The translations under genes and the position numbers were made by a program. Of a stretch of DNA of 64,000 bases, positions 1 to 64,000 are shown piece by piece. Under the pieces are notes generated by a model, which did no database searches, was not told the origin of the DNA, and saw nothing but the letters and a program-made list of their open reading frames with translations. The DNA comes from Macrostomum hystrix (Eukaryota; Animalia; Platyhelminthes), in contig CATNEN010000038.1 in the NCBI GenBank assembly GCA_950097015.1, forward strand, positions 16,182,001 through 16,246,000, in the 5' to 3' direction. Position 1 is the first letter of the stretch; every line of letters starts with the position of its first letter.

Positions 1-245
1 GAGTTGGCCCTGCCACTGCCTGACCCAGTAGCATTGCTGAGTCGATCATTTGATTGAACCCTAGGCAATAGCAGCCGCTGCATTTTTGCGTCTAAAGAAT
101 CCAATTCAAATGAGTCGGCATTGTTCCTATTCAATGCGCCAGCCTGATGCCTCCGATCTGATATTGTGTACCAGAGAGACAGGGCAAACCACAGCATACT
201 CAAGCAGGCCAGAGATTTGATTAACTTGCCAGCTGATATGCGCAT
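1..245 (-). CDS. First coding exon (runs off the window) of a type II membrane protein, Golgi glycosyltransferase-like topology
   Basis: Minus-strand ATG at 245 opens MRISAGKLIKSLACLSMLWFALSLWYTISDRRHQ... with no stop to the edge. Short basic N-tail, hydrophobic anchor, polar stem. A TTCCAG acceptor lies 8 nt upstream of the ATG. No catalytic domain is visible. Confidence 0.5.
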   Translation of the reverse strand, partial: MRISAGKLIKSLACLSMLWFALSLWYTISDRRHQAGALNRNNADSFELDSLDAKMQRLLLPRVQSNDRLSNATGSGSGRAN

Positions 246-954
246 ATTTGCAACTGGAATTTTTTGACACTATACATTAGAAATGCTTTTTAAAGGTCTA
301 AACTATCATAAAAATACAGTGAAACAAAACTTTCCAAAAGCAAACTTAACGAATTATTTTGTATTTACTATAGTTGCATCAAGCATCATATACAAATACA
401 AGCATACAATGATTCAGATAAAATCATGTGTAGAATTAAGGATAATTAATCTGTGCCAACAAAACTGAAGTGCAATCAGTGAGCTTTGATGTCTTTCTAT
501 TACTAGGCTGAGTTAGCTCAGCTCAAATCATAGCTAATATGTTCATAACATTTTAATAGTAAAATTTCAGTTTTTTCTACCTTTTGAGTTTATTCATTGC
601 CTCATATCAGAATCATCAATAAAATATTACTTACTCAATTTAGTAGGTTAACTGCCATTTAGCCTATATTTCTGTAGCTAGAACTAAATTTACTCCTCAG
701 TTGGTCACTTATAAAATGTTTACTGCAGTGTAAGATTACACCAAAATCACATAGTTTACAAAATAAACTTTAGTTCGGCTTTCATACATGTACAATTGCA
801 AAAAACACATTAGCAATACAACTTGACTTTGGCCACTAATGTGAATTGATTTACTTTTGCAAGTTACCACAATTAGAATTTTTATACACACATTGATCCT
901 GCAAATATATTTTTTCTCTGCATTTTTGTACCTTATTAGCAGGTTGTTGTGCAG

Positions 955-3246
955 TGTCAAAGCAGCCCGGCCCTAACGGCTTTCTCTCTTCTTCTTCTGT
1001 CTATGGTCCCGTTAAGCTAAGCTTCGCCTCAACTGTTGCACCCCTTTTACCCCCCCCAAGCTAAACGTAAGAGTGACTACACGGCTTATTCGCACGCGCG
1101 GCTTTAACCCAAATACACTCGTTATATTCGCTATAAGAAGCTTCCTTTGAGTCTTGACAATGGCGTCGCGGCTTGGCGACCTTTTTCTCGGCGATGCCGA
1201 CCGTGCACTGATGTGGCTCAAGGCCTTCAATGCTCTGGCCCGCGCCAAGAAGTGGACCGACTCGACCGAATCCCGACAAGTCGCAGACAATTTTTTGGCA
1301 TCCTGCGGACTGCCTGCTTTGGAGAAGCTGACTCATCTCGTCGCTCCGAAGGAGATCGACAAGCTGACCTTCCAAGAGATCGAGACAGCCCTGGTGTCCT
1401 ACTTACAACCTCAGAAGCGCCTCATTGTCGCCGAAAGAACCGACTTTTTCTCAATTCGTCAGAAAGCTGCTGAGCCGATAGCAGACTATTTAGCTCGCAT
1501 GAGGAAAGCAGCAACGCACTGCGCCTTTGACTCTCTGAAGGACTGCGCCAGTCCCGCAGAGGAGCTGGTGCGGCTTACTCTCATTTCTGGACTGTACAAC
1601 CCTGAGCATCAACGGCGCATTCTCGGTGCAATGCAAACCAAGGATCAGACAATCTCGGAGATTGTTGACCTCATTCGAAGTTGTGAACAGATCAACACGT
1701 TTGTTCAAACCTGTAACTCGGTGCCCCCGGTAGGCCCGGCTGGCCCATTGTCGCCGCCAGCCCAACATAATGCGGCCACTGACGAATCGGTGCACTACTC
1801 CAAAGGTGGACGGCCAACTTCCAATGGTCAGCGCATCGAGGGCTGCAAGTACTGTGGCGGATCCCATCACGCAGGCAAGTGCCCGGCATATGGCAAGACC
1901 TGTTCCAAGTGCTCCAAGCGCAACCACTTTGCTGCCGTATGCCGCTCTGCTCTGACTAGCAAATCCGTACATCACGCGGATGTTCCATCCGATGCATCGA
2001 TGACGCCCGAGCCCTCGAAGATCCTGCATCTTATGGACGTTGATCTGGTCAACGCAATCGAAGTTGCATCTGAGACACTTCTTGTAGACGGCGCCAAGGT
2101 ACCAATGCAAGTGGATACCGGTGCATCCGTCTCCGTGCTTTCTAGCACAATCTGGGAGTCTCTGGGCAGGCCCCCACTGCAAAAGAGTCACCGACGCCTC
2201 GAGGCCTACGACGGCCACACCCTAAAGACTCTCGGCAAGCTGTGCTCTACCGTCGAGATGCGGGGTAGGTTACACCCCGCCGAATTCGTCGTGGTTTCGT
2301 CTTTGAAGCCGTTCGGCCTCCTTGGCCGTGATCTTTTAGATTCCGACTCTCTCTTTCACACCAACTCTCAAGCTCCGAGCCCCACAGTTGCAGCTACAAC
2401 GCTGCCCACCATCAAGGGCATCAAGGCACAGATGGAGCTGGTTGAAGGCGCTCGATACCAGTTCTGCCGTGCTCGTCCGGTTCCAATCGCACTAGAGAAG
2501 CAAGTCAACGCAGAGTTGGACCGGCTGCAGCAGCTTGGCATCATCGAGCCTGTGGAGGGTCCTGTGAGCAACGCTTCTCCGGTCGTCTGGATCAAGAAGG
2601 ACGGGACGTTGCGCATGTGCGCCGATTACAAGGTCCATGTGAACGACAAAATAAAGCCAGAGTCATACCCTATTCCAAGCATCGAGCACCTCTTTGGCAA
2701 GTTAAAGAATACCAAGAAGTTTGCCAAGATTGATCTGAGGTCGGCTTACTGGCAGATCGAGCTGGACAAATCCGCCCAAGGCATCTCTATCATCAATACC
2801 TCGCGAGGCCTATACCGCGTCAAACGCCTTCAGATGGGCATGAAAAACGCTTCATTCATTTTTCAACGCACAATGGAGAGCATCCTCTCCGACTTGAAGG
2901 GACTACTGATCTATCAAGACGACATCATGGTCTATGCTGAGAACGTTGAAGCACTCCAGAAGCGTCTGAAAGCAGTCAAAACGCGCCTGGCCGAAAAAAA
3001 GGTAACGGTCAATGAAGACAAATGTACAGGCATTTGCGATAACGATTTCATATCCGGCCCTAACGGCTTTCTCTCTTCTTCTTCTGTCTATGGTCCCGTT
3101 AAGCTAAGCTTCGCCTCAACTGTTGCACCCCTTTTACCCCCCCCAAGCTAAACGTAAGAGTGACTACACGGCTTATTCGCACGCGCGGCTTTAACCCAAA
3201 TACACTCGTTATATTCGCTATAAGAAGCTTCCTTTGAGTCTTGACA
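955..3246 (+). mobile_element. Ty3/gypsy (Mag-like) LTR retrotransposon, internally deleted (no RNase H or integrase)
   Basis: 5' LTR 955-1159 (TGTCAA...TTGACA). Near-identical 3' LTR copy ~3054-3246 lacks the first ~12 bp. A gag-PR-RT ORF lies between them. No clean TSD found. Confidence 0.9.
1160..3151 (+). pseudogene. Truncated gag-pol (gag with two Zn knuckles, aspartic protease, RT) reading into the 3' LTR
   Basis: CKYCGGSHHAGKC and CSKCSKRNHFAAVC knuckles, VDTGAS protease, LRMCADYK and YQDD RT motifs. Homology stops after NEDKC. Confidence 0.85.
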
Positions 3247-3273
3247 CAGGTAAAGGGAAATAGCAGATATAGT

Positions 3274-4114
3274 GGGTAATTCCATGAGAAGGTCATGAAT
3301 GGGTCATAATTTTTTGCTTTATTTCTAAAAGTTTATATTTCTATTTGTATATAATTTTAAACATATTTATCTACCTCCTCTATTTAGGTTTATATTTTTT
3401 GTTTTGATCATAGTACCCCTACAATCATTTCAATGTTCCACAGGACATTACAAAAATTGAATCTAGTTTTCATTAAGGAACTAACTAGTCTTAAATTTAA
3501 CTCAGAGAATAAATATAAAAATAGCTTAACTTTATTGTATCTAAAAACTGAAATAAAAAAGTTTTATGACCTAACATATTTCTTTTTATCATAACTTTTG
3601 ATTTGAAAAGTTTAGGCTTTGCTTTTTTAAAGTTAAAAAAACGACCATCATTTTTTATGAAAAGTTGTTATACCAAGTTTAAAAGGCTTGTGAAGTGATT
3701 TTTTGCTAAACTATTTTCTTAGCCTATATCTATGTTAAATTGTCATTTTTGTTAGCATGTGATAAGTTTAATATGCACGTTTTAAACAGTACAGTATTAA
3801 ACAGTATTAAACAGTAATAAACAGTTGTTTATAACTGTTTATCTAGATATTGTTTACTACAACAAAAAATTGATTGAGACAAAATTTACGTAGAAAATTT
3901 AAATATCAACTTTCACCAAAAACGACCATCATTGAAAGTGTCTGTCTGCTAAATTAACACAGTAAATAAAAATTCTTTAAAATGTTCATTATCTTAATCT
4001 AGAGGTCACACCCATCAATAAAGAACATACAAAGTCTCGAGTTAGTTTGTCTTTGGTACAAATAATGATTATTATGTACACCAACACAATGACCGTCATC
4101 TCATGGAATTAGCC
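3274..4114. mobile_element. Degenerate non-autonomous DNA transposon (TIR-bounded, AT-rich)
   Basis: GGGTAATTCCATGAGA at 3274 and the inverted TCTCATGGAATTAGCC ending at 4114 (1 mismatch). No ORF, no clear TSD. Confidence 0.45.
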
Positions 4115-6817
4115 AAGCATTGATGGATCTCTTATATAGACCTACTCGTAATAGAGAATTGATCTAGGAAAAATGAGCTGTTGGTCTTCAAAAACACATT
4201 TGTGCATTTTATTTCTACAGATTCTAAATTCTTTCTGTAATCCAGTTTTTTTAAAATTCCAATAGAGCTCTAGCTATCATATTTAGCAGGCTTAACTTCA
4301 GGTGCATGGTCATTACATCTGCTGCCTTTTGATCTGCCAGCAGATAACATGACTATTTTGAAAGAGGATGAGAACTGTAAGAACAAATTATTCTAAAACA
4401 TTTCTTTTATTACAGAAAGTATATTTATGATTATGTTTATATAATTTTATTAAACATTTAATTTTTGTTTTTTAGCACCGTTCATAGAAATATTATCAGC
4501 ATTTTGAAGCAGTCTTTTGAGAAGAATATTTCAGTCTTCATGGCTTTAGCTTTCATGGATGATTCTGTTGTTTGCTATGCTTTCATTACAGCCAGGCAGC
4601 ATGCCCTTCAGTGTGACAGATGCAACCATTGGCAATGTTTGGAAATGGAAATGTTTGTTTCTGGATTTGTGTATTTACAGGATACTATTTTGGCCTGTTC
4701 GAGTCCCACCTTAGCAAGTACCTCTGGCGGCGCACCTATCTGGAGAAGACTTTCGGCAACTTTCTCTACTGGGTTGCCCATTATTATGGTGTTTAATATG
4801 GTAACGTGACTGCTGACTACTAGGGACTGACCTGTTTTACTTTGCTTTTTCTCATTTTTAAAACTCAAAACAATTTAATGCCGGAAACTAGGACACTGCC
4901 AACATATTTTATATGGTTGTAATAATATTATATTTAGTAGGTTTGTTTTTATTTGCATATTTGTTTATGTATTGGCACTGTAATATATATTGATGTAGAT
5001 TAAATATACAAAAATTGAAAATCCTTGACTTTTTCTTTGTATATATTATGTTTTAATATGTGTAATTTGCATAAATTTGCGTAAATTTGTTAATAGTTTG
5101 TTTTAATGTGAAAATAGGTTGTTTGAATGCACTGTAATTATTTTGTTTGAAACGATACAAAGTTAGTATAAATACAGGAGCGAAATCAAGGGAGAAACTA
5201 ACCTTGTTTGATACAGTTTGAAACAAAGTTCATATACAATACTCAGAATTGTGTTGTTTTATTCTTTCTAAAACATACAGAGACAACTACTAAGAAAGAT
5301 TCAAGAGAGAAATAGAAAGTATTCCTGTACACTTGAGATCATTGGTAACACTCTTTGGAAAGCCTATACCCAGAAATACATACATACGATAAAGTAATCT
5401 GCCAGAATAACTAAACATGCTACCTAGACTAACTAAATGTGATACTCAGAATAACTAAATACAACAATCAGAATAACTAAATACAGTACCAGACTAAATA
5501 TGCCACCAAGAAACTTTTTAAAATACGATTATATATAAAAATAAAATACATTCTCTGGGACTAATTCTAAGAAAATATTGAAACTACTTGGACATTATAT
5601 TCAAATTATATTCTGACCTCTGTAAAACAAGTTTCATAGAATATTAACAATTAGAAATACAACAACATTGTGAAAGTAAAGTTAGAATATTAATTGGCAC
5701 TAGGCCTAGGACAACATTGGTAACAACAGTAGGATTTTCTGATATATAGGCCTATATTATCTAATTATCCCTAGCACAACTTTGGTGGCATTCAGTGGGA
5801 TATTAAATATTATAAAATAGCCATAGAACAGGGGCTGGCAACCTCCGGCCCGCGGGCCAGATCCGGCCCCCAAAGCCACTCTATCCGGCCCCCGGGCCCC
5901 TTGCAAACCCAGTATTACAATCCGGCCCGCGTAAGACCTATGAATGTCGACCTAAAAAATTGGCAGTTTTACCAGTTGCACACAATCCCAAGGCTGAGAT
6001 GGATTAGAGGGGAGGTGTTGATGGGCAGAAGGCTCCATTTAGTGAAGAGTTTCTCTCTACCCCTGTCTCATGGTTCCTAGAAGAGCGGACGGGTCTTAAT
6101 GGATTCTGATTTGAATGTACAATTGTACATTGCCCTTAGCAAGTCATTCTTTTCATGGCTGCACACCCCTCCAACTCGTAGTCGGCAATGTACACTGTTT
6201 TCCTCACCCCAGGGGCCAGGGGACTCCATGTGTGACCCCTCAGGCTCAGACTGCCTTGGGATTGGGATAACTAGGAGCTCAGCAGGAATACAAGTGCCCA
6301 GTGCGATATTTGGACTTGTTTGTCACTGTACACTTGTCTTCGATGAAACTGTCCCCCTTTACTTTGCCTTTAAGAGAATTTTAATAGATTACTATAGATT
6401 CGATTTAGTACCTAATAAATAGATTTAATACCTACTGCATGTGGCTATAGGCTTTGTAAGGCACATCATGTCAAACTGCAACAAGCCACTGGAATGTAAG
6501 AAAAGAAAGTTCGACCTTGAGAAGCGTGCTTTCAACCCTACATGGACGCTACGGTACTTTTTTGTGGAAAGGCATGGTAAAGCACAGTGCCTAATCTGCC
6601 TAGCAACAGTGTCTGTCTTCAAAGATAGCAACATCCGACGGCACTGAGAGACTTCTCACAGCTCATCAAAGTACGTTAGCATGGATGACGCGTCTTGTCA
6701 GACTGTAGTTTCCCAACTGACCAGTCAGCTGTCGATGCAGACTGTGGCCCTCTTCCAGAAGCAAAATTCTGCCAATGAGTCAGTTACTCGCGCTAGCTTT
6801 GAAGTTGGGCTGCTCAT

Positions 6818-9800
6818 CAGTGTTGCCACTTGTGGCGTTTTTTAACGCTGGGTTTTTTTTTGGCGTTAGGCGTTTTTTCTCTCCAAATTCTCACTTTCTG
6901 GCGTTTTTTCTTGAATGGTTCATTGATCCTTGTAATATTTTTGTACTGCACTCAAATAACAGTAATGCTAATAATAAACACTGTACAAAATACAATTTAA
7001 AGAACTCGCTTTTGCTTTCCTGCTTAGTAACATTTAGAAACCACTAAAAATACCCCACAGAATTGCCCTTGAACCCACAGAACCGCCCTCAACACCACAG
7101 AATCGCCCTCACCCAATACCATAGGTTATTATTAGCATACCTGACATTGCCATTTTAACTTAAGTATTTTCATATGCATTTCAATCATAAGCTGATTTTA
7201 AACTCCAGACAACAACAACAAAGAATAATTTCTGTGAGCATGAGCACTGCGTCGAACGATTCAAAGCGAACTCGGCTAACAACTTTCGACGCTGCTTGGA
7301 TTGTTTCCCTAGAAGCAGAGAAATGGTTGACGAAGGGTAAAGTCAATACAGACGCGTTCTGCCTTTTCTGTGATAGACCGATACATGTTGGAAGCGGTGG
7401 AATTTCCGCCATCAAACAGCACATGAAAGCAAAAATTCACGAAGCAAATGCAGCTACAGCACTGCAGCAGAAGCAGAAGTCAATCGCATCCTTCTGCACT
7501 AAACAGAAAGATCCACCAGCTAGTAGTAGCGATGACAAGTCAATCAAAACGACTGCAGCCGAAATTCGCTGGGTGTGGAACTCGGCATACAAATCGAAGA
7601 GCTTTAACACGGAGGACGACAGCCCTGATTTATTCCAAGCCATGTTTTCGGATTCTAAAATCGCTGCAAGCTTTTCTTGTGCCCGCACCAAGCAGGCCTA
7701 CTTGCTGTCATTCGCAATTGTTCCTTTTGTGCAGCAAAAAATAACTGAGTCGATTGTGGGTGTGGATGCACTAGAATCGTCATTCGGCTTTTACTCCATC
7801 AGCTATGATGAGAGTGACAGTCTTATGATGATTTGCGTACATTATCTTAATTCTGAGGGCAGTGTTGTGGTCGAGATGCTCAACCAACTTCCTCTGGAAG
7901 GCCACGACGCTGCTTCATGTGCGCAACTAATTCGACAGTGCGTTTTGGACAGCAAGCTCCCTTTATCGAAATGGATTGGAAATTTTTCCGATGGTTGCAG
8001 CGTGATGGTTGGCGAACACGCCGGGGTGTCTGCAATCTTGCGTCAAACTCCTGAGCTCAAACATCTACTTGACATAGGTAGCTGCACACTGCACATTGTT
8101 GCCAACGCATTTCGAAAGGCTTCAGACTGTCATCTTTCTGAAGTGTCTGACCTTGCTGACGACATTTTTGCCTGCTTCAGCAGAAGCATTACTCGTCGAA
8201 AGGAATTCAAGGCCCTGCAAGAACAAATTGGCATGGCACAGCTTTCCTTCAAGCGGAACGTGGAGTTACAATGGCTCATTCTCCTTCCCTGCTTGGAGCG
8301 CATAGAGGAGCAGTGGGTTCCTCTATCTCTCTTCCTTTCGCAATCTGACGACAATTCTGACCGCATGCGAAGACTCCGAGCTGCCATCCAAAACCCGGAC
8401 ACACTGGTTTGCGTCCAATTTATGATCCACGCTCTAAAGCTTGCAAGCCGCTTTGAGAAACTGCTCAAAGAAAGCTGTACAGTCCTAATTCACCGGCTGC
8501 ATCCGGAGATGACCGCCTTGCTTGAAGCCATTGCCATCCAGTTTATACAACCATCTGCCTTTGAGAAGAAGTCGGTTGCATTCGCCGACTTTAAAGATCA
8601 AAGTCTGCATTTACCCATGACAAAGATTGTAATTGGCCAGCAAGCTACTCTGCCTGATCGGCAAAAGCCGCTACTTTTTCGCTTTAAGCAGTTTTACCTA
8701 GCGGTGGCAACCTACTTGCAGGAGAAGCTGCCGCTCAAGAAGAAAGTTCTGCGCTGCATGAAGTTTCTGGACTTCACAACTGAAGTGGATGAAGAGGCTG
8801 TGCTGTTCGTTGCTAAAAAGCTTCCTCTAGTCATTCCAGCTAGTGACATTAGTAGCCTCCAAACTGAGGTTAGGCTATTAAATCTGCGAACCAACGCCGG
8901 CGATCTCCTTTTGCCTGACAATCACGACATTGCTGGTGGTTGGAGGAAGGCTGCCAAGACTGGTCAATACCCGCTTTTATCGCGTCTTGCTTCTGCATGC
9001 TGCACCCTGTTTCATGGAAACGCAGATGCAGAGCGGTTCATCAGAAAGTCCCATGACGCTAGCGCCAATCCAAAGCGAAATTGACTCTCGGACGAAAAGC
9101 TCCGAGACTCACTTTTAGCTCGCAGCTTTTTATGCTCGTAGCCTTAAACCAAAAAACGTGCCGATTCCTGATGAACTAATCCAGGCCGCTTTAAAGGCGA
9201 GTTCCGAGTACAAGCAGCGAATGGCTGCTGAAAAAAAGGCAAGTGAACTGGCAGCAATTAAAAAGGCAGCTGAAGCAGAACAAGAGAAGTTGCGCCGAGA
9301 AGCTGAGAAGGTAAAAACATTCTGTGAAAACATTAATTACTTTTCATAATTAATTTATATTACTGTATTTAATTCAATATTTCCTGCAACATTATAGAAC
9401 GCTGAGCGAAAAGATGCACTCGAACGCCTCGCTCAGGAACAGAGCCAGCAGGTCGCGAAAAAAGCAGAGACTACGGCAAAGTGCATTGAAGCCGAGCAAG
9501 ACGTTCAAATTGCGATTGACAGGCTGCGCAAAGCACAGGGAGAAGATACGGCCGTTTCTGTTCGGCTGTCACAATTTGAGTCTGAGCGGCTTGTCATTGA
9601 ACAGCGTGCAATGGACCAAGTCGTTCAGTGCACAGCCGAGGAAGCAGCAAGGCTGAAGCGACAAGCGGAGAACGCTGCTCTTGCACGCCTTCCCCATGTG
9701 CCTAAGAAGAAGAAAAACTAATTATTATAATTTTTGCTCGAAATTTGCTAACAAGTAACTACTGGTTTTTTGTCTTTGACATTTTTGGAATGAGTGCCGC

Positions 9801-9971
9801 TGTGTCAGAAGTCACCAGACACAATATATGTGCAATAGATACAATATAAGTACAATATTCGAATCCGGTAACAGTGATACGGCTAGCAAGGAAGTCCTTT
9901 TTATGAGAAAAAAAGTTGGCGTTATTTTTTTTGGCCTGCGTTTTTTTCGAAATCAGTCAGTGGCAACACTG
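6818..9971 (+). mobile_element. Nested hAT-superfamily DNA transposon
   Basis: 13-bp TIR CAGTGTTGCCACT at both ends. Perfect 8-bp TSD CTGCTCAT at 6810-6817 and 9972-9979. Confidence 0.93.
7240..9721 (+). pseudogene. hAT-type DDE transposase of the inner element with a spliced coiled-coil C-terminus; damaged by a stop and a frameshift
   Basis: BED-like CLFC...H..H, SYDES, FSDGCSVM, CTLH, NADAERF motifs. TGA at 9082-9084, frameshift near 9128, intron 9311-9397, final exon ends PKKKKN* at 9721. Confidence 0.75.
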
Positions 9972-12089
9972 CTGCTCATTGCTCAGCGGATGAAGCCGTT
10001 CACTGACGGCGACTTCATCAAAGATTGCCTTCTGGCTGTTGTTGATGCTGTATGGCCTGCCCAATGCTCCATCTTTTCTTCTGTCAGCCTCTCTGCCCAT
10101 ACCATGGGCCGACGGATCGAGATGTCCACCGATGTCTGCTCAAATTTCCGTGACCACTGCAGCCATTTTGAGGTTTTCTCCATTGCAATTGATGAGTCAA
10201 CAGATACCAAGGACACCTCCCAGCTCGATGTCTTCGTCCGTGGAGTGACTGCTGACCTTGCTGTGACAGAGGAGTTACTGCAGTTGGTTCCAATGCATGG
10301 GACAACAACAGGCAAGGACATATGTGAGTCCACCATGGCTTGTCTTGAAACTGCCGGACTGAACCTGACGAGGCTGTGTTCCATAACAACTGACGGAGCC
10401 CCTGCCATGGTTGGAGAAGTCAGAGGTGCCACTTCTCTCCTCGCCAGGAAGTGCATTGAGGCTGGCAACAGTCACGACATTTGGAAGCTGCACTGCATAA
10501 TTCATCAGAAAGCTCTCTGTGCCAAGGCAGCTACTCTGACAGATGTCATGTCCGTTGTCGTGAAGGTGGTTAACAGCATCCTGGGCAAAAGCTTGAACCA
10601 CCGTCAGTTCCAAGTGCTCCTGGAAGAGGCTGAGGCAGAATACGGTGACCTGCTGTACTTCTGCAAGGTTTGCTGGCTTTCCCGCGGAAACATGCTGGCT
10701 CGCGTCTGGGACCTGAGGGCGGAGATAGAGGCCTTCCTCTCATCTAAGTGGATGCAATTCGCCGAAAAGTTTGGTGACCCTGCCTGGCTCGCCAAGTTGG
10801 CTCTCCTCACTGATTTGACCGAGCATCTGAATGACCTGAACCACAAACTGCAAGGGAAGGACGCCCTCATCACAGATGTCTTTGCTTCAATCACTGCATT
10901 CGAGGTGAAGCTGCGACTGTGGGAGAGCCAGCTGATGGATTGTCAACAACAGCACTTCTCACGCCTGTCAACTATAGCTGAGGATGCTGTGGACTATGCA
11001 GCAGCTGTTGACATTATCTCTACCCTGCAGGAGCAGTTCAAAACCAGGTTTGAGGGCTTAAGAGAGTGCACAGCAGACTTCAAAATCCTCACTTCACCTT
11101 TCACTTTGGTCGTGGACAACCTCCTGGGCTCCATCCAGATGGAGGTGGTGGAACTCCAATGCAATGATGAGCTACGGAGCAAGTTTGCTGCTACGTCACC
11201 TCTTGCTTTCTTCAGAGAGCACCTCGATGCCAAGCTGTTCCCTGCTATGTCGGCACATGTCAGGCGAGTGGTTTCAATGTTCGGGAGCACGTACTGTTGC
11301 GAGCAGGTGTTCTCTCACATGAAGTATACCAAGAGCCGGCTCTGCTCACAGATGTCTGACCAGCATCTGAATGATGTTCTGCGCCTGTCCTGCACTGCTT
11401 TCAAACCAAACATTGCAAAGTTGTGCAGCGGTCATCAGCACCAGACTTCACACTGACAATGTGGCAACTGCAAGTTAATTAACTGTTACATTTCAAATCT
11501 GCTTATAAGCTTTTGTGCTCTGTACTCCGGTGGTGTTTGTAGTAAAAATTCCCTCCTTGCTCTGCAATTAGTCTCCGTACTCAACATTTGACTCTCATCT
11601 GTTTGTCCCTCTGTTATATAATATCTGTCATGTAACCAGCACAAAATTTTTATTTTGCACTGGTATTTATCTTGTTGTGTCTGTGTTTTGCTATTCTCGC
11701 AAATTTTCTTTAAAGCATAAAGGACTTGATAAGCAAATTTGATTCAATGATCCTCAGTCGTTCAGAGACGACTGCTTTCTTTTCTTTCAGGGTTGAAATG
11801 CCAATAGGCCTACTCCAAGGACTTTTGCATAAGTGCTCATTAAGAATTTTTCTATTTGAGTGCAAGGCGATTGTGTCTGCTCTAAGCTGTGAAGCGAAAC
11901 ACCAAATATATGCATATTCTGTAATTTTAAACTATAAATGTTGATAAACAAAAAATATACCACAGTTACTAGTGCTCTTTACTATCACACTTACAACACT
12001 GGCCCTCAGCCACCCGCTGAATTCTTAATCTGGCCCGCAAAGTAAAAAGGTTGCCGACCCCTGCCTTAGAACAATATATACATTTATTA

Positions 12090-12519
12090 GATCCTAGACA
12101 CTTCGTTGTCTTTCAACTTCGTCATCTTACAACTTCGTCATCCACTTGGAAGGTAGGACACTTCATCATCCAGCCAATTAGCATGCTTAAAAGTTTGGTC
12201 AGTTCGTCATCTACTATTAACAAGCAGTCTAGTTCGTCATCAATAAAGTGAGGGTGGGGTGGTGGGGCAGGGGTGTGAACACACTTCAAAAGAGGTGTCA
12301 AAACTGATTTCATTATAAGAGTTGAAAGATAGGTGCCAACACGATGTGAGGAGGGCTGGGGAGGGGTGGCTCTGTTCTAACTTTGAAAACTTTTGTTTTA
12401 TAGATGACGAAGTGTCCACAAAACACAAGTCTAAGTCTCTTTGTCATCCACCCTCTGAGATATTGGACAGATCGTCATCTGGATGACGAAGTTGTAAGAT
12501 GACAAAGTGTCCAGGTACC
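12090..12519. mobile_element. MULE/Mutator-like MITE
   Basis: Long imperfect inverted ends with ACTTCGTCATC subrepeats. 9-bp TSD CATTTATTA at 12081-12089 and 12520-12528. Confidence 0.7.
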
Positions 12520-13776
12520 CATTTATTATGGCAGTTGTTTTTTGTCCAGTAAATGGGACAAACAGCCATTTTGATTATTTAATGGGTTATCAAGACTTAA
12601 AACCATAAATCACCCAGGACATTATATTGTATGGAGCTTTTCATACCAAGACAAAATGTATACTAATTCAACACTGCAGTAAATAAAAAATTGTGAATGT
12701 ATATGATAATGCTATTAAATAGTTAATTAATTCTTTTTTATAAGCGCAGATCTTTCATAAAAATATAAATATATGTAAAATATCTTCGAGATAAAAAAGA
12801 AAAAAAATAAGATAACAAATATGAATAGGGCCTATACAGAACTATTTTGTTTACCTAATATATCGCTTTACGAATTAAAATTTCATTTCACACTTAACTA
12901 TGCAGTAACTTTAGATTTTCATTTGACCGTTAACTATACTTTAATTAATTCAATAGCTGTAGCCGCTGTAAAGAACTTTTACAAGAAACACATTTCTAGA
13001 TTTAAAATATATATTCATAACAAACAAACAGTTTTAGATTTCGATTATAATGCCGTAAGGCGTTTTTAAAAAACACAATAATGTATGCTTTAAATTCTAT
13101 TAACAAAAATTAATCTCGCACGCATGTTCATTATTTTAATTGTTTTTTAATGTAAAGGACCAGTAAAATTTTAATTTTAAATTTAATTTAAATAAATTTA
13201 AATTTAATTTTAATTTTAAACAAGAGTCTTACTTATATTATGGCCTAGGCATAGGACTTAATGTATAGAACTTAATGTCCTAGGCCAAAAACTTAAGCTT
13301 CTTGTTGCATCGATTCTGATGTGCATGTGCACCATACAATCATACATTTAGGCCTCAATGAGTTAGTTTGTAGCTATGTAATATGTTACAATGTAAATGT
13401 GGCTCCTGTAAAAAAGCTATACCTAGCCGCTAGGGCCTACAAGAACGAGTTATGCTTAGGGTTTAGCCAAAGCATAGGCTACAAAATTTTACTATTTTGA
13501 TTAGGTTTACAATTATAAATATTAGGCCTAAATCAGACTCAATTTTAATAGACTAGCAACAAGACTAATGGCCCAGAGCAAGCCAAGAGCAGGAAATTAT
13601 AGGGCCTAGGCTAATCATTAAAGTTTTTGATTAAACTGATATTTATATTTTCTATTCTTTTAGCTAGGCCTATTGTGCTACCAACCCAATAGACTGAGCT
13701 GTATTAATGTATTAGCTTAGCTGTTTACTAGTTAGCTAGTTCAGAAAATGTTACCGATTTTTGCTAACTTAGGGCT

Positions 13777-13922
13777 AAATATTTGGGAAGTGCTTATTCC
13801 CACAGTCCCATGCCAATAATTTCAATTTTATCCACACGGATAAAAATTATTGGCATGGATCCCTGTGGATAAAATTGAAATTATCAGCATGTGACCGTGG
13901 GAATAAGCTCTGCCAAATATTT
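13777..13922. repeat. ~146-bp imperfect palindrome (foldback / MITE remnant)
   Basis: AAATATTTGG..GCTTATTCCCAC..ATAATTTCAATTTTATCCAC is mirrored by GTGGATAAAATTGAAATTAT..GTGGGAATAAGC..CCAAATATTT. Confidence 0.7.
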
Positions 13923-14187
13923 GGGCTTCTATAATTGAAAAGGTGACATGTCCATGATAAACCTAGGTAGGGCCTAGATTGGAAAAAATGTTTGCAATGA
14001 ATATACATATGTATGCTGATCCATGCCTCTTCTGCTGGCTGTAAACTGTAAAGTAGAAGTTAAGTAGCAAAAGTGCTTGTATAGGCACTGCACTTTGTTA
14101 GAAAAAGTTCAAAAGCATGTTAGACACTGTTTATAGACCATGGATTGTCAGCTTTTTCTTATAGGGCATAAGAATAATTAATAATTG

Positions 14188-14450
14188 ATTACACCTGCCC
14201 CAATAGGGTTAGATTTGCAGCCGACAGGACAGCTGCAGCTAATGTGTGGTGCATCTGAAGGCTATGTATAGCTGTTCAGTCCAAGGACTGGGTGGGACGC
14301 TATCAATTATCCCAGCTGATGCTCATACCCATTTAACAGCTGGGTGAAATGAAGCAATGTATGTTAAGTTGAGTGTCTTGATAAAGAACACAAATTGTTC
14401 CAGTGGAGTCAGAAATCGAACCCCCAACAGTGGCATTAGCCTAGCCTAGC
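14188..14450 (-). mobile_element. tRNA-derived SINE-like element, family 1 (degenerate)
   Basis: Shares TACCCATTTAACAGCT, TATAGCTG.TCAGTCCA and the B-box complement AATCGAACCC with 26983-27202. Confidence 0.6.
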
Positions 14451-15240
14451 CTTTCTAGCCCTAAGCTACAATCAAGAGGTTGTAGCCTGGGGCGTAACAA
14501 TGACAAAAATGACACTTTTTAATTTAGTTGTAACTTGTAAGTCTACCTTGCTGATTCTAGATATTCTCTATCACAATATTATTAGTCTAAAGCCTAGCCA
14601 TTTAATTTGTGGAAGGTGTTATTAAACTTTTAAATCTGATGACTTATAATTATAATCACTCATTGGGCCTGGCTTTGAGGCAAAAAAATACCAATACATT
14701 TCTGCTTTCTTTTTACATCTTATTTCTTATTAGCTTCTTCTAGTTTAAACCAAACAACTTTTAGACCTAGCAGTCTTAACCAATGTGAAAATGTATAGCT
14801 ACTTTATCACTATCTAAGGTACAATTTTTGGTTTGTTAACAGTTAAACATTTTTAGTTAATTTCTAGTTTAACATTTTTAGATAATCAACTATCTATTCA
14901 AGACTCTTGGTTCTGAGTCAAGTTCTCTTGAAGATAATGATAGCTTTCCTCGAAATTTTCGTTTTTAGCCACTATACTCAGAGGTAAGAGTTAACCTAAT
15001 GCAAGCTACTGCAGATTATTAATAACAGCTTATTGGTCTAAAAATATATATTAAGTTGATTTACTTATGGATTCTGTGATGCATCATTTGTTAGTTGACC
15101 TTTAGCTGGAAAAGATGGGATTTTTTCTATCCAGTCAGATAGCCACTTATAAAGGAAGCCAATAGAAAATTACTTAGGTTTTCCCATGGCTGTCACACAC
15201 GATGCTCATTATACTCTTTATTCCAGCGCATCTGACAGTC

Positions 15241-15651
15241 ATGGCCGGTGGCAAAGCGGGCAAGGACAGCGGCAAGACCAAGCAGAAGGCCATCTCGCGG
15301 TCGGCCAGGGCCGGCCTCCAATTCCCAGTCGGCCGCATTCATCGACACCTGAAGACGCGCACAACCAGTCACGGTCGCGTCGGCGCCACCGCCGCCGTCT
15401 ACAGCGCCGCCATCCTGGAGTACCTGACAGCCGAGGTACTGGAACTGGCCGGCAATGCCAGCAAGGACCTGCGCGTCAAGCGCATCACTCCGCGCCACCT
15501 GCAGCTGGCCATCCGCGGCGACGAAGAATTGGACACCCTCATTAAGGCCACGATTGCCGGCGGTGGCGTCATACCGCACATTCACAAGAGCCTCGTCAAC
15601 AAGAAGGGCGCCGGCGGCATCGCGTCGGGACCCGGCGTGGCCGCCAAATAG
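15241..15651 (+). CDS. H2AZ: Histone H2A.Z (H2A.V/F) variant
   Basis: [109 protein letters not shown] is diagnostic. The true start is the ATG at 15241, after an acceptor ending at 15226. Confidence 0.97.
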
Positions 15652-15802
15652 ATATGATTGGCCCTCTAAAGTTTAGGCTTTGACTCGCTCTTTTATTAAT
15701 CTCAATTTATTATTGTATTAAATTCAATTACTGGCGCTCCCTAATGAATCACTGATAATGCAATCCAATGTTTGGTTGCCACCCTATTCTGTATGTGGTC
15801 GC

Positions 15803-15808
15803 AATAAA
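15803..15808 (+). terminator. Polyadenylation signal of H2A.Z
   Basis: AATAAA ~150 nt after the stop, followed by a T-rich tract. No histone stem-loop, as expected for a replication-independent variant. Confidence 0.55.
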
Positions 15809-16039
15809 GGCATTTTATTTTGTTTATTTCTCTGTAACTAATCGCTCATTTTTATCAATTTCGCTAATGCTGCCCCGAAATGGCGTTCAAATACAGTTTT
15901 TATCTTAATATTTTATCCAAATAAATATACGGCATAAATAACATTTGCTCGAAATGTCTTACAAATGTAACGGAATTAGGCAAATTAATAAAGTGTTAAT
16001 TGTTTTGTTTCGCTTGGTTTTCATTCATAATTTTAACAT

Positions 16040-16212
16040 AACATCTACAAAATTTGCTGACATCCTACAACATTTGCTGACATCCTACAACCTTTGCTGA
16101 CATCCTACAACCTTTGCTGACATCCTACAACCTTTGCTGACAACCCATAACCTTTGCTTACATCCTACGACCTTCGCTGACATCCTACAACCTTCGCTGA
16201 TTTCCTACAACC
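16040..16212. repeat. 20-bp minisatellite (CATCCTACAACCTTTGCTGA)
   Basis: About 8 tandem units. Confidence 0.9.
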
Positions 16213-17895
16213 ATCGCCCCTGTCTCGTCTCTCCCATGTATTATTTCTCTGCTGTCTTTTCTCTCCCGCTATCCTTTTCAACCGAATCTAATTTCTAATT
16301 TCCACGCTGCCCGCTTTTATCTTTTGGATTCTGTCTCTGGCCAGCGTGGTAAATTAGTTTACCGAACCATACGATACAACCTTCAATGACATCCTGTGAC
16401 CTTCTTTCACATTCTGTGAACTTCATTTACATCCTATGACCTTTCTTCACATCCTAAAGCATTTTCTAACGTCTTGTGACCTTTCTCTGTTACCTTTACT
16501 GCTAAAGTTATATGAGTGTATCGAGGTGCGTAAAAAGGAGCAAATGGTAAATTCGGCGATTATATGCGATAAAGTACAGATCGATATCTCGTACTTAAAG
16601 TAGCCAGATGTGAATATCGAGATTTAATTTTTAAAGAGTATCAGTAAATTATAAAAACGCTCTATTAGGTCTCGTAAAATTTATTTACATATACCAATGT
16701 GCTGATAGATTATATCTGTGTTTCTAGTTCATTCACCTCTGTGAATTCAGCTGTTTGTTCCATGGATCGGGGTCGTTCCGCCAAATCCACCCAAATTTCT
16801 TACGCAAAGTACATCTCCCCTAGACTCTGGCACCGGCGAGTTCACCATGCGGGAACAGCGAGCCAATCACAGCGCGGTAGGGTTGAAAAAAATCCTAGCT
16901 CGCCCAGGGCACGGTCTCAGCCTCACCCTGGCAGCCAATCACGACTTGTAGAGAGAAAGAGAAAATGCGAGAGGGAGAGAGCGGGGTAGGACATGGATCA
17001 AAAGATAAACATTTGGTTTTATTGATGCATGGGCAGGGCACGAAAACGAGTGCGTCTATGGCAAAGCTCCCAGCGAGTTTTCATGTAGGAATAACATTCT
17101 TACTTGATCTTCATAAATTTCAGCTCTCGTTTTTTGCAATAAAATCTCTATTAAAACTTTATTCCGGCACAATTCGCCCTCAACATTATAAATGAGGTTC
17201 TACCATAGGCAAAGTCATTCCTGTACGCAAAATCAAATAAGAATGCACAATTACCTATATAAATACCTACGAAAGTGTAATGATATTATCTAGTCTGTAG
17301 AATTGCAAATCTAGGCTTATACAGCTGAAGATTATTGCCACTTCATGCCCGTTTGCCGATGTTTTTGCAGTTGAGCGACATGTGTCTGTAAATCTCTGTT
17401 GCCTGTCACTGCTTAGAGCATGAGCCTTTCGATTCTCTCTGTTAGGATTTCTAAAGGACTTCCATCTAGCTTCTGCTATTGCTGAAAAAGTAAGCCTATC
17501 ATTTTGCCCAGATTGGCACTTCGGTAAGCGCGGCTCCAACTCATAATGGCATAACATTTAATAGAAGACCGTATCCCATTATTAGATAGTAGGCATGGCC
17601 TGAAACCCGCAAATGTGTTTGCTCCTACAGTTCACAATACAGCTAGCACTCTCTTCTATACAGTACTTCCTGCCTGATATTGATCGTGTTCCATAAGTCT
17701 ATATGCGAATCTATACTGACAATTGTGTGCATCGACGCAAGCTCTGATAAAGCTATAGTCTCTGTTTCATCGATCTTTGGCACTTACATAGCCTTCACGT
17801 TTTTTAGTTAAGTTCATACATTAAATCATTTTCAGCTAGAACATTCAACTCTTTAAAAATATTATTGACCATCGTAGAAATAATCAGCGACCTCA

Positions 17896-18190
17896 TCAGC
17901 CACCGCAGCCCTGAACTCCCAGCAGGGTGACAGAGGCCCAGCCGTTGGTGTCGTTCACAGAGTTCGAAGCCGCGCAGCCGACTCCGCCGCAGAAGCTGCC
18001 ACCGCCGCCGCCAGCCCAAAGCTTTGAGAGACCGGAGCCGCCGCCGCTGAAGCCGCCGCCGCCGCCAGACGCTCCACCGACTGAGCTGAGGGGAAGTCCG
18101 ATCACCTGACTTCCACAACCGCCGCCTCCTCCGCCTCCACCGAACCCACCGACGGCGCCGCTGCCGCTGCAGTCGATACCACCGACGCCT
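17896..18190 (-). pseudogene. Inverted partial duplicate of the last exon of the glycine-rich-domain gene
   Basis: Encodes ..GGGGCGSQVIGLPLSSVGGASGGGGGFSGG..GVQGCGG*, nearly identical to ~23100-23394. The 5' end runs directly into the GGGATCT array. Confidence 0.75.
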
Positions 18191-18199
18191 TCTGCCTTC

Positions 18200-18870
18200 T
18201 GTGCTCTGGGATCTGGGGTTCTGGCACATAGGATTTTGGGATATGGTATTCTAGGATTCTGGGATTCTATGGTCTGGGATTATGGGATCTGTCTTCTGCG
18301 ATCTGGGATCTGAGATTCTGGGATTCTAGGATCTGGTGGGATTACGGGATCTGGCTTCTGGGATCTGGGATTCTGGGATCCGGGATATGGGATTCTGAGA
18401 TTCTGGGATATGGGATTCTGGGATCTGGGATTCTGGGATCTGGGATTCTGGGATCTGGGATTCTGGGATCTGGGATCTGGGATTCTGGGATCTGGGATCT
18501 GGGATTCTGGGATCTGGGATTCTGGGATCTGCCTTCTGTGCTCTGGGATCTGGGATTCTGGCACGTGGGATTCTGGCACGTGGGATTCTGGGATATGGAA
18601 TTCTGGGATTCTGGGATCTGGAATTCTGGGATCTGGAATTCTGGGATCTGGGATTCTGGGATCTGGGATTCTATGGTCTGGGTTTATGGAATCTGCATTC
18701 TGCGAACTGGGATCTGGGATTCTGCGATTCTGGGATCTGGGATTTCGGGATCTGGCTTACGTGGTCTGGGATCTGGGATTCGGTGATCCGGGATATCGGA
18801 TTCTGGGATTCTGGGGTTATGGGATCTGGTATCCAGGATCTGGGATCTGCGATTCTACGATCTCGGATTA
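18200..18870. repeat. GGGATCT/GGGATTCT 7-8-bp satellite
   Basis: Long degenerate tandem array that accounts for the PESQI/GFWDL ORFs. Confidence 0.92.
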
Positions 18871-19528
18871 TGGCATTTGGCTTCATTGATCTTGATATTC
18901 GGCGATCGCTTGTTTCCAATTTTTAAAGTGTCCAATCAAGAAGCTTTTCGATTTCTTTATGTTCACTGTACGCCTTTGTTTTATGTATTTTGTATTGTAA
19001 AATACATATAATCATCAGTTTTCTCGGAAACACCATTTCTCCAGTTGCTCTTGAATCTGAGCCATAAGAATCCTCAGTGAAGTGTCAGAAAATAGTGTTT
19101 CTTCATTCCAGGATTGCTGCTCACAAAATACAGGCGATTTACATCATCCTGGCTGTTGCTATAACCAGTTTCTATTAGTGTAAAGCCCCTTATAATTCCT
19201 CTCTACTCAACAAGGCTTAAGAATAATAATTGAAGCCAAGAATGGGCCGAGGAAACTTTGCCGCGAAATAGCTAATTAGAAGGGCTTCAAAACAGCCACA
19301 ATGCCCTTCTTAGTCCGGCAAACAGCAGCGGCACTTCGCTTGGTTGAGTATCGCCCAATCAATAACACAAAACTGGCACAGCTCAGACATTGTTTAACTA
19401 TTGCTCTTAGCCAATTACAGGAGACTGGTTGCATGACATTGCTGATGGCTAAGCTATTAAAAAGAAACATCCTGCTGCTACTATAGACCGCTATTTGTAA
19501 TTTTCATTAAACTTGGCACAAACACACA

Positions 19529-22500
19529 ATGAACTTGTATTTCATTTCTGCTCTGCATCTACTATGTAAGTTGGCAACTGCAGAGAATACTGAAGCTATA
19601 CTAAGGTCACACCAGTGACAGTAAGGACACAGCAGTGATAGTCAGGACACAGCAGTGATAGTCAGGACACAGCAGTGACAGTCAGGACACAGCAGTGAAA
19701 GTCAGGACACAGCAGTGACAGTCAGGACACAGCAGTGAAAGTCAGGACACAGCAGTGAAAGTCAGGACACAGCAGTGACAGTCAGGACATAGCAGTGACA
19801 GTCAGGACATAGCAGTGACATTCAGGACAGTCAGGACACAGCAATGACAGTCAGGACACAGCAGTGACAGTCAGGACACAGCAGTGACAGTCAGGACACA
19901 GTAGTGACAGCCAGGAAACAGCAGTGACAGTCAGGACACAGCAGTGTCAGTCAGGACACAGCTGTGAAAGTCAGGACACAGCAATGACAGTCAGGACACA
20001 GCAGTGACAGTCAGGACATAGCAGTGACATTCAGGACACAGTAGTGACAGCCAGGAAACAGCAGTGACAGTCAGGACACAGCAGTGTCAGTCAGGACACA
20101 GCAGTGACAGTCAGGACACAGCAGTGACAGTCAAGACATAGCAGTGACAGTCAGGACAATCAGGACACAGCAGTGACATTCAGGACAGTCAGGACACAGC
20201 AGTGTCAGTCAGGACACAGCAATGACAGTCAGGACACAGCAATGACAGTCAGGACACAGCAGTGACAGTCAGGACATAGCAGTGACATTCAGGACACAGT
20301 AGTGACAGCCAGGAAACAGCAGTGACAGTCAGGACACAGCAGTGTCAGTCAGGACACAGCAGTGACAGTCAGGACACAGCAGTGACAGTCAAGACATAGC
20401 AGTGACAGTCAGGACAATCAGGACACAGCAGTGACATTCAGGACAGTCAGGACACAGCAGTGTCAGTCAGGACACAGCAGTGACAGTCAGGACACAGCAG
20501 TGATAGTCAGGACACAGCAGTGACAGTCAGGACAGTCAGGACACAGCTGTGTCAGTCAGGACACAGCAGTGACAGTCAGGACACAGCAGTGACATCAGGA
20601 CACAGCAGTGACATTCAGGACAGTCAGGACACAGCAGTGACATTCAGGACAGTCAGGACACAGCAGTGACATTCAGGACAGTCAGGACACAGCAGTGACA
20701 GTCAGGACACAGCAGTGACATCAGGACACAGCAGTGACATTCAGGACAGTCAGGACACAGCAGTGACATTCAGGACACAGCAGTGACAGTCAGGACACAA
20801 CAGTGACAGTTAGGGCAGTCAGGACACAGTCAGGACAGTTAGGATACAGCAGTGAGAGTCAGGACAAAGCAGTGGCAGTCAGGACACACCAGTGACATCA
20901 GGACAGTCAGGATACAGCAGTGACATCGGGACAGTCAGGACACAGCAGTGGCAGTCAGGACACACCAGTGACATCAGGACAGTCAGGACACAGCAGTGAC
21001 ATCGGGACAGTCAGGACACAGCAGTGGCAGTCAGGACAGTCAGGACACAACAGTCAGTGTCCTATACAGGTCACAGAAGGCATTCCGCTGGCTCATTTCA
21101 GTGCTGTCGCACCTGCAGCCCAGCAGCCTGGCAGCGTGTCCCTCGGGTCCGCCCATCGTGCAGTTCCGCCCTGCCCAGCAGCTGCTGCTGAACGAGTCTC
21201 TGAGCCACTGCGTGACGCAGCTCGGAGTGTCCGAGTCGCTGCACAGCTGCCTGATGAATGCGGGCGGCAGGAACGCAACAGCAGCTGTGCTGCAGGGCTC
21301 CGTGTGCTTGGCCGTGCTGCTGCTGCCCTCCGCTCAGCCAAACAGCTGCGGCTCCGTGTGGAACTTCACTGCGGGACCCGGACTGCAGCTGTTCGTGGCC
21401 AAGGACTTCGTCGGCCGGCTCGGTGGCAGCTTCCGCAACTTCGGCCGCTCCGTGTCAGGTGAGCCACGTTGCGATAAGCTCTACGGAATTGCGGAATTAC
21501 GGAATTTTAAATAAAAATGGTGAAACTTCCTAAGGGCTGCACGACAGAAAAGCAACAGGACAACAATTTTAAAAGTACAACTGCAGCTGCAAAAATATGC
21601 CTAGACTCCCGTATTGTTTCTGGTAAATTTTGATTTCATCAAATCTGACAAATCAATCAAGTAATTGAAAAATTTCTCGTGTGGTTTTTTTAGCTGCTGG
21701 CACCAGCAGCCCTGGGTTTCGGCCAGTCGAAAGTCGTCCTCACAATGATAAAGACTGAATAAAACTTAAATATTAGTTTTTTTTCATTTTTCTGTCACCT
21801 CGATCCTTTGTTGGTTTGTAGAAATGAAGTTCTTAAGGTGACATGGATTCTAGACTTGATCCGTTTTGGGCCCTGACAGTTAGAGAATTTCTTTGAAAGA
21901 CAGAATGTCCAATTTACGTTCTTCTCCTGTGAACTTTGCAACTGATCGACTATATATTTTCATTTATTTAGGCGAACTTTTGCTAATCGAGTCTATAAGA
22001 GTCCGTACAGTCCGTCTATTTCTGCCGTTGAATATGATTCTACGAATAGTAGCTTCAACTTGGCTGCCTTTTATTATTTAATTGCAGATTGTCCGTCATA
22101 GTGTAATATGAAAACCGTGCCATAGACATTTCCGCCGATGCCACACTTGGTGTTTGCTGCTTGGGTGCAGCGGGGGCTTAGCCTCACAAAAGAAATCTAA
22201 GAGATCGTAGCTTTAGGCTAGGTGTATCGAGATGTCTATGGCCTCATTTTTAGGCGAGGCGTTCCAGATTGGGAAAGCCCATGTTTATGACCATAGACAG
22301 TTCTATGGTTTATATATAGACAGGACGTAAAATATATTATTTAAATGATTTTACTTTAAACTTTAATTCCACGAAGGCCACATACCCATTAAAAAATCCC
22401 AGCTTATATACTCGTACAAATATTCTCAGTTGGCATCATCGCAACATTCACCACGCCTCTGACGGGTTGCTATGCGGTTGCTACCCAGAGCGGCTCTGGA

Positions 22501-23394
22501 GGCTCGGTCTCAGCCGCTCTCTCGGGCTACTCAGCCGCCAGCGGTGGCAACGGAGTGCGGCTGTCTGGCAGGTTTGCGCTGCCAGCCAACACGTTGCTGA
22601 ACGTTGTGACCGGACGTGTCGGCGGAAGCGGAGCCGACTTCTGCGCTGCCGGCGGCGGCGGCGGCACGTTCGTCTACACCGACAGCGGGCTGATCCTCGT
22701 GGCTGCCGGCGGCGGCGGCGGAGCTTCGGCTAGTCTGAACGGTTCGTTGGTTCAGCCGCGGTCGCCTGGGATCCGGGATCTGGGATCCGGGATCTGGGAT
22801 CCGGGATCTGGGATCCGGGATCTGGGATCCGGGATCCAGGATCACTACCTTACCCCAACCCTTTTAGGCGCACCTGGCCAGACAATTAGCATCAACGGAA
22901 CTAACGCTGTGAAGGGCGCCAACGCTGACGCCAGCGGAATTGGCTTCGGCGGCTCCGATGGCTCCGGTGGCTTCGCCGACACGAGTTCGGGTGGCAACCA
23001 CGGCGGATGCGGTGCCGGCTGGCTGGGAAAATCCGTCAGTTCGCGCCTTGGCGCCAAGCACGGAGGTCACGGTGGAGGCCAGGCAGAGGGCTGGACGGGC
23101 GGCGTCGGGGGCACCGACGGCGGTGGCAGCGGCGGCGTCGGTGGCTTCGGTGGAGGCGGAGGAGGTGGCGGTTGTGGAACTCAGGTGATCGGACTTCCCC
23201 TCAGCTCAGTCGGTGGAGCGTCTGGCGGCGGCGGCGGCTTCAGCGGCGGCGGCTCCGGCCTCTTAAAACTGTGGGCTGGCGGCGGCGGTGGCAGCTTCTG
23301 CGGCGGAGTCGGCTGCGCGGCTTCGAACTCCGTGAACGACACCAACGGCTGGGCCTCTGTCACCCTGTTGGGAGTTCAGGGCTGCTGTGGCTGA
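19529..23394 (+). CDS. Secreted protein (~410 aa): signal peptide, Cys-containing (possibly PAN-like) region, ALK/LTK-type glycine-rich domain; exons 19529-19565, 21102-21458, 22430-22741, 22868-23394
   Basis: GT-AG boundaries are phase-compatible (1233 nt total). MNLYFISALHLLLLSHLQPSSLA signal peptide. GIIATFTTPLTGCYAV..GSGG..GGNG.RLSGRFAL..LNVVTG, GGGGGTFV..LVAAGGGGG and GGFGGGG..GGGGGFSGG..GGGGGSF match the ALK/LTK glycine-rich-domain pattern. Confidence 0.75.
19605..21058. repeat. 20-bp minisatellite (GTCAGGACACAGCAGTGACA) filling intron 1 of the glycine-rich gene
   Basis: Roughly 70 units with partial-unit variants. Confidence 0.95.
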
Positions 23395-25258
23395 AACTTT
23401 TCGATAGTGTCCAGTGATGTAGCCTTGGACTTCTGTCGGTGTGAAAGGTCACGGGTTCGAATCTTGAATCTGAGAATCAAACTGGGCCAAATATCCATTC
23501 TGGTTCAGGTACAATTTCTGTTCTTGACGAAGTAGAGCTATTAATATTAGTTTGTTGAAGTATAAATTTATTTTGAATTTTGTAAATATGCAGCTGATTC
23601 CTTAGTTTTCCCACTGCCTCTGAATCAAAGGCTGGCACGCTAAGGTACTATGCCTGCAGTGTACTTTAAGGTTGTTTGTAAATTGAGGTGATTGGATTTT
23701 GTCTCGAAAATGAATAATTACTGAAGCTTTAAAATGTGTTATTGATTTATGCAAGTATTTCTGTTGGCTTTATTGTACTAGCTCAGTAAATTTTGTATAG
23801 CGCTCTGTGTTTGGAAAGTTTGCATCGTGAGTTAAACAAAAGATTCAAGCAAAAATACACGGTTAGCAATGGCTTTTTTATTGTTTGTTGTGCGAAAGAA
23901 AAACCTTGCACGTTCGTGGCTACTGGTTTTTAGTCCGCTAACAGAACTCTAACTGCAGACAGTGGAAAATAGAGACTACTGCTTTTTTTCTTTTTACGAA
24001 GTACCAATGATTATACATTCAAGTTGAGCACGAATGAGTGAGTGAGCACAGACAGTCATGCATGATGCAACTGTCTTGTCTTTCTTATTGCTATGTTGTT
24101 CGCGTTTTGAAGAAATTACTAGTCTGTTGCTTTGCAATTGTACTCGAAACCTCTCAAATGAATTCTCGCAACATAATTAATTTTTAAGAAAGCCATTTTG
24201 TCAAAAAATTACATGATACAAATGGCCTGAGTTGTGAATTTAATTGGCATCAGCAGATTCGACCAAACCTTCGGGACATTAGTAGGAGGAGCGGGAGCGA
24301 CATATGTCCTTACACTTACATGTACAAACTACAAAGCAACCATAGTTGCATGTTTGCTGTGCACACACACAGTGAAGCAAAAGTACAAACATATATAAAA
24401 GTTTAGCAAAAGCTGTCATTTACTCAAGACTTGCGGATTTTTCGCAAGTTTGCACTTTGAAACAAACATAGTTGCTTTCTAGTATTTTATTATAGTCGAC
24501 GGAACAGACTCAAAGCGATTAATATAAAATTATTGTAATAATAAACATAATTTACACGTTATAAACAAAATATTTTTTCTTATCTAGAGTTGGATTAAAA
24601 ATTTAACTTTAGAACAACGCACTGGCTCAGGGCGAGTTGAGTTAATATTAGTTGTTGTTGTAGCTCATCGTTTACACAAATACGTTCGCGTAGAATCTGA
24701 CAAGTAAATTGCTCAGGTTACTATATCCAGGTCAATTTAATGCGTCTACATATTCTAGTCATACATGAATACTTTTGTGCCTTAGAAAGTTGTTTCTTCT
24801 TATATTATAGAAATCTAACAACTAACAATATATGAAATGCAGTAAAATAAATCCTGATCCATCCTCGTACCTGGTAAATCAAGACAAATACTGTAATGTT
24901 TAAATATCTAATAGGCCTATGCTCTACTGATTTTCTGGCTCATAAAATATTCCTCCTACTTTGCAGATTCTAACATGTTTATACTCAAATATATTATTTT
25001 TATTGCTACTATTATACTTTTCAGATGCTTTAAAATGCCTAATGTCATAATATGTCATTGATGATACCACTGCATGATAATATTGTTAAGCTTATTCTTA
25101 AAAAAACACAAGCATTATATTTGTAAGCTTTTGTTAGACTGCTGCATGTCTACTGAAAATAATTATAAGATATTCCTAATACTAGTAATAGAGACATTTT
25201 AAATTACATGTCTTTTTTTTACTTTCAGATTATTTTATACCAGCCTATTTCAGTAGGC

Positions 25259-28200
25259 ATGGTCAACATGAAAGCTAGCTTAATCTGCTTACTTCTGATT
25301 ATCCCATGGATAAGTGGCAGGGTGATGCCACTAATTCGACACTCTTATACTGAATGGACTTTTGATTCAACTCTGAAGTAAGCTTATTTTACCTGGTTTT
25401 CCAACTTGTTATGATATAATTTTAATTGCTGATCTGTAAAGTATGTTTTATCTCTGTTTTATCTCTCCCCTATCTTATCTCTCCCCTGTCTCATCTCCCC
25501 CCTGTCCCATCTCTCACTGTCCCATCTCTCACTGTCTGTTCTTCACTGTCTCACCTCTCACTGCCTCATCTCTCACTGTCCCATCTCTCACTGTCCCATC
25601 TCTCACTGTCCCATCTCTCACTGTCCCATCTCTCACTGTCCCATCTCTCACTGTCCCGTCTCTCACTGTCCCATCTCTCACTGTCCCATCTCTCACTGTC
25701 CCATCTCTCACTGTCTGTTCTTCACTGTCTCACCTCTCACTGCCTCATCTCTCACTGTCCCATCTCTCACTGTCTCACCTCTCACTGTCTCATCTCTCAC
25801 TGCCGAATCTCTCGCTGTCTCATCTTTCCCCTGTCTCATCTCTCCCTTGTCTTATCTATCTAAGGTCTCGTCTCTTCGTTGATTCGTCTTCTGTCTCATC
25901 TCTCACTGCCGCTTCTCTCAGCCTTATCTCTCACTGTCCGATCTCTCACTGTCTCATCTCTCACTGTCTCATCTCTCACTGTCCCATCTCTCACTGTCCC
26001 ATCTCTCACTGTCCCATCTCTCACTGTCCCATCTCTCACTGTCCCATCTCTCACTGTCTCACCTCTCACTGCCTCATCTCTCACTGTCCCATCTCTCACT
26101 GTCCCATCTCTCACTGTCTGTTCTTCACTGTCTCACCTCTCACTGCCTCATATCTCACTGTCCCATCTCTCACTGTCTCACCTCTCACTGTCTCATCTCT
26201 CACTGCCGAATCTCTCGCTGTCTCATCTCTCGTCTGTTTAATCTCTCTGTCGTATAGTTCCTGCCCTGTCAACGGTACACTAAGCTACAGCCTTTTCAAA
26301 CAAATCCCACCAGAAACTACGCAGTCCTTGCGCCCAGAGTCTTTCTGCCGGGCCGTGCCTACAGCCTGACTGTCAGCCTGCTGACTCCCGGTGCTCAGCT
26401 GGCTAGCGTGGCCGCTTCGCTGACTTGCATAGCCGGTCGCATCGGCTTCGATGACTTCAGCTTGGAAACTAACTGGAGGGCAACAGAATCAGCCAGACCA
26501 ATTAGTGAGAATCCCTAACCCAACTTAGTATATGACGAAGTCTTTCTTGTTTTCAAGTGACAGAAAGTTACTCCTACCGTTTACCCCAAGCAACATCGCT
26601 AAAGCTTTATTTTCAGTTAGAGGTCGGCGCAAGTTAAGAATCGCTTTGCCGAAGTCACACAATTGGTTATCATGTTTCGCAGGTGTAGTCTATCTAGCTC
26701 TTTAAAACAAACAGAATAAACAAGAGAAAAGTTTGATTAAATCTATGCAGTGATTTCGATGCTTGGAACAAAGTTGTTGCATTTTGCCGTTAAACTCCAT
26801 TTAAGTTACATTGAAATGGTAAACTGGCAATTTTTTCTAACTGAAAGGTGTGGCGTTTAGCCCTTCGTAAAAGTTGTTTATTTAATGCTGTGGTCAGCAA
26901 CTGTCGAATCTACGGTTCGAAAATATTTTAGATACCCAAACCTAGAAGCCTTAAACACCTAGTCAAAATTAACTATAATTGGCTACACCTGTCCTAATTG
27001 GGCCAGATGTGCAGCCGACAGAACTATCGCGTATAGCTGCTCAGTCCATGGGCTGGGTGACGCCACACTTACCCCCAAATTGCTTCAGCAAATGCTAGTA
27101 CCCATTTAACAGCTAAGTGAACTGAAGCAGAGTGTTCGAGAGTAGTCGGGAATCGAACCCCCGACCTTCTAGTCGTTAGCCCGACACTATAACCACTAGG
27201 CTAGCTCACTGTCTTAACTCTCCACTGTCTTATCTGTTCACTTTCTATCTCTCCACTGTCTTATCTTTCTACTGTCTTATCTTTCTTCTGTCTTATCTCT
27301 GTACTATCTTAACTCTGTGCTGTCTTATCTCTTCACTGTCTTATCTTTCTTCTGTCTTATCTCTGTGCTGTCTTATCTCTTCACTGTCTTATCTTTCTTC
27401 TGTCTTATCTCTGTACTATCTTATCTCTGTGCTGTCTTATCTCTGTGCTGTCTTATCTTTCTTCTGTCTTATCTCTGTGCTGTCTTATCTCTGTGCTGTC
27501 TTATCTCTGTGCTGTCTTATCTCTGTGCTGTCTTATCTCTGTGCTGTCTTATCTCTGTGCTGTCTTATCTCTGTGCTGTCTTATCTCTGTGCTGTCTTAT
27601 CTCTGTGCTGTCTTATCTCTGTGCTGTCTTATCTTTCTTCTGTCTTATCTCTGTACTGTCTTATCTCTGTGCTGTCTTATCTCTTCACTGTCATATCTCT
27701 TCACTGTCTTATCTCTGTGCTGTCTTATCTCTGTGCTGTCTTATCTCTGTGCTGTCTTATCTCTGTGCTGTCTTATCTCTGTGCTGTCTTATCTCTTCAC
27801 TGTCTTATCTCTGTACTGTCTTATCTCTGTGCTGTCTTATCTCTTCACTGTCATATCTCTTCACTGTCTTATCTCTGTGCTGTCTTATCTCTGTGCTGTC
27901 TTATCTTTCTTCTGTCTTATCTCTGTGCTGTCTTATCTCTTCACTGTCTTATCTCTTCACTGTCTTATCTATTCACTGTCTTATCTCTTCACTGTCTTAT
28001 CTCTTCACTGTCTTATCTCTTCACTGTCTTATCTCTTCACTGTCTTATCTTTCTTCTGTCTTATCTCTGTACTGTCTTATCTCTGTGCTGTCTTATCTCT
28101 TCACTGTCTTATCTCTTCACTGTCTTATCTCTGTGCTGTCTTATCTCTGTGCTGTCTTATCTTTCTTCTGTCTTATCTCTGTACTATCTTATCTCTGTGC

Positions 28201-31200
28201 TGTCTTATCTCTTCACTGTCTTATCTTTCTACTGTCTTATCTCTGTACTATCTTATCTCTGTGCTGTCTTATCTTTCTTCTGTCTTATCTCTGTGCTGTC
28301 TTATCTCTGTGCTGTCTTATCTCTGTGCTGTCTTATCTCTGTGCTGTCTTATCTCTGTGCTGTCTTATCTTTCTTCTGTCTTATCTCTGTACTATCTTAT
28401 CTCTGTGCTGTCTTATCTTTCTACTGTCTTATCTCTGTACTATCTTAACTCTGTGCTGTCTTATCTCTTCACTGTCTTATCTCTGTGCTGTCTTATCTCT
28501 GTGCTGTCTTATCTTTCTTCTGTCTTATCTCTGTACTATCTTATCTCTGTGCTGTCTTATCTCTGTGCTGTCTTATCTCTGTGCTGTCTTATCTTTCTTC
28601 TGTCTTATCTCTGTACTATCTTATCTCTGTGCTGTCTTATCTCTTCACTGTCTTATCTCTGTGCTGTCTTATCTCTGTGCTGTCTTATCTCTGTGCTGTC
28701 TTATCTTTCTTCTGTCTTATCTCTGTACTATCTTATCTCTGTGCTGTCTTATCTCTGTGCTGTCTTATCTCTGTGCTGTCTTATCTCTGTGTTGTCTTAT
28801 CTCTGTGCTGTCTTATCTCTCTACAGTCTTATCTCTTCACTGTCTTATCTTTCTTCTGTCTTATCTCTGTACTATCTTAACTCTGTGCTGTCTTATCTCT
28901 GTGTTGTCTTATCTCTGTGCTGTCTTATCTCTCTACAGTCTTATCTCTTCACTGTCTTATCTTTCTTCTGTCTTATCTCTGTACTATCTTATCTCTGTGC
29001 TGTCTTATCTCTGTGTTGTCTTATCTCTGTGCTGTCTTATCTCTGTGCTGTCTTATCTCTGTGCTGTCTTATCTCTGTGTTGTCTTATCTCTGTGCTGTC
29101 TTATCTCTCTACAGTCTTATCTCTCTAATGTATTATCCCTCCACTGTCTCATCTCTTCACTGTGAGTGTGAGTCATACCCGATGTAGTCTTCCCGCGATT
29201 GGACTATTTTAGTCACGCAATTGGGTCACTGAATATTGATTTTTTAAGTGTCGTTCAATGAACTTAGCACCTGACTGGGTTTAAAGAGCATTCAAGAATT
29301 TTCTGTTGATTGTGTTTGGGACGTTTTGTGGTGTAGTGTGTTTTGAATTTTATAAAGATTCTAAGAATCACTTAATCAGTAGGATATGTAGTTAAAGTTT
29401 GTTGAAAATTTGTTTTGAAATACTAAAAAATGTAAGCTATTTTTAACAGAAATCATTTTTCTATTTTATTTTAGATTCTGTTCTGCTGAACATGAGTCTA
29501 GAAAGAGTAAGTAACGTATTTTATTTCATTCAATACTGCATTAAAATTAACAAAAATTTGTAAATATTCGAGTTCATTATCTCCGCTTTGGCCTGGCCAG
29601 CGGTCTGTAGTGATTAGTGATCAGTGATTAGGTTAAGATAAAGCAGGGAACAAATGAGACAAGGAAAGGAACCATAGAGCGCATATTTTTTCTCACTTTC
29701 ATTCCAGATGCTATGTATAGATGTCCATTGCTGGGTCAATTAAATAATCGTAGTCAATCGCGTAGAACCTTTGGCTTCGATTCGGCAAATCCTCCGGCAT
29801 TCTCATAGACATCTATATGCGCTATATATAGATGTCCATGGACATTCTAGGCCAGGGGTCGGCAAACTTATTAGCGTGCGGGCCACGGACAGAACCTAAA
29901 AGACGACAGTGGGCCGCATCAACTGTAGGAATATGAGAAATGGGATGAATGAGACACAGGATAAATGAGACAAGGGAGGGATAAGACAGAAGATATAAGA
30001 CAGGGGAGAGATGAGTCACTGGAGAGATGAGACACAGGAGAGATGAGATGAGACAGGGGAGAGATAAGACACAGGAGAGATGAGACAGGGGAGAGATGAG
30101 ACACAGGAGAGATGAGACACAGGAGAGATGAGACACAGTAGAGATGAGACACAGTAGAGATGAGACACAGGAGAGATGAGACACAGGAGAGATGAGACAG
30201 GGGAGAGATGAGATAGGATACTAAAGGTGTTGGAAGGGGCAAGGTGCCGGATTAGGTAGCTTCGAGGGCCGCATCTGGCCCAGCGGGCCGGAGTATGCCG
30301 ACCCCTGTTCTAGGCCATAGACATGTGATTTAAAGTTGGATTATCTTATACATCCGCGGATGTTTTTTGAATCTCTTACGTTTGTCAACTACATGGCAGG
30401 GAAGAAAACTAACATGGCCTTAAACATCCCCCATTTTTACACCAGCCACCAGCTAAGGTAGACAACAGCGCCAAGTGCACCCTGACAGTCCGTCTGACCG
30501 ACGCCTCCAATCGTGAGTTTTCTGACACAGGGACCGTGTCAGTTCGCCTGGTGCAGACGGAACTGTTCATCCAGACTGACAAGGCTATCTATAAGCCCGG
30601 TCAGTTGGTTAAATTTCGCGTCGTTTCAGTTAGCGAATCGCTGAAGCCGGTGTACGAGAACGTCACAGTGTTTGTTAAAGTAAGCTGACAATTTGTGCGC
30701 GAATTTGTTTTTATTTCATTGTTCCATTTTTTAGATCTAATTAGCCATATTTTGTTTTGGTGATTTTGTCTCGTATTATTGATTATTTTAAGATCCGAAA
30801 TGCCATTTTACACAAAATGGCATTTTGTTATGTATTAAGTGTCTCATTCAATTCAAATAAATATTGTCATATGTACACATTTATAATAATAATAATAGTT
30901 ACGCCCCACGCCGACCACAGAAGTGGCCAAGAGGGGGGGCGTCAAATCGCGCGTTTCAGAGCCAGGTCTCTAACATGCTTCTCACCGGCCGCCTGGCTGG
31001 GTGCTCGCGCGTCTTCAAAAAGACGGTCGACATAGCGGGTTGATCGTCCCTGGCCGCGCCTGTGCGGTCCCTGCAAGGTCCACAGAAGGACATCCTGCAG
31101 CGGCTCTGGGCAGTAGGCTTCGGCCCGGATGACATGCCCGGCCAGCGCAGGCGCCGCTGACTCAGCAGGACAGAAAGCCGCGTCAGGCACGCATGCTGGT

Positions 31201-34200
31201 AAAGGGACTCGGTTGTCTCGTTGCCAGGGCCGCAGCGGGCACCGAAAGCGGCGCGAACTAGGGCCGCATGCGCCGCGTTGAGCTGCGCATTGAGCGCCCC
31301 GGTCATCGTCCAGGTCTAAGCATTGTACAACAGGGCGGTCTCGACAACCGCCTGTAACAACTGGGACCTGGCACCGTTCGACAGGGCCTCGGAGAGCAGC
31401 ACCGCCCGCACAGAACGGAAGGCGGCCCAGGCCTTGCCGCGGCGTCTCGCCAGGTCGTTGCCCACGTCAGGCACCAGTCCGCCGAGGTAGACGAACTGAC
31501 GGCACTTCGGGAGCGTGGTCCCGGGGCCGTCACCGTCTCGTAGTTGAATCTCGGCAGGTAGGTTATGCGGCACCGTCAGCAACCTCGGTCTTCCTGGCGT
31601 TGATAGCGAGGCCGACCCTCGCCGCCGCCGCAGTCATTCCGTCCAGCAGCCGTTGGGCGCCTTCGGCCGTCGTAGACAGCAGGGCGAGGTCGTCCGCGTA
31701 GCCGAGGACAGACAGCTTCTTTTCCGGGTGCCGTCGACTAGAGCGCCTTTGAAGCAGAAAACTATCCTCTGCAGTCGGCAGGCCGGTCCTGAGCACCCAG
31801 TCCATTACCAGCACGAAGAGAAAGGGCGCCAGAGTGTCACCCTGCAGCACTCCGGAGGTAGTGCTGAACAGGTCCGACGGTCCGTCTGGCGTCGCTACCA
31901 CAGCGGTGGTGTCCTGATACAGCGCCATGATGGCGGAGATCAGCTGCTGCGGTATGTTGTAGGCACGGAGCACGTGAGGCAGCGCGCCGCGGGCCACTGA
32001 GTCGAAAGCCTTAAAGAAGTCAACAAAGATGATAGATAGATAATGAAGAACAGAGGCCACGCACGCAGTTCAGGCAGTTGCTTGCTGATTAAGGAACAAA
32101 AAAGTTGACTATTAAATTACCAATATTTCGGCCAAAGTTTGGCCTTCGTCAGGGTATTACGCTCGTATTGAAAAAAACGAAAATAAATTTTAAAACGAGT
32201 TACAAGGTTAATAATCAAATTTTAGAGTCAATTAGAGTCAATGGGTTTAAAATGCGTCTCAATGTAGGCATGTTGCCATCGCTGTGCGGGAGCAGGTGGT
32301 CAGTTGGATGAGTACGTCTCCTCTGAAATGTGGTTAAGCGTACAATCGATCAGAGTTGGAAGTCTTGAGGGGCAGAGTATGTCTTTTGACGAGCGGGACT
32401 TGGTGTACGCAGCTACAGTGTTCAGACCCTGTGCGTGCTCAGATATGGCAGTGCGCATTTTGCGTATAGTGCTTGCAGAGTGGTCATTGAATGGAATCAC
32501 TATGGGAATGCATGCACTTTTGTTATTGTCAGCTGTGATTATTCCAGCGAGAGCCATGGTGCTTAATAAGCCGATGAGTTTCTGCTCCATGTCACGGCGT
32601 TTGCGTTGAGCTGCCGCCTTGTCGGTGTCATTCTCAGGACTGATGTACCACAGTCCCATGAAGCGTAAATCCTGGAGTCTGTGACCTGGAGCGCAAAAAT
32701 GCCTTGCAACTGGGGTGTCCTTGGTTAGTCTGATGTCGCTCAGGTGGGCCTTGAGTCGAGTCCTTAGAGCCCCACCTGTCTCACCTACATAAACGCAGCT
32801 GCTATCGCAAGCTTTGCAAAGAATAGCGTAGACAGTGTTTCTTGAATCGCAGCGGACTTTTTGGCAGATTCTGTAGACCATTTTCGTAGAATTGGAGCCT
32901 GGGCAGACCTGGCCGAATTGGCCGTGCTCCTTGCACAAGTCGCAGCCAGGGGTGTCACAGAATAGGAAACCAAACTCCCAAAGACAATCCGGGTAGAAGC
33001 CTAACTGTCTGAGGGCAGATTTTTTCGCGTTCCGAATCAGACGGACTGAATAACCCTGCTTCTTCAATATGCCCATCAGGTCGCTGCTGGCCTGGTCAAA
33101 GTCGGCTTTGAATGTGCAGCGACGTGCATAGCGTAGGAACTGGGATTTCAAGATACCCTTAAAGGTGTGCTTCGGGTGGAATGAGTTTGGGTTCAAAAGT
33201 TGGCGAGAGTCAGTGGGCTTGAAGTAGATCGAGCAAGTCAGTTTTCTCTTATTATCATGTGTAGTGAGGCCAACATAGCAGTCTAGGAAGTTAACTTTCT
33301 CTTTACTGTGTTGCATTGTGAGCCAGATATTGCTGTCAAATGTATTTAAGTGTCTGTAGTTCCATTAGTTGGGACTCTGTACCAACAAAAACCATGAAGA
33401 TGTCGTCAATGTAGCGTTTATACAACCGTGGCGTGAAGGGTGCAGAACTCAGGGCTCTGGATTCCCAGTCTGCCATAAAGATCGCGTAGGAAGGCGCAAA
33501 AGCTTTCCCCATACTTGTGCCCTTAATTTGAAGATAACGCGTGTCGTCAAAAATAAAGTCATTTTGGTTAAGGTTGATGTCCAAGAGATCTAGTATTTGT
33601 TGATCTGGTCTCGATTGTTGAGGGTAGATCTGAAATGCGTTTTTCACAGTCGCAATCCCTCTATCCGTTGGGATGTTTGTGTAAAGTGATTCGACATCCA
33701 TTGTGACCAGAAAAGCTTCTTCATCCACGGAAAGATCCAGGCTCTGAATCACTGCTTGGAAGTGATCGGTGTCTCGAACGAACGAGTCTTGCTCTTTTGC
33801 GATCGGTTTTAAGAACGTATCAATTAGTTTGGCGCTCATATAAAACTTTCAGAGTTGCAGTCGGAAACAATCGGTCGTCCGGGGGGTACCCCGGGGATTG
33901 GCCAGGACTCTGGATCTTTGTGAATCTTCGGAAGCAAGTAGAAGATTCTATCTCTCGGTTCCTTGGGTGAGACTAGTTGGGAATATTGATGGTTTGTTAT
34001 AATCTTTAGATTCTTTAGGTCTTTGAAGATTTGTGTGATCCGAGCAGTCGTGTGAGTGCTAGCGGCGGAATTCACTTGTTGATAGAAAGTAGAGTTGGAG
34101 AGTTGTCTATTTGCCTCCCGAATGTAGTCTTCGCGGTTCATAATAACCATGTTGTTGCCTTTGTCGGCTGGTTTAATAACAATCGTATTGTTGTTCCTTA

Positions 34201-37200
34201 GACTCTGAATTGCGTTTTTCTGGTGCTCGAGTAGGTTAGGCTTGTTGTAAAGAACCTTCGGAATTTTAATGTTGTCTAGTGCTTCGAACAGGTGTCTGTG
34301 TGATTGCCAGTTCTCGAGATTGATGTTCGGGATCGATTGGCGACAGGGAAACAGGGTCCGTGGTGTAAATGCGCAAGTGCGGCGTTGTAACAGTGAGTTT
34401 AGGGCTACTCTCTTCTTGAAGGTCGAGATTGAGTAACCTCACTGTCAGAAAGCCTATAGTGTGATATGTTAATCACTTGGCTGCTGTTTGCAGTCCCGGA
34501 ACTGTCAAGTTTTTTTGCGCTTTTCCATGTGCCACCTGGAAAATCCTCGAAGCGGATTCATTTGAGAGGCTGACAAGGTCCGGTTGGAATGACAGATGTC
34601 GAGACTGTAGTGTCACGTGGTTCTTCGGGTTGATCGTCCGGAGGTGGCGGTTCAGCTTCTCCGTCGTTTTATGAATGTCGTCCGGTGCCTCAGCGTCAGC
34701 AGCCGAGTCCAGGGTGTAAATGTTGGCCTTTGGGAAAGCCTTGTGGCAGTGGTTGAGAATCGTCGTGAGCTGTTTGTCGATGACACCTTCGAACTGTCTC
34801 GACAGGTCCTGGCCCCACGGGAACAGAATGACGGTTCTGACCAACTGATTAGTGGATTCTGTTTGTCCCCGTAGTACTTTGATCAGGTTCTCGGCTCTGA
34901 GCTTCGGAAAAATCTCGAATTGTACATCCGAGTTTTCCGCACCCGGTTGTGTTAGGCATTCGTCACCGATCGCAATTGTGGATTTTACTATTGGTGAGAG
35001 CTTCCAGTCTTTCTTCGGTCCCTTGTGGACATTCACATTGGTTAATGGTGTCACGGTTGTTTGGCTCTGCTCTTGAAGTGTTTCTTGATTTGCTTCATCG
35101 GTCTCAGTTGGGAGTGGTGCCTGAGTGGCCCCGGTAACATCGCATAGTCGAGTGGCGTTTTGGTCAGATGGTGTGTGGAAGGCCATTGATGAGTGTGTAT
35201 TGTCCGGGTGATTGCTGTCATTCGCAGGTGAGGATGTCTGGTCACAGACCACCCCCGTGTCGAGCCCCTGAGCACAGGCAACTCGACTCTGCGAATTTGA
35301 AGTTTCAGTATTAATTTATCAAAAGTTTTGTCAGATCTATGTTAGCTTGGTTTCCTTTGTTAGTCCAGTCGACCACTGCAGGTGAGGATGTCTGGTCGCA
35401 GACCACCCCCGTGTCAAGCCCCTGAGTACCGGAATCTTGGTCCTGCGAGTTTGAAGATTCAATGGTGACCACACGAATTGCAAGATCAGTGTTGGTTTGG
35501 GTTCCTTTGCAAGTGCCGCTGTCGCTGCACATGTTCGGTTCCTCATTGAAGCTGCACCAGTTAGGAGACAGCTCTGCTTGTCTCCTAACAGGAGATTGGC
35601 ATGTTGGGTCCTTTGATTTGTCAACGTGTCCCCACTATCTGTGGTACTCTGATCCCTGATCTGGGTTATCAACACACCAGGGAGCTGTTCTGAGATCGTT
35701 TCAACTTCATTGGCCCTAGTTGGTGGTTTTGTGATATTTGGGTGAAAGTCATTCAAAAACAAAAGCGATTCACCGGTATTGTCGTCCCAAGTCGGAATGT
35801 TGAGCTGGATTTGCATTCGCCGTAGCTGGGTCTTCAGCGTGTCACGGGAGGAGGAGAACCGCTTGCCGCTGTCTCTTGCGGCCCAACGGAAGCCCACTCG
35901 CCAGCCTGTGTACAGCTCGCTTGCGTCGATCTCCTTGGAAGCTTTTTCGATCTCCTTAGCCAGATCCATAATGCAGTTCTCGTAGTGGCTTTGCATCGTG
36001 TCCTGGGTGCTTAGCTCCCAGTTCTCCGCGTTCTCTTCCACGCGTTTCTGTGTGTGGTCGGAAGGCATCGCTGGTCGGATGAAACTTTTTAGCATCTCCG
36101 TTCTCCGGTGTACGCCGTTGGGTATAGAGTCCCAGTTTCCAAGGTGGTGCACCGCACAGAACAGTTTTTTTACACTGCGGGCGATCTGGGCCGCTCCACC
36201 TGGCATATGTTCCTCAGGACGGACGTCCTGTCGGCTGTCACGGTGGTTGTTCTTGCGGGCGTCCTGGCGAGCTTCACGATGGATGTTCCGGCGAGCTCTG
36301 AAACGCGCCTTTGAAGCAGAAAACTATCCTCTGCAGTCGGCAGGCCGGTCCTGAGCACCCAGTCCATTACCAGCACGAAGAGAAAGGGCGCCAGAGTGTC
36401 ACCCTGCAGCACTCCGGAGGTAGTGCTGAACAGGTCCGACGGTCCGTCTGGCGTCGCTACCACAGCGGTGGTGTCCTGATACAGCGCCATGATGGCGGAG
36501 ATCAGCTGCTGCGGTATGTTGTAGGCACGGAGCACGTGAGGCAGCGCGCCGCGGGCCACTGAGTCGAAAGCCTTAAAGAAGTCAACAAAGATGATAGATA
36601 GATAGATAGATAGATAGATTAACTCTCCCACTTTGTTTTTTTGTCGTAATGCAGCTTTTTGGTTGTGTTTAATTTTAAATAAGTCCCAGAACAATCTAGT
36701 TTCAAAGAATTCAAACGTGACTTCAACACTGAAAGGATTCCGAAGGCAACCTGGTCGATCGATACGAGCACAGGCCGCCTACAGCAGGTGCCAGACGATC
36801 AGTCGTTGATGCAGTCTACACTGGCCAATTCCAGCTGTCTGATCAGCCAAATCTGGGCGAGTGGACCATAATTGCAGAGAGTCAATCTAGCAAGCAGACT
36901 AAATTATTTACAGTGGACAAGTGAGCACATTGTTTATCTGCATTGCAATCTTCTTTGCGTTTCTTGGAATTCAAAATTTACTTAACTTACTCGTTGTTTT
37001 TTTAGTCCTAAACTGCGATCGCTAATAAGTATATATCTCAAAGCTTAGGAAACTATTTTGAATTCGAACGAATGATTCTGAATCCCAACAAAAATCAGAC
37101 ATTCCAGAGAGTGAATAGTCACAAATAATTATCTACGAGCTATATATAATCATGAGGATTAGCCTTTAATCCCTATTCCGGAAGTTCGATCTAAAATCTC

Positions 37201-40200
37201 AAGTGTTTCATAATCCGAAGATCTGATTCCAAGCATAAAATAATTTTCCTCAAAACCAACTACCAGTCTTAAATCGAAAAAAATTGTACTTAGTCCCCAA
37301 GTTCTGATCCCAGTTCAGTCCCAAAAATGACACAAAATCGCATAGATGATCCCAAATTCCTAGTACCAATCCCAAGTCTGAAAAATTATATAAAATCTCA
37401 AACAATGACACCTCCAAAGCTAAAAACTCCATTTAAAACTCGCTTTACAACTTCAGGTACGTACTACCCAAGCTGCAGCTGCGCCTGACGTTGCCAGATT
37501 TTGTACACGTGAATGATACAAACTTCAAAGTGGTCGCCGAGCCCAGATACACCTACGACAAGATTGCTCAAGGCGATGTGTCAGTGAATGTCACAGTGCT
37601 GCATGATTGCCAAAGCGTCGGCTTCTACCACCGCTACGGGCCGTGCAATGCGACCCTGATCGGTCGCCGCTTGGGAGCCGGCAGTTCGGGGCCGATTGAG
37701 TTCGAGTTCTCACTGAATGATTGGCGGCGCCAGCTGGCTGCGCGCGGCGACCGGCGAGCCAGATGGGGCGACATCAGGGCCCTGGTTGTCGCGGAGTTTC
37801 GCGAGAAATTCTCAGGCAAATCGTCAATTTTTTAAACTTTTTAATAGATTTGAGGCCGCTCCAATCTGAATGCCCGATAGTAAAACGATATCGCAGATGC
37901 TACCACCTGCAGGGGTCTGTTGCTAAAAATAGTCCTGACGTCACTCATGCGTAGCCCATAAGTAGGAGCGAGAACCACAAAACAGGCAGACTTGCAGCTA
38001 AAAATAGCCATATGACTCATAAGTGCGAGTTAACAAGCACAGCGTGAGTCAGGCATCCTAAAAAAGCAACGGGCAGAATGAGAATCCCATTCTCAGGTAT
38101 ACGTAAGGCATTCCCCACCAATCAGGGTGATAGAGTAACAAGTGTGGGGAACAAGACCTGAAAAGAGATAAAAAAATGGTGGCTAACAATTGCAGCCCTA
38201 ATTGGCGTGGGAATAAAAAGTAGATTGAAAAGTTAGGCTACATTTAACTGGAGACTCGCTTCACTTGTTGTCAGAGCGAATATGTTATCGTAATTAATCT
38301 CAAAATTTCAGGAATTCGAACCCTGGCTAACAAGACATTCACGGTGTACATTGATCGGTATCAACTAGCCATCGATACTGGCAATGTCCCATTTGTGTTA
38401 CCTGGCATGACTGTGCCAGTTCTGGTGCGTTTTTAAAAGTACAAAACTTTAGAAAGATTAGGGCTTAAACTAGTACTTATAGCCCTGTCACTCAAAATTT
38501 TCAATTTAAATTAATTCCTCTATTTAGCAAGTAATCCTGACACTTGTGTTAAGAGTTCCTTAATGAGAGATATAATAATCTCGTTAATAAGTATATTTTT
38601 AATCAATCATATTAGTAATTAAAGTAACAGGCTCAGCTAGATATTTTTTCAACTCCAGGTGGCCCAGACAAAATCCCCTCAGTGGGGTGACAACCTTACC
38701 AGACAAATAATGTCCTACCAGCAGCAGAGACCCAATGTCCCCCCAGCAGCAGAGAGCCAATGTCCCCCCAGCAGCAGAGACCCAATGTCCCCCCAGCAGC
38801 AGAGACCCAATGGCCCCCCAGCAGCAGAGACCCAATGTCCCCCCAGCAGCAGAGACCCAATGTCCCCCCAGCAGCAGAGACCCAATGTCCCCCCAGCAGC
38901 AGAGACCCAATGTCCCCCCAGCAGCAGAGACCCAATGTCCCCCCAGCAGCAGAGACCCAATGTCCCCCCAGCAGCAGAGACCCAATGTCCCCCCAGCAGA
39001 AGAGAACCAATGTCCCCCCAGCAGCAGAGAGCCAATGTCCCCCCAGCAGCAGAGACCCAATGTCTCCTCAGCAGCAGAGACCCAATGTCTCCTCAGCAGC
39101 AGACTCAATGTCCCCCCAGCAGCAGAGACCCAATGTCCTTCTAACAGCAGAGACCCAATGTCTCCCCAGCAGCAGAGACCCAATGGCCCCCCAGCAGCAG
39201 AGACCCAATGTCCTGCAGTGTGTTGTTGGCCCTCAAAGGCGTGAATTGCACGCCAAGCCGCCAAGCCTTCTCTACGCGGCTGCGCCCGAATTAATCGTTC
39301 GAACCCTGTGTCCCTCCCTGCACCTGATGATCTAACTTGATGATTGATAGTCAGAAATGACACCTAGAACCAGTTGAGCTATTGAGTACATCTGTTGAGT
39401 CCATGGACTGGGGGGGCCACGCCTTTGATTCAACAGTTTCAAGCTCACCTGTGACTGTATTCGCAGGTGAAGCTTATTCGGGCGGATGGTCATCCCTACA
39501 CTGGCCCATTGCCCGACGGTGATGTGACGCTCAGCATGAGCTGGTTCCACCGGGGCACCAGAAAATCTCGTCAGCTGCTGCGGCTCAAACCGGATGGAAC
39601 CAGTTCCAGTTGGTCGGTGACCGCCACAGTGCCGAACCTGGCCGATTTCACCACCGTGACCTTTGAGGTGAGCCGCCTTTATTTTACTATGTTTTACGTC
39701 GGTTCTATCAATTCTTCTAGGCTGATTCCATGAATCCTTCTGGGCTGATTCCATCAATCCTTCTGGGCTGATTCCATGAATCCTTCTGGGCTGATTCCAT
39801 GAATCCTTCTGAGCTGATTCCATGAATCCTTCTAAGGTGATTCCATGAATCCTTCTGGGCTGATTCCATGAATCCTTCTGGGCTGATTCCATGAATCCTT
39901 CTGGGCTGATTCCATCAATTCTTTTGGGCTGATTCCATGAATCCTTCTGGGCTGATTCCATCAATCCTTCTAAGCTGATTCCATCAATCCTTCTGAGCTG
40001 ATTCCATCAATCTTTCAGGGCTGATTCCATCAGTCCTTCTGGGCTGATACCATCAGTCCTTCTGAGCTGATTCCATCAATCTTTCAGGGCTGATTCCATC
40101 CATCCTTTTGAGCTGATTCCATCAGTCCTTCTGAGCTGATTCCATCAATCTTTCTGGGCTGATTCCGTCAATCTTTCTGGACTGATTCCATCAATCCTTC

Positions 40201-43200
40201 TGGGCTGATTGATGGAATTGATTGATGGATTGATGAATATTCCTCTCTCCGAAACGTCAATACTTTTTTATGGGCATTAATATAGGTTTCTTTTTTCCCA
40301 CTTAAAGGCAAGCTGTCCCGGACTGCCACACAATGTCTACGCCAGTCTACAGTCATTTCAAACCAGAGGCCAGAGCGCTGTCAGAGTGGAGACCTCGCTA
40401 AGCCCCGAATCCGGCAGTCTCAGAGTTCGCGTGCATCGTGGCGAAGGAATTCAACGTGGAAATGTGTTTTGCGCAGTAAGATTGTTAATTCTACCATAGA
40501 CTAATTGCTTATTTTTATTTGCTCTCTGTAATGACTTAGATCATTAAATTTCGGCGAGTCTACTTAAGATACTTTAAGTTCACGTAAAGCAGCCAGGTTA
40601 ATTCTCGTGAGTTGCATGAATTCCTGGAATATAAAATTTCCAATTTAAATTCCTGAAATGGAAAATAACCAAACTAAATTCCTGGAAAGGTAATTAACCA
40701 AACTGAATTCCTGAAAAGGTAATTAGCCAAACTGAATTCCTGGAAAGATAATTAGCCAAACTGAATTCCTGAAATGGAAATTAACCAAACTGAATTCCTG
40801 GAAAAGTAATTAGCCAAACTGAATTCCTGGAAAGGTAATTAGCCAAACTGAATACCTGGAATGGTAATTAGCAAAACTGAATACCTGGAATGGTAATTAA
40901 CCTAACTGAATTCCCGAAATGGTAAATAACCTAACTGGATTCCCGAAATGGTAATTAACCAAACTGAATTCCCGAAATGGTAAATAACCAAACTGAATTC
41001 CTGGAAAGGTAATTAGCCAAATTGAATTCCCAAATGGTAATTAACCAAACTGAATTCCCGGAATGGTAAATAACCAAACTGGATTCCCGAAATGGTAATT
41101 AACCAAACTGAATTCCCGAAATGGTAAATAACCAAACTGGATTCCCGAAATGGTAATTAACCAAACTGAATTCCCGAAATGGTAATTAACCAAACAGAAT
41201 TCCTGAAAAGGTAATTAGCCAAACTGAATTCCAAATGGTAATTAACCAAACTGAATTCCCGGAATGGTAAATAACCAAACTGAATTCCTGGAAAGGTAAT
41301 TAACCAAACAGAATTCCTGAAAAGGTAATTAGCCAAACTGAATTCCCGGAATGGTAATTAACCAAACTGAATTCCCGGAATGGTAAATAAACCTAACTGA
41401 ATTCCCGAAATGGTAAATAACCAAACTGGATTCCCGGAATGGTAATTAGCCTATTTGAATTCCTGGAATGATAATTAGTCTATCTGAATTCATGGAAAGG
41501 TAACTGGTCAATCTGAATTCCTGGAAAGATGATTAACGTCACCGTTAATTTAGGTGATCAACCACGAAGGCAGCCTGAGCCACTGGCTGCCAATGACGTC
41601 ATTCGGAGGCTCTGAAGAGGCAGCCGATGACTCGACCAGCTCAGCTGAACTCACCGCGGCTCAGGTGGCCGCATTGGCTCCGTCCTTCACTCTGCTTGGC
41701 GTTGGTTTCCATGGCAACGAATTAGTGGCGTCGGCTAAGGTCTATCAGCCAGCAGGCACGTACGATGGGGTGAGTTGAGTACGTAGCCTAAATTATAGCT
41801 TTCGAGAATGCCATCTGCACAGGTCGAGATGCCATTTCCATTTTTATAGTCTCCATTTCTAATTGTGCTAATGCCATTTTAATTATTAAGATGTCATATC
41901 TTACAGACGAGATGCCATTTACAATAGTCGAGACGTCATTTCTAATAGTCAAGATGCCATTTCAAATTGTCCTGACACCATTTCCATTAGTTAAAATTAC
42001 CATTTGTCGAGACACCATTTCCATCAGTCAAGATGCCATTTCCAATAGTCTAGACAACATTTCCATTAGTCTGGATGCCGTTTCCATTAGTCTGGGCGCC
42101 GTTTCCATTAGTCTGGATGCCGTTTCCATTAGTCTGGGCGCCATTTCCATTAGTCGAGACACCATTTCCATAAGTCTAGATGCCATTTCTATTTGTCTGG
42201 ATGCCATTTCCAATTGTCTGGGTGCCATTTCCATTAGTCCAGATGCCATTTTCATTAGTCCAGATGCCATTTTCATTAGTCCAGATGCCATTTCTATAAG
42301 TCCAGATGCCATTTCCATAAGTCCAGATGCCATTTCCAATTGTCTGGGTGCCATTTCCATTAGTCGAGATGCCATTTCCAATAGTCTCGACGCCATTTCC
42401 ACACTACAGCTGAACATCACGTCGAACCTGACTGGTCCGGCGTCGCCTCAGCAGCCGGTGCTCATTCGAGTCGACTCTGGCAGCCCGGACTCATTCGTGT
42501 TCCTGACTGGCATCGATCACTCGGTAAACCTCATGAAGACTGGCCAGGATATCAGTCCGACCGACATCGAACAGCGGGCCGCCGGTAGTAGAAGTCAAAC
42601 AGACAAAGGCGAGAGCAATGGATGGATTAGTAGACCCTGGACTAATGCGAGAAACACGGATGCGGAACTGAAGGTAAGAGCTATTATCGCAGCTCCTAAA
42701 TTTGAATTACTTAACAGTAGAAAGGCCACGCCATTCCCCCTGAGGAAAGAACACGGGGTATTTCAAATGCACACTGCCTACTTCACGATTTATGCAAAAC
42801 TCTAGGAGCTAACTTTCAAAATAGCCCTCCGAGTCAGCATCGTCGAGATATTCAGCAATCTTGTCGAAGACCCCGGAGGCAAGGACAGATAACATCGCTC
42901 TATAAATCAATAATAACAACCGACATGATTGCATAATATAATTTTGTGAGCAGAAAAGTTATGCCTACATTCGCGGTTTTTGCCAACAGACACTTCGACG
43001 AGAATCGTTGATTATCTCGATGATGTTTTGTGATTCTGGAAACCCCCACGTGGTTTTTCAAAAGTTAACGAAAATGTATAATTTCGCATTGTGTTGAATG
43101 TTTGTCAGAAAAGTGGCCTTCTAGCACTAACGGACTTCAAGTACGTCAAGAACGATCCCATCATGTATTTTGTGCAAGCTCTGGAAACGGCAGACGGCAG

Positions 43201-46200
43201 TGTGATGGCCATGGCAAAGTCTGCTGATGCTCAACCTCCCCGAGCTGAACGAGTCACTACTAAGAGTAGTGACAAACCGAAGCTGAGTGTGAGAAAATTC
43301 TTTCCAGAGAGTTTCGTCTGGACTTGGCTGCGAACTGAGTAAGAAATAGTTTTCGCATATTCGATATTATGTGAATTTAGTTTGTTTAGATTTTAAACAA
43401 GTAATAAAGGACAATTTTTTTATCTTTTCAGCGCAAATGGTTCAGCCAATCACACTGTCACCCTGCCGGACACGATCACTTCATGGGATGTGAGTGGCTT
43501 TGCTTTGAGCGCCAGCAAACCCTTGCAGGTAATAATCTGTTTGTTTTCATCTTAGATTGTTTGTTATTTTATTTACCATTGTTGACTGTTTCCGGTGTTA
43601 TGAAGTTCCGGTGTTATGAAGTACCTGTGTTATGAAGTTCCGGTGTTATGAAGTACCGGTTTTATGAAGTTCCGGTGTTATAAGTTCCGGTGTTATGAAG
43701 TACCTGTGTTATGAAGTTCCGGTGTTATGAAGTACCTGTGTCATGAAGTTCCGGTGTTATGAAGTACCGGTTTTATGAAGTTCCGGTGTTATAAGTTCCG
43801 GTGTTATGAAGTACCTGTGTTATGAAGTACCTGTGTTATGAAGTTCCGGTGTTATGAAGTACCGGTTTTATGAAGTTCCGGTGTTATAAGTTCCGGTGTT
43901 ATGAAGTTCCGGTGTTATGAAGTACCTGTGTTATGAAGTTCCAGTGTAATGAAGTACCGGTTTTATGAAGTACCGGTGTTATGAACTTCCGGTGTTATGA
44001 AGTACCTGTGTTATGAAGTACCAGTGTTATGATGTTCCGGTGTTATGAAGTTCCGGTGTTATGATGTTCCGGTGTTATTAGTTCCGCTGTTATAAGTTCC
44101 GGTGTTATGATGTTCCGATTTATGAAGTTTAGGTTTTTTAGTTTCCAGTGTTATCAGGTTCTGTTGTTATGAAATGAGATTCCTACGACATGAATTTTCC
44201 GGTGTTATTATGTTCCAGTTAATGCATTTTCCGATGTTATGTAGTGCGCAGTGCCGGTGTCATTTCGTTCCGGTGTAATGTTGACGTAAAATTCATGATG
44301 TAAAAACGTCCTGAATTTTCCGGTGTTAAAGTGTCGTAACTTTCCTTCCTTTCAACCCATCTTGTCACTCCAGGCCACCGGCAAGCCGTTGAACATCGTC
44401 AGCCGGCGTGCATTCTTCATTCGTCCGGTGCTGCCCTATGCTCTGATTCGCGGAGAAAAATTCCTACTCAAGGTGCTGCTATTTAACTATGGCGATTCTA
44501 AGCTGACGGTAACCGTGACTCTGGCCAATCATAGCAGCCTGCACCTGCTGGGTAACGAAGGATTCCACCGCAACTCCACAGTGCCCGCTGGCGGCTCCGC
44601 CCTTGTTGTGTTCCCAGTTGAACCAATTCAACTGCCGGAGATGCGACTCGCACTGGAAGCTGTCGCTCAGCCTTCGGTGCCATCCTCGGCATCTGGCTTC
44701 GTTGGCGACTCTGTAGAGCGTCGGGTTCGAGTAGAAGCCGAGGGTGCCACGCAGCGTCGAGTGGCAACGGCGCTGTTGAACTTGACTTCGTCCACAGAGC
44801 CGTCGGTTGTCCGTCTGGCTGTTGAATTTCCCAGCCAATTAAAATGGATTGGCGGCAAGCAGCTGGTAGAAGGATCGGAATATGCTCGCGTTCAGGTAAC
44901 TTCAAGATAACTTTTGGCTGACTTACTAATTTTCTGAGGATTGCTTTTCTCGGCGGTTTCCTGTAAATTATTTTTTGCTGTTTTCCGAGAATTATTTTTG
45001 GCGGTTTCCTGGAGATTGGTTTTCTAGGCGGTTTCCTGGGGATTGGTTTTCTAGGCGGTTTCCTGTGGATTGGTTTTCTAGGCGGTTTCCTGGGTATTGA
45101 TTTTCTAGGCGGTTTCCTGGGGATTGGTTTTCTGTGGGTTTTCCTGAAGTTATTTTTTGTTATCAGGCTTTCTGAGAATGGTTGTTCTCATTCGTCTTTC
45201 CGGTTCTCTTCAGTGTAAATATTAGATTTTAAATGCTTTTATCAGACGCCTATTTGCGTGCATTTCCACAGGTAACGGGGACAGTTCTCGGAGCATCCGT
45301 ATCCAATCTTGAACGCCTGCTTCGAATGCCGTACGGCTGCGGTGAGCAGAACATGATCAACTTCGCGCCGGCCGTGTTTGTCTTGGACTGCCTCGGACAG
45401 GAGGCCGCACCGGATGTGCAAGCTAGAGCCATTAGCATCATGAAAACTGGCTACCAGAGGGAACTCACCTACAGGTGCGGAGCCTTGAACATTTTGATTG
45501 GCTAGCATTTCCCACGTGCCTGGACTGAGGTAACTAGACTGAGGGATTTTCCTAGTATGTGTTTCTAAAAATAGAAACATTTTAGGGAGTTTCTAGCCTA
45601 GGGATTCGAATTTCCGTGCTCCTAAATGAATGGTTAGGGGTTCGAATCTCAGGACCCTTAATAATAATAATCATTGCAGGAGGGCTGCTGGCAATGGCAC
45701 ATCTTTTGGTGACAGTAGACCCGTAGCCAGCGAGGAGGCAATTCGATTCTGCCCATTTCGCTGACTCCTGAGCACACACGCACACAGATACTGTACGCAG
45801 GCACACGCTAACTTTCTCATCATCGTCTGACCCGCTGCCAGGGCCGTTTGTTTGCATTGAAACAAATTTTCCAGACGAACCGACGGCTCCTACAGCGCGT
45901 TCGGAAACAGCGACCCGTCTGGCAGCACCTGGCTGACCGCATTCGTGCTGTCAATCTACGCGCAGGCTGCCGCATTCATCCCGATGGATCCGCAGGCTCT
46001 AGCTGGGCCGTCCCTGGATTTTCTCTTATCCCAACAGAGGCCGGATGGCAGCTTCGCGGAGCCCGGCCGGGTGATTCACGCCGAAATGCAGGGCGCCGGA
46101 GCCAGCGGAGCCGCCGGCCTAACCGCCTATGTGTGTGCCTCGCTCGTGCGGCTAATTCAGGTCGGTCTTTTGTGTGCTCAAACAGGTCCACACTGCTCAG

Positions 46201-49200
46201 AGTAACTCTACTGTGTGTATTTCTGTGTTAAATGTGCTCAAACAAGTCCACACTGCTCAGAGTATCTCTACTGTGTGTATTTCTGTGTTAAATGTGCTCA
46301 AGCAAGTCCACACTGCTCAGAGTATCTCTACTGTGTGTATTTCTGTGTTAAATGTGCTCAAACAGGTCCACACTGCTCAGAGTATCTCTACTGTGTGTAT
46401 TTCTGTGTTAAATTTGCTCAAACAGGTCCACACTGCTCAGAGTAACTTGCTAATTAGAAAATGATCTTTTCTACATTACCACAATGCTTTAATAAGCTAC
46501 TTTTTTAATATGCGTATTTAGGACATACTTTCCGAGTCACGGCATAATGCAAGTGACATTACTTTTGGAACACTGCGCGATTCTTATTGATTTGTGTTTT
46601 TTAGTCCCACCTATTTTATTTTATAATCCAGTCGATTATCCCTTCCTGCAGTCCTGCCAGCGTCAACGAGAGCTGCGCTGCTCGGACCTCGCCTCGGCCG
46701 CCGCCTCGTCCAGATTGGCTTCGGCCCTGCGACGTGGCCTGCGCTTCGTCTACGACGATTATAAAAGCCGGCCGGCCGACTTCCGGCCCAGCGACCTCGC
46801 CGTGGCTGCGTACGCGGCCCGCCTAGCCGCCGAGACAGACACAGCTGCCGCCGGTCCTGATGGAGCTAAGGTTAGCCGCACTTTTTTACATTTGGATGCT
46901 TTTTAGAAGTTGTTGCTCGCCAATCTTGTGTGAGATTTTGAATTTTCTAATAGTCTTGAGTGAGGTTTTGAAAACTTAAAACAATCTAGGGCGAGATTTT
47001 GATGTTGTTTAACAATCTACGGTGAGACTTTGAAGTTGACTAACAATCTGGGGTGAGATGGTGATGTTGGTCCACTATTTAGGGTGAGATTTGTTCATTT
47101 CCAACAATCTAGGGTGAGATTTATTAATTGTTCATGTATCTTTGGTAAGATTTTGAACTTGTTCACCAATCTAACGTCAGATTTTCAAGTTGTTTAACTA
47201 TCTAGGATTCTAGGGTGAGATTTTTTCTTTTCCAACAATCTAGGGTGAGATTTTTTTTCCAACAATCTAGGGTGAGATTTTTTTATTTCCAACAATCTAG
47301 GGTGAGATTTTTTCATTTCCAACAATCTAGGGTGAGATTTTTTTATTTCCAACAATCTGGGGTGAGATTTTAAAGCTTTCCAGTGTAAGATTTTGAAGCT
47401 GACAAACTATCTGGGGTGAGATTTTGAAGCTGTCAAAAAATCCAGAGTGGGATTTAAAAGCTTTTCAACAATCTAGGGTGAGATTTAAAAGCTTTCCAAC
47501 AATCTAGGGTGAGATTTAAAAGCTTTCCAACAATCTAGGGTGAGATTTAAAAGCTTTCCAACAATCTAGGGTGAGATTTTAAAGCTGTCTAGCTTTAGGT
47601 GAGATTGTGAAGTTGAATGATGTTTTAGGGTGGGATTTTGAAGTTGAATGATGTTTTAGGGTGAGATTTTGAAGCTGAATGTTGTTTTAGGGTGAGATTT
47701 TGGTGACTTAGATGGTCGTGTTGACTTGGCGGTTTTTCCTCTCGTTTAGGTAGAAAAACTTACTTTCACAAATGCTTATAATTCGAATCCATCTAGGTGG
47801 CCAGCTTCCTATGGATGCAGCTGTTCGAGGTATCCATGTCTAACGACGGCGGTGTCAAACGCTACTGGCCTAGCAGCAGCGGCAGTGGCAGCACTAGCGG
47901 CTCAGCGGAAACCACGGGCTACGCATTGCTGACCGCTTTGGCCCGGGGTAACTTTGAGACGGCCGTCTCGGCTCTCCGCTGGCTGACTAGCCAACAGGGT
48001 GACCTAGGCGGATTCCATTCCACCCAGGACACCGTGGTGGGGCTGCAGGCGATGGCGCAGTTTGCCAAAGGACAGCCCGGTGGTAGCGGCTTCGGCACTG
48101 TTACTGTGAGGAGCCTCGCTGATTTTATTTGACGGGATGTCTATGGGATTAACCATCCATTGTACTATCCTCAATCTATGATTATAAAAGATCCATTCTA
48201 TTCCTTCATCTATGAGAATAGATTAGCAATCCATTCTATTCTTTCATCTATGAAGATAGGTTAGCAAACCATTCTATTCCTTCATCTATGGGAATAGATT
48301 AGCAATCCATTCTATTCCTTCATCTATGGGAATAGATTAGCAATCCATTCTATTCTTTCATCTATGAAGATAGATTAGCAATCCATTCTATTCTTTCATC
48401 TATGAGAATAGATTAGCAATCCATTCAAATCTTTCATCTATGGGAATAGTTAGCTATGCATTCTATTCTTTCATCTATGAGAATAGATTAGTAATCCATT
48501 CTATTCTTTCATCTATGGGAATAGTTAGCTATGCATTCTATTCTTTCATCTATGAGAATAGATTAGCAATCCATTCAAATCTTTCATCTATGGGAATAGT
48601 TAGCTATGCATTCTATTCTTTCATCTATGAGAATAGATTAGTAATCCATTCTATTCTTTCATCTATGGGAATAGATTAGCAATCAATTTAATTCTTTCAT
48701 CTATGGGAATGGATTAGCAATCCATTCTATTCCTCTATCTATGAGAATAGATTAGCAATCCATTCTATTCCTTAATCGATGAAGTTAGATTAGCAATCCA
48801 TTCAATTCTTTCATCTATGAGAATAGATTAGCAATCCATTCTATTCTTTCGTCTATGAGAATAGATTAGCAATCCATTCAAATCCCTAATCTATTGGAAT
48901 AGATTAGCTATCGATTCTATTCCTTTATCTATGGGAATAGATTAGCAATCCATTCTATTCCTTAATCGATGAAGTTAGATTAGCAATCCATTCTATTCCT
49001 CTATCTATGAGAATAGATTAGCGATCCATTCTATTCCTTAATCGATGAAGTTAGATTAGCAATCCATTCAATTCTTTCATCTATGAGAATAGATTAGCGA
49101 TCCATTCTATTCTTTCATCTATGAGAATAGATTAGCAATCCCTAATCTATGGGAATAGATTAGCAATCCATTCTATTCCTTCATCTATGGGAATAGATTA

Positions 49201-50571
49201 GCTATCCATTCTATTCTTTCATCTATGGGAATAGATTAGCAATCCTTTCTATTCTTTAATCTATGGGCTTGCATTTCACGCGGTGGTTCAGGTGACCTGG
49301 CCCGGCCAGTCGCAGCCGCTGATTTTTGGCATCGGCCCGAAGAACCGTACGCTGCTTCAACAGCGTGAAGTCGGCCGCGGTAACGCTGCCAGAGCGCTGG
49401 CTTCGGCTGGCGGAGAAGTTGTCGTCAGGGGCGTCGGCAACGGCGGTGTTGCCATGGTTACCATAGCCTACGCCTATAATGTGAGAGACGCTCCGCTGGG
49501 CTGGATCAGCCCCGACTGGTTTACGTCGGGAGGCGTCGGTCTGCGGCTCTCCGATAGGCCAGGCGAGCTTGGCGGCATCTTGGCCGACTCCGCCGACTCC
49601 GGCGTCGTGGAAGTCGCCGTCTGCGCGCGGGCCAGCAACGGCCCAGGCATGTACATTGTGTCGCTGAGTCAGCCAAGCGGATTCGTGGTGGACGCCCACA
49701 CTCCGATACGCGGACCGGTTGCCAGGGTGGAGACAGAATCCGATGAGGTGGTGTTCTACCTGAGCGAGGTTTGTGCGCCGGTCCTAAAGTACATGGTCTA
49801 TTTGTTAATCATTACTCTCTATGTTCTATGCTCTATGCACGAGGTCTGTGGGCATTGGCAGATCATTTCGTGGCAGTAGACCCGCTACCATTGTGGAGAC
49901 AATTCTGCTCGTTCCTTAGCATACAGGGTGTGTACATCTGCCCTTGTACATCTGCCCTTGTACAACTACCCTTGTACATCTGCCCTTGTACATCTGCCCT
50001 TGTACATCTACCCTTGTACATCTGCCCTTGTACATCTACCCTTGTTCAACTAACCTTGTATATCTACCCTTGTACATCTGCCCTTGTACATCTGCCTAGG
50101 TTTGATCCTCGAGGGCGTAAATTGCACGACAAGCCTCCAAGCCTTCTCTGCGCGGCTGCGAACATGGCCGCGGAATCGAGCCCAGGGACCCCCTCCCTAT
50201 AGGTGTCAATTTCTATAATGTTCAATCTATAGTGAATTTGTGCTAAATTTCCAGTTAACATCGGAGGTCTGCTTGTCGGTTCGCTGGTTGCGCGAGATTC
50301 CTGTTCTAGATTTGAGTGCGCAGCGAATCACTGTGCAGAATTACTATCAGCCAGGTGAGTATATGATTATGTGTTTATTGGACCTCAATATGAATAATCT
50401 GGAAGGACTGTGTCACAAGCCTTAGAAGGTCTAATAATCCGTTGATTTCATGATTTTTCAGACCAATCAATAAGCCTGTTTCACCTGCATCACAAGCTGA
50501 AGAATCTGACGGAGTGTCAGGTCTGTGCTGACTGCCCGCATTGCCGAAAGACACATAACGACGAACTCTGA
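25259..50571 (+). CDS. Thioester-containing protein, CD109/iTEP-type (alpha-2-macroglobulin superfamily), ~1531 aa; exons 25259-25377, 26314-26504, 30453-30679, 36736-36920, 37457-37815, 38312-38424, 39467-39667, 40308-40475, 41554-41769, 42410-42673, 43109-43338, 43432-43528, 44374-44895, 45272-45474, 45875-46160, 46652-46870, 47797-48105, 49292-49768, 50255-50354, 50462-50571
   Basis: Signal peptide [17 protein letters not shown]; [13 protein letters not shown]; [13 protein letters not shown]; YVLPK; [11 protein letters not shown]; LPDTITSW; PYGCGEQNM thioester (GCGEQ at 45335-45349); [15 protein letters not shown]; RVIHAEMQG with catalytic His; GGFHSTQDT; YYQP; terminal CxxCxxCxxC. All junctions are phase-consistent (4596 nt). 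The exon 2-3 junction is the least certain. Confidence 0.9.
25450..26240. repeat. 15-bp minisatellite (CTCACTGTCCCATCT), TEP intron 1
   Basis: Tandem units; source of the SLTVP/LSHLS ORFs. Confidence 0.92.
26983..27202 (-). mobile_element. tRNA-derived SINE-like element, family 1
   Basis: The minus strand reads TAGCCTAGTGGTT (A box)...GGTTCGATTCCC (B box), then a body shared with 14188-14450. Confidence 0.65.
27208..29160. repeat. 16-bp minisatellite (TGTCTTATCTCTGTGC), TEP intron 2
   Basis: About 120 units; produces the spurious 580-603 aa ORFs. Confidence 0.95.
29853..30307. mobile_element. hAT (Buster-type) MITE containing a 16-bp GAGATGAGACACAGGA array
   Basis: TIRs CAGGGGTCGGCA / TGCCGACCCCTG. 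Perfect TSD TTCTAGGC at 29845-29852 and 30308-30315. Internal tandem repeat at ~29935-30215. Confidence 0.9.
30881..32042 (-). mobile_element. 5'-truncated non-LTR retrotransposon (RTE/RTE-X-like RT), frameshifted
   Basis: [31 protein letters not shown] and FVYLGG motifs; (ATT)n tail at 30881-30897. Confidence 0.85.
32046..36304 (-). mobile_element. Penelope-like retroelement (Neptune-type): upstream ORF(s), RT, Cys linker, GIY-YIG endonuclease; frameshifted
   Basis: [70 protein letters not shown] linker, [19 protein letters not shown]. Confidence 0.9.
32117..32158 (-). ncRNA. Minimal type I hammerhead ribozyme in the Penelope 3' UTR
   Basis: Minus strand: AAUACC-CUGACGA-A-GGCCAAA C UUUGGCC-GAAA-UAU-U-GGUA. 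Stem I UACC/GGUA, stem II GGCCAA/UUGGCC, palindromic AAUAUU stem III as in PLE hammerheads. Confidence 0.75.
36305..36619 (-). repeat. ~300-bp direct duplicate of the LINE 5' end (31743-32042) plus (GATA)n
   Basis: GCGCCTTTGAAGCAG...AAAGATGATAGATAGA appears identical on both sides of the Penelope element. Confidence 0.9.
38715..39212. repeat. 25-bp minisatellite (CAGCAGCAGAGACCCAATGTCCCCC)
   Basis: About 20 units in a TEP intron. Confidence 0.92.
39705..40210. repeat. 23-bp minisatellite (GCTGATTCCATGAATCCTTCTGG)
   Basis: About 21 units in a TEP intron. Confidence 0.92.
40645..41535. repeat. 29-bp minisatellite (AAACTGAATTCCCGAAATGGTAATTAACC)
   Basis: About 30 units, ending just before the acceptor at 41553. 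Confidence 0.92.
41800..42400. repeat. 21-bp minisatellite (GATGCCATTTCCATTAGTCCA)
   Basis: Fills intron 41770-42409. Confidence 0.9.
43590..44130. repeat. 16-bp minisatellite (CCGGTGTTATGAAGTT)
   Basis: About 33 units, degenerating 3'. Confidence 0.92.
44945..45150. repeat. 27-bp minisatellite (GGCGGTTTCCTGGGGATTGGTTTTCTA)
   Basis: About 7 units. Confidence 0.85.
45661..45830 (-). mobile_element. SINE family 2, 3' fragment with (ATT)n tail
   Basis: Homologous to 52020-52200 and to the reverse complement of 51115-51313. Confidence 0.8.
46172..46446. repeat. 60-bp minisatellite
   Basis: About 4.5 units of TGTGCTCAAACAGGTCCACACTGCTCAGAGTATCTCTACTGTGTGTATTTCTGTGTTAAA. Confidence 0.92.
46920..47700. 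repeat. ~30-bp minisatellite (TTCCAACAATCTAGGGTGAGATTT...)
   Basis: Degenerate tandem units filling the intron. Confidence 0.85.
48150..49267. repeat. 38-bp minisatellite (TAGATTAGCAATCCATTCTATTCTTTCATCTATGAGAA)
   Basis: About 29 units, ending ~25 bp before the acceptor at 49291. Confidence 0.92.
49930..50097. repeat. 14-bp minisatellite (TGCCCTTGTACATC) expanded inside a SINE family 2 remnant
   Basis: The unit derives from the SINE segment GGTGTGTACATCTGCCCT and is followed by the SINE body CCTCGAGGGCGTAAATTGCACGACAAGC. Confidence 0.8.
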
Positions 50572-50933
50572 AAACTAACCTGTTACGGACTTTTAGACGG
50601 CAAAAGATTACAATATAAAATTTTTATGAACTATATCTGATGTGATTTTTTCTAATCATCATTTTGTATACTTGTTTTTGGTTTAAAGTCATACATCGAA
50701 TGGTGATTAAACGTGATTTTTACATTATTCGTTAACAGTAGGAAGACCACGTGGATGATTTTTTATGTGTCTCCCAAAATATTCAACCAATCGCCATGAA
50801 AGCGCAGAACACGGGCTAAAAACAGAACGCGAGATATTCAAAGATTCTCGTCGTGGTGTCTGGTTGAAAAAAACCACAAATAAAGGCGTAACTTTTCTGC
50901 TCACGAAATATCATAATTGTAACCATGTCAGCT

Positions 50934-51283
50934 GGGGGGTCGGTGGCAGAGCGGTTATCGCGTTCGCCTCTTGCACCAAGGTCCCTGAGTTCGATTCCAC
51001 GGCGAGGCCTCATTTATTTGGGACGCAGTCGCGGAGAGAAGGCTTGGGGCTTGTCGTGCAATTTACGCCCTTGAGGGCCAACCTCCAAGGCACAGTGAGA
51101 GTGTACACTGCCTGATGATGAGAAAGTCAGAGCAGATGTACACACCTGTGTGAGCGTGTGCCTGCGTTCAGCATCTGAGTGCGTGTGTGCTCAGGGGTCA
51201 GCGAAATGGGCAGAACTGCCTCCTCGCTGGCTGCGGGTCTAGTGTTACCAAAATGATGTGCGATTGCCCGCAGCCCTCCTGCA

Positions 51284-51313
<30 letters not shown>
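50934..51313 (+). mobile_element. Full-length tRNA-derived SINE, family 2
   Basis: Head GGGGGTCGGTGGCAGAGCGG (A box)...GAGTTCGATTCC (B box); (ATT)n tail at 51283-51313. Confidence 0.85.
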
Positions 51314-51317
<4 letters not shown>

Positions 51318-51988
51318 ATGTCACCTATCATTGTTAACTATTTCGGAATGATTAAAATGTTACTTTTTCATTTTGAACCCATGTGGATTCGTCATATAGG
51401 TTTACGCAGAGTAATGCGTAGTTATCTTTATCGACAAGAAGACCCTGTGATGCTGGCGTCGAACAGCTTTGTAATGCTGGTGGAATTTCACGAAAATCGG
51501 TCATTCGGTTTGGTAGCTATCGTGAATTAGGCAGTGTGTATTTGAAATATCCCTGTGATCTTTCTACGAGACTGTTAACAGTTGCACAACCCAGAAAATT
51601 TCTCTGCAATTATTTAGCACCTGGAACAGCTCTAATAGCTGTTCATGGGATTTTCTTGTGTACAACCTATAGTTTTATCTTTTGTAATCGGTTAAGTTTT
51701 TATATTCGCTACTAATTTAAATCTCGGTCACAACTTTCAAGGCTATTTGTCATGTTTGAACATATTTTTGCCATTTTAAAAGTCGCAGTAAGAATACCAA
51801 ATTTTATTCCAGTTGCATGTAACTGTAAGTACTTTTTCTGCTTGCAGAATAATAATTATAAAAATGGTTTCTCACTATTTCGTAAGAAAAGTTTGAGCTT
51901 GAATCTCCTGTCTTGATAGTGTAAATTTTAGTCCTTAATCTTGAAGTTTGAGATAATATGCAAGCTTAATTGAACGATCAAACTGTAG

Positions 51989-51992
<4 letters not shown>

Positions 51993-52028
<36 letters not shown>

Positions 52029-52300
52029 TGCAGGAGGGCTGCGGGCAATCGCACATCATTTTGGTGACACTAGACCCGCAGCCAGCGAGGAGGCAATTCT
52101 GCCCATTTCGCTGACTCCTGAGCACACACGCACTCAGATGCTGTACGCAGGCACACTCTCACACAGGTGTGTACATCTGCCCTGACTTTCTCATCGTCAG
52201 GCAGAGTACAATATCACTGGTGGTTGACCCTCAAGGGCGTAAATCGCCGCGGAATCGAGCTCAGGGACCTTGGTGTGAGAGGCAAACTCGTTGACGCTAC
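51993..52300 (-). mobile_element. SINE family 2, inverted copy with an internal deletion
   Basis: (AAT)n at 51993-52028, then the reverse complement of the 50934-51313 body and B box (GGAATCGAGCTC). Confidence 0.85.
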
Positions 52301-52459
52301 TACACTTACGCCCATGATTGGAGGTGGCATAATTAAACTGCAAAACATTGCGAATTCAATTTAACAAAGAAAACATTTTATTTCCAGTTGAATTTTTCAT
52401 ATTTATCTTGATCATAAAAAAATAATTTTTATGAATTCTATACTAGATTCGTTTTAGAA

Positions 52460-53275
52460 GAGAATGTTTTGGAAAACATTACCCGATCGGATGACGTGGA
52501 CGGAGTCGACGCCCAGCTAGCTCAAAGGCCGCGCCAAGGCACACTTTTGCGGCGTTTGTATTTTTTCGGGCGTGCTCAGGCTGTCGCCCATGGCACCAGG
52601 CATCAGAGGACGCCCGCCTTGTCGAGTAGGCCCAGAACAGCAGAATGGTCAGTCAGGGCAGGGCAGTTGATGAGCATGCAGTTGGGCGACAGTCTCCTCC
52701 TATGATACAATTTCCGCACGGACAGTCATCGGCGGCAGTCCAGCAGCATCAGGCTCGAGCACCTCCACTCTGGTGTTGCGCGGACACCCAGTGATGATGT
52801 GCACGTCCAGGTTGTCGACGGGGTTCGTCTCGCTGCCTGGGCCGCTGTGCACCCTCACACAGCACGCGGAATTGCCGCATTTGCGCTGCAGTGTCCGGCT
52901 GCCTATCCAAGTCGTCCATCAGGGTCCAGGTCTCGTCGACGCGTACTGCAGCACGACGGCCGGCAATAGCCGAGTGGCCTGAGCCCGTCCTCCAGAGCCG
53001 GATCGGATTGGAGCACTTCATGAGCGCATACAGATCAAACTGCGACTCAGGCCAATAAATATCGTCATTTCACCAGGTCGTCGGCGACATCCGGCCTGAG
53101 GCCGCGCCGAGGTAACACAATCATGCACTCGCTGTCCTCGGCAGCACCTTGTCAGTTCGCACCTTTAAGATGACCGGCGATGTTGCCGCCTTCTAGGCCA
53201 TCCACCAGATGCTTAGCACCTTCAGCCGTCGATGATAGCGCAAGATCGTCCGCGTTAGCCGAGAATGGAGAGCCA
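52460..53275 (-). mobile_element. Degenerate non-LTR RT fragment related to 30881-32042
   Basis: Minus-strand remnant ..ANADDLALSSTAEGAKHLVDGL.. and a similar downstream region, with many disablements. Confidence 0.6.
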
Positions 53276-54866
53276 TTTAAACTAATTTATTTTTTAATTC
53301 AAAGAGAATGATGAAGAAGAAATAATAAATTAAAGGATGTACAGCTCGTTGCGGCCCTTTTTCTGTGTCTCAAAACTGAGACTACGCCGCGTTAAAATTA
53401 TTCTTAACCGGTATCTGAATTGCACAGATGCAGTAATGTTGCTAATTTCTTACAACCTGTGCGTTTAGACTTGATATTACTAAGGGCAAAACGTGCGCTA
53501 TGGCCCTGTTCGAGCGTACCTCCTTTTGGCGTTTTAGGGGAGTTTCAAGGGGGCAGTTGCAGCCGTACTTAAAGTTACTATCATGCCCTCGATCACCTAT
53601 GGAGGATCCGTTGCAGCATTTTTGGCATCCATAAAGACGATGATTTTTACACCGGGTTTGGCCCTGCAAAGTTTGTAGTTTTCAGAAATGTGGCGTCTAA
53701 TACCAGCTGTTGCAGTTGCTTGTTTATTATAAGTTAGTAGGTTAACCTAGTACTTCAGTTTTATTTTCTTTCGAGGATTAAATTTAACTACGTTGATGCC
53801 CTTGCTAAGATATTGTTTTTGTTATGCATTACCAACAAGTCGCGCGCTTTTAAACACTTAAACAGACTTTGACTGGGCCATCACGTATGTGCACGATTTG
53901 CATTACCTATATAATTCCTAAGTCCATGAAAATCGGCCTAATTATGTATAAGCGATTATAAGATAGACTGATGAGGTCTGCTCTATAGGCTGTACATAGT
54001 AACATATAATTGGTATGTCATATATATCCGAATAACATGCTTATTCGCTGAATTAACCGTCGCCGCCCCTACCATACCTGATACCTGACCCAGTCCTAAA
54101 TCCAATCCAATCCAATCCAAAACCAAACCCAATCCCAAAGTACTAGGCCTACTGACTTACTGTTCTTAGTTGATTTATAAGCTCATAAAATAAATTGATA
54201 CAGTCTTTGCTGATTCAGCAAGATAATTAGGTTTGTAGATAGGCAGCATATGCCATACTGATCTATTAATAGGCCTATGTTATATCTAGGTAGGGCCTAG
54301 CAATTTACATGTGTCTAAGTGCAAAATACTTTATTAACAAATTGTCCAAATGCACTGGTTTTATCTATAGTTTTCTATAATATATAATCCGTACTGATTT
54401 GAGATTCTAGTCTTAGTCAGGCTATCAATGGACTAGAGTTGATAGAATTTTGATTGCCTAATCAATCACACTTATTAGAATAAGTTTTAAGTCCTAGACT
54501 ATGTATCTTATTACATACTTTTTAGTTAAACTTTTACATGTATTCCAATTAACCAACATAAATAAATATAAATTGAAGTACACTTCAGGACATTATAGTT
54601 ATAAGAAGTTTATTTTGTTATTGGTGTGAATATTCTATAGAAAGGTTTTAGGAATACTGACACAGATAGGCCTACATTAAATTTTTCTATAATATAACAA
54701 CTTAATTCATGTTTCAACATCCTAAAATTGTTCTTGGTTATAAAACTGTTACATTTTAATCTTAGGTCAGTTGTCATTCTTGTCAAAGAAGTCAGTCTGC
54801 TATATTTTTTTGTTTTATGTTTTTTTACTTACTATCAAATTTTCAGTAGCCAAACAACTAAACATA

Positions 54867-57800
54867 ATGGCAGACAAGCTTGCTTTCAAGCAAGGTCTAC
54901 GCCATGCATCTCAAGCAATTGTTATTACTAGACAGAACTTGTTTGCTGTCTGTAGGTAAGTGTACTTATGTGCTGTCTACAAGTTGTTTGATAAATGTTT
55001 TACAATTGTTATCATACATTCTTTGCAGTCTTTGTGTCAAAAGTATATTGGACAGAGCCTGCTTTCAAGTTGTTGATGAGTCATCTTTAGATTTACAGAA
55101 CTTTCTCAACATCATTGAGACTATCTTCTTCTTTCAGTTTAAAGGTAGGTAACTGCATTGGTGCATTTATCGCCAAGCTTGGACTGCCTAACAAGCAGCA
55201 TTTTCATTGCAGGAAATATTGATAATAAACGGAACCCCTATTCTGTTTTAAAATATTGTGCTACTAAAAATACTAGTCACCTGTTCCATACCATTGAGAG
55301 TCTGGACAAGCTCAATCACTTCATTGGCAAGGTATGTCTATTCGATCTCTTGAGAGTCAAGTTGTAAAATGTATTATGCAGTATTAAATTAATGCAAACT
55401 TATTTTATAGTTTCGAGCAGCCATTCGACTTGCATTAATGAACAAGTGTCTCTATATTTTACTAGAGACACTTCTGGCCAAGCGATCAGCTTTAGAGTAA
55501 GTAGTTTAGTATTTATTTCAATTTTGTTTATTTTAAAGCATATAAGAAATATTCTATCTTTGTAAAGTCTTATAGTACAGTCATAAAATAATTTGCTAGA
55601 AAGGTAATGCAGGCTGATTGTAATTTTGCTGTCTGTATTCGTAGTGTACTGGTATTTTTATATGCCTATTATTCCAACCCACAGCTACAAACCATGAATT
55701 AAGTACATGTACTATTGTTTAACATATAAAGTTTCTTAGACTCGACCTTCACTCTTGGCACAGCATCTTAATTTATTAATGAATTAATAAGCTGCTCGTG
55801 AATGCTAGTGAAGGTAGATTAAAACTGACGGTAAATCTGCAGTCTGTCTTCGTTGTCTAGCTCTGATTTAAATAGCCTGACTCCGACCTCTGGGACTGCT
55901 ACATCTTACAATAACACGCTTGAAAAATGTTACACAGCCTTCCTTTGCTAATGCAAGACACGTTTATACAATAAGGCAATTGAATAAACAAACAAAGAAG
56001 ATATAAACCCTACTGTCGTCCTAAGCACGGCTGATAAGTGCCAATTTTATTAAACAGCCTTCACTCTTGGCATAGCAATAATTATAATTCTCTAGATGTG
56101 TTGCTTGTGAATGCTAGTGAAGGTAGATTAAAACTGACGGTAAATCTGCAGTCTTTCTTCGTTGTCTAGCTCTGATTTAAAATAGCCTGACTCTGACCTC
56201 TGGGACTGCTACAGACAAACTTCGAGGGGTCTCCAAAACAGTTTTTTTTCATTTTTACAATCTTTTAATTTCCAGCCACTTGCAAGCAGCATCAAAAAGT
56301 GCGTGCCGGTGTGATATATCGCCACTGTATTTTACGCTCGTACAACGCTACTTGTGCGAATGTTTTATAAGCTTAAAAAATAAATAGGGTGTGGGGCGTA
56401 GGGTGTGAAAGTACGGAATCTTTCATATTAAATCCTCCATCACATTCACTGCACGCTTCGCGGTATGTTGTCGAGCGTTGTCGTGATGGTGGATGTATGG
56501 TTTCTCACCTGACCAACGCATGTTCTGTCCATCAGTTTTATGCATCTGCACAGTGGCACCGTAGCAATCGGCGTTGATAGTTTTTCGTTTTTCCGAAAAT
56601 CAATCGAGAGAGCCACTGCTGTCAAAGAGCTTGAGCGTCAGCATAACCTTCTTGGATTTTTGATCCCGGCACGCCTCGACTGGACTATGCAGGGATTCCC
56701 TGAATCCTCAAACTCGGCTCTCTTCCTTGGTTTCTAGATTGAAGAACCATGTCCTGGTCTTGTCTCGACGAATAATAAGTCTGCTGACGTAACCCTAGCC
56801 ACTATTGTTCAAACTTTCAATTGGACATGGGGATCTCCAAGCACTAAGCCTTGAGGTCAGTTGTAAGAAAGCGCGGCACCCAGTGGCCTGAGATCTCATA
56901 AATTCCCAAATCTTATTCAGTACAGAATGTCAGATATCTGGCGCACGGTGACTCAGATATCAGGATTCATCAGAACTTGAATTTGTTGCGTCAGTCTTGT
57001 GAGCCAACGCCGGACAATTTAGTCTTTTCCGGCTATCGTTTCCGTGGAGATCTTAATAAAAATGCTTCGTGATTCGAGCGCAACTCTACTCAGCAGACCA
57101 GAGTGCAAATATTTGGCTAAGCTGACTCTCGATACTCGAAACAGAGCTCATTATGTCACACAAAACTTGCCTCAGATAATCCTGTGCACGGTAATTTGTT
57201 GATTTGGGATTGAGCACTGAGGCAGTGACCAGAAAAGCCACTTGCGTATTGACAATTCGAAACACTGGTACGCACCTATGCACGCACTTTTGGTTACTGC
57301 AAGTAAGTGGTTGGAGATAAAAAACTTGATTCAATTTATACGTGCTTACTAAACTTAAATATTTCATTTGCCTTTATACTTGTGAAGGTTTAGCAAGGCA
57401 TTGTAGAGCTGTTATAGAAATACCGAGAAATTTTTAGACGCTCGAAGATATTAAATCTCTGCATTGAAATCGAAGTACTTCACTCTTGGCACAGCATCTT
57501 AATTTATTAATGAATTAATAAGCTGCTCGTGAATGCTAGTGAAGGTAGATTAAAACTGACGGTAAATCTGCAGTCTGTCTTCGTTGTCTAGCTCTGATTT
57601 AAATAGCCTGACTCCGACCTCTGGGACTGCTACATCTTACAATAACACGCTTGAAAAATGTTAAATAGTCTTCCTTTGCTAATGCAAGACACGTTTATAC
57701 AATAAGGCAATTAAATAAACAAACAAAGAAGATATAAACCCTACTGTCGTCCTAAGCACGGCTGATAAGTGCCAATTTTATTAAACAGCCTTCACTCTTG

Positions 57801-60800
57801 GCACAGCAATAATTATAATTCTCTAGATGTGTTGCTCGTGAATGCTAGTGAAGGTAGATCAAAACTGACGGTAAATCTGCAGTCTGTCTTCGTTGTCTAG
57901 CTCTGATTTAAATAGCCTGACTCCGACCTCTGGGACTGCTACATCTTTCAATAACACGCTTGAAAAATGTTAAACAGTCTTCCTTTGCTAATGCAAGACA
58001 CGTTTATACAATAAGGCAAACAAAGAAGATATAAACCCTACTGTCGTCCTAAGCACGGCTGATAAGTGCCAATTTTATTAAACAGCCTTCACTCTTGGCA
58101 CAGCAATAATTATAATCCTCTAGATGTGTTGCTCGTGAATGCTAGTGAAGGTAGATTAAAACTGACGGTAAATCTGCAGTCTGTCTTCGTTGTCTAGCTC
58201 TGATTTAAATAGCCTGACTCCGACCTCTGGGACTGCTACAGACAAACTTCGAGGGGTCTCCAAAACAGTTTTTTTCATTTTTACAATCTTTTAATTTCGA
58301 GCGCAACTCTACTCAGCAGACCAGAGTGCAAATATTTGGCTAAGCTGACTCTCGATACTCGAAACAGAGCTCATTATGTCACACAAAACTTGCCTCAGAT
58401 AATCCTGTGCATGGTAATTTGTTGATTTGGGATTGAGCACTGAGGCAGTGACCAGAAAAGCCGCTTGCGTATTGACAATTCGAAACACTGAGGCCAGATC
58501 GCACCTATGCACGCACTTTTGGTTACTGCAAGTAATTGGTTGGAGATAGAAAATTGATTCAATTTATACGTGCTTACTAAACTTAAATATTTCATTTGCC
58601 TTTATACTTGTGAAGGTTTAGCAAGGCATTGTAGAGCTGTTATAGAAATACCGAGAAATTTTTAGACGCTCGAAGATATTAAATCTCTGCATTGAAATCG
58701 AAGTACTTCACTCTTGGCACAGCATCTTAATTTATTAATGAATTAATAAGCTGCTCGTGAATGCTAGTGAAGGTAGATTAAAACTGACGGTAAATCTGCA
58801 GTCTGTCTTCGTTGTCTAGCTCTGATTTAAATAGCCTGACTCCGACCTCTGGGACTGCTACATCTTTCAATAACACGCTTGAAAAATGTTAAACAGTCTT
58901 CCTTTGCTAATGCAAGACACGTTTATACAATAAGGCAAACAAAGAAGATATAAACCCTACTGTCGTCCTAAGCACGGCTGATAAGTGCCAATTTTATTAA
59001 ACAGCCTTCACTCTTGGCACAGCAATAATAATAATTCTCTAGATGTTGCTTGTGAATGCTAGTGAAGGTAGATTTTAAAACTGACGGTAAATCTGCAGTC
59101 TGTCTTCGTTGTCTAGCTCTGATTTAAAATAGCCTGACTCCGACCTCTGGGACTGCTACATCTTACAATAACACGCTTCTTAAAAAACTTATTTCTACCA
59201 CTGGTCCAGACACGTTTATACAAAAAGTGAATAGCATAAACCAGCAAGGAAGATATAAGCCCTACTGTCATCCTAGGCATGGCTTTAGCAGCTGACAGTT
59301 GCCCATTCAATTAAACAGCCTTCACTCTTGGCACAGCAATAATTATAATTCTCTAGATGTGTTGCTTGTGAATGCTAGTGAAGGTAGATCAAAACTGACG
59401 GTAAATCTGCAGTCTGTCTTCGTTGTCTAGCTCTGATTTAAATAGCCTGACTCCGACCTCTGGGACTGCTACAAGAATCACTTTAAAGTAGATTTGTAGT
59501 ATTGGTAGAGTTTTCGACTCGTCCTTCACCATTGGCACATCATCTTGAAACAATAAGCTGTTTGTAAAAGCAAGTGAAGGTAGATAAAAACTGACGGTAA
59601 ATCTGTAGTCTGTTTTAGTTGACTAGCTGTGATTTGGAATATGCTAGCCTGACTCCGACCTCTGCGACTGCTGTTCAGTTCATGTCAGCTGTAAACGACA
59701 TCCCTCATACCCCACGTCGTCCTCGCGCAGGCTGCACTACTTTGAGGACTCTGTGTTTCGCTGTCCAGATGCGGCAGCCCTGGTTTCTCAGCTAGCAGGT
59801 CTAGATGCTCTGGATCTTAGCTTCGACCTGCGCTCTCCCAGTCTAATTGAACAGCTGTGCTATCCGCGCACCTGCCCAATTGACTATGCCGCCCACATGA
59901 AGCTGCTAGTGCTAGACGAGGCTAAACTAGACGATCAGATTGAATTGGCTGCCGACGCCAGCTCGCCGGAGGCCGCCATCCTGACTGCCGAGGACACCTC
60001 CGAGCCGCAGCTAGCCGACTGTCCGCATTGCGATTGGCGCAACCGCTACCTGCGTGTGGAGGCCCAGTTAAAGCGAACTGCCGAACAGAAGTCCTACCTA
60101 GAGGAGGTGCGTGCACTTTTTGAGTTTTTACATGTAAAGCTAAAATAGGCTTTTATAGATGCCCTTGGATGAAATTTTAGCCTAATAGTTAAGTATTTCA
60201 TTAAGTGATTTATAGGTCAGTGGTTCGATTCCTTACTCTGCTGGAAAAGATGTGTCATGTAGCAGCAGCTCTATCTTGTAGACATTAAAACTCTTTCTAT
60301 TCAGCCGTCCGTGGACTGAACAGCCGTATAGCTGCGACTGCTGTTGGGTGACAATCTGGCAGGTGTCAATAGTTGTTTTTTATAGACTAGTAATAACTTT
60401 GTTGTTGGCTATCACGTGGTAAGCTTTTTGTCTCACCGGAAGTTAGGAACAGCTGGATGAATATATTTTGTACTGCTTTAATCTTCAGCATTAGCTATCA
60501 TGTTTAGACACTTGCCGATTTTAATATAGACTCTGTAGTGTATCAGAGACAACATTTAAATCGACTGAATGTTTTCAAATTAAAATTTATGTGGAAATTC
60601 CATGGAAAACCCTGCGTTGCTTGATTATTAAAGGTCAACAAGCGCATAACTGAGGAACGCGACGGGGCCAATGCGGCGCGCGAAGCCGCCAAACTTGAGC
60701 AGGCCAAGGAGATCAAGTTATATGAGAGTGTGGTGCTGGAACTGCAGGTACAGTTGACTCTACTGCAGGAGCAGTACAATAGGCGGCTAGCCACTGCCTC

Positions 60801-60885
60801 TGTTGCGGCCAGTGTTCACGCTGGCGACGGTGTCACCAGGCCCAGACTGCCGCAGTTGGATAGGCAGGACTCGGACCCGCTGTGA
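54867..60885 (+). CDS. RUNDC3: RUN-domain protein, RUNDC3/RPIP8-like (~345 aa); exons 54867-54955, 55029-55144, 55213-55331, 55411-55496, 59731-60106, 60634-60885
   Basis: RQNLFAVCSLCVKSILDRACFQVVDESS, KFRAAIRLALMNK.L, LAGLDALDLSFDL, IDYAAHMK, WRNRYLRVE..QKSYLEE and ESVVLELQVQL parallel RUNDC3 motifs. All introns are GT-AG and phase-consistent (1038 nt). Confidence 0.85.
55746..55906 (+). ncRNA. SNORA57: Box H/ACA snoRNA, U99/SNORA57-like, copy 1 (type A)
   Basis: Hairpin CCUUCACU..AGUGAAGG, H box AGAUUA, hairpin GCAGUC..GACUGC, ACA. Pockets UCUUGG/AAUGCU and GUCUUC/ACCUCUG are complementary to 18S rRNA. Confidence 0.8.
56058..56216 (+). ncRNA. SNORA57: Box H/ACA snoRNA copy 2 (type B)
   Basis: Same boxes and pockets; different apical part of hairpin 1. 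Confidence 0.78.
56220..57447 (-). mobile_element. Degenerate Tc1/mariner-like element inside the snoRNA array
   Basis: Ends CTTCGAGGGGTCTCCAAAA / TTTTTAGACGCTCGAAG resemble mariner CGAGGGG termini. About 1.2 kb, decayed interior, TA TSD not intact. Confidence 0.55.
57478..57637 (+). ncRNA. SNORA57: Box H/ACA snoRNA copy 3 (type A)
   Basis: As copy 1. Confidence 0.78.
57789..57946 (+). ncRNA. SNORA57: Box H/ACA snoRNA copy 4 (type B)
   Basis: H box AGAUCA; ACA intact. Confidence 0.78.
58086..58243 (+). ncRNA. SNORA57: Box H/ACA snoRNA copy 5 (type B)
   Basis: Boxes and pockets intact. Confidence 0.78.
58247..58675 (-). mobile_element. Internally deleted duplicate of the mariner-like element
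   Basis: Left end (CTTCGAGGGG...TTTTAATTTC) joined directly to the sequence matching 57075-57447. Confidence 0.65.
58706..58865 (+). ncRNA. SNORA57: Box H/ACA snoRNA copy 6 (type A)
   Basis: As copy 1. Confidence 0.78.
59005..59163 (+). ncRNA. SNORA57: Box H/ACA snoRNA copy 7 (type B, H box altered to AGAUUU)
   Basis: Pockets and ACA intact; H box disrupted by a T insertion. Confidence 0.6.
59319..59476 (+). ncRNA. SNORA57: Box H/ACA snoRNA copy 8 (type B)
   Basis: H box AGAUCA; ACA intact. Confidence 0.78.
59523..59675 (+). pseudogene. Degenerate snoRNA copy 9
   Basis: Recognisable homolog, but the pockets are mutated and ACA is replaced by GTT. Confidence 0.65.
60175..60370 (+). mobile_element. 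Degenerate tRNA-derived SINE, family 1-related
   Basis: GGTTCGATTCC B box and a GGACTGAACAGC..TATAGCTGC..CAGGTGT tail matching family 1. Confidence 0.5.
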
Positions 60886-60990
60886 GTTTCTCATTGTCGA
60901 CTGACAGTGGCTCTTGTGAATTTTTCAAGTCTTTGTTATGTTAAATCTTGATTCCTTATAAGAAATATTCTTTCATTTATTTTTTCACTC

Positions 60991-63900
60991 TGTGGCGCCG
61001 TCGGTCTATCGCGGCCAGGCGCATTGATAGCCTGAGCGTGGACGGTGCCGCCAATGTCCTTTAACTCTTCACTGACCTATTAACGTACATGCCTATTGTG
61101 TGGCACGTGGCCACCGCTCAATAATATCGCACGTTGTACTTGTATCTCGCGTTCTATATAAGTGATGTGACTGATGCACAAATATATTATCGTGTTCGCT
61201 CCAAACTAACAAACATAAGAGTCACTCTAAACGACACGACAATGGCATCGCGAGCAGACGACCTGCCGCTGGACGACCCTGCAACGACGGAGGCCTGGTT
61301 GAGGAGCTTCGCCGCCATGAGCCGCAATAAGAAATTGAAGGACACGGCAGAGGAGAGACAGGTGACGGACTTGTTCCTTGCCAGGGCAGGCGTAAGCGCA
61401 GTTCGTGTCGTAAGTGTGATGGCGAGACCAAAAGAGCTGGAGGAGATGAACTTCGAGGATATCAGAAAGCTGATCTTGGAAAAGGTTCGCCCAAAGAAGA
61501 AGCTGATCATTGCCGAGCGCTCTCGGTTTTTGTCCCTGCGCCAAGAAGCAACTGAGTCAGCACAAAATTTCGCCCAGAGACTTCGAGATGCCGCCCGCTT
61601 CTGCGAGTTCGACAAGCTGAACGCCGAAGACAGCAAACAGTCAGCAGAGGACGAGCTCATCCAGACAATGCTGGTCAGTGGCCTGCACAATGCACAGCAT
61701 CGCAGCAAAATTCTTGAGCACATCCAGAGCTCACAGCAACAGGTGACGCTCGAAAACAGCGTGGAGTTTGTCCAACAACTCGAGCTCATCCAGCAATACA
61801 GCGGAGCGGAGAGACAGAAGGCACCGGAGCCAGCGACGATCGAGCCGGCGTCCATCGCCAGCGTGGACAAAAACCGCGGGGGCCCGAAGACCGCCTGCAA
61901 AGCCTGCGGCCTACAGCACCAGCCTGACCGCTGCCCAGCTTGGGGCAAAACCTGCAACAAGTGCCGCAAGCGAAACCATTTCGCGGTCGTGTGCAGATCC
62001 GGGACCAAGGCAGCGCATGAAGTCACGGAAACAGCCGGGGCCGACACCATCAGTAGCACTCATCAGCAGAAGACCAGCAGCCTGAAGACAGTGCTGATCG
62101 AGGGTCAACGCATGGAGATGCAGCTGGACTCCGGCTCTGATGCCAGCATCATCCCGAGAAATTTCTGGCAGCAACTGGGCGAGCCGAAGTTGCGGAAATG
62201 CCGCCGGCAACTCAGGCAGTTCGACGGATCAGCCATCAAAACCCTCGGCAGCTTCACAGCGGCTGTCGAGCTAGAAGACAAGGTCGCCTGCGTGGACATC
62301 ATCGTCGCGGCCTGCAACAAGACACACGGTCTGCTGGGCACCGACTTGCTGCAGTTCGACCTGGACGGCGTGTCCCTGCACAACGTCGAGGAAGCACCGG
62401 CAGTCACGCTGGGAAAGCTTCGCGGATTCCGGGCCCGCATCGTTCTGAAGGACCAGGCCCGGCCTAGCTACTTCGAGGCTCGACCTGTCCCGATCCACCT
62501 GAAACCGCTGGTCATCGCTAAGCTCAGGAAGCTGATCAATGCCGGAATCCTGGAGACGGTCCGCCCCGGAGGGAGCCAGTGGGCATCCCCTATCGTCATC
62601 GTGAGGAAACCGGACGGCGACTTGCGGATCTGCGCCGACTACAAAGTGAGTGTGAACCCGCAAATTTGCGCAGACTCGTACCCGCTCCCGAACATCGAGA
62701 CAGCCTTTACAGAGCTGTCAGGGATGTCCCACTTCGCCACGGTTGACCTGACGAACGCCTACAACCAGATCGAGCTGGACGAGTCGGCCAGGGAAATCCT
62801 CACCATCAACACCCCGATCGGTTTGCTGCGCTGGACGAGGATGCCTTACGGCGTGAAAACTGCGAGCGCGCAGTTCCAAGCTGCCATGGAAGCCACGATC
62901 GGCGGTCTGGTGACAAACCTGGTGATCTATCAGGACGATGTCTGCATCGGCGCCCGGACAGCAGCTGAACTGGACGCAAAAGTCGAACAACTGCTAGCCA
63001 AGCTGAGCAAGTCAGGGATGGAGATCAACGAGAAAAAGTGCGTCTTCAGGAGCACCGAAATATCCTTTCTGGGATACCGAATCTCTGCTGAAGGCATCCG
63101 GCCGGACACCAAGCTGGTGGAGAAAGTGCTGCAAACCAAAGCGCCAACGTGTCGGAAGGAACTGGAGTCATTCCTAGGGCTGACGAACTACTACGCCCGC
63201 TACATCCAGGCCTACTCCGAGCGAGTCGAGCCGCTGACTGCCTTAAGGAGCCGCCAGACACCGTTCAAATGGGGCCCGAACCAGCAGAAGGCGTTCGACG
63301 AACTTAAACGGGCGCTGGCGGCCTATCCGGTGATCCGGATCTTCGACCCGACGAAGCGCACGACTTTGACTACGGACGCTAGTGAGAAGGCGGTCTCAGC
63401 CATCCTCACGCAAGACGGCCACCCAGTGCTCTACCTCTCCAGGCGGCTGACGGCAGCCGAGCAAAACTATTCCAACATCGAGAGGGAGGCTCTGGCCATC
63501 GTGTGGGCGACACAGCGAGCGAGGCACTTTCTGCTGGGAGCCAAGTTCACGCTAAACTGCGATCATCAGCCGCTCGAGTTTATCTTCAGTCCGTCGAAGG
63601 AGCTGCCAAAGGTGACATCGGCCAGGATCATGCGCTGGGCTATCCAGTTGGCTGCATTCGACTACGACATTGTCTATGTTCGTGGCAGTTGCATTCCACA
63701 CGTCGATGCTATGTCCAGACTGGAGTTTGAGGATTCGTTCGAAAATCCTAAAGAGGAGGTGAGTCGCTTCGTTCATTGGACTGAGACTGACGTGCTGAAG
63801 CGAAATGAAATTCAACAGGCGACTGACGATGACCCTGTGCTACGGAGCATCCGACAGCGAATCAAGAACAACGTCTGGAGCAACTGCTCGGCGGCAGAAC

Positions 63901-64000
63901 GGCCGTACAAGAGTGTCCGGCAACAACTGACGGTGGAAGATGGCATCATCTGTCTGGGAGACCTGATTGTGCCTCCGGCAAGGCTGCGCTCTCGAGTCCT
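60991..64000 (+). mobile_element. Ty3/gypsy (Mag-like) LTR retrotransposon, 5' part, runs off the window
   Basis: Putative 5' LTR TGT...ACA at 60991-61241 with TATATAA near 61155; PBS-like TGGCATCGCGAGCAG. The LTR start cannot be confirmed without the 3' LTR. Confidence 0.85.
61242..64000 (+). CDS. gag-pol polyprotein (gag, PR, RT, RNase H, start of integrase region), apparently open to the window end
   Basis: MASRADDL.. start; CKACGLQHQPDRC and CNKCRKRNHFAVVC knuckles; LDSGS; LRICADYK; YQDD at 62928 in frame; TTDAS, NYSNIEREALA, CDHQPL, VDAMSR. Confidence 0.92.
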   Translation, partial: MASRADDLPLDDPATTEAWLRSFAAMSRNKKLKDTAEERQVTDLFLARAGVSAVRVVSVMARPKELEEMNFEDIRKLILEKVRPKKKLIIAERSRFLSLRQEATESAQNFAQRLRDAARFCEFDKLNAEDSKQSAEDELIQTMLVSGLHNAQHRSKILEHIQSSQQQVTLENSVEFVQQLELIQQYSGAERQKAPEPATIEPASIASVDKNRGGPKTACKACGLQHQPDRCPAWGKTCNKCRKRNHFAVVCRSGTKAAHEVTETAGADTISSTHQQKTSSLKTVLIEGQRMEMQLDSGSDASIIPRNFWQQLGEPKLRKCRRQLRQFDGSAIKTLGSFTAAVELEDKVACVDIIVAACNKTHGLLGTDLLQFDLDGVSLHNVEEAPAVTLGKLRGFRARIVLKDQARPSYFEARPVPIHLKPLVIAKLRKLINAGILETVRPGGSQWASPIVIVRKPDGDLRICADYKVSVNPQICADSYPLPNIETAFTELSGMSHFATVDLTNAYNQIELDESAREILTINTPIGLLRWTRMPYGVKTASAQFQAAMEATIGGLVTNLVIYQDDVCIGARTAAELDAKVEQLLAKLSKSGMEINEKKCVFRSTEISFLGYRISAEGIRPDTKLVEKVLQTKAPTCRKELESFLGLTNYYARYIQAYSERVEPLTALRSRQTPFKWGPNQQKAFDELKRALAAYPVIRIFDPTKRTTLTTDASEKAVSAILTQDGHPVLYLSRRLTAAEQNYSNIEREALAIVWATQRARHFLLGAKFTLNCDHQPLEFIFSPSKELPKVTSARIMRWAIQLAAFDYDIVYVRGSCIPHVDAMSRLEFEDSFENPKEEVSRFVHWTETDVLKRNEIQQATDDDPVLRSIRQRIKNNVWSNCSAAERPYKSVRQQLTVEDGIICLGDLIVPPARLRSRV

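Follow-up and report, generated by a model that had tools for sequence, protein, structure and literature searches.

An intronic array of H/ACA snoRNA units with predicted SNORA57-type targets in Macrostomum hystrix

In the flatworm Macrostomum hystrix, an array of H/ACA snoRNA units lies within one intron of a host gene, and the reality of this array was confirmed in the window (the whole stretch of 64,000 nucleotides that was analyzed). As judged from the sequence, the best explanation is that the units correspond, in the flatworm, to vertebrate SNORA57 (U99) and nematode ceN88. Taken together, it is probable that they are genuine H/ACA genes of this type, that they are released from the host intron, that they guide modification at SSU U959 and U1000/U1001, and that they were multiplied by local duplication. 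The overall interpretation of the array proposed in a first-pass annotation of this DNA is supported.

Layout of the array

Nine direct units of ~157 nt each were located on the + strand across positions 55746-59678, in addition to the relic u0 (Table 1). The same nine units were recovered by three independent routes, namely exact core matches, a repeat finder (family D3, nine copies) and a covariance model, in agreement with the nine same-strand repeats of ~160 nt described by the first-pass annotation. The sole detection by Tandem Repeats Finder was a 297-nt period at 57524-59473. The annotation had also spoken of nine snoRNAs; nine units are indeed there, but six of them are fully canonical and intact (u1, u3, u4, u5, u6 and u8), two are impaired (u2 and u7) and one (u9) is dead, to which u0 has to be added. 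Two variants had been distinguished, and the unit alignment agrees: the differences between variant A (u1, u3 and u6) and variant B (u2, u4, u5, u7 and u8) are confined to the top of hairpin 1, the pockets being identical.

The view of a plain tandem array had to be abandoned, as the units are divided into three higher-order blocks by a 1.26-kb insert and its partial copy. From its sequence, the partial copy appears to mark a duplicated higher-order block. Weak matches to the insert (70-79%) were found elsewhere in the genome, and a Pfam search of it returned no match. On its minus strand, it carries a motif that we take to resemble the mariner type, and the insert is possibly a decayed DNA-transposon remnant.

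Table 1. Positions of the array units, inserts and flanking host features in the window.
Feature	Positions	Strand	Description
Upstream host exon	55411..55496	+	28 residues, weak RUN match; spliced contigs from three runs
Host intron	55497..59730	+	4234 nt, GT..AG, contains the whole array; joint 55496>59731
u0	55550..55692	+	Heavily decayed tenth relic; 3' hairpin and ACA recognisable; 20.5 bits with model R1
u1	55746..55906	+	Variant A; canonical H/ACA snoRNA gene
u2	56058..56216	+	Variant B; 5' strand of pocket 2 with G>U; upper stem 1 with a U-G wobble
Insert	56217..57476	.	1.26 kb, unrelated to the units, old, weakly repeated; splits the array
u3	57477..57637	+	Variant A, canonical; first lower-stem pair lost (A for C)
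u4	57789..57946	+	Variant B, canonical; H box AGAUCA
u5	58086..58243	+	Variant B, canonical
Partial insert copy	58244..58704	.	~790 nt missing; repeat-finder families D5 and D6
u6	58705..58865	+	Variant A; sequence identical to u3
u7	59005..59163	+	Variant B; UU insertion breaks the H box; 2-nt deletion in hairpin 1
u8	59319..59476	+	Variant B, canonical; H box AGAUCA
u9	59523..59678	+	Decayed; GUU for ACA; both pockets mutated
Downstream host exon	59731..60106	+	Spliced contigs from four runs

H/ACA structure and predicted rRNA targets

RNAs of the H/ACA class are made of two pocketed hairpins separated by a hinge that carries the H box (ANANNA), and end 3 nt after an ACA. Each guide recognizes rRNA or snRNA by bipartite complementarity around an unpaired U-N, the target uridine being placed 14-16 nt upstream of the H or ACA box. 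The minimum-free-energy folds of the units follow a hairpin-hinge-hairpin-tail arrangement and, together with the positions of the boxes, support the hairpin-H-hairpin-ACA architecture that had been read from the sequence. Seven of the nine units carry AGAUUA or AGAUCA as their H box, and u9 carries AGAUAA; in u7, the insertion leaves AGAUUU, which fails the ANANNA consensus. An ACA follows the 3' hairpin in all units except u9. The distance between pocket and box is 15 nt for either pocket in every unit, and becomes 14 or 16 nt if pocket 2 is read in an alternative register; the box and pocket motifs quoted by the first-pass annotation, as well as its 15-nt distances, were exact. When all paired positions of the proposed structure were examined across the units, 96.9% of the cells could pair, compared with 26-50% when the partners were slid. 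No covariation was observed, the copies being too similar to one another; one compensated pair was found in the lower stem of the relic u0. The hinge is long (24 nt).

Both target strings are present in the animal's own 18S, and the complementarity of the pockets to the two 18S sites, as put forward by the first-pass annotation, is supported in this species. When the animal's 18S, 28S and 5.8S were scanned, a single best site was obtained for pocket 1 (SSU U959, with 6+6 Watson-Crick pairs) and similarly for pocket 2 (U1001 with 8+7 pairs, or U1000 with 7+8 pairs). Shuffled guides reached the real value of pocket 2 in 1 of 400 cases and that of pocket 1 in 28 of 400 (7%); the score of pocket 1, by itself, is not rare. 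Which of U1000 and U1001 pocket 2 selects is ambiguous in the structural model, since the pairing calls for the opening of 2 bp in the predicted upper stem. The spacing between the targets is 42 nt, as it is between human 1004 and 1046 and between yeast 947 and 989. By comparison of the sequences, SSU U959 would be the equivalent of human 18S-1004, and U1001/U1000 the equivalents of human 1046/1045. A retargeting of u0 or u9 to another part of the rRNA was also considered and rejected, as the structurally consistent registers yielded no convincing site. The 18S of this animal is 1813 nt long, and a U1 gene is located in its rDNA spacer.

Among 4227 Rfam families, the best two full-length matches were ceN88 (RF01660; 26.5 bits for u2 and 25.6 bits for u4) and SNORA57 (RF00191; 17.1 bits for u4, E 0.041 when 176 nt were searched), and the guide strands were aligned in both cases; all these scores are below the gathering cut-off, which is 40 bits for both families. 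At gathering thresholds, the whole 64,000-nt window gave no Rfam match. The SNORA57/U99 identity put forward earlier is upheld by the dual specificity and by the order of the hairpins but not by the Rfam threshold (17.1 versus 40 bits), and the nematode family scored higher than the expected one. Genome-wide scans with RF01660 and RF00191 gave nothing above the cut-off among the ~40 candidates scored out of thousands, which is a weak negative.

Host intron, evolution of the array and alternative readings

The position of the array in a single intron, on the strand of the host, was borne out by spliced RNA contigs. Runs X2, X3 and X4 each gave contigs with the joint 55496>59731, and the corresponding intron spans all units, with ~52-55 nt separating u9 from the 3' splice site downstream of it. 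These RNA runs consist of contigs, apparently from mRNA libraries. The contig depth was 2-5 on units and spacers alike, versus 19-29 on the exons.

The host had been called RUNDC3-like. When the host exons were searched one by one against Pfam, the sole match was to RUN (PF02759) in exon 55411-55494 (13.9 bits against a cut-off of 22 bits, E 0.061, profile positions 67-93); nothing was detected in the remaining host exons, and the host locus was absent from the list given by a genome-wide RUN scan. Exon 4 had no homologues in either protein library searched, two protein matches of this exon being discarded as repetitive false positives, and searches of the host exons against the PDB were empty or gave chance matches. 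On this basis, the host is weakly suggested to be RUN-like, and its assignment to RUNDC3 is not fully supported by the match of one 28-residue exon.

According to both BLAST and the covariance model, the array is the sole locus for its RNA in the 220-Mb genome. Within a block, the units differ at 6 of 308 aligned sites and the homologous spacer at 23 of 135 (Fisher p = 3e-8); the divergence of the units is thus ~ninefold lower than that of the neighbouring spacer, which in addition contains many indels. The u3/u6 blocks are 100% identical to each other, as are spacers s4-5 and s6-7. A second snoRNA hidden in the spacers was rejected: the folds were inconsistent across the spacer versions, neither C/D nor H/ACA boxes were present, and the matches of spacer sX8 were due to chance. 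We propose that the array would have been built by repeated local duplication, including that of larger blocks carrying the insert, and that the inner copies may have been held alike via purifying selection and/or gene conversion while both edges decayed. Part of the identity of the inner copies could come from recent duplication instead of selection.

The strongest competing explanation is that the array is mostly dead weight, in which one or two copies work and the rest is a satellite-like, unprocessed by-product. Damage is visible in at least four of the ten elements (u0, u2, u7 and u9), the segments that are 100% identical fit a very recent duplication, and an unrelated insert was co-duplicated with the units. 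However, all boxes, stems and guide residues are intact in six copies, and the units have diverged ~ninefold less than the homologous spacer of the same block. The decay, moreover, sits at the edges of the array, as is expected under concerted evolution of an array that is used. We consider it unlikely that most of the array is without use.

If the units are working H/ACA genes released from the host intron, every unit would be transcribed within the intron of the host pre-mRNA. The hairpin-H-hairpin-ACA fold of each unit would be bound by the H/ACA core proteins dyskerin/Cbf5, Nop10, Nhp2 and Gar1, after which endonucleolytic cleavage and subsequent exonucleolytic trimming would clear the spacers and leave RNAs of ~155-160 nt. 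In these RNAs, the 5' pocket would put SSU U959 into the active site, and the 3' pocket U1001 and/or U1000. The accumulation of the mature RNAs, their processing route and the pseudouridines themselves are what we infer from these features. A quite improbable alternative to release from the host intron is that the units are transcribed independently, as a polycistron driven by one or more internal promoters. The fact that ten of the ten elements are in the host sense and strictly inside one intron argues against it, even though promoter-bearing polycistronic snoRNA clusters occur in trypanosomatids as well as in plants and yeast (PMC2780460) and the contig depth of the intron is not negligible in comparison with the exons.

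Finally, the idea that the assembly multiplied one or two real copies deserves almost no credit despite the segments that are 100% identical: the copies differ in their A/B variants, H boxes, three 3' flanks, diverged spacer, and insert and deleted insert copy, and therefore do not come from one collapsed unit, while independent RNA contigs show the junctions A>spacer, spacer>B, B>spacer and B>insert.

Significance and comparison with known systems

Both the kind of RNA and the intronic-cluster layout are already known; taken alone, the array is an expected gene, real but fairly ordinary. The flatworm nevertheless gains a predicted guide for a pair of conserved pseudouridines in its 18S, and a two-target RNA in the style of SNORA57 is suggested beyond vertebrates, in this flatworm and, by the Rfam consensus, in nematodes. 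For annotation, the array is a warning, as repeat masking would conceal the genome's only source of a SNORA57-type guide.

A wider reading would be that the rRNA guides of this lineage routinely come from single-intron arrays, with dosage set by copy number, an endonuclease pathway and an ancient bilaterian dual-guide linkage; as a whole, this remains doubtful. If it were true, the host genes would be ordinary ones, possibly weakly or tissue-specifically expressed, and the dosage of the snoRNA would depend on copy number and concerted evolution and not on a host promoter of the strong, housekeeping type. Intronic polycistrons would have to be processed by an endonuclease-dependent pathway, which, to our knowledge, has so far been inferred for flies and plants only. 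The pairing of 1004 with 1045/1046 would then be an ancient bilaterian linkage, retained as both sites assist each other. Were intronic arrays general in the lineage, they would offer a handy system for the study of multi-snoRNA excision and array homogenisation.

In vertebrate SNORA57, the 5' pocket targets 18S-1004 and the 3' pocket 1045/1046 (PMC8522698, PMC6984369). The flatworm units share with it the same two predicted 18S specificities in the same hairpin order, their guide strands align to its Rfam consensus, and both are intronic and in the sense of the host. They differ by their 24-nt hinge and by their 5' pocket, which is canonical in the flatworm (two unpaired target residues, 6+6 pairs) and has been described as non-canonical in human SNORA57, with three unpaired residues (PMC8522698). 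Furthermore, vertebrates have one SNORA57 gene per intron, whereas the flatworm has 8-10 copies in a single intron. For nematode ceN88, the alignment is full-length (model positions 1-140), and the consensus strands CUUGG / AUGUU and CUUCG / CCUCUG are aligned with those of the flatworm pockets, whereas the sequence of the stems and loops is unrelated. A literature search found no text on the targets of ceN88, and functional equivalence with it is read from the consensus alone; the search likewise found no text on 'Psi18S-1086', on Macrostomum snoRNAs or on invertebrate SNORA57 orthologues.

With at least two sense genes in one spliced intron, the array takes its place among intronic snoRNA clusters. 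Intronic H/ACA clusters are known in rice and Drosophila (PMC2780460), the Drosophila ones from Huang et al. 2004 and 2005, as cited in PMC5932544. As in the flatworm array, several snoRNA genes lie on the same strand of one intron and are often isoforms of one another, which implies processing of an intronic polycistron (PMC2780460). The flatworm array differs from the clusters of rice and Drosophila by the higher copy number of one snoRNA species, by its higher-order repeats with a co-duplicated insert, and by the decayed copies at both of its edges.

Units of the array and their host intron

The first-pass annotation had described nine snoRNAs in tandem. When a 12-nt unit core was searched, nine exact matches were found on the + strand and none on the − strand, and the repeat finder returned one family (D3) of nine copies. 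Furthermore, a covariance model trained on these copies detected the same nine loci, and no others, in the whole 220-Mb genome. The number of units (u1 to u9) was thus upheld by all three approaches, but not all are intact, since six are flawless (u1, u3, u4, u5, u6 and u8). In unit u2, a G in the 5' strand of pocket 2, the guide pocket of the 3' hairpin, is replaced by U; the H box of u7 has become AGAUUU through a UU insertion; in u9, the ACA is replaced by GUU and both pockets are changed. A tenth element, u0, located between the host 5' splice site and u1, keeps the 3' hairpin, the ACA and one compensated lower-stem pair; no foldable hairpin 1 was found in it, nor any credible rRNA target on scanning. 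The remark that a repeat masker would label the array as satellite was fair, because Tandem Repeats Finder reports a 297-nt period alone, over part of the region.

Positions of the array, its host gene and neighbouring elements
Feature	Position	Strand	Remark
u0	55550-55692	+	tenth element, heavily decayed; 20.5 bits, covariance model with filters off
u1	55746-55906	+	variant A
u2	56058-56216	+	variant B
Unrelated insert, 1.26 kb	56217-57476		old sequence
u3	57477-57637	+	variant A
u4	57789-57946	+	variant B
u5	58086-58243	+	variant B
Partial insert copy, ~790 nt missing	58244-58704		co-duplicated with snoRNA blocks
u6	58705-58865	+	variant A
u7	59005-59163	+	variant B
u8	59319-59476	+	variant B
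u9	59523-59678	+	decayed copy
Host exon	~55027-55144	+	spliced contigs
Host exon	~55213-55331	+	spliced contigs
Host exon	~55411-55496	+	spliced contigs
Host intron, whole array inside	55497-59730	+	GT..AG, spliced contigs
Host exon 4	~59731-60106	+	spliced contigs
Host exon	~60634-60882	+	spliced contigs
LTR-retrotransposon gag-pol frame	61125-64000	+	aspartyl protease, reverse transcriptase, RNase H
U1 snRNA gene, full-length	L017:2768-2930 = G000:C15 (rDNA of the same genome)	−	151.7 bits

The exon map was drawn from spliced contigs of three runs of one study, and the following host intron was confirmed by a fourth run. As had been proposed, these contigs place the array within one host-strand intron, every element being in sense to the host gene. 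Contig depth was 2-5 on units, spacers and insert alike, against 19-29 on the exons; the host intron is therefore transcribed, and the coverage is uninformative on mature snoRNAs. Junctions of several different types recur in the low-depth contigs, and this speaks against an artefact of assembly.

For the host protein, searches were run one exon at a time. A RUN-domain gene is plausible, as RUN (E 0.061) was the only Pfam match of a 28-residue exon, and RUNDC3-like is a putative label; the remaining exon-level searches were all empty. The first coding exons (54868-55496) have a very high AT content and tiny introns, of 68 and 79 nt, between them, whereas exon 4 is GC-rich, and no homologue of exon 4 was detectable among 1.8 billion representative proteins. 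Downstream, the gag-pol frame is open for 958 residues, up to the window end. Since the following host exon falls outside the window, this LTR retrotransposon lies in the next host intron, in sense.

Anatomy of a unit and its rRNA targets

The minimum-free-energy folds consist of a hairpin, a hinge of 24 nt, a second hairpin and a short tail. According to the feature table of the units, lower stem 1 (CCUUCAC/GUGAAGG) carries pocket 1, with strands UCUUGG and AAUGCU(A), and is followed after 1 nt by the H box, AGAUUA or AGAUCA. Lower stem 2 (GCAGUC/GACUGC) carries pocket 2, with strands UGUCUUCG and ACCUCUG, followed by U-ACA. Both pockets lie 15 nt from their box; these are real, well-formed H/ACA units with the architecture first read from the sequence. 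Of all cells, 96.9% satisfied the proposed pairing, sliding the partners lowered this to 26-50%, and no covariation could be demonstrated among the copies, which are too alike. Variants A and B have identical pockets and are distinguished solely by the apical part of hairpin 1, in agreement with the earlier description.

The pockets had also been said to be complementary to 18S rRNA, and this was checked in the species' own rDNA (18S, 1813 nt; 28S, 3757 nt; 5.8S), where every uridine was tested for H/ACA-type bipartite pairing. For pocket 1, the single best site was SSU U959, with 6+6 Watson-Crick pairs and U and G as unpaired residues. For pocket 2, it was SSU U1001 (8+7 pairs) or U1000 (7+8 pairs), depending on whether the duplex starts at A or at CC of the 3' strand; either register requires that 2 bp open in the predicted upper stem. 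Shuffled guide strands reached the total of pocket 1 in 28/400 trials and that of pocket 2 in 1/400. In the same rDNA, a U1 snRNA gene sits in the intergenic spacer, between 28S and the next 18S.

Evolution of the array and proposed processing

Three higher-order blocks were distinguished: A-spacer-B-insert, A-spacer-B-spacer-B-partial insert and A-spacer-B-spacer'-B. Elsewhere in the genome, the insert has only weak echoes of 70-79%. Its minus-strand frame 56426-56599 contains a motif which we take to resemble mariner/Tc1, and this frame had no Pfam match.

When block u7-spacer-u8 was compared with block u4-spacer-u5, the units differed at 6/308 aligned sites and the spacer at 23/135, with a further 30 columns of gaps in the spacer (Fisher p = 3e-8). 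Compared with the sequence around them, the units are thus under constraint or are selectively homogenised. Decay has gone furthest in u0 and u9, which occupy the two edges of the array; u9 ends ~52-55 nt upstream of the 3' splice site. Such decay at the edges typically marks concerted evolution in tandem arrays.

From general H/ACA biology, H/ACA proteins would assemble on each unit during intron transcription. Endonucleolytic cuts in the spacers, then exonucleolytic trimming, would free the units from the excised or nascent intron, and the released RNAs would direct pseudouridylation of SSU U959 and U1000/U1001.

Probable kinship with SNORA57 and ceN88

We found no literature on Macrostomum snoRNAs. 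Intronic snoRNA gene clusters are known in rice and Drosophila, according to PMC2780460 and references listed in PMC5932544.

A short stretch was scanned against 4227 Rfam families. The best match was the nematode snoRNA ceN88 (25.6 bits, E 0.0015; 26.5 bits in another scan) and the second the vertebrate SNORA57 (17.1 bits, E 0.041), both below their gathering score of 40 bits, with full-length alignments and guide strands in register. The proposed SNORA57/U99 identity holds for the predicted target pair and hairpin order, but not for Rfam membership. For hairpin 1 plus its box (57788-57858, +), TB8Cs2H1, a single-hairpin H/ACA snoRNA of trypanosomatids, also came up weakly (14 bits, E 2); this may be chance, or a very distant lineage may have the same guide.

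The target pair belongs to an already known snoRNA. Human 18S-1004 is guided by the SNORA57 5' pocket, 18S-1045/1046 was later shown to be mediated by its 3' pocket, and the sites correspond to 947 and 989 in yeast (PMC8522698; PMC6984369). The flatworm 959-1001 spacing of 42 nt equals those of human 1004/1046 and yeast 947/989. The units are most likely a SNORA57/ceN88 orthologue working like them, scoring below Rfam's own standard for membership. By predicted pairing, they would serve the corresponding sites with the same hairpins as SNORA57; the flatworm 5' pocket is canonical, whereas in the human pocket, by the published description, three residues stay unpaired.
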